The notes under the pieces: model-generated
Told to the model about the DNA's origin: nothing
Seen by the model: only the letters and a program-made list of their open reading frames with translations
Databases searched by the model: none
Shown here: piece after piece, positions 1 to 64,000 of the stretch
Layout: every line of letters begins with the position of its first letter
How positions within the stretch are numbered: position 1 is the first letter of the stretch
Origin: Macrostomum lignano
Lineage: Eukaryota
NCBI GenBank assembly: GCA_002269645.1
Contig: NIVC01000257.1
Location: forward strand, 310,001 to 374,000
Direction: 5' to 3'
Length of the DNA: 64,000 nt
Position numbers and translations under genes: made by a program

Positions 1-287
1 CGGGAGTTCAAAAGTCAAATGAAGGTTAAAGTTAAAGTTAAATGAAGGCACGCACTCATACACACGCTCACACGGTGTCTAATCATCAGGAATGCACTCT
101 CTCTGTGCCTTCATGGGTGTACGAATCGCATGAAACTTATATCCGATTATCCGATTTCAAAAGTGCAGCCAATATTTCATTTTTACATCAAATATGGGTG
201 GGGATACCAATTAATTGTGATATTTATAATTAAAAGTTGGCGTAAACGTGCAATTTAAAGTTTTATGAAATAAAGTAATTAGTCAGG

Positions 288-3200
288 TCAGTTCAATTCA
301 GTCACTGTGGTTGATGCCGCATCTTGCGATGCCGCTTCTGCAGCCTCCGCAGCTTCCGCCGCTTCCGCCTCGGCCTCGGCCTCGGCGACTTCCGCTTCCA
401 ACTTGCGCTCTCGTTCGTCGCCTGTCTCTGGCTGGATGACCGTCTCCAGAATCACCAGCAGCAGCATTAGCAACAGGATGTAGGCCAGTGACAGAATGCC
501 GCCCAGGTGAAACCAGGTGATGCAGCTGCCTTCGATTAGTTCGTCCTCTGCAATTCGCATCCGAGTTACTGTTGAGGACTCAAAATACCTTGGGATTCAG
601 GGAATCGGTGAGGGAATTAGGTAGAGTTGGGGAATTCAGAAGGGAGTTAGGGAGAGTTGGGGAAGTTGGGGAGGGAATTTGGGAGAGTACCATGGGGAAT
701 CGGGGAGGGAATTTGTGAGAGTTGGGTGGGAAATCGAGACGGTATTTGGGAGAGTTGCACGGGGAATCGATGTAGGAATTAGGGAGAGTTGGGAAATTGG
801 GGAGGGAATTCGGGAGGGATGGGGAATCGGGGAGGGTATTCGGGAGCGTAGGATAGGGAATCGAAAATGGAATTTGGGAGAGTTGCATGGGGAATCGGGG
901 AGGGAATTTGGGAGAGTTGCATGGGGAATCGGAAAGGGAATTTGGGAGAGTTGGATAGGGCGCGCGCGAAGGCGTATTCAGCATGCCAGTGAAGTATGAG
1001 ACAGACCAGGCCTTTGGGCTAAGGTCTGCGATGCTTCACGCCTGCCCCTATTTTCAGCAGGTCAAGGCTGGTGGGAGGTCTGCACCCTCTATTTGCCTCT
1101 GGCAGCCGCAGACCCCCCCCACGCTGTCTCGCAAGTCGACCCAGGGTACTCGTCCCCGCGTGTGTTCAAGGCAGACCCTAGGGCTGCTGGACAGACTGGG
1201 CTCCGGCGCTGGGACCCATCCAGTGGCTTTTGCCAAACTTGGGTATGCGGGTCTGGCTGCCAGTCCGCAGGCCGTGGTACTGCTCAACGTACCCTCTAAT
1301 GCCTAAGGTGTTCGACCGTGCCGATGGGCTGGAAGGCCGGGGAGTAGTCCGGTCGCAAGCGGTCCCCTCCTGGTGTTGGGCCAGCCTTGAGGGTTCTTTT
1401 GGCCTACTGCCCGGTCAGGTGGAGCGGCCGGGTGGGTACCGCGCCCCTTCGAGGGTAGCCCACCAACCTTTATCATGGCCTTCGAGCCGACTATGCATAA
1501 AAACCTTATTTCTAAGGACAGGGACCCTTCTAAACCCCAACCTCTGTCCGAAGGACCGGCCGGCCCTGCTGGCAGATCCCAACCGACTGATTCATCTGTG
1601 GCAAAGGAAGGACCGGCTGGCTCTGCAGGCAGATCCGACCATCTGCTGGTGGATCTAAGGGAACCGCGAGCTCTGAGCCCAAAGGACCGGCCAAATCTGG
1701 CAGATCCGACGAAGCTCAGCGGGCTCGGCTTGAGCGCAAACGCGCTAAGCAACGTGCCAAAAGGCAGGCCAAGAAGGGAGCTGCGGGGGCCAAAGCGGCG
1801 GCGTCCACCATGGATGCTGAAGCGACTGGCGTCCCAAGGCAACCAGACGGGCCGGCCGGTGGAAGCCCCAGTAGTTCAGCGGCGGTGCTCCCTGGAGATG
1901 CTGCTGCGGCTGCTGAGGCCGAAACCACGGCGCAACAAATGGCCACTGCCAACAAGGAGGTTCCTTCGGGAGCTAAGGCCAAGGCCAAAATCCCGGGAGT
2001 GATCATTCAAGGTCGCGACCAGGACTGGACCACTGGTCAGCTTAAAAAATTGTGGAGTGCTGTTGACTCCTATCTGATTGAGCTGACTGTCGAGGAGGGA
2101 ATCTCCATCGGCATTGAGCGGATGGTGCTGCGAAGCACATTCGTTCTTATTGCTCCCAGCAGTGAGGAGGACGCTCAGCAGCTGCTCCAGCGGCTTCTGA
2201 CGGTCTCCTTGGATGCTGACCTTTTTCTTCGCTAAGGCCAGCGTCTAAAGACAATACCCTATGTGGTTTTTGTCCCTGCTAAGAGCACCGCAGCTGGACC
2301 AGACGTTATCCGCCGGGTCCTACTGCGTCTGAACCCCGACCTCCCTGCTAGTGGACTGGTGTATCACCGCCGAGTCCGCAGGGGGGAGACGGGCAACTCA
2401 ATTGTCCTCGGCCTTTCCAGCACTTGGGCGAGTCGGTACCCTAATGGATCCTCTTTCCAGCTGGGTGCCCTCAAGCTCAAGATGCGCCGAGGAAAGTCTG
2501 TCAAAGGGAAGGCTTCTGCCAACCCCGGCATCTCCGGCAAGAGCGGGGCTCAGTCTAAGGCCCAAGGAAAGGCGCAAGCCGATCCCAAAGCCGAAGCTGC
2601 ATCTCGCCCCTCTGCTAGCAGCAGTTGGGCCACCGCGGTAACGGCTCCGGCCAAGCCCCGGGAACCAAATCTGCCAGTCGGAGAAGGAGTTGAGGACGAG
2701 GCCGGGTCTTCGGAATCCGAGCTCTCCTCGGCCACCCTTGTGGGGTCTGAAGGTAAAGATGCAGATGAGGAAGCTTCCTCCATCCTGTCGTCGGAGCCTG
2801 AGGACTCTGCTGGGGGGGGGGGGGGGTGGGGGTGAGGAGGCCATGGACATTGACCAACTCCCATCTCCCAGTCAAGCCCCAACGGCCTGGGACGAGGACG
2901 ATTTGCTGTCCAAGTCTCCTTGATGGCCCGGGCTCTAGCCAGACAATTGCATTTAATTTGCATTTAATTTATGACTAAGCTCCACGCTGCCAAAGGAGCG
3001 ACATTCTGTCTGCAAATAAATCTACAGCATTGCGTATCTGCGTCAGTAAATCTGATGAAGATTGCTGAGCTGTACAGGCCAGGTCTCATCCTGATCCAGG
3101 AACCCTGGATGCGCAACGGTGAGTTGCCCAACATTCCCTCTGGCTACTCTGACTTTTATGTGTGGCCCGGGGAACAACCGCCCTAGAGCGGCTATCCTCG

Positions 3201-6200
3201 CTGCCAGCCATCTCCAGGCTTGGCTGAGGACTGATCTCTCTGATGGAGACCTTTGTGTCATCCAATCTAATCATCTCTCTCCGCGTACGTGTCTCATTGC
3301 CTCGATTTACATCCCAGGCGACAGAGACCCTGCTCCCGAGAGTACTGCGAGTCCCAGAACGCTGAGCTGTGTTTAGGGGGCGACCTCAACGCACACCATA
3401 AGCACTGGGGCAGCAAAGACACCAATACTAGAGGGGAGGAGCTTCTAACCCTTATCTCTAACACAAACCTCATGCTCTGCAACCGCGGTAGCACTCCTAC
3501 CTTCAACAATGTGTAGTGATCCGCTAGTTGGTGTTAGGCGTCCCACTCTGTCAGCAGTCTCTCTCGCCCTTGCCCTGGGTTGCTGTCTGCCGCTGGTCAG
3601 CTTCCCGCCCCCTTGGCCCGTCTGTTGCTGCCCTTGGCCTGTTCTGCCCTTCGGCGTCTCTGTTCTCAGCCCTCAGCTTCTCTGCTGTGGGCTGTCTCTG
3701 TTTCGTTCCCGTCCCGTTTTCCTCTGTCATGTGAGCAAGTCATATGACAGACTCTGCGTTCTTCGAGTCCTAAAGTGCAGTAAACATGTTTACTGCACTC
3801 GTTGGCCCTGTTTACCGGGAGAATCACGTGCTTTCGGACCCCTCCCTTCTCTAAGGAGAGGAGTGACTCATGTTGCTAAAAATAGCAACTGAGTCACAGC
3901 CGCGTGTACTCTGGCCGGAGACCTCAAGTGACGTCAGTTCTAAAAATAGAACGAGTCACGAGGTCTTGCGCGCACTGAGACCCTGCCTCGAGATCTCAAG
4001 TGACGTCAGTTCTAAAAATAGAACAAGTCACGAGGTCTTGTGCGTGGGTGTTTCCCGGCTATAAATAGGACCCCTCTCCCCTTGTTTCCGTCAAGGTTTT
4101 GGCTTCTTATCTGCGGAGAATTCACTAAGAACCCGTGTGCGTCAGTGTCTAACTAAGTGCCCTTTGCGTACTGAATCCGTTTGTACTGGTCTGACTGAGA
4201 CCCCACTAAAGCCCAAGCCTAAGGGAGGCTAACACTGCCTTCCCAGTCACCCCTGAGCCCGGCGGGGATCTGCTGATCAGGACGCCTTGTTCATTAATCT
4301 GCAAATCTGCACGCTGTGCTGAGTTCGTTGACTTGTTTATTTCGTTCCGACGGGAAGCTCACCTCATCGAAGGCCGAGACCTGAAGGAACTGGTGGCAGC
4401 ACTACCTACGCTACTGAGAGAGTTAAGAAGGCTTCCGAGTGAGAAGACGGAGAGCCCAAGTCACTGCGCTGTACAGCAGGACAACCACAGGTACAACACT
4501 GGTGGCAGCGGTAGGATTCAAAGACCTACCAGGCCACCCCGAGAAAAACCATTCTATTTCACTGGTGGCAGCGGTGGGATTCAAAGACCTACCAGGCCAC
4601 CCCGAGAAAACCCCATCTATTTCAAATGGCAGATGGACTGAGGTCCTCGACGCCACACTCGTTACCCCAAGACTCTTTGACAGAGTTGAGGAGTGGAGAG
4701 TCGGGTCTGAGGAGCCCTCCCTGTCTGACCACTGCTTTATCGCCTTTAACATCGCGAACACTAAACCCCAGTACTCGATTACTTGGAGGCGTAACATCCG
4801 CAACACTGATTGGGCGGCCTATAAGGCTACCCTTGATCTGCACCTGCAGGAACTCACAGACTTACGTCCGATTGAGACCTGCGAGGATGTGGACCATGCG
4901 GCTGAGACGCTGACAGGTTGCATTATTGCAGCCTATGAGGCGGCCTGCCCTGTCCGTGCCTACAAAGGCAAGACCTCGGCGCCGTGGTGGAACCCGGAGC
5001 TGGGGAAACTCAGGCGGAAGGCCAAAAGCCTTCACCGCCGTGCCATGAAGACCGGAAACCCGGAGGACATGGAGCTTTTCCGACAAGCCTCCCGCAACTT
5101 CAAATCTGAAGTGCGCAAGGCCAAGGAATGTAAATGGCGCCAATTCTGCAATGAGTTGGATCAAGACAGACCTACTTCTAGGCTTTTCAAGGCCCTTACA
5201 ATGGACAAAATGTCCAAATTAGCCATGATCAGAAAAGATGATGGCTCTCTTACTAAAGACCCTGAAGAATTGCTTCAGCATATGCTCAGCACATTCTTCC
5301 CGAGGATACCCACTGCTGGATCGGAACCCAACCATTCAATGGATGGAGCTACCCTAGCGGCGGGCATTATCACTGAAGACTTAATCGCTCGTGCGGTCAG
5401 AACCTTCAAGCCCTTCAAATCTCCTGGACCTGATAGTATCTACACTGTTCTCCTTCGTGAAGCAGCCAAGATACCCCCGTTCTTGAGACTTACCCGCAAT
5501 CTCATGCGGGCCTCTATCCAGCTGGGATACGTTCCCAAGTGCTGGACCGAAGCTCGGGTAGTCTTTATTCCCAAACCTGGGAAGGGTGACTACCAGAGCG
5601 TCAAGGCCTTTAGGCCAATTAGCTTAACGTCAGCAATGCTTAAGCTCACTGAGAGGCTTATTCTCTGGCGGCTGCTTTCTTGCGAGCTGACAGCAATGCC
5701 TCTCAGCAATCATCAGCACGCCTTCCGTACCGGGAGGTCGACTGACAGCGCCCTGCATGCGATAGTCGAGAAGATTGAACGGGCGGTACTGGGTGACGGT
5801 TACGCCCTGGCTCTCTATCTCGACATTGTTGGCGCCTTCGACAACGTTATCTTTGAAGCGTTTCAAAATCGCAAAGCTCACGCTACCCTCATACGGTGGA
5901 TCATGTACATGATCTCTAACCGTACGGTCACTGCCCAACTTCTTGGGCAAACTGCCTCCGCCAGAGTCTGTAAGGGTGGACCCCAAGGCGGAGTCCTCAC
6001 CCCGACGCTCTGGAACCTGGTCATGGACGCTCTTCTGGGCGACTCCCGACCTGATCCCGTCTTCAAAGTCGGGTATGCTGACGACGTCACTGCCATTGTG
6101 GCTGGGCCGTCCTCCAGCACGTTCAGGGATCTGATGCAGAGTTTTATTCGCAAAGCAGAATCCTGGGCCAATGACAACGGTCTGGAACTCTGAGCCCAAA

Positions 6201-8046
6201 ACTGTTGCCATTATGTTCACCAGCAGAATACGCTGGAACATACGACCTCTGCAGCTTTACGGCGGAGATATTGCCTTCGCGCACCAGACCAGATGTCTAG
6301 GGGTCATACTTGACCACCGGCTCAACTGGCCCTTCCACGTGAAAGCAAAAGCCAAGCGTGCCTCAGCCATCCTGGCCCAGCTCCGACGAGCACTTGGCAC
6401 CTTTTGGGGTCTTTCCCCAAAGCGGCTTTGGTGGATCTACACTTCCGTAGTTAGACCTGCCATTACGTACGCCTCTGTTGTCTGGGTTAGCGCTACCCAG
6501 GTCAAAAGCCATGCAGATTTTCTCAACACGATCCAGGGCAGAGCGTGTAGGCTTATCTGCAACGCCACCAGGTCCACACCCTTTGCCGGCATGGGGGCCT
6601 TCCTTAATCTACCGCCTCTCGACCTCTTCGTCAGGGGTGAGGCAGCTAGAACGACGCGGCGTTTACTTGATGCCGGTGTCAAATTCCTTTACATGAGGGC
6701 ACCTGCTAAGCGGAACCTCGTCCCGCATAGCGACCTGTGCCTCAACTTTCTCAACGAGTGTCAGGCCAATCGCGTCTTCACCAATGGCATTGCCTCAAAG
6801 CTCAACCTGAGACAACGCTACCCCGTAGCTATCGACTCGCGCGATACCCTCAATGACCACTGGAACCCTGGTGAGCTTCATTGCTACACCGATGGTTCTA
6901 AGCAGTCAGCCAACACCGGTTTTGGTGCTGGAATCTTCCTGAACGGGAGGGTCATCGCAACCCACGCTCAGTACACTGGGGTCAACTGCAGTGTCTTCCA
7001 AAATGAAGTTCTCGCCATCAGCTCCTGCATCGCAGAGCTCCTCGCCACTGGCGTTACCGGTAAGAACATCATTTTCCATTCGGACAGCCAAGCTGCCTTG
7101 CACGCCATCAGTGGCTGCAGCACCAATTCTGCTACAGTCCTCGACTGTATCAAACTCCTCAACATGTTGGGCTCCACCAACAAAATCACCCTCAAGTGGG
7201 TTCCGGGGCATGTGGGGATCCGAGGAAATGAGTTGGCTGACGCCCTTGCGAAAGTTGGCGTTTCCGGCTCCTCTCTCGGTCCCGAACCCCTTGTCCCGAT
7301 TCCTGGCTGTGTCATCGACTCGCGCATCAAAGCGTGGATCAGGACCCAGCACCGCTCGACTTGGGCGAACTGCACTACCTGCAGGCAATCCAGAGGCGCT
7401 GTCCCTCAGCCCTCTCACCAGCTCCGGAAGCTCCTCTTGCGCCTCTCGCGCAGAGATATCCGGGCTGCCACCATGACCCTTTCTGGTCACGGCTGCTTCT
7501 CTAGGCACCAGTACCTGCAGGGCAACGCCACCAACGCCATCTGCAGTTTCTGTAACTCAGGTGACGAAACCGCTGAACATTTCGTCAGCATCTGTCCCGC
7601 CTTCACGCGGGCCAGACTCACTTACCTCGGGCCACACACATCTATTACTGAAGCGTGCAAACCCGAAAACTTAAACCAGCTCATGCGCTACCTCCGGGCC
7701 ACCCACAGGGCTGAACTCTCCTTTCCAGAGAGCACCATAGCTGCTGGCGACACTGGGGGACCTTCCTGGGCGGCGCCAACCCTTCGTCCATAGCGACGCG
7801 TCGGCCGTTCAGGGATTAGCGGAATGGGCGTTCGCGCCTTCCCGCTGTGTCCCCCCGGGACAGCCCTGCAGCTAAGTAAGTAAGTAAGTTGGATAGGGCA
7901 TCGGGGAGGGAATTCGGGAGAGTTGCACGGGGAATCGGGGAGGGAATTAGTGAGAGTTGGGGGAATCGCAGATATGATTGCTTACCGCATTCGAATATGG
8001 ATTTAATCTCGGGCAGAGCGGTGGTGCCCAGAGTCGAATAATTCAT
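288..8046 (-). CDS. Putative two-exon orphan single-pass membrane protein, 113 aa (exons 8046-7986 and 568-288); 7.4-kb intron hosts the LINE and LTR
   Basis: Exon 1 encodes MNYSTLGTTALPEIKSIFEC plus one G, followed by a GTAAG donor at 7985-7981. The acceptor ctcaacAG is at 570-569. G+TA gives Val, in frame with TRMRIAEDELIEG. A hydrophobic stretch FHLGGILSLAYILLLMLLLVIL is followed by an Ala/Glu-rich tail, with the stop at 288. No family recognised; further upstream exons cannot be excluded. Confidence 0.55.
589..961. repeat. Degenerate purine-rich minisatellite (gggagagttg/gggaatc units), left part; resumes at 7887-7970 after the LINE
   Basis: The same motif flanks both sides of the LINE. 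ORFs 580..984 and 679..999 are translations of this repeat. Confidence 0.8.
1475..2835 (+). pseudogene. LINE ORF1 remnant
   Basis: ORFs 1810..2235 and 2263..2835 are in the same frame, separated by a premature TAA at 2233-2235. ORF 1475..2002 is probably the frameshifted N-terminus. The position directly before the APE domain is typical of ORF1. Confidence 0.65.
2971..3511 (+). pseudogene. LINE ORF2, N-terminal part of the apurinic-like endonuclease (two frameshifts, then interrupted by the LTR)
   Basis: Motifs LQINLQHC, LIQEPW, PRAAIL, ASIYIP, GGDLNAHHKHWGS and CNRGSTPTF are spread over three frames (2971..3186, 3119..3376, 3289..3516). Confidence 0.88.
3863..4067 (+). promoter_or_regulatory. 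LTR U3 enhancer/promoter: 72-bp direct repeats with TGACGTCA sites, AP-1-like TGA(C/G)TCA sites and a TATA box
   Basis: TGACGTCA at 3929-3936 and 4001-4008 (72-bp period). tgactca and tgagtca near 3864 and 3890. TATAAATA at 4060-4067. Confidence 0.6.
4499..4624 (+). repeat. Two tandem 63-bp units, each C + tRNA-Leu-complementary PBS + hairpin + ...ATTTCA
   Basis: TGGTGGCAGCGGTAGGAT at 4500-4517 and TGGTGGCAGCGGTGGGAT at 4563-4580. The second is the reverse complement of the common tRNA-Leu 3' end ATCCCACCGCTGCCACCA. Confidence 0.85.
4629..7793 (+). pseudogene. LINE ORF2: end of endonuclease, reverse transcriptase, RNase H and C-terminal CCHC finger (frameshift near 6190)
   Basis: Endonuclease end SDHCFI. 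RT motifs KSPGPDSI, FRPISLTS, QHAFRTGRST, YLDIVGAFD, GPQGGVLTPTLWN and YADD. RNase H motifs YTDGSK, FQNEVLAI, SDSQAAL and WVPGHVGIRGNELADALAK. Zinc finger CSFC...HFVSIC. Confidence 0.93.
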
Positions 8047-8448
8047 AGTGGATATATGAATTCAGCATAAATATGAAAACAATTGCAATTGTTGGTATTT
8101 GCTACAGAATTTGCATTTTCAAACAACTTTCGAAGCCACGAAGCGTTCTGTTGTAGGCATATTTTTTAACTCAATTGCTCGAAATGAATTTAACCTTGGT
8201 AAGGTGATAAGATTTGAGCAGGTACAGGCAGAGAGTACTTAGCCCAGCTGATAGAGAGCTGGGTGTTGGGCATGCTCATGCAGTGAGCATTTACAGACTG
8301 CTGGTTGGCAAATCTGCTCTGTTCTTGGCGAGTTTTTGACTCAACATTGCCACTAGACTGATTATAAAACTTATCGAACGTCCGTATGGTACATGCTGCT
8401 GCTTTGCTGTCACACCGGATATGCTAGGTTGAAACTGAAGCTAACAAT

Positions 8449-8970
8449 CAGCACCACACGGATACCACACCAGCACCACACGGATACCACACCAGCAACA
8501 CACGGATACCACACCAGCACCACACGGATACCACACCAGCACCACACGGATACCACACCAGCACCACGGATACCACACTAGCACCACACGGATACCACAC
8601 CAGCACCACACGGATACCACACCAGCACAACACGGATACCACACCAGCACCACGGATACCACACCAGCACCACACGGATACCACACCAGTACCACACGGA
8701 TACCACACCAGCACCACACGGATACCACACCAGCACAACACGGATACCACACCAGCACCACGGATACCACACCAGCACCACGGATACCACACCAGCACCA
8801 CGGATACCACACCAGCACCACACGGATACCACACCAGTACCACACGGATACCACACCAGCACCACACGGATACCACACCAGCACAACACGGATACCACAC
8901 CAGCACCACGGATACCACACCAGCACCACGGATACCACACCAATACCACACAAATACCACAAAAATACCA
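8449..8970. repeat. Minisatellite, ~20-22 bp unit (caccacacggataccacaccag)
   Basis: Direct inspection; source of ORFs 8441..9088, 8448..9185 and 8578..9027. Confidence 0.95.
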
Positions 8971-9020
8971 CACATGCAAAACTGTGCTCTGTGCACAGGC
9001 CCCAAATGCATGTGGCCGGC

Positions 9021-9095
9021 CGCGCACGCGGAATCGAACCTGGGCTCGCGGCGCGAGAGACAGACACTGTTAGCTCTGGAGCTGCCACTGCGGCA
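9021..9095 (-). pseudogene. Degenerate tRNA-derived sequence (Glu-like) or SINE head
   Basis: The minus strand reads GCCGCAGTGGCAGCTCCAGAGCTAACAG...CTCTCGCGCCGCGAGCCCAGGTTCGATTCCGCG. It has a perfect B-box GGTTCGATTCC at 9040-9030, but a weak A-box and broken stems. Confidence 0.5.
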
Positions 9096-10201
9096 CCCTT
9101 TTGTGAAAAATAAACTTTCGAATGTTAAAACTAAGCACACCGGCTGTTTTGATAGGCAAAAGTGATTATAAACACTTGTTTTCATTTATTATTACTTGAA
9201 AATTATTGTAATTTTATTTGTCAAAATAATAAAAAGTTAAACATATTCGATATGAAAACTTGCGATCAGAATTAAAACTAGCAAATTTGCCGGACACAAT
9301 AACACGGTATAGATAAGGCAGGACAACTGCCACAGGGTGGCTAAGGTATCATCAGTCACTACTTATCACAGATACTAGAATAACTAGATCGGCCAATCAG
9401 CACATTTGCGTGTAAGCTACTTTCAGCTCAGTAGTAAGTTAAACAGAAGCATTTTATTGTATTTTTAAAGCCAAGGCTCATTTATTGCTTTTAACCCTCA
9501 GCTTAAAGCCTCCAACCGCGCCTTTCCACACCATCCCCCGCCCCAATTTTTATTGCTTTTCATGGAATTCCAGCCTAAAGCTGCCATGTACATTTTAGTG
9601 GACTGGCTAATGTACATTGTTTATGCCTGCAAGCTTGGGCTTCTAAACTTATGAAAGTCATTTCAGCTGCCTTTTTTTTATAAAGCTTATGTATTCTCCT
9701 TTGCTACTGAACTGAAAGTAGAAAGCTGTTTTGCTAAGTATATACTTCGTATGCATTTAAGTACTTTGACGAATAAGCGCAAGCTAATGAGAGTCAGCTG
9801 ACTAGTTAAGCTGATGATAGCAAATTCTGAAATGAAACTTTACCTTTGATATCATTGATGTAGTCGCTATTTTATTATTTCTAAAACAAAAGAGACTTGT
9901 GAAAAGAAATTTTCAGACAGAGTAATAGGAGATTTATAACAAATAGCAAATAGCAAACAAACAGTAAAATAAGTTATAGTGAGTAGAATATTTTCAAACT
10001 CATTTTTATAAACCCAAGCTCGCTCAGCAGTTCATTTCAGGGACGGACAACATATCTTTGAAGCAAATTTACAAAATTGCATTGTTTTACCAGCAACTCG
10101 AGTTCATTTTCTTATATGGTAGGGCAAAAAATTTGAGAAATGGTGTTTGACAAATGGTGTTTGACAATGGTGTTTGACAAATGGTGTGTCAAAAAATCTA
10201 A

Positions 10202-10462
10202 TACAACACTCTCAGCCAATCAAAGCCAATCCAATACAATACTCTCAGCCAATCAGAGCCAATCCAATACAACACTATCAGCCAATTAGAGCCAATCCAA
10301 TACAACACTGTCAGCCAATCAGAGCCAATCCAATACAATACTCTCAGCCAATCAGAGCCAATCCAATACAATACTCTCAGCCAATCAGAGCCAATTCAAT
10401 ACAATACTCTTAGCCAATCAGAGCCTATCCAATACAATAGTCTCAGCCAATCAGAGCCAATC
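10202..10462. repeat. Minisatellite, ~33 bp unit (ctctcagccaatcagagccaatccaatacaata), directly downstream of the NEK4 stop
   Basis: Direct inspection; CCAAT-rich. Confidence 0.9.
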
Positions 10463-10491
10463 TGTCACTGATCGAGCGCAGACCCCCAATC

Positions 10492-13400
10492 TTATCCAGG
10501 AAACAGGCGCTCCTCAACAAACTTGAGCTGCCAAACTTTGCCGGCCATCTCCTGGAAGGTTTCCCTGCCCAGCAGCTGCACAAGGCCGGCCTCGGTGTCC
10601 TTGGAGGGATCGTCCAGTATCGCGTAGCACTGGCGCAGCAGGTCAACGCCCAGCCGCTGCAGGCAGTCTTTGCGTAGCTGCACCAGCCGCTCCTGCAGGC
10701 GCGTTGTGCGCCCGATGGTCTCCTCTCGGGACTCCACCGGGCCAGCGTTCCCAGCCTCAGCCTCCGATTCCTCATCATCATGATCATCATCTTCCTCTTC
10801 ACTGTTGCTGCGCTGGTCTCCGGGCCGCTTCTGTTTTTTGTGAACAGATAGTGTGACAGTCATCTGTTCGACCAGCTCCTCCATGTCCTCGGCGGCCTCC
10901 TCGGCGGCCACAGACGATGGCGGCCGGTGAACATCGTCGCGATCCGGCTCCTCATAGATGTCGTCGGGCGCTTGCGGCCGGGGCGATGACAGCTGACGAG
11001 GCTGGAGTAATTATTGTGAAATTTAAATCACGAGGCGATAAAGTTTAATTTACAATTAATCTATACATAATATTAAAAGTCAAGACCAATTAGAAGACTA
11101 TATACATTGAGGACAATAGAGATTCGAAAATTAGCGTAGCTAATCAGAAAATTATATACGTTAATTGAAAGCCAGGTTTAATGCAAGCACAAATTTCAGT
11201 GAATTTTGAGTTTGTATACAATTAGGCGTGTTAAATGAATAACTAAAAGGAAGTGAAAGCTTCTATACGAGTTTATTAAAAATAACGATATTTATAAAAA
11301 ATAACACCGCCAATTCAACCCCAACCAACCGAGCCTGAATGTACACACGCTCTCGGGGAGCCCCACTTAACCCAATCCAATCCAGCCGCCTGAATGTGCA
11401 CACGCTCTCGGGAAGCTTCAATTAACCCACCCCAATCCAGCCGCCTGAATGTGCACACGCTCTCGGGAAGCTTCAATTAACCCACCCCAATCCAGCCGCC
11501 TGAATGTGCACACGCTCTCGGGAAGCTTCAATTAACCCACCCCAATCCAGCCGCCTGAATGTGCACACGCTCTCGGGAAGCTTCAATTAACCCACCCCAA
11601 TCCAGCCGCCTGAATGTAGGCACGCTATCGGGGAGCCCCGTTTCACCCACACCAATCCAGCCACCTAAATGTGCACACGCTCTCAAAGAGCCCCGCTTAA
11701 CCCACCAAATCCAGTCGCTTGAATGAACTGTACACACGCTAGATAAGTCAAACTGCAAAAATTATTTTTAGTTCTCGAAAAACATGGCAGGAGGTTAGGA
11801 TTATTAGTCTAGCAATTTAAATCAAACCGCTCGTGTAGTGTTATCATTTCTCCCCTAGGGATCGGCAGTGCAAGATACCAAAAAGGAATTACCAACAAAT
11901 TCCCTCTGTCTCTAGCATCCATGGCCTTAGCCCGATCTGAGTCAGACGCGTGACGCGGTTTCGCCACCGGCAGCCGAGGCTGCAGCACCAGCGACTCGTT
12001 TGCGTCCGGGACGGGAGCCGACCTTTGCGCGGCTGCTTGGCAACCGGATATTGGCAAAAAGTCCGGTTTAATTATTGCACTACTTGAAGTATGTTTGTAC
12101 GAGCTATTCGAGGAAATGTATAACTTATAAAACATTCTAAGAAAGCATTCCACATTAACACCAAGACTAGAATAAAATTGGATAGCAATAATCAGTACGA
12201 CGCCGATAAGACAATAAATAGTACTTTTTCTACTTGCTACCAAGAGTAGAAAAATGTGAAAACTATCGTAGGAAAATTTCTTTAAAATATGGCTCCAAAT
12301 CTTGATATACCGATCTCGGGGTCAAGGCGACATCATAGGTTTCGTTCATTGAGGCTGATCGGGTTGGGCGAAAAGGATTTTATAGTTAGAATTGCATATA
12401 CAGATAGGCCTTACTCAGCCCCACTTTTGCAGTAATATCTCCCCCAGCCACACTCACGCTGCGCGTTCACGCTTAGCTGTTCACGACGGCGCCGTCTAGC
12501 AGCCGTGTCGATGCGAGCTTCACGCTCACGCTGACGTTCTTGTTCACGCTGACGTTCCTGTTCACGCTGGCGCTCTTGTTCCCGTTCACGTTCACGCTGA
12601 CGTTCCTGTTCACGCTGGCGCTCCTGTTCTCGTTCACGTTCACGCTGACGCTCTCGTTCTTTGTCTCGATTCGGATTACGTTCACGCTCCTGCTCACGCT
12701 GCCGTTCACGTTCACGCTGCCGTTCACGTTCACGTTCACGCTCTCGTTCACGTTCACGCTCTCGTTCACGTTCACGCTCTCGTTCACGCTCACGCTCTCG
12801 TTCACGTTCACGTTCGCGCTCGCGCAATTCGCGGTCGCTGGCCCTAGCAGCGGCCTCGGCTGGCAGCGGCGGGTCCTCGCGAGCCCGTTGAGGAACCTCT
12901 CGGCGGGCCTCCGAACGGCGGTTGCCACCGCCGCCGCCAGCCGGCGCAGTGGACGGTCGATTGGCCGTGGCGTCCAGAAACATCTGAATGTTGCGCCGGA
13001 TAAAGCGATCGCGCAGGATTCGATTCACTGACGGCCGCTTGTCCGGGTCCTGGCTGAGCATGGCTCGGATCAGAGCCACAAGCTCGGCGCTGTACTGCAT
13101 GGGCATGTCGGGCATTCGGCCCTGCAGGATCTTGTTCGACAGCGAGTTGAAATCGCGGGCGTTGAATGCGTGCTTCAGAGTGGCCATCTCGTATACGCAG
13201 CAACCGAGAGCCCAGACGTCCGACTGGATCATAAATCATTAATAAGATTGCAAAATAAGATTTTTAATGCAACACAGTGGGCATGGGCAATAAAACGGTG
13301 CCCAGCTAGGAATAGCACGTACGATAAAAAAGGAAACTAATAGACAATGTACATTTATCAGCGCAGGCGGGGGCAATGTACATATAGAAGCTTAACCCAA

Positions 13401-16400
13401 GGGGAGGTGGAGGCAGGATAGGCAATAAAACGGTTGGCCCAGCCAGGAATGGCGCAAACGATAAACAATAAAAGTAAACTAATAGCCAATGTACTAGCAA
13501 TCTACGCCCCCCGTTGGGGAGCCAAAGAAATGCAATACACGTTTTTTTTAATAAGCTACATGTATCCTTGAAATCTTAAAAAATCTCCTGTCAAACCTTG
13601 TAAGCCTTGACATGTCAGTAATTCCCCCCCACAAGCTTTAACATATCAACTTCCCCCCTTGACATCTCAGCAATGCCCCCAATAAGCCTTGGAAATCTAA
13701 AAATATATGTCAATCAACCTTCTAACCCTAGCCTAACCCTAACCCTAACCCTAAACCTAACCCTAACCCTAACCCTAACCCTAACCTAACCCTAAAGCAT
13801 TGAAATTTCAGTAATTCCCTCTAAGAGTCATTATAGCACTACTACAGCATTATTGCGATTCCCTGCAAGCCTCGACATCGTAGGGATTCCCAAATGAATC
13901 TCTTAACTTCGACATGAAGCTTTTTTTAATTTTTTACATAACGCTTTTTTTATCAGCGATCCCTCCCCTGAGGAGGCATCAAATAATGTAATAAAAAGTT
14001 TTCAATAAACTACATGTAGCTTTTGACTTTAGCCTTGAAATCTCATTTATACCCCCATGAGCCTTGACATCTCAGCTATTCCCCCTGTAAGCCTTGACAT
14101 GTCAGCGATGGCCCCCAAAAAACCTTGAAATCTAAAAAACCCCCTGTTAAACTTGAAACCCGATAAAATATAACCCTCAACCCACACCTGACCTAAACCT
14201 AACTTTAACCCAACCTAAAGTCTTGAAATCTTAGCAATTCTTCTCCCCTAAGCCTTGACATTTTAGTGATTCCTTCTTTAAGAATCACAGCACTATAACG
14301 ATTTCCACCAAGCTTTGACATCGTAGCAATTCCCAAATGAATCTTTTAACTTCGACATGACTTTTCTTTTATGTATACATAGTGCCACTTTTATTTTTTA
14401 CATGACTCTTCTTCTATCAGCGCCTCCCCCCGTGGCGAGCCAACAAAGAATGCAATAAAAAAATTGAGTAAAGTACATGAACTTTGAAGTAGCTTCTGGC
14501 TTTTGCTTTGACATCTCAGAAACCCCTCCCCCGTAATCTCAGTTATTCTCTGAGAGCCTTTACGTCTGTTTTTCTCCCCAGCACAGCATTATAGCTGCAT
14601 TTAATTTTTACATGACACCCTTCATGTCTGACATGACGCTTCTTTTATTCTACCATGATGCTTCCTTATTTTTTACATGACGCTTCTATGATTTTTTCAT
14701 GACGCTTCTTTTATTCTACCATGATGCTTCCTTATTTTTTACATGACGCTTCTATGATTTTTTCATGACGCTTCTATGATTTTTTACATGACGCTTCTAT
14801 GATTTTTTACTTGACGCTTCTATGATTTTTTACTTGACGCTTCTATGATTTTTTACATTACGCTTCTATGATTTTTTCATGACGCTTCCATGATTTTTAC
14901 ATGACGCTTCTATGATTTTTTACTTGACGCTTCTATGATTTTTTACATGACGCTTCTATGATTTTTTTACATGACGCTTCTATGATCTTTACATGACGCT
15001 TCTATGCTTTTACATTACGCTTCTATGATTGTTTACATGACGCTTCTATGATTGTTTACATGACGCTTCTATGATTTTTTATGACGCTTCTACGATTTGT
15101 TACATGACGCTTCTATGATTGTTTACATGACGCTTCTATGATTTTTTACATGGCGCTTCTATGATTGTTTACATGACGCTTCTATGATTGTTTACATGAC
15201 GCTTCTATGATTGTTTACATGACGCTTCTATGATTTTTACATGACGCTTCAATGATTTTTACATGACGCTTCTATGATTTTTTACATGACGCTTCTATGA
15301 TTTTTTACATGACGCTTCTATGATTGTTTACATGACGCTTCTATGATTTTTTCATGACTTCTACGATTTTTTACATGACGTTTCTATGATTGTTTACATG
15401 ACGCTTCTATGATTTTTTACATGACGCTTCTATGATTTTTTATGACGCTTCTATGATTTTTACATGATGCTTCAATGATTTTTACATGACGCTTCAATGA
15501 TTGTTTACATGACGCTTCTATGATTTTTTACATGACGCTTCTATGATTGTTTACATGACGCTTCTATGATTGTTTACATGACGCTTCTATGATTGTTTAC
15601 ATGACGCTTCTATGATTTTTACATGACGCTTCAATGATTTTTACATGACGCTTCTATGATTTTTTACATGACGCTTCTATGATTTTTTACATGACGCTTC
15701 TATGATTGTTTACATGACGCTTCTATTATTGTTTACATGACGCTTCTATGATTTTTACATGACACTTCTATGATTGTTTACATGACGCTTCTATGATTTT
15801 TTACATGACGCTTCTATGATTGTTTACATGACGCTTCTATGATTTTTTCATGACTTCTACTATTTTTTACATGACGTTTCTATGATTGTTTACATGACGC
15901 TTCTATGATTTTTTACATGACGCTTCTATGATTTTTTATGACGCTTCTATGATTTTTACATGATGCTTCAATGATTTTTACATGACGCTTCAATGATTGT
16001 TTACATGACGCTTCTATGATTGTTTACATGACGCTTCTATGATTGTTTACATGACGCTTCTATGATTGTTTACATGACGCTTCTATGATTTTTTGCATGA
16101 CTATTCTATGATTTTTTACATGACGCCTTTAGTCCTTTAATTAATTATTTTTTTAATAAAAGCTTTTAATAAAAAAATTTACTACTAAGAATCGAACCCA
16201 GGTCGCTGCATTAGCAGTCCAGTCTGTTAACTTCTAGGCTAGATCTTATCGAATTTATAAGTGAAATTGTAGCACTTATATAATTCAACACTCACTCACG
16301 AAGCAGTTATGACATAATCAATTTCCCAGGCAAGTCAGTATCAGTCTCAATTAAAGTTGACAATATGGTTACGCAATCTAAATCAAGTCTGGTGCTACGC

Positions 16401-17822
16401 TTCCACACTGCATTTTCAATACTGTGACGCAATTCAAGTCAGAGTTACAATTCAGTTATGATGCAATCTATTTCAGAATCAGAATTCAACCAGTCAGTTT
16501 TTTCTCTAGCATTCTTACAATGCATTTCAAGTCGAAAAGTTTGCTTGACCTTTGCAAAAAAGCATGTTTTTCGAATATTTAATGCCTTTAGCATCGAGCA
16601 ATTTCATAGCCACGATGCATGTACCGTCACGGGAAAATTTCTGATCGAACAGTGCAAGTCTCATGAAAATCGGTTAAGCCATTTTTTCTCTAATCGATCA
16701 CATAGATAGATAGATAGATAGATAGACACAGACAGACCATTTTTAGTATATTGGACATTTATCAGAGCAGGCGGGGGGACTGTACATGTAGAAGCTTAAC
16801 CTCAGGGGAGGTGGAGGGAGGATAAGGCAATAAAACGGTTGGCCCAGCCAGGAATGGCGCAAACGATTAACAGTAAAAGGAAACTAATAGCCAATGTACA
16901 TTTATCAGAGCAGGCGGGTGGGGGAATGTACATATGGAAGCTTAACCCAAAGGGAGGTGGAGGGAGGATAAACAATAAAAATAAAAACGGTGCCAGGAGT
17001 GGCGCCAACACTAACAAAGAACGAAGATAAGAAAGTCTTATCTGAATCAAAGAGACATGGTGCTACTGAATTGATAGTAGTTGAAAAGCACATGTGACCA
17101 ATTAAATTATTATTTCAGACGTTTTAGCCCAGTAAGAGCGAATTAGTAGGCAAAGTACTATTGCTTTCTTTAATTCGATGAATCAACGAATCACTCCTCA
17201 CCTTATGATTGTAGGGCTTATTAGAAAACAGCTCCGGGCTCATGTAGTAAGGAGTACCAATCAGGGTTTTGGCCATGTCGTTGGACGAATCTAGCACTCT
17301 AGCGATGCCCAGATCGCCAACTTTAATTATCCTGGATCTGGTCAGAAAAATGTTTTGCGTCTTCAAATCCCTGTGCAAAATGTTCCTCTCGTGCATGTAC
17401 TGCAGGGCCATTGTGATCTGCACGAACCACTCGACAACTTGGCGCTCAGACAGGGCGGTGCCCCGCTGCTCCTTCAGGCGGCTGTAGAGGTCGCCGCCCT
17501 CGCAGAATGCCATCACGATGTAGAGGATGCCTTTCGCCTCAAATGAGTCCTGACAATTGTATTCGATTTAATTTTTACTTTATTTTTCGCAGTCGAAATA
17601 TGCAATAAAAAGCATTACCTTGTAGCCAACAATGTTCGGGTGCTTGAGCTGGGAGAGCAGTTTGCACTCTTGCTCTGCACTTTTCCGCTCCTTCTGGTTG
17701 GCACTCTGTAGGCTGATTTTCTTCACCACAAATTGGCGCCGATCGCGAAGATGCTTTGCCAGCCAGACCTCACCATAGCTGCCCTTGCCAATGGCTTTCA
17801 GTAACTGATAGTCGTCTAGCAT
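10492..17822 (-). CDS. NEK4: NIMA-related kinase NEK4, 655 aa; exons 17822-17619, 17549-17202, 13223-12458, 12032-11893, 11001-10492
   Basis: Kinase motifs [86 protein letters not shown]. The C-terminal LGVDLLRQCY...QLKFVEE resembles the NEK4 tail. All junctions are GT-AG and frame-consistent (1968 nt). Confidence 0.92.
11325..11740. repeat. Minisatellite, 55-bp unit, NEK4 intron 4
   Basis: Repeated ttaacccaccccaatccagccgcctgaatgtgcacacgctctcgggaagcttcaa. Confidence 0.92.
13277..13497. repeat. Dispersed ~130-bp repeat units, also at 16745-17010 in the same orientation, bracketing the core of NEK4 intron 2
   Basis: Both sites share ggcaataaaacggt...cccagc.aggaat, aaaaggaaactaatag.caatgtacatttatcag and gaagcttaacc. 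Confidence 0.75.
13500..14470. repeat. Two diverged ~455-bp tandem units, each with an internal (CCCTAA)n-like tract
   Basis: Paired landmarks: ctacatgta at ~13556 and ~14011; ttaacttcgacatga at ~13903 and ~14347; atcagcg...ccc...aataaaa at ~13952 and ~14416. Confidence 0.7.
13722..13795. repeat. Interstitial telomere-type repeat (CCCTAA)n, about 12 units
   Basis: ctaaccctagcctaaccctaaccctaaccctaaacctaaccctaaccctaaccctaaccctaacctaaccctaa. Confidence 0.9.
14605..16130. repeat. Minisatellite, ~22-24 bp unit (catgacgcttctatgattttttta / ...attgttta), NEK4 intron 2
   Basis: Direct inspection; variable T-run length. Confidence 0.97.
16186..16245 (-). mobile_element. tRNA-derived Pol III head (SINE-like remnant)
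   Basis: The minus strand reads gatctagcctagaagttaacagactggactgctaatgcagcgacctgggttcgattctt. Its A-box-like tagcctag and B-box ggttcgattc resemble the SINE head at 53116. Confidence 0.55.
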
Positions 17823-19084
17823 GCTAGGGTATTGTTGGAAACATGCAAAAATTGTAAGTTTTGATGTAAACTAAGTTTAATTTAAAAAACACTGGCAATT
17901 TGAAACTAGGTAGTAAATCTGTCTGTAAATATAAAAATAGAATGAATATTTACCAATTTTTTACTTTAAATGAATCTAATTTATTAATTGTTAGCCTTAT
18001 TATGATAAAATTTTATGATTTTAGACTAACTTATTAAGCTCAGAATATTTATATTATAATTTAAAATTCAATAATTAGTTAGTAAAGAATTGACCATTAT
18101 TAGGTAATCATTTTAATGATTTTTGTTTGCAAATTAGCAGTAAGAAGATACTTTTGGAAAAAACTTTCTTCGAATATTATAGACCTTTGCCATTTAAGAG
18201 CTAAAATAAAATTGTTGTCTATTGAGCCTAGGTTTTACAATAGCAATCAATACTCAATTTAAACATTTAAATCAAACCATTTAAGTATCATATGATTATA
18301 AAAGCTCTGCAAAAATTAAAACTAATAAAGTATGTCATTTTACTGATTCTAAAATCAAATCAGATCCTAAAGACTGAATCTTAAACTGTTTTGAAATAGT
18401 TTTAAAAAGTAGTAAACTGCAATTTAATGTTGATCTATACATTAGGATTTATTTTAATTAGTAAAAAACGAGCAAAAGATAGCTTGCCATTGGCATTGCC
18501 AGTTGCCAGTTACTAGTAGTTAGTAACTAACTTCAATAGATACTTTTACATATTAAAACTTCGTGGATTCTTGCTTTCAGCCATTGATGCACTCGTTAAC
18601 GTTCACTATTTATCCTATCCATTTGTTTTATAGATTTTATGTAGAAGGTGCCGGTGGGTCAATATGGCAATGGAACCGCCACTTTTTGATGTGGTCCATC
18701 TGGCCTGGGGCGATGCTCCTAATTCTGTTAAGAAAATCAAATATTTTTGCTATATAATGCATACTTTAATCTTCGCTGCTTGGCTGAGGCTTATCCCGTC
18801 AAATCCCACCATTTTTTTTAAAACGCCTATGCTTTTGAAGAAAAATTAAATATTAAACTATGCTATTTTAAACCGATTTTTTTAAACTCCATATAAAATG
18901 ACTGTTTAAATTTCTTGTTTCTAGTAAAGCTTTTACATAGATGTGCATTATAACAAGTTAATTAAATTTCTTAAGTTTTCTTGCAAAAAAATCTGCTGTA
19001 AGTGAAATAGTGCATTAAATTGTTACAGAATTGTATTTTTTACTTCTGATAGAAAGCCCAGTTATGCCGAAAACTACGTGTATT

Positions 19085-22000
19085 TGTCATGGTTAGTTGT
19101 GTGCCTGCTTACACCTGTTTAGTGTAGCTCCGTCAAGTGTACGCTTGGCGTTCCCCCTCCTCAGTGTACATGGTGGGGTTGTGGTTGCGTCAGAGAGACT
19201 TTGAATCAAATATATAACTTATGGCATGCGTCTCAGTGAGCGCTCTAATTCTTATATCTTATTTAAATGTACTAGTTCAATTGACGGCCCTCAGCCTTAT
19301 TCATTTTCTACAAAATGGCCCCCGAACTCATTAGTGAATTTCACATTAGTGAAATTATTGTCTTTATAGTGCTACAGTGACTCAGCGATTTCTCATCAGT
19401 TCAGCATGAACAGCTCCAAAATACGTGGAGTTTTGATAGTGACGGTCACCAGATTGGCACAAAAAGCCCAAGACCTCCTCAACTTAGCTAGGGGCTGCTG
19501 AGGAAGATATCGACAGCCTACTGGAAGCCCTGTGCCTAAAAAACAACAGCTGCTGGCAGCGGATGAAGAGCTGTCCGTTGAGATCGACGAGAAGCTCCAA
19601 AAGAGGATGTGGAGAAGACCATGGAGTACGATCGAGCTGCTGGCTGGAAAGATGATTTCGAGTCTTGCCAAGCGACTGCAGTCTTCAGGCCGTGCGGGAA
19701 AGCCGCATGCAGGCAAAAGAGCAGCAGCAATCGAAAGAATCAACTCCATCCACGTCACTACGAGAGAATTCTGCATTGATGACTACTCCGGCCATTAGGC
19801 TACCCAAGCTGCCGCCGCCAGCATTCAAATGGATATCGGATGCAATGGTGCATTCTGGGACCGCTTCAGTTACAGCATCCACGATAACCCGAACCTCAGT
19901 ATCGTTGACAAATTTAGCTACCTGCAATCGCGCCTTTCAGGAGAAGCCAAGAATTCGATCGCCGCCTTAACATCACAGCCGAGAACTACGTAAGATCGCG
20001 ATCGATAACCTGCAACGACGGTTGGATACCGGAGAGTAGCCGTGCGCGATCATCTGGCAAAGTTTTAGGCTCTGACCTGTTCAGGTGCTTCAGTCCACCA
20101 CCTCAGAAACTTCTACGATCAAGTCAACGGCAATGTCCGCAGCCTGGAGAATCTCGGGGTGAGTGTTGCTTCATACGAGACTATGTTGCTGCCCAAGTTG
20201 CCGGAAGTGGTCCGCCTCGGGATGCGTAGAAATGCCATGATGGTTGCCGCGTACGGCTTTTTTATGGTGGCAGTCAGCTACAAGTGACGGATGAGAACGG
20301 ATTAGATTCGATTAAAGAATTCTTCAATGTCCTGGACTTAGCTCGTAGAAATCCTGGTTAGGGAGGAAGCGGCTCTCAGAGCAGGAGTTCAAGCAGCCAG
20401 TTCATCACAGACTCCCACGGTTGACAGGCAAACCAAGAAAGGTACGACGGTATCTGCTTTGCAGACGAAGGCTACGAAGGTCGCTAGAGCCAGCAGCATA
20501 TGTCCTTACTGTGACGCTGAACATTGCCCCGGAGAGTTGCAATCGACTGTGCCCACTAGGCTTCAGTTGCCTCTCTAAAGGTCATGCCACCAAAAAAACT
20601 TGTTATCAGAAGAAGCAGTGTGACTTCTGCAAGTTAAAGCATCATCCCAGTCTCTGCGCTGCGCGAGTGGAACAGCCACCGAGACCGGCAGACAAGACGC
20701 CTAGTTGCACCTTCGATACGGCGGGTTCAGGAAGGAAGAAACTCGAACAGTCGGACGCGCAGTGACAAGAGCCACGAAGTAAAGACTAATGGAAATGGTA
20801 ACCAAGGCCCAGACAGTGATTCCTCTTACTGCGGGAGCTGTGCTGATTTAACCAGAAGGATGCAGTGAAACACGGGTTCGAATTCTTTTCGACTCTGCGA
20901 GCAACCGTTCGTTCATCCTGTCAGGCTTAGCTGAGCGTATGGGACTCTGTATGATCGGCAAAGAGACAATGGAAGTGACGACATTTGGAGGCACAGAGCC
21001 CAAGGTTCCTACAAATGGAGAAGGTCGAGTTCCAACTTCGTAAGCTCGACGGCGTCACTCCCTTCACATTGTGCGCCAACACAGTACTCTACATCTGCTC
21101 TCATCAGCCCGTTGTCAACAGCTTGCGCAGCGATCACTTCCTACATCTGGATCTGGCAGACTGGGACATCGGCAGCGAGCAGCATCCAGAGATCAACATC
21201 CTCGTATGAGCTGACCAGTTTTATGACCCTGTCACAGGACAGGTGGATCGTTCTGAAATCAGAACGGGGCTGGTTGCAGTAGCCAGTCAGCTTGGGTGGC
21301 TCCTGTGTGGCTCCTTGTCCGACGCCATTTCGGCAGGAGAACTGGAAGGCAAGAAAGGGCAAGTGCTTCTCTGCTGCGCACACGGAGCTAACAAAGGCCT
21401 TGAAAACTGTTCCATGGAGACGTTTTGGACGCTTGAAGGCATTGGCATTACCAGCGCATCCGAACCTGAGCAAAAGGCCTTTCGAATTGGACACTCAATT
21501 CGAGGCTTCAGAGCAACCTGAGAAGACTGCGCCGTGAACCCGCACTGCTGCAGGAGTACCACCGCATTCTGATGAGCCAGAAAGAAGCTGGAATAGTGGA
21601 GGAGGTTTCCGTCGGCACGCACCATCTTGACCACTACTTGCCTCACCGAGCAATGATTCGTCCTGAAGCAGAGTCGACGAAAGTCAGAGTGGCAAGATGC
21701 CAGTGCTAAGCGAGATCGGTGGAGCTCGTCCTTGAATGAGTGCCTGGAGACTGGATCGTGCTCGTTGGCCCAGATTCCTCGTCTTCTTCAAGCATTCCGG
21801 TTTCATCCGATCGCTCTTACAACTGATATTGAAAAGGTGTTTCTTCAGATTCGCATTGCTGAAGATCGGGATGCACTGCGTTTTCTCTGGCCACAGGGAT
21901 CTAAGTCGGGCTGAATCGCCTCTCATAAAGAGATCTATGTGGACAATCTAATCTCTGGATGCGCAAGCGAACGACAAGCCATGGAACTCATCCAAAGATC

Positions 22001-22960
22001 CCGTCACGTCTTCAGCCAGGCAGGAATGAATCTACGCCATTGGCAGTCAAACAGTAAAGCGATTTTGCCGGCAGTTCGAGCTAACACAACAGACCAAGAC
22101 AAATCAATCGTCCTGCTTCCTGATGTTGTTCCGGACATGGGGCTGCAGCGAGTTATAACAGATTCGGATATCTCCTCCTGGACCAAGCTCATTAGGGTGA
22201 CGGCTTACGTCTTTCGATTCGTGAGAAACTTGCAAGCTCGAACTTCCGCAGCGGGGAGGAGCGAGCAGGAACTCTGACAGCTGCAGAAGTGTCAGAAGCA
22301 GAGGAGCGTTGGCTGAAAGAGTTACTATTAATGAAGGAGTTTCCCGCTGAGATTGCTCAGTTTGAAAGGTCGACAGCATCTACGGATCTCGCAAAGCAGC
22401 TGAATCTCTTCATCGACAGCAAAGGTCTGCTCCGAAGTCAGGGTCGATTGAAAAAATAAATCAATATTACCAAAATAAATCTTGGTGCAGCTGCTTATCG
22501 GCCCATCCTTATATTCCCATACTTATCTCGAACAAGACGCATCTAGAAGTTCTCCTCATCCAGGGACGCGCACAGCAAAGTTCTGCACGGGGAAGTTCCA
22601 AGCACCCTTTACAAACTGCGTGAGAAGTTTTGGCTGATCCATGTCAGGCAGCGAGTGAAGGCTGTTGATTGGAAAATCAACGTTTTCAAGTACTTTAATG
22701 ATGAAGCATCATTAGGGGGAGTGTCGATCATGGTTAGTTGTGTTCCTGCCTAGCCTACACCCTCTGTTCTGTGTAGCGCCGTCAGGTGTACGCTTGGCGT
22801 TCCCCCTCCTCAGTGTGCATGGTGAGGGTTGTGGTTGCGTCAGAGAGACTTTGAATCAATATATAAGTTATGGCAGGCGTCTCTGTGAACGCTCTAATTC
22901 TTATTTCTTATTTGCTAGTTCAATTGACGGCCCTCTAGTCTGCCTTATTCAATTTTTACA
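19085..22960 (+). mobile_element. Decayed BEL/Pao LTR retrotransposon (~3.9 kb, internally deleted)
   Basis: Diverged LTRs at ~19085-19312 and 22722-22960. PBS-like TGGCCCCCGAAC at 19316-19327. PPT ttagggggag precedes the 3' LTR. Fragments of BEL gag (LPKLPPPAF, VDKFSYLQSRLSGEA), Cys-His knuckles, protease (ILFDSASNRSFI), RT (LNECLETG, DIEKVFLQI, DNLISG) and integrase-adjacent motifs (LIRVTAYVFRF, LREKFW) lie in broken frames. TSD not resolved. Confidence 0.9.
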
Positions 22961-24358
22961 AAAGTATATATTATTAGAATGGCAGCTAAAATTTTAGACC
23001 ACTAAGATCACGCGGGAGATAGCTACATAGGCTGATCCGATAGTACAGACAGACAGCCAGTCAACGATCCGATTCGAAGCGATTGAGGGAGCTACAAGAA
23101 GAAAGTTTATACTGTGACGTTGGCAGTTCTTTTATTATTCCAATTCGTCGATTAATAAATCTACTAAAATATTTAATATGTATTTTATTTATATTAATTG
23201 GTTTCATTTTTATGTTCATCGACAATATTAAACAATGATTTGTTTTACTGAATTAAAATAGTTATATTCAACATTTCGAATTCTGTGGCTTCGGAGAGGA
23301 CTGCGCGTGGAGTTCGGCTGCTGTTTCTATCGCCAGCAATTTAATTTCCTAATAAACAGTAGTTCAAAATCGCTCTCAATTAAGTAGTGTTTCCCACTAA
23401 AGGTCATCTTCGAAGCCATTCCATCGACACTACAGCTGTTCGTTACCAATGACCTGTTTAGCATCAGCTATTTACCACTACATGTACCGTTCGTGTCTGT
23501 AACCTACAAATATACATAATCCGTAATCGAATAATCGGCTCCGTCAGTTATCGGTCACCACTAACTGTGTGTTCAATCAGTACTTGATTAGCAGCCCGTC
23601 AGCACGCGAACTCGCGGACCAGATATTCGTCACAGTACATTCGATTGCGTGCGAATAACCCGCTAGGGCCGGGGGCGGAGGAGGGATAAATCGGCCTACT
23701 TGGTCTACCAGCGCTTCAGAAAACCACACTCTCTGTTGACACTATTATTCAGGCAATTTCTGGCACTAGGCCCGACTTCAGATGTGAGGCCTGCATGATG
23801 TACATGTACTACCATCAATGCTCTGGTGGGGGCGAAAAGACGCATGTATATAGTTCTATCCCATTGTCGCCGTGCAAAAATCTGACACTGGATTCAGAGG
23901 TGCAGTTGCCGATGGAGGCATGCAAGTTTCTGCTTTGCTTGATTTTAAATTACACTTTTCTGCTGCGAAATTTGAGCATTTAGCATTTAAAATAAAAAGA
24001 CCATGATAGAAAAAAAGGCGGTTTAAGACTCATCTTTAACTGGTTCCGTAAAAGCAATTTTTGTATTCGTCACCAAATGATTCTTACGTTCAAACATGCC
24101 TGCAGCTTTTGAAAATTAAAAAAGGCAAGAACGTGTGCCAGAGATTGAAAAAGGAAATTTGTTTCAAATTGCGTTGCGAAAACGAAAATATATAAGCTTT
24201 CAAATACTGACCGAAAGGGATGAAAAAGTTTTTAAGGAAAAAGAAAGTATGCATCCTCAAGCAGCTGTTTGCGAGCCCCAAAAAAGGCCAATTCCAATGC
24301 GGCTGTAAAAGGAGTATATGGTCTCTCTTTAAAAATAATTCCAGAATTAAAGATTCGC

Positions 24359-25729
24359 TTATTCCCCATCAGCGCCTTCCTTGTCCATCTCTTCGACCTC
24401 TTCCTCCTCGCCTTCGACACTGTCCACTCCGACTTCTTCGTAGTCCTTCTGCATGGAGCCCAGGTCCTCGCGCGCCTCAGCGAACTCGCCCTCCTCCATG
24501 CCTTCGCCGACGTACCAGTGCACGAAGGCCCGCTTGGAGTACATGAGGTCGAACTTGTACGCCAGCCGGTCCCAGGCCTCAGCGATGGCGGTGGTGTTGC
24601 TCAGCATGCAGACGGCTCGCGGCACCTTCGCCAGATCGCCTCCAGGCACCGTGGTGGGCGGCTGGTAGTTGATGCCGACCTTGAACCCGGTTGGGCACCA
24701 GTCCACAAATTGAATTTCACGCTTGCCTTTGATCTTCTGAATGGCGTCGCTGACTTCCTTGGAGTTGACGTCTCCGCGGTAGAGTAGACAGCAGGCCATG
24801 TACTTTCCATGCCGAGGGTCGCACTTCACCATTTGGTTCGATGTCTCGAAACAGGCGTTGGTGATCTCGCGGACCTTGAGCTGCTCGTGATTTGCTTTCT
24901 CGGTTGAAATGATGGGAGCGTACGTTGCTAGGGGGAAGTGGATCTTGGGATAGGGCACGAGGTTGGTCTGGAACTCCGTTATGTCCACGTTGAGGGAGCC
25001 TTCAAAGCGCAACGAAGCTGTAATAGAAGACATTATCTGACTAATCAGCCTATTCAGGTTAGTGTAAGTCGGCTTCTCAATGTCTAGATTTCTCCTGCAG
25101 ATGTCGTAGATGGCCTCGTTGTCCACAATGAAGGTGACATCGGCGTGTCGCAATGTGCCGTGGGTGCACAAGATGGCATTGAACGGCTCAACAACCGCGG
25201 TGCTGACCTGCGGCGCCGGGTAGATGGACGCCTGCACCTTGGCCTTTTTGCCGTACTCGGATGACAGCTTGTCCATCAGCAGGGAGGTGAAGCCGGCGCC
25301 AGTGCCGCCGCCGAACGAGTGGAACAGAAAGAAGCCCTGCAGGCTGCTGCAGTTCTCCACCGCTCTGGACACTACCTCTCGCACGGTGTTGATGACTTCC
25401 TTGCCAATGGTGTACTGGCCTCTGGCGTAGTTATTAGCCGCGTCCTCCTTGCCCGTGATGAGCTGCTCCGAGTGGAACAGCTGCCTGTAAGTTCCAGTGC
25501 GAACTTCGTCAATCACGGTGGGCTCCAGGTCTACGAACACAGCTCTCGGCACATAACGGCCAGAGTTTGTCTCGGAGTAGAACGTCTCTACTGAGCTGTC
25601 GCATTTCTCCCTGCCGGCTAGCATCATGCCGTCGGGCTGGATGCCGTGCTCCAGACAGTAGAGCTCCCAGCAGGCGTTGCCGATCTGCACTCCGGCCTGG
25701 CCGATGTGGATAGAGATGCACTCGCGCAT
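24359..25729 (-). CDS. TUBA: Alpha-tubulin, intronless and divergent, 456 aa
   Basis: [85 protein letters not shown] and an acidic tail. Confidence 0.97.
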
Positions 25730-27626
25730 TTTCGGGCTTTTCTTCTTTAGCTGCTGCTGTGTAAGCTTTGAGGAAAGCTAGCAGGACTTGCCAGTGAACG
25801 ATGAGATGAAAGTAGGCACAAAGCCCGAGCTCTTTTGAGTTCTTGGATACAGGCTCGTAGATATGTCTATGGCCCACGTGCTCATAAATTTATTCAGCTT
25901 TTTATTTATTCAACCGATACTGACAAGTTTTCCCATAGACTTCTGCCAACTGCTAAAAGCCCTGGCAACTCGATTCATCGGGTGTGTACTCTATAATAGA
26001 GTCCAGCTAGTAAGTGCAGGGGTACTAATGTTAATAATAATTGACAAATTACAAAATATAATGAGAATCTATTTAACCATGATTCGTTAATTCGTTCATC
26101 TTTGAAAAGTTAAGTCAGGTATAACCACTAGAGTGACATATTAGAAATTCGAAATATGTCGCATCAGTCGCGTATACATGTACATGTATCATGTGTACGA
26201 GCGTGTAGACGTTCGATTGGACGTAAGCCATGTTGATCGAGCCATTGAAACTCGAAGGAATCCATCCAATAATAAGATCAGGGAGGTCAAGGAGGACGCG
26301 CTGTGGGATGTTCTCCGGTCGGCAAAGCTTCTTCGAATGGTTGTTTTGGCCCGAGGTGGTGAATCCGGTGCCTTGAATTGTATAGGCTGCTGTACGGGTA
26401 GATCTACATGTACTACTGCACTGCATCGCTTTTCGGCGGGAAAGGGATCGAGCTAGCTGGATACCAATACATGTAGCTTCAAGCTAGGGTTTCAAAGGAA
26501 ATTTCAAAGTCTTATTCGACATTGATCGTTGTCTTTTGATTCATCTTAGACGTTCTGAGCCATTCTGAGGTGCTTTTAAACAAAATTTGTTTGCATAAAT
26601 TCCTAACATATAGTCTTTTTCATATCATCAGCTCGACGGAAATGCGGGGATTTCAATACAATTCTTTTGTTATAAAAAACTTTGCAGCAATTATCAGCTA
26701 CACATATACTAGCCTCGACTGTGACGAGATAATTAATGCATGATGCGTTAGGGCACTGCATTGCATGTTTGCAGAATTCAAATTTACGTTTGACGTGAAT
26801 GATACATGTGATGTAGGCTATTGGTCTTGTTGCATCGCGAGAGTGCAATAGCAGCTTGCTTCTTGTTGAAGGATGTGTTGATGTGTCATATACAAGTAGC
26901 TATATATTTTTATATGAATGTAAAGTATGTATACGTATATAAATGCATATATAAATATGTATAATTTTTTTGGGGCACTGTATACGAATTTTTATGAAAT
27001 TCAAGAAGGAAGCCAGTGGAGTTGTTAATCGTGCATCCTATACTATTAAAATTGGACATTTAATGCTGTTTTATATCCTATTTTACGCTATTTACTACAT
27101 TCTGTTATAGTAGTTAGGTAAAAAACTCCAGATAAAGAGTTCAATTAAATTTAACATTTTCATAGAAACACAAAGTTTTTCGTAGCATGCGGCTCCTAAA
27201 TTCCAACACAATTCTGTTTTATCTTCTAAACCTGCAGCTTTAATGAACCATAAATTTACTCGTCAGTTTAGTGCTAGACATAGCTTGTAGACTGCGGAAA
27301 ATATGGTGAAGATTACTCAATCTAAGAGTTGCTATTTCTCTGTAGTCTGTGAATCTATGAGCCCAAGCACTTATTTAACTAAGTTATTACGCCTAGGCCT
27401 ATTACCTATACGGCTATATTATATAGTACATAGGGCATAGTATAATATGACTTTTTGGGTTTATCTTCAGTTCAAGTGTATCTGAGCACAACTATTATTG
27501 AGAATAATATAAGCCTAAATATTTGCAAGAATGTTATAAATATAGGTATATTGTGTAGCCTATGTTGGCTATGTATGCATATTAAAGTCAATGAAAATGT
27601 TTGAAAACAATCTTATAACTAGCAAT

Positions 27627-28329
27627 TAGGCCTAAGGCAATTCTGCTGAATCCAGTAACAGTCCACTTTGACTTCTGTAACAGCCACTTTGGTAACAGCC
27701 ACTTTGGTAACAAATGAGAATAATATAATATGCATTAATTGATATGCTCTCTCTGAAAGGATGTGCAAACAAACTTTAAAGAAAAAATGACATAACACAT
27801 GCGTACCTGCATGTGTTTAACTTGTTTTAAAGTTTTTTAACCAATCTATTTTAATTTCCGGATGAGTCAGATTTCATGCACCCAAGACATCCTAAAATTG
27901 ACCAAATTTTGTATACTGTATACATTGGAATCTCTGATCTAGTTAGAAAATAGTGACTTAAAATTACAGAATCTACTTTTTTCTTCATTAATTATTTAAT
28001 TTTTTCAATTTCAATGTATGTATGGGAGCTTGCTTTGCTTAATTTTCTTTGCCTTTAAATTTTTCATAAAGTTACTGTGCAAGTTTAAACAAAGTATAAT
28101 ACAGTTTAACTAGAAAGTTTAACAATATGTGCAATAAGATATTTGAGATGTTAATTATTAAACTAATTTTTGCTAAACCTAATTATCATAAAAATAAAGT
28201 GTTGACAGATGTAAATCTGCTTTGTTATCAAAGTGGCAGTTACCAAAGTGTTCATTTTTTGTTACCTAAGTGCCTGTTACCAAAATGGCTATTACCAAAG
28301 TGGATTGTATTCGCTGAATACTAGGCCTA
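27627..28329. mobile_element. MITE/foldback-like element (~700 bp) with imperfect terminal inverted repeats
   Basis: The left end taggccta...attctgctgaatcca...ccactttggtaacagccactttggtaac mirrors the right end gttaccaaagtg...gttaccaaaatggctattaccaaagtggattgtattcgctgaatactaggccta. The interior is AT-rich and non-coding. Confidence 0.6.
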
Positions 28330-29507
28330 GATGATTTGCTGAAAAACTTTCTGCCAAAAGTTGATTTACCAAAACCCTTTTACCAAAAGTCAATTCAATT
28401 AGTGATTTTGGCTAATATAATAGATAGAGTTTATTAAATATCCTACCTAAGTTCATTTTTTTAGATGGCATTTTTGAAAATTATTTTAATTGCATTATCA
28501 ATTATAGAATGCTTCTTTTTGCTAGTGCTAATTTTTTAATGTATGGGGAAATAATTTTAAATATACAACAACTATTATTTATACCTTATTGGTTTGCTCT
28601 TGCATTTGAGCCAATAATTATATATTTTAAAGATAATTTTCAATGAATTATGCAAATATACATGCATTGTGCAAGACATGGCTGGAAAGCAAGACATTCA
28701 TTTTAATATTTAACATTTAACATTTCAACATTATTTGTTTACTAATTAATTCATTTCTTTAATTTTATAATTGTTTATTTTATAATATAGGCCCTATAAA
28801 CAAATATCACAACTTTTTGCAACTATCTAGTGTGCAGAGCCTATTGGCTAACTTATTTCAACATGAAAATTTTCATGATCAATGCACTTTCATGAATCCA
28901 TGATAAAATTTTATATTAGCTGAATCATCTACAAATATCAAGATGAACTTCTGACAAGAAGCTGAGAGTCAAATTATATAATATTCTAACTGACTCACCT
29001 CCCACCATGTCAGTCAGCTTCATTCTGAAAAACATGAAGCTGATTCAGGATAAGGTTTGCTATCAGGCTAATGTGGCAACATGGAGGCTAATATGTAACC
29101 AGTGATTACTCAATGCAAATCAATCCACTCTTAAGTTTTATGCTATTTATAATATACTTATTATCCAATGCTTAGAATGGCTACCAGTGTAGCAAGTTCA
29201 AAACTTTAACTGAATTAGAAAGTCCCGTCAAATATCAAATATTCTAATGTTTTTTTCTAGGAGAGAGGGTCATGGCCCTATACTTTACTTTGGGGGAAGG
29301 CAAGTCAACACCTCGACTCTATTAATGTGTAGTCAATAGTTGACTAATTATGAATTTAGATTAAATTGTACAGCCAATCAATACTAATAACATAGTCTAA
29401 CTAGACAGTTAGTAACTACTGTAGACACTTATAAAACTTCAATTTTGAAATCTTAATCAAATTTATCATCAAACTATTTATTAAACTTTTCTGCTACTCT
29501 CAAATAA

Positions 29508-30811
29508 ATGGCCACATCTGGCAAGATCAAGCTAGTCACCTTTGTTACAGGCAATCCAAACAAACTGCGCGAGTTAAATAGCATCCTACTAACTGCTGGA
29601 TTGTCAGACAGAGTTGTTAATAAGGATATTGATTTGCCAGAGTTGCAAGGCTTGCCTGAGATGGTGAGACATAATCTGCTGTAAATGTAGAGCTGGAATT
29701 GGGTGGCAACCACATAAAACACTGCATAGTGCATAGCCACCAGAAAAATGTACTGTAAGGGGCGTAGCAACCAGATACAAACACTGTAGGGGGCATAGCA
29801 ACCAGATAAAGACACTGTAAGGTGCATAGCAGCCAGATAAAGACACTGTAAGGTGCATAGCAACCAGATAAAGACACTGTATTGGGCATAGCAACCAGAT
29901 AAAGACACTGTATTGGGCATAGCAACGAGATAGACACTGTAAGGTGCATAGCAACCAGATAAAGACACTGTATTGGGCATAGCAACCAGATAAAGACACT
30001 GTAAGGTGCATAGCAGCCAGATAAAGACACTGTAAGGTGCATAGCAACCAGATAAAGACACTGTAAGGTGCATAGCAACCAGATAGACATTGTATTGGGC
30101 ATAGCAACCAGATAGACACTGTATTGGGCATAGCAACCAGATAAAGACACTGTAAGGTGCATGGCAACCAGATAAAGACACTATTGGGCATAGCAACCAG
30201 GTAAAGACACTGTAAGGTGCATAGCAACCAGATAGACACTGTATTGGGCATAGCAACCAGATAGACACTGTATTGGGCATAGCAACCAGATAAACTCTGT
30301 ATAGCAACCAGATGGATTCTGTAGGGGGCGATCAGAATCCCATTAAACGAGCCCATGCCTAACCTCATTCCGTGTGCAGGTGGCCCGCGAAAAGTGCCGC
30401 CTAGCGGCCGAGCGAGTCGGCGGCCCTGTGCTGGTTGAGGACACCAGCCTCTGCTTCAACGCCCTGGGCGGCCTACCGGGGGTGTACATCAAGTGGTTCC
30501 TGGACGCTCTGGGCCCGGACGGCCTGCCCAAACTGTTGGCCGCATTCCCGGACAAGTCGGCCGAGGCTCGCTGCGTGTTCGCCTACAGTCGCGGGCCCGG
30601 CCAGGAGGTGAAGGTTTTCGCCGGAGTGTGTCCGGGCTCCATAGCGGACAAGCCGGCCGGCGATAATCGATTCGGCTGGGACCCGATATTCAAGCCGGAC
30701 GGATTTCACGAGACATTCGCCCAGATGGTGCCGGAAGTGAAGAACACAATTTCTCATCGGGCCAAGGCGTTGTCTTTGGTTCGCGATTTTCTAGTTGGCG
30801 AACTGGAGTGA
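29508..30811 (+). CDS. ITPA: Inosine triphosphate pyrophosphatase, 195 aa; exons 29508-29663 and 30380-30811
   Basis: [61 protein letters not shown] and KNTISHR. GTGAG donor and gtgcAG acceptor, phase 0. Confidence 0.95.
29705..30312. repeat. Minisatellite, 29-31 bp unit (aaggtgcatagcaaccagataaagacactgt), ITPA intron
   Basis: Direct inspection; source of ORFs 29474..30307, 29604..30368 and 29617..30162. Confidence 0.95.
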
Positions 30812-30847
30812 CTTGCGGCCTGCTGGTGATTCTATGGGAATCGGGCT

Positions 30848-31078
30848 GTTGCCATGGCAACCGGTTAATTTTTTCCTCTATGGTAGCGACTAGGATATTC
30901 GTTGCCATGGTAACTCTATATAGTATGTTTGTTACCATGGTGACTCTTTAGTATGTTTTTTGTTGCCATAGTAACTCAAAACTGTCTGTAACCAACTAAT
31001 CTACTCGTTGCCATGGCAACTATCGACTATTCTGGTTTCCATGTCTTAATATCTAATACACTCGTTGCTATAGTAAAC
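30848..31078. promoter_or_regulatory. Cluster of palindromic X-box (RFX-type) motifs
   Basis: GTTGCCATGGCAAC at 30848-30861 and 31007-31020; GTTGCCATGGTAAC at 30901-30914; GTTACCATGGTGAC at 30931-30944; GTTGCCATAGTAAC at 30962-30975; GTTGCTATAGTAAAC at 31064-31078. Confidence 0.45.
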
Positions 31079-31617
31079 AAAGAAAGTAAGCTAATTCAAG
31101 CCAATTTGAAGTGGCCTGCCTTATTAACTAAGAATCACAAAACGCTTACCAAGTTACTTATTTTTCTGTCAATACTGTTTGTTAGCATTGATATGGAGGC
31201 AAAGAAACACAGGTGTTCGATAGTGGTGCGATGTTAAATCCAGAAAAAGTGTGCAAGTTTATATATTGATACTTTTAACATACCGGTATTTGACTTTATC
31301 ATTGCCAATGTCATTATAAACAGCTTTTTATTCAAATTCATCCTAAAACAGGCAATGTTTACCTTTCGTACCTAATGCACTTTAACCGCATTTTAAGGTC
31401 ACTTTTGCACCTCTTGGCTCTTAAAATATTTAACTATTTTTTCTGCTATGTTTTTTTCGATCGGGTTAAAACAATAAATTCAAAGTTATATTTTTATAGC
31501 AAAGGCTAAAGGAATTGGATAAGCTTCTTGTGTTGCTTTTTGGGAATAACTTTGCCTATCTATAGAATGTTTGATATTTTTCACTTTTAATAGAATGGTA
31601 TCAAATCGCTCAACATG

Positions 31618-31950
31618 CTGACCTTAGATGGCCCTGGATAGTTTGACCTTAGATGACCCTGGATAGTTTGACCTTAGATGACCCTAAATAGTGTGATTTA
31701 AGATGACCCTGAATAGTATGACCGACCTTAGATGACCCTGAATAGAATGACCTTAGATGACCCTGAATAGAATGACCTTAGATGACCCTGAATAGAATTG
31801 ACCTTAGATGACCCTTAATAGAATGACCTTAGATGACCCTGAATAGAATGACCTTAGATGACCCTGAATAGAATTGACCTTAGATGACCCTGGATAGTGT
31901 GACCTTAAATGACCCTGGACAGTGTGACCTTCGATAACACTGAATAGTGT
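31618..31950. repeat. Minisatellite, ~23 bp unit (tgaccttagatgaccctgaatag); degenerate units continue to ~32240 beyond the SINE
   Basis: Direct inspection. Confidence 0.92.
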
Positions 31951-31975
31951 GGTTTTAGAAGGCCCTAAGGCCTAA

Positions 31976-32185
31976 GGGATTGTAGCCTAAGTGATTAGAG
32001 CGTCGGACTCACGACCCAGCTGTAAACTTAGTACCAGGATTAGCTGGGGTAATTGAGGGTGTGTGTGGTGACCCCCTCCCCAGTCCTTGGACTGAACAGC
32101 CGTACGCAGCCTTCAGATGCGCCACGCAATAGCTGCGGCTGATCTGTCGGTTGCACACCTGCCCATTAGGGCAGGTGTAATAAAA
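31976..32185 (+). mobile_element. tRNA/CORE-SINE copy with internal deletion (B-box and 5' CORE lost)
   Basis: Closely matches 53116-53353 over acccagctgtaaa...ttagctggggta...gggtgtgtgtgg.gacccc...cagtccttggactgaacagccgtacgcagccttcagatgcgcc. Confidence 0.8.
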
Positions 32186-32348
32186 TGACCCTAATAATGT
32201 AAACTTAGGTGACCCTAGTAGTGTGACCTTAGATGACCTGGATCGTGACTATTTCTACAATTTTTTTCCAAAGTTTATTTTTTCCACACCGGGTGACCCC
32301 AGTTGACCTGCCACTACTTTGACGCTCTCGTTCTTCCTCCCCCCGCAG

Positions 32349-34397
32349 TCTCCCAGCGTCCGGCCATCTGTCATAGCCGTCGGCGGCGCCAGCGGCTTCA
32401 TCGGGCGCTACCTGGTGCGCAGCCTCCGCTCCGCCGGCCACCGGGTAGTCACCGTCGACAGGAGTCGCGGCGCCGGCGACGCCCGCCAGCAGGACGCGCT
32501 GACTTGGCCGGAGGTCGAGCGCTGCGGCCTGCCTGACGGAGTCGAGCTGGTGTGCAATCTGTCCGGCCGGAGCATCCTGGACGCGGGGCCGGCGCTGCGG
32601 CTGTCGACGGTGGCCTACAGGCGCTACGTGAGCGAGCTGTTCGACAGTCGCATCGGCCGGATTCGGTGCCTGGCCGCCGCGGCCGCCGCTGTCAGACCGA
32701 AACCGCCCAGTCGCCTTGTCGGCGTGTCAGCTGTTGGCTACTACCCATCATCTGTGAGTAGAGAGTCCATCTTGAGATCACCATCTTGAGTTCCCTATCC
32801 TAAGAATACTTTTTAATTTTTAATTGAGATCCCATCAAGATCCCCATCAATTCAGATCCCCATCAATTCAGATCCCATCAATTCAGATCCCCATCAATTC
32901 AGATCCCCATCAATTCAGATCCCCATCAATTCAGATCCCCATCAATTCAGATCCCCATCAATTCAGATCCCCATCAATTCAGATCCCATCAAGATCCCCA
33001 TCAATTCAGATCCCCATCAATTCAGATCCCCATCAATTCAGATCCCCATCAATTCAGATCCCCATCAATTCAGATCCCCATCAATTCAGATCCCCATCAA
33101 TTCAGATCCCCATCAATTCAGATCCCCATCAATTCAGATCCTCATCAATTCAGATCCCATCAAGATCCCCATCAATTCAGATCCCCATCAATTCAGATCC
33201 CCATCAATTCAGATCCCCATCAATTCAGATCCCCATCAATTCAGATCCCCATCAATTCAGATCCCCATCAATTCAGATCCTCATCAATTCAGATCCCCAT
33301 CAATTCAGATCCCCATCAATTCAGATCCCATCAAGATCCCCATCAATTCAGATCCCTATCAATTCAGATCCCCATCAATTCAGATCCCCATCAATTCAGA
33401 TCCTCATCAATTCAGATCCCCATAAATTCAGATCCCCATCAAGATCCCCATCAATTCAGATCCCCATCAAGATCCCCATCAATTCAGATCCCCATCAATT
33501 CAGATCCCCATCAATTCAGATCCCCATCAATTCAGATCCCCATCAATTCAGATCCCCATCAATTCAGATCCCCATCAATTGAGATCCCTATCTTGAGATC
33601 CTAACTTTTACTATCTTCCATCAACTAATCTCGCCAATTATCGAATTCTATGTTATTTAAGTTGCAAAAACTTAATTAATTTCCCCAAAATTTACTATTT
33701 TTGGTCCCAATTTTCCATGTCATTATATTCCCATATCTAGGATCTAATCCCATACATTAAATCCCGATCAACCCGTCGCTCCGCCCAGATGCGCGCCGAC
33801 CCGCCGCCCGTGTTCGACGAGTCATACGCAGGGGCGCCGGACGCCAGCCTGGCCGGCCGGCTCTGCGCCAGCATCGAGGCCGCCGTGTTCGAGGGGGCCG
33901 CAAAATCAACAGAAGCAGCAGCTGCCGCTACCGGCGACACTCGCCGCATCGCCGTCCGCATGGGCGTCGCCCTCGGCCGCGACGGTGGCGCCCTGGCCAG
34001 TATGGCCTGGCCGTTCCGTCTGGGCATCGGCGGTCCGACCGGCAGCGGACGTCAGCCCGTCGCCTGGGTGCACATCAGCGACGCTGTTGGCGTCCTTGAG
34101 CACGCCCTGCTGGCCGACCTGCCGCCTCCGACGCCGTCATTCAATTCCGACGTGCTTAACGCCGTGGCGCCGGCCCTCAACACCAACGCTGAACTGGCCG
34201 CCGCTCTGGCTGCCAGTCTGCGACGTCCGGCTCTGCTGACGACGCCTGCCGCTGTCGTCCGGTTGATGTTCGGCGCAGAGCGGGCCGGCGTTCTCACTGA
34301 CGGTGCGTTCGTTTCGCCCCGGCGCACTCTGGAGACCGGCTATCAGTTTCGATTCGTTGACCTGCGCGAGGCTATGCGAGATTTGTTTGGCTCTTGA
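32349..34397 (+). CDS. SDR39U1: Epimerase-family protein SDR39U1 (TIGR01777-like); exons 32349-32753 and 33789-34397; initiator ATG not encoded in exon 1
   Basis: Rossmann motif VIAVGGASGFIGRYLV, then VCNLSG, ELFDSRI, GVSAVGYYP, RMGVALGRDGGAL, PFRLGIGGPTGSGRQPVAWVHISD, NAVAP and PRRTLETGYQFRF. GTGAGT donor at 32754 and cccAG acceptor at 33787-33788, phase 0. Confidence 0.9.
32826..33602. repeat. Minisatellite, 16-bp unit (atccccatcaattcag), SDR39U1 intron
   Basis: Direct inspection. Confidence 0.97.
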
Positions 34398-34950
34398 AGT
34401 CTGCATTTGATTTAGTGCAAACCAAACTTTTTATAGCATTAGTTCTTTTAAAGTACTCGTTTACTTAGAAAGAACATCCGTACTTGCATAGTACATCCGT
34501 ACTTACAAACTCCATACGTAATTTAAAAGTTCATGCGTAGTTACAAAGTGCGTGCGTGCTAACAAAGTACATGCGTACTTGCAAAGTACATGCGTACTTA
34601 CTAAGTACTCGATTTACTCATAAATTTGTTGCGTGCTCCTAAAGTACTTCTTAATGTTAACAACAACAACAACCTTGGATCTTAATGTTAAACATGTTTC
34701 ATAGTTACTCCAGCTCACTGTGAATACTTGAATTCAGCTATTGCTTGATGAAGGTTAGTTATAAGTCATTCAGACATATAAATATACCAAAATATAACAG
34801 ATTTATTCGATATTTTCTTCCATGAAAATAGCCAATTGGTGTATGTCTCCATTCATTAAAATACGAGTATTTCATCATTCGCTTACTATAAGTAGCTAAT
34901 ACAGTAAGTAGCTCGTATATTTTATTGATTTTTCAGATTTCTCCATTAAA

Positions 34951-35885
34951 ATGACTGGCGGCGGGCTCTACGAAGCTGAGGGGGCCGCCCAGGCTGTGCT
35001 GATCGGCCTGACCGCCGTGCTGGCCTGCCTGCTGGCCACCCTGGCGCAGCAGCTGATGAGGCGACGCCAGCTGACGGCCCGCTGGGCGGCCGAGGCGGCG
35101 GCTTACAGCGCGCGAGCAAACGGTGCTTAGCCCGCTTCGCTTTCATTCTAGACTAGCAATCCATTCTAGGCTAGCAATCCATTCTAGACTAGCAATCCAT
35201 TCTAGACTAGCAATCCATTCTAGACTAGCAATCCATTCTAGACTAGCAATCCATTCTAGACTAGCAATCCATTCTAGACTAGCAATCCATTCTAGACTAG
35301 CAATCCATTCTAGACCAGCAATCCACTCTAGACTAGCAATCCATTCTAGACTAGCAATCCATTCTAGGCTAGCAATCCATTCTAGACTAGCAATCCATTC
35401 TAGGTTAGCAATCCATTCTAGGCTAGCAATCCATTCTAGGCTAGTAAATCCTATCTAGGCTAGCAATCCATTCTAGACTAGCAATCCATCAGAAATCCAT
35501 TGCAGAGTAGATTAGCAATCCATTATATGTAGATTAGATTAGCAACCCACCCTAATTCTCCCGCACCTCATCAGACCAGGCAGCCGAGTCAGTCAGCGCT
35601 GAGGATGCAGGAGCCAGTGAGATGGGGCAGCAGCAGCAACAGGTGGCAGCCGCAGATGCTGTCCCATTCACTCACCTTCCCGGCAGTTTGAAACGCGCCG
35701 AGCAGGCAAAAATTCTCCAAAGCCTGTCGGAGGAGGAGCTGCAACTCGAGCGGGACGCCGTGATGGACCAGCTGAGGCAGATCTGCGGCATCCTGGCTGA
35801 GCGGCAGGGCGGCGAGGCTGGCGGCGAACTGCCGCCTGAAGCTTCTCTGAATGAAGTGCGCAGCCAGATGCGACTCTATTCTTAG
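34951..35885 (+). CDS. MXRA7: MXRA7-like single-pass membrane protein, 160 aa; exons 34951-35122 and 35575-35885
   Basis: Exon 1 (59 codons, absent from the ORF track) encodes the TM helix AAQAVLIGLTAVLACLLATLA followed by RRR. The splice G|GTGCTT to catcAG|AC is frame-consistent. The C-terminus LSEEELQLERDAVMDQLRQICGIL...EVRSQMRLYS resembles, from memory, the MXRA7 tail (MTKEELEEEQRVQKEQLAAIFKLM...DVQEQLRLY). Confidence 0.6.
35146..35500. repeat. Minisatellite, 18-bp unit (tctagactagcaatccat), intron of the MXRA7-like gene
   Basis: Direct inspection. Confidence 0.95.
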
Positions 35886-35886
35886 C

Positions 35887-36522
35887 CTGCTGCTCTCTGA
35901 TTGGTTGGAATGGAGTCCCGCTGTTCTCTGATTGGTTGAAATATTGGAGTCACACTGCTCTCCGATTGGTTGCAATATTGGAGTCCAGCTGCTCTCCGAT
36001 TGGTTGCAATATTGGAGTCCAGCTGCTCTCCGATTAGTTGCAATATTGGAGTCCAGCTGCTCTCCGATTGGTTGCAATATTGGAGTCCAGCTGCTCTCTG
36101 ATTGGTTGCAATATTGGAGTCCCACTGCTCTCTGATTGGTTATAATGGAGTCCACTGCTTTCTGATTGGTTGGAATGGAGGCCTGCTGCTCTCTGATTGG
36201 TTGGAATGGTGGCCTGCTGCTCTCTGATTGGTTGGGAAATTGGAGTCTCACTGTTTTCAGATTGGTTGGAATGAAGGCCTGTTGCTCTCTGATTGGTTGG
36301 AATGGAGGCCTGCTGCTCTCTGATTGGTTGGGAAATTGGAGTCTCACTGTTTTCAGATTGGTTGGAATGAAGGCCTGTTGCTCTCTGATTGGTTGGAATG
36401 GAGGCCTGCTGCTCTCTGATTGGTTGGGAAATTGGAGTCTCACTGTTTTCAGATTGGTTGGAATGAAGGCCTGTTGCTCTCTGATTGGTTGGAATGAAGG
36501 CCTGCTGCTGCTCTGATTGGTC
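35887..36522. repeat. Minisatellite (ctgctctctgattggttg... units, two sub-arrays) starting right after the MXRA7-like stop
   Basis: Direct inspection; ATTGG (reverse CCAAT) in nearly every unit. Confidence 0.92.
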
Positions 36523-36944
36523 AGTAAAGTTAAGACCGGCATTTATCCGTCAAGTTATTGAATATTAATGACATAAATTCCCTACTGTCTGATTAGCTGA
36601 AGCTGTTTACTTGTAGTTATCGCTTTAACCTGTTACTTATGACAACACCCTGACATTCGAATTGCAGTATATTTATCTGTTATTGACTGACATTGTCTCA
36701 TATTTGCTTCCTTTTAAGCTAAGCTTGTAGTGTCCTCAGTTTAAACTGCCAATGCCGTATTAATGCTTTGTTTTGTCGATGTTGTGCATACATTTACATA
36801 GACTTTTAGGTTCTACTTATACGCTCGTAGTAGCACGTTTGAGACTTTTTTATTCTGATGCCGTAAATGGATTTTGTATATAATTTATTGCCTAGATTGT
36901 TTTGTATTAAATGCGTTTTAAAACTCCAAATAAGTCGGCTCCGG

Positions 36945-37572
36945 GGCGACTCTAGTGATTCTGGAGTGACTCTTGTGATTCTGGAGCGACTCAAGTGACT
37001 CTGGAGCGACTCAAGTGACTCTGGAGCGACTCGAGTGACTCTGGAGCGACTCTAGTGATTCTTGAGCGACTCAAGTGACTTTGGAGCGACTCTGGTGATT
37101 CTGGAGCGACTCAAGTGATTCTTGAGCGACTCTAGTGACTCTGGAGCGACTCAAGTGATTCTGGGGCGACTCTAGTGACTCTGGAGCGGCTCTAGTAACT
37201 CTGGAGCGACTCAAGTGATTCTGGAGCGACTCTAGTGATTCTGGAGCGACTCAAGTGACTCTGGAGCGACTCTAGTGATTCTGGAGCGACTCAAGTGACT
37301 CTGGAGCGACTCTAGTGACTCTGGAGCGACTCAAGTGACTCTGGAGCGACTCTAGTAATTCTTGAGCGACTCTAGTGACTCTGGAGCGACTCAAGTGATT
37401 CTGGAGCGACTCAAGTGACTCTGGAGCGACTCAAGTGATTCTGGGGCGACTCTAGTGACTCTGGAGCGGCTCTAGTAACTCTCGAGCGACTCTAGTGACT
37501 CTGGAGCGGCTCTAGTAACTCTCGAGCGACTCTAGTGACTCTGGAGCGACTCTAGTGATTCTGGAGCGATTC
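36945..37572. repeat. Minisatellite, 20-bp unit (ctctagtgactctggagcga)
   Basis: Direct inspection. Confidence 0.95.
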
Positions 37573-38325
37573 TCCAAGGCGCTAAAAAGTTGCAGAAGAA
37601 GCGCTTTAGGGTAGAATCGTTAGTGCGTCACAAGTTACAGTTACACAATAAGCGCTCAGTTTTAGCCTTTTTGAACTTCAATTGCACTCTAACTAGCCTA
37701 CTGAGTTAGTAGAAAGTTAAGCTTCAACACAACGATTCTTGGACGACTCTTTCGCGCGACTCTTTTACAATTCTGCAATTTGCGTGACGCGCTTGTGACG
37801 CAACAGTCGCCTCTTCATCAGACATGTTCGTTCACTACGAGTATCTGCTGCTTTGGCAAAAATGGTTTTTTATACACTACCTCTTCGCTTATATCATTCT
37901 TACTTGTGTACTGAACCTGCAATGACTGCTTTTACTAGGATTATAAATATACACTGCAGATGGCCTTTGACGGGTGTCATCTGGTACATTTTTTCTATTG
38001 GCTTTTAGCAGACCTGTGTGCCGAGCCATTGCAAATCTAATCTTGCATTCAAGGCCTCTGTTTTTTCATCCTACATTTTTTAAAGCTTTTCAATTGGCAT
38101 TTCTTGAACGCATCAGCCTTTGGAGCTGGGCTTGTTTAAACTGCTTGGTGGTTCAAGGCCTGGACTGATTTCCGCCAATGATTATTACACAGCGTTTCTC
38201 TGCCGCTGTGTGATATGCCATGCATGATTGCGAGATCAGTATTTAGCCTCTCATCTCATGCATGTGACTCCGTGCGACTTTTCCGCCTTTTCGGGCGCTT
38301 GGATCTGCGCATTGTTATGCACAGA

Positions 38326-38995
38326 CACTCTGGCACTCTGTTCTGTATTCTGGCACTCTCTGCTGCACTCTGTTCTGTATTCTGGCACTCTCTGCTGCAC
38401 TCTGTTCTGTATTCTGGCACTCTCTGCTGCACTCTGTTCTGTATTCTGGCACTCTCTGCTGCACTCTGTTCTGTATTCTGGCACACTCTGCTGCACTCTT
38501 CTGTATTCTGGCACTCTCTGCTGCACTCTGTTCTGTATTCTGGCACTCTCCTGCTGCACTCTTCTGTATTCTGGCACTCTCTGCTGCACTCTGTTCTGTA
38601 TTCTGGCACTCTCCTGCTGCACTCTTCTGTATTCTGGCACTCTCTGCTGCACTCTGTTCTGTATTCTGGCACTCTCTGCTGCACTCTGTTCTGTATTCTG
38701 GCACTCTCTGCTGCACTCTGTTCTGTATTCTGGCACTCTCTGCTGCACTCTGTTCTGTATTCTGGCACTCTCTGCTGCACTCTGTTCTGTATTCTGGCAC
38801 TCTCTGCTGCACTCTGTTCTGTATTCTGGCACTCTCTGCTGCACTCTGTTCTGTATTCTGGCACTCTCTGCTGCACTCTGTTCTGTATTCTGGCACTCTC
38901 TGCTGCACTCTGTTCTGTATTCTGGCACTCTCTGCTGCACTCTGTTCTGTATTCTGGCACTCTGCTGCACTCTGTTCTGTATTCTGGCACTCCTT
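38326..38995. repeat. Minisatellite, ~32-bp unit (ctctgttctgtattctggcactctctgctgca)
   Basis: Direct inspection; source of ORFs in 38215..39031. Confidence 0.96.
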
Positions 38996-40337
38996 CTGGT
39001 GGGCACTCTCCCTAGTCACTCTAGTACGTAGTACTTTTTAAGGCACTCTGTACTCGTATATGATAACTGCGCTTCGCTAAATTCAGCGCTAGACATGACT
39101 TCTACAGCATTGGTCGCCTGGTGCATATCTGGAGGCAATAATCCGTCTCCTTCCATGCAATCATCTATTACCCAAACCCAATAGTTCCAATCCCACGCAG
39201 TTCATTTATCCTGCCAACAGACTAACAGTTACAGGAACACTATGTTTACGCGCAATCGCCTCCGCGTGTACTAATAGCTATGGCGGTCGCCTAGGGGCTA
39301 TGCAATTTGTTGTTTTTTTGTTTGCTATTTTCGCGTTCGAGCCGTACTTAAGTTCAACTGGCTGGCTGCTGATAAATCTTCTAATTTTTTAATACATTTC
39401 GCATATATATAAACGCATCACGCTAAAATGAGCATTGAGAGAGAGAGTTCGGCCGAGGGAAGGGCGGAGTAATAAGAGCCCGATTCGGCGGCCTGTGGAA
39501 TGTATTTAGCGATGGAGGGGAGGCCAGCGGTGTCGGAGGCAGAAAGACGGCAATTGGGCAGAGGGGAGGAGGCAGAGAGTGACGAGGTCTCCTGAGGGCA
39601 GGCGGGGAGCGTGGGCGGCGCTAGGTCCAAAGCCCTGTACAGTACACTCTGCCCTGTACAGGGGAGAGAGGGCGAGGGGAGAGGAGAGGAGAGAGTCATC
39701 CTCTTTATACACAAGCTCAGCCAGCATGCCCTGCCCGTTATATATGAGAGAGAGAGAGAGAGCCTTCCAGTGTGTCCAATCTTGTCCAATACCAAGCAAG
39801 AGACTCTCCTTGGAGATCTCAATTTTGTACGGTCTCCCAGACTCTCACAACCAGTGAATAGAGTTCCGTCTCTCTTTCTCTATAATATAAATAAGCCCAA
39901 GCAGTAGTAGTGTTGAATAAGCCCGAATAGACCTTTATTGTTGGCGGCGGCGGAGCGGCACAAGGTTAGTCATCAGCCCGGGGTCGAGCAAATGAGGGTG
40001 GCCCCAACAGTCAGGCAGTTTGCTGTGTTTTTTACTGCCCTTAAGCACTCCCACGCACAGTTTTGCGATTCTCTTCCTCTCCCCCTCTACTTCTGTCTGC
40101 TTCGTTTTTCTCTCACCTCCTGGCGTTTTACTTTCTATCTTGGGGTTCTACTAGCTGAGGGTGACCCCATCCAAGCCCCTCCGTCTGTCTGTCTGCCTGC
40201 CTGCCTCCCCCCGACTCCGGTTTCAGCCAGCTGAATCCAGTAATATATTTTTTTAAATACGAAACACTCTGTCCTTTATTATTGATCGATTTAAGGTCCA
40301 TAGGAATCGCTTATATTTCACTGTAGATTGAGCGGTC

Positions 40338-48482
<8,145 letters not shown>

Positions 48483-49189
48483 AAATGCGAATTTTTTTCT
48501 GGCAATTTTTAATAATGATTCTGAAATCTCGATCCTTAGATTCGTAACGCGAATTCCAGCCCTCCATCAGAGAGCGGCCCAGTGCAATACTGTTGGATAA
48601 AGTACCAAGTCAGAGTGCAAAAATCTCGCGCATATTTGCTTTTTAATGTACTCGCTAACAGATTGTTTTTGTAGGCAATGTCTTCTGCTGCACCGATAAT
48701 GCATCCGCACTTCTATTCGATTGCTTTCATCCGTTGCAGTTTTCTAATCTCAGTACCGTACGCCCCATCGCATCTGGGCTCAACATAGCGCCGCGATAGG
48801 CGAGAGTTTCCTGTTGTACTTTTAACTGTATTGCGCAATAAATCACATTCGTTAAGCTGCATCTGTCTTTGCTCCAGAACTGATTAAATCAAGCATTGCA
48901 ATCTGCCTCGCTCCCTTTGTTGCTCCCTTCCGCGTACACAGTTCACGCTGTACTTTTTTTAAACCGAATTTTTTTTCTACTAGCGCGATCAGCTTCAAAT
49001 ATTTTGCAGTTGCTTTTGCGGCTTTTCTCTGTTGCTTTTATTTGGTAGCGCTGTTGCAACAGCCCAGAGTCCTAATACACAAAGACCGTCTGCAATCACT
49101 GTGACCAGAGTAGAACAAAATAAGCATTGCCGTGTTCGAGTTATTGATTATCTTAGAAACTGAATATGGTCATCGGGTTAATGTATCTG

Positions 49190-51592
49190 GTCCCTATCTT
49201 ATCCACCAATGCATCTGGTCACTCTTTAATCCGCCAATGCATCTGGTCACTCTTTAATCCGCCAATGCATCTGGTCACTCTTTAATCCGCCAATGCATCT
49301 GGTCACTCTTTAATCCGCCAATGCATCTGGTCACTCTTTAATCCGCCAATGCATCTGGTCACTCTTTAATCCGCCAATGCATCTGGTCACTCCCTTATCC
49401 ACCAATGATCTGGTCACTCTCTTATCCATCAATGCATCTGGTCACTCCCTTATCCACCAATGATCTGGTCACTCTCTTATCCATCAATGCATCTGGTCAC
49501 TCTCTTATCCACCAATGCATCTGGTCACTCACTTATCCACCAATGCATCTGGTCACTCTCTTATCCACCAATGCATCTGGTCACTCTCTTATCCACCAAT
49601 GCATCTGGTCACTCACTTATCCACCAATGCATCTGGTCACTCTCTTATCCACCAATGCATCTGGTCACTCCCTTATCCACCAATGCATCTGGTCACTCTC
49701 TTATCCACCAATGCATCTGGTCACTCCCTTATCTACCAATGCATCTGGTCACTCTTTAATCCGCAATGCATCTGGTCACTCTTTAATCCGCAATGCATCT
49801 GGTCACTCTTTAATCCGCAATGCATCTGGTCACTCTTTAATCCGCAATGCATCTGGTCACTCTTTAATCCGCCAATGCATCTGGTCACTCTTTAATCCGC
49901 CAATGCATCTGGTCACTCTTTAATCCGCCAATGCATCTGGTCACTCTTTAATCCGCCAATGCATCTGGTCACTCTTTAATCCGCCAATGCATCTGGTCAC
50001 TCTTTAATCCGCCAATGCATCTGGTCACTCCCTTATCCACCAATGATCTGGTCACTCTCTTATCCATCAATGCATCTGGTCACTCTCTTATCCATCAATG
50101 CATCTGGTCACTCTCTTATCCACCAATGCATCTGGTCACTCACTTATCCACCAATGCATCTGGTCACTCTCTTATCCACCAATGCATCTGGTCACTCCCT
50201 TATCCACCAATGATCTGGTCACTCTCTTATCCATCAATGCATCTGGTCACTCTCTTATCCACCAATGCATCTGGTCACTCCCTTATCTACCAATGCATCT
50301 GGTCACTCTTTAATCCGCCAATGCATCTGGTCACTCTTTAATCCGCCAATGCATCTGGTCACTCTTTAATCCGCCAATGCATCTGGTCACTCTTTAATCC
50401 GCCAATGCATCTGGTCACTCTTTAATCCGCCAATGCATCTGGTCACTCCCTTATCCACCAATGATCTGGTCACTCTCTTATCCATCAATGCATCTGGTCA
50501 CTCCCTTATCCACCAATGATCTGGTCACTCTCTTATCCATCAATGCATCTGGTCACTCACTTATCCACTAATGCATCTGGTCACTCACTTATCCGCCAAT
50601 GCATCTGGTCACTCTCTTATCCACCAATGCATCTGGTCACTCACTTATCCACCAATGCATCTGGTCACTCTCTTATCCACCAATGCATCTGGTCACTCCC
50701 TTATCCACCAATGATCTGGTCACTCTCTTATCCACCAATGCATCTGGTCACTCCCTTATCTACCAATGCATCTGGTCACTCTTTAATCCGCAATGCATCT
50801 GGTCACTCTTTAATCCGCAATGCATCTGGTCACTCTTTAATCCGCCAATGCATCTGGTCACTCTTTAATCCGCCAATGCATCTGGTCACTCTTTAATCCG
50901 CCAATGCATCTGGTCACTCTTTAATCCGCCAATGCATCTGGTCACTCCCTTATCCACCAATGATCTGGTCACTCTCTTATCCATCAATGCATCTGGTCAC
51001 TCACTTATCCACCAATGCATCTGGTCACTCACTTATCCGCCAATGCATCTGGTCACTCTCTTATCCACCAATGCATCTGGTCACTCACTTATCCACCAAT
51101 GCATCTGGTCTCTCTCTTATCCACCAATGCATCTGGTCACTCCCTTATCCACCAATGATCTGGTCACTCTCTTATCCACCAATGCATCTGGTCACTCCCT
51201 TATCTACCAATGCATCTGGTCACTCTTTAATCCGCAATGCATCTGGTCACTCTTTAATCCGCAATGCATCTGGTCACTCTTTAATCCGCCAATGCATCTG
51301 GTCACTCTTTAATCCGCCAATGCATCTGGTCACTCTTTAATCCGCCAATGCATCTGGTCACTCTTTAATCCGCCAATGCATCTGGTCACTCTTTAATCCG
51401 CCAATGCATCTGGTCACTCTTTAATCCGCCAATGCATCTGGTCACTCTTTAATCCGCCAATGCATCTGGTCACTCTTTAATCCGCCAATGATCTGGTCAC
51501 TCTCTTATCCACCAATGATCTGGTCACTCCCTTATCCACCAATGATCTGGTCACTCTTCTATCCGCTAATGCATCAATGCATCTGGTCACTC
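49190..51592. repeat. Minisatellite, 27-28 bp unit (ccaatgcatctggtcactc...) with higher-order structure
   Basis: Variant monomers (tttaatccg, tcttatcca, ccttatcca, acttatcca) recur in blocks. Confidence 0.97.
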
Positions 51593-52065
51593 CTGTACCT
51601 GGTATCTGGTCACTCAGCGCAGGATGACTATGAAATAAATAACGAAACGCAAGCCACACCGAGCCAAGTAGGAACTGCGTAGGCTGAGCTGCCCAAAGCT
51701 CGCAGAGCTTCAGAAAATGCCGCAAAGGAAGAAGACACTTCCGATCCGAAATTCTATAATTTTGCTAGAAATTCTGTTCTGAGGCTGGCAGTTACAGTCA
51801 CACACATGAGCTAAACTTAGCGCCAATTATTTCCAATAGTTTAACGTTAAACAACTCTCATAACTTTACTATTTAGAGTCACCCAGGCAGTTAATTAGTT
51901 CGAATGAAAAATTCAATCAATCTGTGCGTTTTAATTTGAACTCTTTTGTTAGACTGAGGCACCGGTGCTTCTGGGGTTTGCAGACTGAGAACTCAATGGG
52001 AGAGGGAGAGAGATTAATAGTGAGAATATACGATAAGAAACATATGGATAAGAGTAGACTGAACA

Positions 52066-52290
52066 AGAGTAGAATAGATAGCAGGAGAATAGATATGGCT
52101 GAGAATAGATTAGCTTGAGAATAGATACGGTTGAGAATAGATACGACTGAGAATAGATGCGATTGAGAATAGATAGCATGAGAATAGAGATAGCAGGAGA
52201 ATAGATATGGCTGAGAATAGATTATCTTGAGAATAGATACGGTTGAGAATAGATAGCATGAGAATAGAGATAGCAGGAGAATAGATAGCC
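52066..52290. repeat. Degenerate gagaatagat-rich repeat in the DENR 3' flank
   Basis: Direct inspection. Confidence 0.8.
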
Positions 52291-52420
52291 CACGAGAAGT
52301 AATGATTAAGAATAGATAAAAGCGAGCATAGACTGAACCCAGCACAGGCACCTCAGCATCCAGCCTCATACTGTTATAAAAGCCGAGCACCCAGAGCTAA
52401 GCAGCCAGCATCCCAGTTCA

Positions 52421-53620
52421 TCATCGCTTCAAATCGCCCAGATCCTCGATTCGCTCCTCGTCGATGCTCGGCCACCGCTCCGGCAGCAGGTCGAACAGGT
52501 CGTCCCGCACGTCGCCCTGGATCACAATCTCGTCCCCGTTGCCCGTGACGCTGGCGCCGGTGGCGAACTTCTGGCCAAACACCCGGGAGGCCTCCTTCAG
52601 ATCGATGCCGAACGAGGACAAGCCGGTGACCACCGTCACCGACTTCCGCTTGCCCCGCTGCGCTCGGGACAGGCAAATCCTGGCCTGATCGGCCGCCTCC
52701 TTCTTCTTCTTGGCCTCCTTGTTTCCGCCCTTGCCGCCCCGGGTCTGGCGCTTCTTCTTGTCGTCGTCCGCCTCGTCTGCCGCCGCGGCCCCTGTGTTCA
52801 GCCGGGCGAACTCTTCGGGCAGGTTTTGCTCCAGCCAGGCCCTGTGGGAATGTCAGCCAATTCCATCTTTCTTGAGAGAGTGTACATGCCTGATGATTAG
52901 AAAGTCAGGGCTGCTGTACACTCTGAGTGAGCTGTGCATGAGTGCCGTGCCTGCGTACAGTATTGACGCGCTTGTATGTACATCATGTCGCCGAAGGCGT
53001 TTCAGCTGTTTACGTGTGCATGTCGTCACTTCCAACTGCCCGTATTTTCATTAAAAAATTGCTCACGCATTCTTCAATACTACTGAACTGAAAGTAGAGA
53101 AACTGTTTTCGTTTTGGGGGATTCTAGCCTAGTGGTTAGCGCGGCGGATTCACGGCTAAAAGGTCGGGGGTTCGATTCTTGACACATTTAGAACAATTTG
53201 TGTCCTTGAGCAAGACACTTAAATCTGCAGTGCTTCAGTTCACCCAGCTGTAAAATGGATGCCAGCATTAGCTGGGGTAGTTAAGGGTGTGTGTGGCGAC
53301 CCCCCACCCCCAGTCCTTGGACTGAACAGCCGTACGCAGCCTTCAGATGCGCCGCTGTTTCTACTGTTTCGAATAAAATAAAAAGTACTTCACCTGCACG
53401 CGCCAGGATCCGGGGAAAACTCGCACAGCTCCAGCGGCAGGGAGCAGGCGCCGCAGTACTGCACCTGCAGTGGGTAGCGCACCCCCGGCACCGGCTTCGG
53501 TTCCGACAGGAAGCCGCCGCAGGCTGTAGCCGACAGAGCGGCGGGGGCGGCGGCTGCGGATGGCGCCGAAGACTCAGCCGGCGGCGGCGCCTCTCTGTCG
53601 CTCTGGCCGCCGTCTGACAT
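52421..53620 (-). CDS. DENR: Density-regulated protein (SUI1-domain reinitiation factor), 215 aa; exons 53620-53394 and 52841-52421
   Basis: YPLQVQYCGACSLPLELCEF, AWLEQNLPEEF, KKKRQTRGGKG, RGKRKSVTVVTGLSSFGIDLKEASRVFGQKFATGASV, DEIVIQGDV and IEDLGD. The phase-2 junction AG|G is consistent. Confidence 0.95.
53116..53353 (+). mobile_element. tRNA-derived CORE-SINE in the DENR intron (antisense to DENR)
   Basis: A-box TAGCCTAGTGG at 53125-53135 and B-box GGTTCGATTC at 53169-53178. A CORE-like tgtgtccttgagcaagacacttaa...cttcagttcacccagctgtaaaatgg follows. A second copy lies at 31976. Confidence 0.8.
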
Positions 53621-53757
53621 CGCGTGCTGATGCTTGAGCTGCCGATGAAGCTGAGTACTGCTGCCGCTGCTGCTGTTGGCTCGAAAGCATGAAGAAATCG
53701 AGTATTAGTCTGATTGGCTAATTAGGAAGAGCTTGCAGTTGCTTGAAAATAAACCTA

Positions 53758-55160
53758 ACTCGGGATCCCGACTCTCTAATCCCAGGATCCAGACTCTTTG
53801 ATTCCAGGATCCCGACTCCTCAATCCCGGGATCCCGACTCTTTGATTCCAGGATCCCGACTCCTCAATCCCGGGATCCCGACTCTTTGATTCCAGGATCC
53901 CGACTCCTCAATCCCGGGATCCCGACTCTTTGATTCCAGGATCCCGACTCTCTAATCCCGGGATCCCGACTCTCTAATCCCGGGATCCCGACTCTCTAAT
54001 CCCGGGATCCCGACTCTCTAATCCCGGGATCCCGACTCTCTAATCTCGGGATCCCGACTCTCTAATCCCGGGATCCCGACTCTCTAATCCCAGGATCCAG
54101 ACTCTTTGATTCTAGGATCCCGACTCCTCAATACCGGGATCCCGACTCTTTGATTCCAGGATCCCGACTCCTCAATACCGGGATCCCGACTCTTTGATTC
54201 CAGGATCCCGACTCCTCAATCCTGGGATCCCGACTCTCTAATCCCGGGATCCCGACTCTCTAATCCCGGGATCCCGACTCTCTAATCCCGGGATCCCGAC
54301 TCTTTGATTCCAGGATCCCGACTCCTCAATACCGGGATCCCGACTCTTTGATTCCAGGATCCCGACTCCTCAATCCTGGGATCCCGACTCTCTAATCCCA
54401 GGATCCAGACTCTTTGATTCCAGGATCCCGACTCCTCAATCCCGGGATCCCGACTCTTTGATTCCAGGATCCCGACTCCTCAATCCCGGGATCCCGACTC
54501 TTTGATTCCAGGATCCCGACTCTCTAATCCCGGGATCCCGACTCTCTAATCCCGGGATCCCGACTCTCTAATCCCGGGATCCCGACTCTCTAATCCCGGG
54601 ATCCCGACTCTTTGATTCCAGGATCCCGACTCCTCAATACCGGGATCCCGACTCTTTGATTCCAGGATCCCGACTCCTCAATCCCGGGATCCCGACTCTC
54701 TAATCCCGGGATCCCGACTCTTTGATTCCAGGATCCCGACTCCTCAATACCGGGATCCCGACTCTTTGATTCCAGGATCCCGACTCCTCAATCCTGGGAT
54801 CCCGACTCTCTAATCCCGGGATCCCGACTCTCTAATCCCGGGATCCCGACTCCTCAATCCCGGGATCCCGACTCCTCAATCCCGGGATCCCGACTTTTAA
54901 TACCGGGATCCCGACTCCTCAATCCCCAGATCCCGACTCTCAATCCCGGGATCCCGACTCTTTGATTCCAGGATCCCGACTCCTCAATCCCGGGATCCCG
55001 ACTCTTTGATTCCAGGATCCCGACTCCTCAATCCTGGGATCCCGACTCTCTAATCCCGGGAGCCCGACTCTCTAATCCCGGGATCCCGACTCCTCAATCC
55101 CGGGATCCCGACTCCTCAATCCCCAGATCCCGACTCCTCAATCCCGGGATCCCGACTCTC
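53758..55160. repeat. Minisatellite, 22/23-bp units (gggatcccgactctctaatccc and variants), upstream of DENR
   Basis: Direct inspection; palindromic GGGATCCC core in most units. Confidence 0.97.
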
Positions 55161-56002
55161 AAATAGGTTCAAGATGCAGTTACAACAGGAGAAATTAATC
55201 AACTCGAATCTACTGGGCAGGTTCGCATTGCCCGCTAGCTCAAATTAGGGTTATTGCAGTTATTTATGAAATAATTCTCTAATTTACGGCTAACAATAGT
55301 AGCGCATAGATTAATGCCAGGTAAAAAGTACGGCATCGCACAGAAAACAATTATTAATAATAGTAAAGAGATTGACAGCTTACACGAGCAGGTAGAAAAC
55401 AATCGCAAAAGGCAAACAAGATCAATTGGAGATCCTTTTTGCGCTGATATCTACGGCCGAATTATCAAAATTGCTTGCACTTTTACCATCTATGTCTATG
55501 GGCTAGACCAAATCTACTGCTGCCAAATGGCAATTCCGCTTCTTAGGATAAAACCTAAATATTGCGGCTCTATAAGTCTGAATAGACCTGACTCAACTCC
55601 CTTGTTTACACGAGAATAATATTCTGAGATAAAAATTAGGCAGCTTGAACTAATGATAAATGGCTACATATACGTAAAACTTGACGTCGCATTAACTACA
55701 ACAATAAACATTCACAATGAAGCCTGCAGTTCTACAATATGTAACATAGCACCTAATATAGAATCAGTATACTAATAGAATTGAACCATAAAATAAATCC
55801 AATACAGACAGACAGACCGAATATTAGTTTAAACAGCACAGTTGATCATTTTATGCTCGTATATATGAAACGGATAGAAAGATAAGAAAATATAGAAAGA
55901 CAATTATAAAGGGTGTTAAATCATTGTATTAGTACTTCTATTAGTATTAACAAATGGCGCCAAATCTAATCAGATTGTTCTAATATCATGTACTGAATCA
56001 TT

Positions 56003-56406
56003 CATCAGGGAGGGAAGAGAGAAGGGAGGGTGAAGGGAGAAGGGCGGCTGAAGAGAACTATATCAGGGAGGGTGAAGGGAGTTATGGAGGGTGAAGGGAG
56101 TTATGGAGGGTGAAGGGAGTTATATCAGGGAGGGTGAAGGGAGTTATGGAGGGTGAAGGGAGCTATATCAGGGAGGGTGAAGAGAGTTATGGAGGGTGAA
56201 GGGAGCTATATCAGGGAGGGTGAAGGGAGCTATATCAGGGAGGGTGAAGGGAGTTATATCAGGGAGGGTGAAGAGAGTTATATCAGGGAGGGTGAAGGGA
56301 GTTATATCAGGGAGGGTGAAGGGAGCTATATCAGGGAGGGTGAAGAGAGTTATATCAGGGAGGGTGAAGGGAGTTATGGAGGGTGAAGGGAGCTATATCA
56401 GGGAGG
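56003..56406. repeat. Purine-rich minisatellite, 18/24-bp units (gggagggtgaagggagttatatca), just past the DNMBP stop
   Basis: Direct inspection. Confidence 0.92.
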
Positions 56407-56454
56407 GCAAAGGCAGATGAGAGAGGAGCACAGGGAGCCTGAGCAGTGGGATGC

Positions 56455-59400
56455 TCAGGCCTCCCTAGCAACATAGGCAGCGGGAACATAGCCGCTCAGA
56501 GCGGACGCATCAGTCTTGGTCACCAGCCACCAGTCTGAATTTCCCGACTGGTCGCAGAAGGCGCGCACTCTGACCAGCTCGTCTGGCACGACGGTGAGCT
56601 CGTTCGGATTCCGGCCGCAGAATGCGTAAATAACTCGGGCGACGGGGTCCGGCTGCTGCTGCTGAGAGGCCTGCAAGGAAATGGCGGTGCAGTTGCAGTA
56701 CGAGCTTACACATGAAGCTTTTGTAAGGGTGAACTTCAGGGGTTGTGGAGTCTAATTTAGCGAGTTACTAAGGGAGAAGCGGAGAGCCTAATGAGGGACC
56801 GAAGGAGCAGCGGAGAGCTCAGTAGGGACCTGAAGGAGGCAGCGGAGAGCTCAGTAGGGACCTGAAGGAGGCAGCGGAGAGCTCAGTAGGGACCTGAAGG
56901 AGGCAGCGGAGAGCTCAGTAGGGACCTGAAGGAGGCACTGAAGAGCTCAGTAGGGACCTGAAGGAGCAGTGGAGAGCTCAGTAGGGACCTGAAGGAGCAG
57001 TGGAGAGCTCAGTAGGGACCTGAAGGAGGTAGCGGAGAGCTCAGTAGGGACCTGAAGGAGGTAGCGGAGAGCTCAGTAGGGACCTGAAGGCGGACTCACC
57101 TCAGACGACGGCTGCCTCCGAGCCGCGGGAATCGGAGCATCGGCAGCTGCCGTCTCGGCTGTCATCGGCTCGAGCTCCGTGTTCAACAACGGGAACGGGT
57201 CCACGTACCAGATGGTGGTGGACTGAGTCTGAGGCTGCTGCTGCTGTTCAGGCTCCGCCGCGGAAGCGACCGCAGACTCCGATGTCCGAGTTGCTCCAAC
57301 GCCGCCAGCTACTCGCGGACTGAAGCCGTCGGGCGCGATTCTCAGCGCGGCCAGCCGGTCGGTGACGTCGGCCAAGTCGGCTGCGCACCTATCGGCGAAG
57401 GTGGCCTCCAGGCCGGGCAGCGGAGCGGAATTCAGCGAGTCAAGCGAGTGCCTAGTGAAGCCCTGGTGTAGGCGGGCGAACCTGGCTAGCGAGTGCTGCA
57501 GAAACGTCCCGGACAGGCGGCACAGCTGCGGCAGCTCCTCTTTGAGGCGGTCGCGCAGGGCCGCGTAGGTCCTCTCGGCGGTGCCAAGGTCCTCCCGCTC
57601 CCTGGCGGTGAGCTCGGCCTTCTTGGCCGACTGGCCGCGCAGCTTGTCGTAGTCCAGCCGCTTGCTGTTGCACTTGATAATTAGGGTAGCGGGGCCGCGG
57701 TAGCAGCCTAGCAGCTCGTTCAGCGGGGCCAGGACTTCCGAGTCCAAGTCTGCCAGACACTGCCCAGTGTAGTCCTGGAGCAGGGCCCGCTGCACTGACA
57801 GCAGCTGTCATAAGGGTAGGGGGGGTTGGGAGTCGATTGAATTGGATTTGAATACCGGAGAATTCGATTCAAATACGGGATTATCTAATTTCTCTATGGG
57901 ATTTCAACATTCTGCAGTTGGGATTTAAATATGGGATAATGCGCGCGATTTCAGTATGGGATATGGGATTTCAGTATGGGATATGGGATTTGAGTATGAG
58001 ATATGGGATTTCAGTATGGGATATGGTATTTCAGTATGGGATATGGGATTTCGGTATGGGATATGGGATTTCAGTATGAGATATGGGATTTCAATATGGG
58101 ATACTGGGATTTCAGAATGGGATATAGGATTTCAGTATGGGATATGGGATTTCGGTTTGGGATATAGGTGTAGAGCAAATAAGACTAAAAACACTAGAAC
58201 TAAATTAGATGATATATTGAATACTAAGAGGAACCAGTAAGTGGGCGCAGGGCCCAAACCAGTATATTTATATGACATTAAATTGCAGGGGGTTTTGAAT
58301 TGAAGATAATAAAGAGAGGGGTGGAGTGCGCGACTAAAGAGAGAGGTGAGAATGGAGAGCCAATCAGAAGGCAGCAAGGGAGAGAGAGATAAGAAAAACA
58401 AGATTGGGCTAGACAGAGAGAGAGAAAACAGAGTAAACAGAGACAAGTGAAGGTGAACTAAGAAATGAATAGGAAAGTCGCGACAATAGGATTTCAGTAT
58501 GGGATAATAGGATTTCAATATGGGATACTGGTACTTCAGCATGGGATAATGGGATTTCAGTATGGGATACTGGGATTTCAGCATGGGATACTGGGATTTC
58601 AGCATGGGATATAGGATTTTAGTATGGGATACTGGGATTTAAGCATGGGATAATGGGATTTCAGTATGGGATACTGGGATTTCAGTATGGGATAATGGGA
58701 TTTCAATATGGGATACTGGTACTTCAGCATGGGATAATGGGATTTCAGTATGGGATACTGGGATTTCAGCATGGGATAATGGGATTTCAGCATGGGATAT
58801 AGGATTTTAGTATGGGATACTGGGATTTAAGCATGGGATAATGGGATTTCAGTATGGGATACTGGGATTTCAGTATGGGATAATGGGATTTCAGCATGGG
58901 ATAATGGGATTTCAGTATGGGATACTGGGATTTCAGTATGGGATACTGGGATTTCAGCATGGGATAAAAGGATTTTAAAGTAATGCAAATATATAAAGTG
59001 GAATCCCAACTTACCTGATTGGCCTGCTCCAGCCCGCCGCACTCAGAGCTGAACGCCCAGAGGCTCTGCGCCAGACCCACCAGATCAGTGAGGCTGTGCC
59101 GCATCGCCGCACCCAGAGCTTCGCACCGATCCAGCAGCACTCGGACGCAGCGTTTGCACTGTTTAAAATTGGCCACGCACCGTTCCAACTCTTCGTCCTG
59201 CGTGCTCTCCGCCAGCCCCAGGCCGGCGCTGATCATCTGTGACAGTCGGCCGCTCTTCTTTGTCAGCGCGTGCGACAGCCGCCAGCCGCTCTCGCCGCTG
59301 TCGTTTTGGCCTCCGGCGCCGTCGCCGCCGCCGCCGCCTCGCCTATTACTATACAGATACCGATTGAGCAGCTCCCTGGTGCGCTGCGACTCGTTGATGT

Positions 59401-62400
59401 GGTGCACCAGACTCTTCACTAGCTGGAAAGCGGCAACCAGATTGTCCGCTTCGGCGGAGCCGGGCTCGGCAGACTGCACCAGATCGTTCAGCAGCAGCGG
59501 GTATTTGGTGACCCGCTGGACTGGCTTGATCAGCAGGGCGCTCAGGTCGAACCGGCTGTTGGGCATCAGCTTGGCCGCCTTGGCCGACATGTAGGGGCCG
59601 AACTGCGGATGGCCGGACAGGCGGGTTGCCAGCTCCAGCGACTCCCTCTGCCTGCCGCAGTAGCCGGAGTAGGCCGACTCCAGCTCAGCCTGGCGGCGCA
59701 GCAGAGCCGCACCCGGGTCAGCCGGCTGCCGCTCCCAGTCGGACAGGAGGCCGGCCGACACTGCCTCCACCTCTTCCAGGTGGGCGAACAGGGACTCGGC
59801 TGGGAAACCGGCCGGCCGGTCGGCGGCGCCAGGCTGGCGGAGGAAGGCCTCGGCCAGGGCGGTCATGTCCGAGTTGAAGGCCCGCTCGGTGGCAGTCAGC
59901 TCGTTGAACACGTGAGTCCAGCGGCGGCGGCGCTTGGCAGCCTCCTCGCTGACGGCGTCGACCGGCGTCGGCTCGAGGCCGGCCAGGATGTCGGTTAGGT
60001 AGGCCCGCTCGCCGGAGCCTCCGGCGCCGCCGTCCTTCAAGGCGACGTTGGCGGCGGCGGCGGCGGTTGCAGCAGCGGTGGCGGACGCTTCGCGGTCTTC
60101 GCCCTGCTTGTCGAGGCTGTTGATTCGGCTTCGAAGGTCGCGCACGATCTGATCCTCGGTGACTGCGACCGCAGCCGCTGCGTCGGAGCTGCCGAGCCGC
60201 GAGCGCACCAAAGAGTCGGATGGCTTCGGCGGCACCGAAGGCGCCACGCGGGACGGACTGACGGCGGGCGGCAGCGGCGGCGGCAGAGGCAACGGCGGCA
60301 TCGGCGGCGGCTGGCGAGGGAGCGGAGGCGGCGGAACGGGTGGCGGCTGCACTGGCGGAAGCGGCAACGGCGGAGGCAGGCTCGCCTGCTGAGCAGCTGA
60401 GGACTGCAGCAACAGATTCTCGGTCTGAGCCATCAGCCGCAGCGCCATGGCGGCCTTGTCGCTGTCAGGTAGAGCGCGAACTCGCTCGGCGCCGGACGCC
60501 TTGGCCAGGGACAGCTCGGCGCTGATGGCCTGGTCCAGGCTGAGCCTCTTTGCCTCCTTGGAGTCCAGGCTGCTCAAATGGAAGGCCGGCTCGCGTCTGG
60601 CGGCATCTTCTTCTTCAACCAAAGCGGAAGCAGACTCGGACAACTTGGCCAGGGGTGGCTGTGGCTCGGACATCAGCGTCCGGGCGCCGTGGTCGCAGTC
60701 AACAATGATGTCGATGTATGCGGTGGGTACCAGGCCGCGTTGAGGCCCGTAGTCGCTGTCAACCATGCAGTAGGTCCACTCGTGATCCTGATGGCCCAGC
60801 AGGTACACTATGGTGTCGGGCATGACCGTGAGTTCGCCCGTCTCCTGGGCAACGAACGGGTATTTAACCTGGCCGTAGGACTGCAGCTCCTGCTCGTAGA
60901 GAGTGGGCTGTGGCTGCGGCATTGGCGGAGAACGGAGTTAGGCGAGGGTGTTCGATCTGGTACAGAATCAAGTTGAGTACAGACTCGATCTGGTACAGAC
61001 TCAAGTTGAGTACAGACTCGATCTGGTACAGACTAAAGTTGAGTACAGACTCGATCTGGTACAGAATCAAGTCGATTACAGACTCGATCTGGTACAGAAT
61101 CAAGTTGAGTACAGACTCGATCTAGCACAGAATCAAGTCGAGTACAGAATCAAGTCGAGTACAGAATCAAGTTGAGTACAGACTCCATCTGGTACAGAAT
61201 CAAGTCGATTACAGACTCGATCTGGTACAGAATCAAGTTGAGTACAGACTCGATCTGGCACAGAATCAAGTCGAGTACAGAATCAAGTCGAGTACAGAAT
61301 CAAGTTGAGTACAGACTCCATCTGGTACAGAATCAAGTCGATTACAGACTCGATCTGGTACAGAATCAAGTTGAGTACAGACTCGATCTGGCACAGAATC
61401 AAGTCGAGTACAGAATCAAGTCGAGTACAGAATCAAGTCGAGTACAGTCTCCATGTGTTACAGAATCAAGTTGAGTAGACTCCATCTGGTACAGAATCAA
61501 GTTGAGTACAGACTCCATCTGGTACAGAATCAAGTTGAGTACAGACTCGATCTGGTACAGAATCAAGTTGAGTACAGACTCCATCTGGTACAGAATCAAG
61601 TTGAGTACAGACTCCATCTGGTACAGAATCAAGTCGATTACAGACTCGATCTGGTACAGAATCAAGTTGAGTACAGACTCGATCTGGCACAGAATCAAGT
61701 CGAGTACAGAATCAAGTTGAGTACAGAATCAAGTCGAGTACAGTCTCCATCTGGTACAGAATCAAGTCGATTACAGACTCGATCTGGTACAGAATCAAGT
61801 TGAGTACAGACTCCATCTGGTACAGAATCAAGTCGAGTACAGACTCGATCTGGTACAGAATCAAGTTGAGTACAGACTCCATCTGGTACAGAATCAAGTT
61901 GAGTACAGACTCCATCTGGTACAGAATCAAGTTGAGTACAGACTCCATCTGGTACAGAATCAAGTCGAGTACAGACTCCATCTGGTACAGAATCAATCAG
62001 GTACAAGTTCGCCGCTCACCTGAGACCCGCTCCGAGTGTAGCCACTATGCAGCTTTGAAGTCTCCTGCGCCATTGTCGCCTCCTCCGCAAAGCCTGCGCC
62101 GCCTCCGACCGCCGCCGCGCTCTCGTCAGCGTTGCTGCAATCGAATCTGTCAACCGTCTGGTCCGTCTCGTCCAAGAAGCGCACGTAGTCGGCCGGAAAC
62201 ATGCCGAACCTGTCACCGCAGTAGCCTTCAAGGAAGACTTCATCGATTCGACGAGTGACAATCAGCCTGTCGCCCTGATTGAAGCTCAGCTCGCCGCCGA
62301 TGTGAGCAGCCGCCACGGATTTGGTGGCGACGGCTTGGCGAGGCTGGTCAACACGAAGACTGCTGGATGCTTCATCAGCGCTATCCATCTCCGGCTTGAC

Positions 62401-62640
62401 CAGGTGGGTCACGTCTTTCACGTGGGTCAGCGGGAAGGCTCCGGTCGGAGGGTCAGAGCGGCCATTCCGCTGCACGGGGCACAGGCGGCGGCCCAGCCAC
62501 CAGTTGGAGTCGATGGCCTCAAGGCCGAGAATGACGTCACCGGGTGACATTGCTAAGTCTCCGGCTGCATCAGCAGGGAAGCTGTAGCCGCACCGGTACA
62601 GACGCTGGCCCGAGCCTGACGGTGGAGATGCAACAGGTAG
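56455..62640 (-). CDS. DNMBP: Dynamin-binding protein/Tuba-like RhoGEF, 5'-partial; exons 62640(or 62615)-62020, 60913-59015, 57804-57100, 56670-56455
   Basis: Three N-terminal SH3 domains (AGDLAMSPGD..NWWLG..GAFP; GGELSFNQGD..GMFPADYV; TGELTV..GLVPTAYI). DH domain (ELTATERAF..LIKPVQRVTKYPLLL..HINESQR). BAR domain (LIIKCNSKRLDYD..Y.ALRDRLKEELP). C-terminal SH3 (YAFCGRNPNELTV..GNSDWWL..GYVPAAYV). Internal junctions are phase 0. Upstream exon(s) lie beyond the window. Confidence 0.88.
56810..57090. repeat. Minisatellite, ~29-32 bp unit (ctcagtagggacctgaaggaggcagcggagag), last DNMBP intron
   Basis: Direct inspection. Confidence 0.93.
57935..58972. repeat. Two arrays (57935-58165 and 58488-58972) of a ~14-21 bp atgggat...gggatttcagt motif, DNMBP intron
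   Basis: Direct inspection. Confidence 0.9.
60950..61995. repeat. Minisatellite, 33-bp unit (ctcgatctggtacagaatcaagttgagtacaga) with 18-bp sub-units, DNMBP intron
   Basis: Direct inspection. Confidence 0.96.
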
Positions 62641-62674
62641 CTGACATCTGACAGTCTGACAGCCTGCGCACTGC

Positions 62675-64000
62675 ACCCCTGACACTGTCCCCAACCCGAC
62701 AGCCTACACCTGACACTGTCCCCAACCCGACAGCCTACACCTGACACTGTCCCCAACCCGACAGCCTACCCCTGACACTGTCCCCAACCCGACAGCCTAC
62801 CCCTGACACTGTCCCCAACCCGACAGCCTACCCCTGACACTGTCCCCAACCCGACAGCCTACCCCTGACACTGTCCCCAACCCGACAGCCTACCCCTGAC
62901 ACTGTCCCCAACCCGACAGCCTACCCCTGACACTGTCCCCAACCCGACAGCCTACACCTGACACTGTCCTCAACCTGACAGCCTACACCTGACACTGTCC
63001 CCAACCCGACAGCCTACACCTGACACTGTCCCCAACCCGACAGCCTACCCCTGACACTGTCCCCAACCCGACAGCCTACACCTGACACTGTCCCCAACCC
63101 GACAGCCTACACCTGACACTGTCCCCAACCCGACAGCCTACACCTCTGACACCGTCCCCAACCCGACAGCCTACACCTGACACTGTCCCCAACCTGACAG
63201 CCTACACCTGACAAGCTGTCCCCAACCCGACAGCCAACACCTGACACTGTCCCCAACCCGACAGCCAACACCTGACACTGTCCCTAACCTGACAGCCTAC
63301 ACCTGACACTGTCCCCAACCCGACAGCCTACCCCTGACACTGTCCCCAACCCGACAGCCTACCCCTGACACTGTCCCCAACCCGACAGCCTACACCTGAC
63401 ACTGTCCCCAACCCGACAGCCTACCCCTGACACTGTCCTCAACCTGACAGCCTACACCTGACACTGTCCCCAACCCGACAGCCTACACCTGACACTGTCC
63501 CCAACCTGACAGCCTACACCTGACAAGCTGTCCCCAACCCGACAGCCAACACCTGACACTGTCCCCAACCCGACAGCCAACACCTGACACTGTCCCTAAC
63601 CTGACAGCCTACACCTGACACTGTCCCCAACCCGACAGCCTACACCTGACACTGTCCCCAACCCGACAGCCTACACCTGACACTGTCCCCAACCTGACAG
63701 CCTACACCTGAGACTGTCCCCAACCCGACAGCCTACACCTGACACTGTCCCCAACCCGACAGCCTACACCTGACACTGTCCCCAACCCGACAGCCTACAC
63801 CTGACACTGTCCCCAACCTGACAGCCTACACCTGAGACTGTCCCCAACCCGACAGCCTACACCTGACACTGTCCCCAACCCGACAGCCTACACCTGACAC
63901 TGTCCCCAACCTGACAGCCTACACTTGACACTATCCCCAACCTGACAGCCAACACCTGACACTGTCCCCAACCTGACAGCCTACACCTGACAAGCTGTCC
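62675..64000. repeat. Minisatellite, 31-bp unit (cacctgacactgtccccaacccgacagccta), running off the window
   Basis: Direct inspection. Confidence 0.97.

Follow-up and report, generated by a model that had tools for sequence, protein, structure and literature searches.

Can an LTR enclose the sites from which its own reverse transcription is primed and, if several such sites are present, which of them is used? This question was raised by a solo LTR located in the window, i.e. the whole stretch of 64,000 nucleotides analysed here, where two tandem units, each containing a primer-binding site (PBS) for tRNA-Leu, precede the right target-site duplication (TSD).

The window LTR, its family and its relatives

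The element extended from TG at 3512 to CA at 4624, displayed AATG on either side and had no internal region. It was inserted in a non-LTR retrotransposon, domains of which were recognised on both sides. In public contigs, position 3507 was joined to 4625 with four shared letters (4/4 sequencing runs); those covering the LTR stretch came from three runs presumed to be RNA and one run of unknown kind, and offered piecewise coverage devoid of start, end or strand information. The following features were distinguished:

3301..3510, + strand: endonuclease domain of the non-LTR retrotransposon hosting the insertion (Pfam PF14529)
3508..3511, + strand: left TSD, AATG, from the sequence and from public contigs across the insertion
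3512..4624, + strand: solo LTR of 1113 bp, TG...CA, of a tRNA-Leu-primed Ty3/gypsy family
4060..4065, + strand: TATA-like box, putative promoter, judged from sequence only
4391..4400, + strand: 10-nt PBS-like site (tRNA-Leu complement) without preceding CA, start of "module A" (4391-4498)
4479..4498, + strand: tail of the core LTR ending in CA, the true integration end in zero-unit copies
4499..4561, + strand: unit 1, with a 1-nt spacer, PBS 4500-4517 (one mismatch), loop, anti-PBS arms 4525-4530 and 4533-4538, and a variable tail ending in CA
4562..4624, + strand: unit 2, with a spacer, perfect PBS 4563-4580, arms 4588-4593 and 4596-4601, and a variable tail
4625..4628, + strand: right TSD, AATG, 4 bp, from the sequence
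4625-7790, + strand: RT and RNase H of the same host non-LTR retrotransposon (Pfam PF00078, PF00075)

The two 63-bp units (4499-4561 and 4562-4624) differed at four of 63 positions. As the TSD followed the second one (AATG at 4625-4628), both PBS copies lie inside the integrated LTR, in agreement with an earlier examination of the letters (hereafter the sequence-only reading). Both units are built alike: a single spacer nucleotide leads into the 18-nt PBS, a loop separates this PBS from the two arms that complement it, and a tail closes the unit with CA; the integration end of the window copy was the CA of unit 2. Two occurrences of the PBS 18-mer were found in the window, where 0.01 would be expected, and no tRNA gene was found there. 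Twelve host tRNA-Leu(AAG/TAG) genes matched the PBS of unit 2 over 20/20 nt and that of unit 1 over 19/20 nt, which settles the earlier concern that the 18-mer might correspond to no host tRNA 3' end. The proposed match of unit 2 to the common tRNA-Leu end was therefore retained. The special meaning attached to unit 1 was not: its variant is a single substitution belonging to a small lineage (5/78 units), and none of the 12 tRNA matches carried it although the pattern permitted it. Compared with the 5' LTR of a full-length relative that also has two units (C659), the window LTR displayed 21 differences, five of them in the last 12 nt.

A third site, overlooked in the sequence-only reading, was the 10-nt PBS-like site at 4391-4400; the placement of U5 and R in this family, including the position of this 10-mer relative to R, is putative. 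Several other Leu-primed LTR families (L203, L214, L215, L216 and L229) had a like tRNA-Leu 10-mer, matching at 9/10 positions in L229 and also without a preceding CA; it preceded the last PBS by 110-360 nt, the sequence diverging immediately after it. Further downstream, positions 8449-63992 of the window were packed with unrelated minisatellites having a period of 16-55 bp.

A search with the window LTR brought up 1098 candidates in the assembly (G000); 40 were scored. An anchor placed at the 10-mer and the 25-nt unit core were present in 389 and 236 exact copies, respectively. The family is a Ty3/gypsy LTR retrotransposon, as indicated by its TG...CA LTRs, TSD, PBS, PPT and protease-RT-RNase H-integrase order. 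The last three domains were found in this order in one copy (Pfam RVT_1, RT_RNaseH, Integrase_H2C2 and rve), and the protease upstream of RT was recognised by eye through its LLDSGS motif, with no Pfam match. The coding interior measured 7-8.4 kb, and 34 of the 35 evaluated LTR pairs displayed a matching 4-bp TSD. In some copies the pol frame continued for about 600 residues beyond the integrase region (L061:5900-7698), again with no Pfam match.

Solo LTRs were counted among the first 100 of the 389 anchor matches (93 after removal of duplicates): 21, 24 and five displayed zero, one and two units, respectively, according to a fuzzy pattern which scored L006, a two-unit LTR, as having one. Exact TSDs stood directly behind the last unit in 23 of the 29 unit-bearing solos from these 100 matches, and at the core end in 18 of the 21 zero-unit ones. 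All 24 5' ends found with an exact leader pattern displayed zero to four units followed by one further PBS. Such copy-number variation, together with the TSDs, argues against a local duplication and indicates that each type of inner CA serves as a genuine integration end in some member of the family. The modular cassettes of the sequence-only reading, each joining an integration end to a PBS, were thus recovered. LTRs with zero, one and two units exist as it had foreseen, with up to four units and the TSD behind the last, and so does the further PBS for which a check behind the last unit of full-length elements had been proposed. The opposite case, a one-off duplication in a family otherwise displaying a single outside PBS, was not what the genome contained.

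The TSDs of solo LTRs preferentially displayed A or T at positions two and three (45/50 and 40/50) and C or A at position one (40/50). Some insertions were found twice with identical junctions (L001, G000:C334; pairs such as L003/L004 and L015/L018/L012), one of them as a solo LTR in one place and as a full-length element in the other, pointing to segment duplications or to haplotypes within the assembly. An apparent enrichment of units in solo LTRs (29/50 against 3/18 5' LTRs, p 0.003) disappeared when 13/24 5' ends were taken for comparison (p 0.81).

The survey of other families covered the first 100 of 233 other PBS matches, from which 20 places were examined. Family B (C73) displayed 1330-bp LTRs and TSD TAAT, and family C (C35) LTRs of about 1007 bp and TSD TTAT; both contained several PBS-like modules within both LTRs. 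PBS-like modules were also present within both LTRs of a second family C copy (C215, TSD TATA), and their number differed from copy to copy in families B and C. For L197, L215 and L226 the 3' LTR was not found in the examined stretch. Pairwise RT domain identity to family A, that of the window, was 70.6 % for family B and 55.9 % for family C. The LTRs of families A and B aligned only at the unit (53 bp, 85 %, E 2e-12), which points to long conservation or to transfer between families. The stack arrangement is genuine, family-wide and present in at least three gypsy families.

Other Leu-primed elements were L216/L220 (C181), with LTRs longer than 1.7 kb, L207/L208 (C546) and L215/L221 (C839). 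Stretches tested for L220, L221 and L207 displayed no RT, RNase H or integrase match to family A, and all three pairs are possibly non-autonomous.

Choice among the primer sites

The primer site determines where both new LTRs end on the right. If an inner site were used, a shorter 3' LTR would be expected, the 5' side keeping its units. Both ends were compared in 35 elements (36 listed, C130 not evaluated) and in 14 of 20 more, the 3' LTR of the six others from this second set being not found in the examined stretch. A duplicate (C5151, the same as C224) and a tandem member (C2137) were left out of the paired count; the latter displayed no unit on the 5' side and one on the 3' side, and its left LTR was preceded by a PPT, hence its assignment to a tandem.

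Equal stacks were found in both LTRs of 19 of the 21 independent unit-bearing elements, including C2549, which had no testable TSD. The two others, C163 and C2478 (2/21, 95 % CI 1-30 %), lacked units in the 3' LTR but displayed one on the 5' side; their LTR cores differed by one and zero nt, respectively, and their TSD lay directly behind the core CA. This is the pattern expected from inner-site priming, though both could alternatively be deletions through 7- and 4-nt microhomology, and paired LTRs report integrated products only. The sequence-only reading had attributed LTRs with zero to two units to priming at alternative sites. Such priming may indeed take place occasionally (the two one-sided elements), but it cannot by itself alter the inherited unit number because the 5' side keeps its units; gains and losses would require template switching or unequal exchange.

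The last PBS was perfect in 11/31 5' ends and carried a 2-nt insertion in 19/31, and such bulged working sites often displayed a further mismatch (e.g. L031 and L141). Twelve elements combined a perfect inner PBS with a bulged last one, and 12/12 were symmetric, the perfect site having been bypassed. No host tRNA gene matched the PBS with the 2-nt bulge, of which 43 exact sites were found genome-wide. Persistence of the bulge indicates that copying from the tRNA often leaves the PBS uncorrected, and a similar result is known for Ty1. The notion that the PBS is re-copied at each cycle, on which the sequence-only reading relied, consequently fits this family poorly.

The hairpin in which each PBS pairs with its own downstream arms folded as previously described (unit 1, z -2.75; unit 2, z -1.49, alone not significant). 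Opening costs were predictions, computed from folds of short isolated stretches. They reached 18.9 and 18.6 kcal/mol for the PBSs of the two window units (0/200 and 11/200 shuffles as high), whereas the last PBS, taken in three forms, came to 10.8-13.9 kcal/mol, values which 91-148 of 200 shuffles attained. Predicted costs of inner and last PBS were 15.9 versus 10.5 in a divergent subfamily and 17.1 versus 13.4 in family B, which has the hairpin module in common with family A. In relatives, loops varied while arms stayed.

The putative hairpin masking of inner sites is supported by the predicted opening costs and by the 12 elements in which the bulged last PBS was used; the last site could also win simply through its position or RNA context. 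Masking failed as a general rule. Some related units were no better masked than shuffles (as high in 40/200 for L204, 90/200 for L205 and 123/200 for L202), and no masking was found in the computed folds of family C, whose inner sites were mostly mismatched and not folded. The earlier proposal that the hairpin gates priming thus agrees with the costs and site usage of the window family and does not extend to L202, L204, L205 or family C. Predicted folding of the inner sites in families A and B, or their decay in family C, suggests that they are kept from priming rather than needed.

Turnover of LTR ends and competing explanations

Modules were unevenly conserved. Over 78 units and 124 LTRs, the per-site difference was 0.042 in the PBS, 0.015 in the arm region, 0.275 in the 20-nt tail and 0.124 in the LTR core. 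The low diversity of unit heads could come from recent spread by exchange instead of selection. Neighbouring units mostly had unlike tails, identical neighbours being encountered in L085 and L046. Among 36 young LTRs, positions 1-879 varied by 0.4-1.8 %, unit heads by 0-6 % and module A past its first 20 columns by 17-47 %. Two core clades, which differed by 12-66 % over positions 551-850, each contained both module-A types (25/11 and 3/6), indicating that U5 ends were exchanged at or near the conserved zone holding the 10-mer. Unit number required 31 changes on a 93-leaf core tree (5' LTRs left out, set partly chosen by likeness to the window) versus a shuffled mean of 37.8.

Within single elements, the two LTRs of C199 differed at eight end positions versus three core positions, and those of C511 at ten versus two. 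We infer that template switching between repeated PBS heads, including heads on co-packaged RNAs, is the simplest cause of the exchange. A candidate "primer hopping", suggested by a mosaic of the last 8 nt, was not supported: all eight combinations of three variable sites occurred, but four-gamete and r2 values remained within the range of core sites. The four-gamete test gave no sign of tails being more mosaic than the core, where four gametes were present in 31 % of 396 close core pairs.

With a probability of roughly two in three, the U5 of this family is a stack of primer sites that are silenced, a stack which is dispensable and recombines; the last site would prime in about nine cases out of ten, and inner priming would be occasional. 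Inner sites would be former or captured primer sites, absorbed into U5 once a downstream site was used, and the hairpin would stop them from competing for the primer. An occasional inner priming event would shorten the 3' LTR only, and template switching would bring about unit gains, unit losses and tail swaps. The modules would then be dispensable passengers, kept quiet and usable as a fallback site, and not essential.

A more elaborate reading, which we consider unlikely, sees a selected switchboard of primer sites. Hairpin-gated U5 modules with a perfect PBS would be traded between families; as swap points they would diversify the integration end, they would serve as decoys or back-ups, and the working PBS would be bulged to dodge silencing by tRNA fragments.

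Decidedly unlikely is a neutral tandem duplication of the LTR end and PBS at the DNA level, through slippage or unequal crossing-over, with an incidental hairpin and later deletions in the one-sided elements. Units are dispensable, being absent from 42/93 tree LTRs, the genome is rich in tandem repeats, some arrays do have identical adjacent units (L085 and L046), and microhomology of 4-7 nt was present at both one-sided elements. Yet alignments of the unit with the present leader were weak past 20 nt, which speaks against its being a copy of that leader; those with the tRNA T-arm, expected of a fossil of read-through into this arm, were weak as well. In addition, adjacent units mostly carry different tails, and stacks are copied to both LTRs. 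Moreover, variability is lower in the head than in the core by a factor of about 3-8, and the head is the sole part of the LTR that aligns between families A and B.

An adaptive device directed against host small RNAs, or serving primer capture, appears doubtful to the same degree as neutral duplication. Folded perfect sites would act as decoys or tRNA stores, the working PBS being kept imperfect. The proportions of perfect and inserted last sites given above, the 43 bulged sites without a matching host gene, the mostly perfect inner sites and the recurrence of stacks in three families are in its favour. So is the repression of LTR elements by 3'-tRNA fragments acting through the PBS in mouse, reported in PMC12853362; that same study, however, indicates that a PBS with a two-nucleotide bulge is still repressed about two-fold. 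Many young full-length copies have no unit, a folded site makes a poor decoy, and family C lets its inner sites decay, all of which speak against such a device.

That an antisense transcript of the unit provides a self-encoded tRNA-like primer, as the sequence-only reading had imagined, is hardly credible: the antisense 39-mer has a stable predicted fold (z -4.96, unit 1) and a CCA end, but this CCA is base-paired in the stem with only the final A free, which rules out a tRNA minihelix with a free NCCA 3' end, any PBS read backwards matches a tRNA end by definition, host primers are available from the 12 matching tRNA-Leu genes, Rfam searches of 3400-4750 gave no tRNA-like match beyond a single sub-threshold chance match, and no signal defining an antisense 3' end was seen.

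Relation to known systems

Members of the window family resemble the canonical U5-PBS junction of Ty3/gypsy elements and retroviruses, as outlined in an excerpt of PMC10886601, in their TG...CA LTR, 4-bp TSD, 1-nt spacer, 18-nt complement of a tRNA 3' end, PPT ahead of the 3' LTR and PR-RT-RH-IN order. They differ in that the junction is repeated zero to four times in the LTR, inner copies having an anti-PBS arm.

The two PBSs of Drosophila gypsy and the bipartite or multipartite PBSs of Ty3 and Ty1 also provide more than one site for the primer tRNA, one being enough for cDNA synthesis; in that case the second site is carried by the 3' end of the RNA and pairs with another region of the tRNA (PMC1635307). 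In contrast, sites of the window family bind the same tRNA 3' end, are arranged in tandem in U5, each with an integration end, and vary in number. Affiliation with the bipartite or two-site class was therefore rejected, since the inner sites all correspond to this one tRNA 3' end and lie at the right end of the LTR. Frequent dual initiation was reportedly obtained by Voronin and Pathak with engineered two-PBS HIV vectors, to judge by the title of their 2004 study. The likeness resides in two sites per RNA, either able to start synthesis; those vectors are artificial and dual initiation is frequent, whereas the window family is natural and the last site was used in 19/21 integrated products.

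Helenus/TRIMp3 elements, as presented in part of PMC10886601, also have tRNA-related sequence in the LTR, and their animal members display 4-bp TSDs, with tRNA-Leu priming included. They are described there as non-coding, with a sense tRNA-like Pol III promoter that is not complementary to their own PBS. The window family, on the other hand, encodes pol and its LTR holds tRNA complements; its coding interior and the lack of a tRNA gene or Rfam tRNA match in the window set it apart from this group. The ta-TRIM elements of taeniid cestodes share tRNA-Leu priming and numerous solo LTRs; the part of PMC4558846 drawn on here reports an LTR of 198 bp with one 9-nt PBS lying outside it, and describes no stack. 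No natural tandem array of PBSs within an LTR was found in the literature searched, the coverage of which did not extend to subscription journals, Repbase reports and supplements.

Where the primer site defines the LTR end, stacked sites make each integrated copy a record of the site that was used. The family thereby allows the choice of primer site, and exchange among co-packaged RNAs, to be read from natural copies; to our knowledge both have so far been approached mainly with engineered vectors. Perfect hidden sites next to a bulged working site also make evasion of tRNA fragments by the PBS testable outside mammals. Annotation tools presuming one PBS just outside the LTR would miscall LTR ends of this kind and take solo LTRs for truncated elements.

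A tRNA-Leu complement was also encountered as a satellite: a 28-bp repeat closely resembling the complement of the final 28 nt of tRNA-Leu gave 74 pattern matches in L199 (G000:C393:300500-306000) and 29 in L200 (G000:C928:16000-21000).

What the first reader, a model, noticed from the sequence alone, without database searches (positions are those of the whole stretch)
32325..32420. SDR39U1 has no genomic start codon: a phase-0 acceptor fits an AUG donated by the flatworm spliced leader
Seen: ttcttcctccccccgcAG|TCT CCC AGC GTC... leads within about 8 codons into the Rossmann motif VIAVGGASGFIG, which in this family lies at the extreme N-terminus. There is no in-frame ATG in the exon or before the upstream stop (the ORF track used a TTG). 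Known: flatworm spliced leaders end in AUG, which can serve as the initiator Met. Inference: the protein starts M-SPSVRPSVIAVGG only after trans-splicing. A competing model is a 12-nt cis exon ATGACCTGGATC|GT at 32233-32244, but it has a weak donor and lies in a minisatellite remnant.
Basis: partly seen in the sequence, partly recalled or inferred. Interest (0 to 1): 0.72.

Follow-up and report, generated by a model that had tools for sequence, protein, structure and literature searches.

The report
Flatworm gene borrows its start codon
This Macrostomum lignano SDR39U1 gene has no start codon of its own and most likely gets its AUG from the spliced leader added by trans-splicing, which is a known flatworm mechanism, so this is a clean new example and not a new phenomenon.

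Summary
The window is Macrostomum lignano scaffold NIVC01000257.1 (bases 300001-364000).

- **The gene.** A two-exon SDR39U1/TIGR01777-type gene lies at 32349..32753 and 33789..34397. Exon A opens directly after a pyrimidine tract and AG (32347-48).
- **No genomic start.** There is an in-frame TGA at 32304-06. No ATG occurs in any frame until codon 136. The family profile already begins at residue 9.
- **Public annotation.** The GenBank CDS (PAA86934.1, Mlig015606g3, "partial") starts exactly at 32349. That annotation sets mRNA 5' ends where it has leader-containing RNA-seq reads.
- **Operon.** ITPA, SDR39U1 and an MXRA7-like gene are g2, g3 and g4 of one transcriptional unit.
- **The leader.** The published M. 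lignano leader ends ...TTGCATG, and joining it to TCT at 32349 puts that ATG in frame.
- **Rival cis exon.** None of about 30 possible upstream ATG...|GT exons has a consensus donor.

I saw no reads directly, and translation from the leader AUG is inferred. A second AG 8 nt downstream would put that AUG out of frame.

Use of the leader AUG as initiator was shown in Schistosoma in 2006 and is noted for Macrostomum. Novelty is therefore low: a new member of a known kind.

The parts
32325..32348 (+). 3' end of the outron: pyrimidine tract ctctcgttcttcctcccccc, then gcAG (AG at 32347-48). This is the proposed leader trans-splice acceptor.
   Evidence: Sequence read. The published trans-acceptor motif is [T/C]TNCAG (PMC8629364), and here the site is CCGCAG, one mismatch. 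The GenBank CDS begins at the next base. The site is identical in three genomic copies apart from the tract length.
32349..32753 (+). SDR39U1 coding exon A, 135 codons, phase 0 at both ends. It reads SPSVRPSVIAVGGASGFIG...GYYPSS and contains no ATG in any frame. The donor is gtgagt at 32754.
   Evidence: It is 100% identical to PAA86934.1.
32754..33788 (+). Intron holding a 16-nt minisatellite (AGATCCCCATCAATTC, about 49 copies, 32838-33592). The acceptor is cccAG at 33787-88.
33789..34397 (+). SDR39U1 coding exon B, including the stop TGA at 34395-97. Its first codon is the first genomic in-frame ATG (Met136 of the exon-A/exon-B reading, Met137 counting the leader Met).
32304..32306 (+). In-frame TGA, 15 codons upstream of the acceptor. 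It closes the frame in the outron.
32355..32356 (+). Second AG (tctcccAG|C), 8 nt downstream of the first. A leader joined here puts its AUG out of frame and opens a 59-codon ORF that ends at 32536.
   Evidence: The paralogue's CDS (PAA85349.1) begins at the first whole codon after this AG.
32233..32244 (+). Rejected.
   Evidence: The donor lacks the GT[G/A]AG consensus (motif from PMC8629364). In copy L001 the ATG is replaced (CTGACCTGGGTC) and 58 nt are inserted. It is part of a minisatellite remnant.
29508..30811 (+). Upstream cistron ITPA (Mlig015606g2). Exon 1 is 29508-29663 with its own ATG, phase 0, donor gtgaga. Exon 2 is 30380-30811.
   Evidence: ITPA is flagged TRANSSPLICED with an mRNA length of 1351 nt in the supplement of PMC5816591.
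31473..31478 (+). AATAAA, the likely poly(A) signal of ITPA. With an acceptor at tgtAG 29423-24 it reproduces the published mRNA length of 1351 nt and leaves about 860 nt to the SDR39U1 acceptor.
   Evidence: signal; sequence. The arithmetic is my inference.
31619..32246 (+). Repeat filling of the intercistronic region: a 25-nt minisatellite (31619-31947, remnant 32185-32246) interrupted by a dispersed repeat.
   Evidence: The stretch 32014-32123 has an 89%-identical copy at 53242-53353.
34934..34953 (+). Start of the downstream cistron (MXRA7-like, Mlig015606g4, 'partial'). The acceptor is tttCAG (34934-36), the exon starts at 34937, and its own ATG is at 34951.
   Evidence: The CDS is annotated from 34939, the first whole codon after the acceptor.

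Best explanation
The Macrostomum lignano SDR39U1 gene (Mlig015606g3) is an internal gene of a polycistronic transcriptional unit, ITPA - SDR39U1 - MXRA7-like.

1. Its mature mRNA is made when the 35-nt spliced leader (...TTGCATG) is trans-spliced onto the acceptor AG at 32347-48.
2. The leader's terminal AUG then sits directly before TCT at 32349, in frame, and serves as the only available initiator.
3. The product is a 338-residue protein, M-SPSVRPSVIAVGGASGFIG..., with the NAD(P)-binding Rossmann motif in its normal N-terminal place.

The genome itself encodes no start codon for this protein.

- **Shown:** the sequence anatomy, the organism and its leader sequence, the annotated 5' end at the acceptor, membership of one transcriptional unit, and the lack of an alternative ATG.
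- **Inferred:** that the annotated 5' end rests on leader-containing reads at exactly this base, and that ribosomes start at the leader AUG.
For: 1. The organism is M. lignano, and the window equals NIVC01000257.1:300001-364000.
2. The leader ends in ATG and is followed by a GTAAG donor (PMC8629364). In Macrostomum this ATG is described as a likely translation start codon (PMC10468722).
3. GenBank CDS PAA86934.1 is 'partial' and starts exactly at 32349. The annotation pipeline sets mRNA 5' ends at peaks of leader-containing reads, where it had them, and then runs TransDecoder (PMC5730564). Because an in-frame stop lies 15 codons upstream, a 5'-partial ORF can only be called if the transcript starts at the acceptor.
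4. The neighbouring 'partial' gene g4 likewise starts at the first whole codon after a perfect TTTCAG acceptor.
5. ITPA, SDR39U1 and the MXRA7-like gene are g2, g3 and g4 of one unit. In the paralogous locus ITPA and SDR39U1 are g1 and g2. Older models run SDR39U1 on into the downstream gene.
6. There is no ATG in any frame before codon 136. The family profile starts at residue 9. The motif is at residue 7 in 70 of 91 homologues.
7. There are 31-34 candidate upstream ATG...|GT exons in each of the three copies, and none has a GT[G/A]AG donor.
8. [quoted passage not shown] Similar cases are reported in Echinococcus (PMC3510090).
Against: - No leader-containing read or cDNA for this gene could be inspected with these tools. 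The link from annotation to reads is indirect.
- The annotated CDS starts differ among the three identical-sequence copies: +0 in the window, +6 in L003 and +9 in L001. Either boundary calling is imprecise, or the second AG at 32355-56 is also used. That AG would put the leader AUG out of frame.
- The acceptor is one mismatch from the published [T/C]TNCAG motif.
- The leader AUG has U at -3 and U at +4, a weak context by vertebrate rules.
- The three copies are recent duplicates, so their agreement says little about long-term constraint. pN/pS is about 0.68 from 11 codon differences.
Confidence: 0.78

Rival explanations
1. A short cis-spliced 5' exon upstream supplies the ATG. This is either the reader's 12-nt ATGACCTGGATC at 32233-44 or another ATG...|GT segment in the 1.5 kb between ITPA and the acceptor.
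For: Phase-0 open ATG...|GT segments do exist: 34 in the window. The 12-nt one lies 104 nt upstream.
Against: None of the 31-34 candidates in any of the three copies has the GT[G/A]AG donor consensus (motif). The 12-nt exon loses its ATG and gains a 58-nt insertion in copy L001, yet that copy's CDS is intact. All candidates lie in minisatellite or dispersed-repeat sequence. None of five gene models contains an upstream exon.
Confidence: 0.05
2. Trans-splicing mainly uses the second AG (32355-56). The leader AUG is then out of frame and opens a 59-codon ORF, so this mRNA form does not make SDR39U1. It could be a non-productive or regulatory isoform.
For: The paralogue's annotated CDS starts at the first whole codon after this AG, although its sequence is identical there. 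The site TCCCAG fits the motif as well as CCGCAG does.
Against: The window's own model and two WormBase models start at the first AG. In the usual scanning model of 3' splice-site choice (general knowledge), the first AG after the pyrimidine tract is preferred. A gene that made only this form would not keep three intact ORFs.
Confidence: 0.07
3. The ATG comes from ITPA exon 1. Cis-splicing from its phase-0 donor (gtgaga at 29664) to the phase-0 acceptor at 32349 would give an in-frame ITPA(1-52)-SDR39U1 fusion.
For: The phases match. Both genes are in one transcriptional unit. In parasitic flatworms acceptors are often shared between cis- and trans-splicing (PMC12582326).
Against: No annotated isoform shows it. 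The one fused public model (P0005) joins different points and is full of frameshifts from the older assembly. The fusion would place 52 foreign residues in front of a Rossmann fold that normally starts at residue 1-2.
Confidence: 0.04
4. Translation starts at a near-cognate codon, either the in-frame TTG at 32319 or ACG at 32322 on an unspliced RNA, or the locus is not translated at all because it is a decaying duplicate.
For: In-frame TTG and ACG codons follow the TGA at 32304. pN/pS between copies is not clearly below 1.
Against: Those codons lie inside the pyrimidine tract of a well-formed acceptor, and no model keeps them. All three copies have intact 337-codon ORFs. The coding sequence is 98.8-100% identical, against 90-94% with indels in the flanks.
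Confidence: 0.04

Closest known systems
[quoted passage not shown]
   Same: The leader ends in AUG. The acceptor is in phase with the main ORF. No other AUG preserves the conserved N-terminus. The gene is a conserved housekeeping-type enzyme.
   Different: The species is different: a free-living macrostomorph, not a parasitic neodermatan. This gene has not been described individually. Translation from the leader AUG was tested experimentally in Schistosoma, according to the citing papers, but not here.
M. lignano leader trans-splicing and operons (Wudarski et al. 2017, PMC5730564; Ustyantsev & Berezikov 2021, PMC8629364)
   Same: Adjacent same-strand genes lie in one transcriptional unit. The downstream genes begin at YNNCAG-type acceptors. 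The intercistronic DNA is swollen by repeats, as those authors describe.
   Different: Those papers do not discuss genes that depend on the leader AUG. The ITPA-to-SDR39U1 spacing of about 860 nt is far above their modal 100 bp, though it falls under their 1-kb repeat-adjusted threshold.
slORFs (ORFs created by leader addition; slORFfinder, PMC9851317)
   Same: The ORF exists only in the trans-spliced mRNA.
   Different: Here the leader-initiated ORF is the canonical conserved protein, not an extra or alternative ORF.
SDR39U1 / TIGR01777 (YfcH) epimerase-family oxidoreductases
   Same: It has an N-terminal Rossmann GxxGxxG, the Epimerase (PF01370) and DUF1731 (PF08338) domains, full-length profile coverage, and 42% identity to a vertebrate SDR39U1.
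   Different: It scores 189 bits, below the 207-bit curated cut-off of the bacterial TIGR01777 model. Alanine- and proline-rich inserts bring it to 338 residues.

Membership tests
Leader-AUG-initiated flatworm mRNAs | The organism's spliced leader ends in AUG immediately before its donor site | tested here: met
   The window is identified as M. lignano. The published leader is ...TTGCATG followed by GTAAG (PMC8629364; PMC5173321). No leader gene lies in the window itself.
Leader-AUG-initiated flatworm mRNAs | The mRNA's 5' end is a trans-splice acceptor, that is, the gene is leader trans-spliced | tested here: met
   The test is indirect. The GenBank 5'-partial CDS starts at the base after AG 32347-48, and it comes from a pipeline that sets 5' ends at leader-read peaks where available. 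I did not see the reads.
Leader-AUG-initiated flatworm mRNAs | The leader AUG is in frame with the main ORF with no intervening stop | tested here: met
   The leader joined to 32349 gives ATG TCT CCC..., a 338-codon ORF.
Leader-AUG-initiated flatworm mRNAs | No genomic AUG can give the conserved N-terminus | tested here: met
   The first genomic in-frame ATG is codon 136. The family profile starts at residue 9.
Leader-AUG-initiated flatworm mRNAs | Ribosomes actually initiate at the leader AUG | not testable with these tools
   This needs ribosome profiling, N-terminal proteomics or a reporter.
M. lignano operon (criteria of PMC8629364) | Adjacent genes on the same strand, the downstream gene trans-spliced, and a repeat-adjusted intergenic distance under 1 kb | tested here: met
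   All three genes are on the + strand and are g2, g3 and g4 of one transcriptional unit. The distance from the inferred ITPA poly(A) site to the acceptor is about 860 nt, of which at least 383 nt is tandem repeat. The poly(A) site is inferred from AATAAA and the published mRNA length.
SDR39U1 / TIGR01777 | N-terminal Rossmann GxxGxxG plus the Epimerase and DUF1731 domains | tested here: met
   PF01370 and PF08338 were found on the protein. The motif GGASGFIG is at residues 12-19.
SDR39U1 / TIGR01777 | Score above the curated TIGR01777 cut-off | tested here: not met
   The score is 189.1 bits against a cut-off of 207.35, although the alignment covers profile positions 1-292 of 292. The model is built for bacterial and archaeal annotation. 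The best named eukaryotic hit is SDR39U1 at 42% identity.

The most novel reading that the evidence does not exclude
SDR39U1 in M. lignano may be wholly dependent on the leader AUG, and the two AGs 8 nt apart (32347-48 in frame, 32355-56 out of frame) may act as a productive/non-productive switch. Choice of trans-splice site, not transcription of the shared operon, would then set how much enzyme is made. More broadly, loss of genomic start codons in operon-internal genes might be common in this early-branching flatworm. That would date reliance on the leader AUG to the base of Rhabditophora.
Probability: 0.12. Interest if true: 0.45.

Novelty: new member of a known kind. Interest (0 to 1): 0.22.

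Why it matters
For annotators, this case explains why many M. lignano proteins are deposited as 'partial'. These are complete proteins whose first codon lives on another RNA, and pipelines that trim the leader's ATG will systematically mis-call them.

For biology, it is a tidy example outside the parasitic flatworms of a conserved enzyme that cannot be made without trans-splicing. M. lignano is transgenic-tractable, so the mechanism could be tested directly with a reporter.

It does not open a new question, because the mechanism has been known since 2006.

Tried and rejected
- **Direct RNA evidence.** The protein search returned only genome-derived M. lignano models and no run-assembly (Logan) transcript fragments. 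I therefore could not inspect any leader-to-exon junction.
- **Supplementary tables.** Those of PMC5816591 and PMC5730564 do not list this gene. Only ITPA appears, flagged TRANSSPLICED.
- **Leader gene in the window.** None was found.
- **The tRNA-like-looking stretch at 31975-32050.** ARAGORN found no tRNA. Rfam gave only a sub-threshold Trp_leader hit (28.9 bits against a 41-bit threshold), which I dismiss as chance.
- **Selection test between copies.** There are too few differences (4 synonymous, 7 non-synonymous) to be informative.
- **Depletion of out-of-frame ATGs in the CDS.** Zero were observed against 2.3 expected, P about 0.06, which is not significant.
- **Cheng et al. 2006.** The paper is not held in the library, so I cite its content only through papers that quote it.
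- **The fused ITPA-SDR39U1 public model (P0005).** I judge it an artefact of the older, frameshift-rich assembly.

Full report
**1. The observation**

- A pyrimidine tract (ctctcgttcttcctcccccc) runs into gcAG, with the AG at 32347-48. TCT CCC AGC GTC follows from 32349.
- In that frame the translation is *PATTLTLSFFLPPQ|SPSVRPSVIAVGGASGFIG..., with a TGA at 32304-06 and no ATG up to the exon's donor, gtgagt at 32754.
- The mechanical ORF list starts the ORF at TTG 32319.
- The 12-nt candidate exon ATGACCTGGATC|GTGACT is at 32233-32244.

**2. What the gene is**

Joining 32349..32753 to 33789..34397 gives a 337-residue product. The second exon follows the acceptor cccAG, and the stop is TGA at 34395-97.
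- The product is 100% identical over its full length to GenBank PAA86934.1, [quoted passage not shown].
- The window corresponds to NIVC01000257.1:300001-364000 of assembly GCA_002269645.1.
- The protein carries the Epimerase (PF01370) and DUF1731 (PF08338) domains. Its best named eukaryotic relative is a bird SDR39U1 at 42% identity.
- It aligns to the whole TIGR01777 profile (positions 1-292) starting at residue 9. The score of 189 bits is below the curated cut-off of 207.
- Among 91 single-domain homologues from the search, the first glycine of the Rossmann motif is residue 7 in 70. [quoted passage not shown]
- In the spliced mRNA the next ATG in any frame is codon 136, the first codon of exon B. 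Starting there would delete the dinucleotide-binding half of the enzyme.

**3. Evidence that the 5' end is a trans-splice site**

- The M. lignano leader is CGGTCTCTTACTGCGAAGACTCAATTTATTGCATG, followed in the leader-RNA gene by a GTAAG donor. About 30% of genes are trans-spliced and about 15% lie in operons. The enriched trans-acceptor motif is [T/C]TNCAG (PMC8629364).
- The Mlig_3_7 annotation was built by assembling transcriptional units. These were then cut into genes at peaks of leader-containing reads and at poly(A) sites, where such evidence was available (the TBONE pipeline). TransDecoder was run afterwards (PMC5730564).
- The deposited CDS for this gene is 5'-partial and begins at exactly 32349. 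An in-frame stop lies only 15 codons upstream. A 5'-partial call is therefore possible only if the transcript model itself begins at the acceptor.
- The next gene downstream behaves the same way. PAA86935.1 (Mlig015606g4, partial, MXRA7-like) begins at 34939, the first whole codon after a perfect TTTCAG acceptor (34934-36).
- ITPA, SDR39U1 and the MXRA7-like gene are named Mlig015606g2, g3 and g4. In the paralogous locus ITPA and SDR39U1 are Mlig029812g1 and g2. They are consecutive genes of one transcriptional unit.
- Older WormBase models (A0A1I8HSI4, A0A1I8HS24) also begin SPSV without a Met and run on into the downstream gene. That is what an uncut polycistronic transcript would give.
- ITPA is flagged TRANSSPLICED with an mRNA of 1351 nt (supplement of PMC5816591). 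An acceptor at tgtAG 29423-24 plus cleavage about 13 nt after the AATAAA at 31473 reproduces that length. This leaves an intercistronic gap of about 860 nt, of which at least 383 nt is tandem repeat.

**4. The join**

The leader joined to 32349 reads ...TTGC ATG TCT CCC AGC..., a 338-codon ORF beginning MSPSVRPSVIAVGG.

**5. Rivals**

*(a) Upstream cis exon.* I listed every open, phase-0 ATG...|GT segment between the ITPA stop and the acceptor in all three genomic copies. Each copy has 31-34, and none has a GT[G/A]AG donor. In copy L001 its ATG is replaced (CTGACCTGGGTC) and 58 nt are inserted, while the coding sequence stays intact. It is the tail of a 25-nt minisatellite that was split by a dispersed repeat, which has another copy at 53242-53353.

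*(b) A second AG at 32355-56.* This is real and deserves mention. A leader joined there puts the AUG out of frame and opens a 59-codon ORF ending at 32536. The paralogue's deposited CDS begins at the first whole codon after that AG. The third copy's CDS begins at +6, which fits no AG. The sequences are identical across the three copies here. The scatter therefore reflects either imprecise boundary calls or real alternative use of the two AGs.

*(c) ITPA exon 1.* Exon 1 (29508-29663) ends in phase 0 with a consensus donor. A cis-splice to 32349 would be in frame, but no model shows it.

*(d) Near-cognate starts.* The TTG at 32319 and ACG at 32322 lie inside the pyrimidine tract and are removed by splicing.

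*(e) Pseudogene.* All three copies keep intact ORFs. Coding identity is 98.8-100%, against 90-94% with indels in the flanks. With only 11 differing codons, however, pN/pS (about 0.68) is uninformative.

**6. Comparison with what is known**

- All reported flatworm leaders end in AUG (PMC12582326).
- Cheng et al. 2006 reported that in Schistosoma mansoni the leader AUG is in frame in 28% of trans-spliced mRNAs, and that more than 40 cDNAs need it to initiate in the right frame (as summarised in PMC9851317).
- Echinococcus shows the same, including cases where the leader AUG is needed to match conserved N-termini (PMC3510090).
- For Macrostomum, the genome paper on M. cliftonense and M. hystrix notes that the leader likely contains the final ATG as a translation start codon (PMC10468722).
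- I found no paper that discusses this gene, or that counts leader-AUG-dependent genes in M. lignano.

**7. Verdict**

The mechanism is established in the phylum, and the public annotation already implies it for this gene through the 'partial' flag at the acceptor. This is a new, clear example of a known kind, in a free-living model flatworm.

Still untested are the read-level junction, the relative use of the two AGs, and initiation at the leader AUG. My confidence in the main explanation is 0.78, and I set interest at 0.22.

Noticed in passing
window 32355-32356 (and L001 5998-5999): A second AG lies 8 nt after the main acceptor. A leader joined there would put its AUG out of frame and give a 59-codon ORF ending at 32536. 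The paralogue's deposited CDS starts just after this AG, although the sequence is identical in all three copies.
   Followed up: partly
window 34934-34953: The downstream MXRA7-like gene (Mlig015606g4) starts after a TTTCAG acceptor. A leader AUG joined there would open a 6-codon uORF (ATGATTTCTCCATTAAAATGA) whose TGA stop overlaps the gene's own ATG at 34951 (ATGA).
   Followed up: partly
window 29508-29663 and 32349: ITPA exon 1 ends in phase 0 with a consensus donor (gtgaga). A cis-splice to the SDR39U1 acceptor would therefore be in frame. No model shows such a fusion.
   Followed up: partly
window 32014-32123 and 53242-53353: A dispersed repeat (89% identity over 112 nt) is inserted into the 25-nt minisatellite array between ITPA and SDR39U1. 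It looked tRNA-like by eye, but ARAGORN finds no tRNA.
   Followed up: partly
window 29508-29663 vs 30380-30811 and 32349-34397: GC content steps sharply between exons. ITPA exon 1 is 44% GC and its exon 2 is 63%. The two SDR39U1 exons are 69-71%.
   Followed up: no
window 28000-40000: Nearly every intron and intergenic spacer holds a long minisatellite. Examples are a 31-nt unit with 19 copies in the ITPA intron, a 16-nt unit with 49 copies in the SDR39U1 intron, and 18-, 20-, 32- and 34-nt arrays further on.
   Followed up: no
window 32349-34394: All five ATGs in the SDR39U1 coding sequence are in frame and none is out of frame. Zero out-of-frame ATGs were observed against 2.3 expected from codon shuffles (P about 0.06). 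Exon A has no ATG in any frame (P about 0.04).
   Followed up: yes
L003 2544-4260; L005 between 14143 and 20948: The paralogous loci differ in annotation. The third copy's ITPA product is 128 aa instead of 195. The second copy has no annotated MXRA7-like gene between SDR39U1 and bestrophin.
   Followed up: no
window 32142-32267: Rfam gives a sub-threshold match to the bacterial Trp_leader family (28.9 bits against a 41-bit threshold, E = 0.002). I take it as chance in repeat-derived sequence.
   Followed up: yes
window 29419-29424 and 40320-40325: ITPA and bestrophin are both preceded by ACTGTAG shortly upstream of their own ATG (83 nt and 12 nt). These may be their trans-splice acceptors, of a TAG type rather than CAG.
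   Followed up: no
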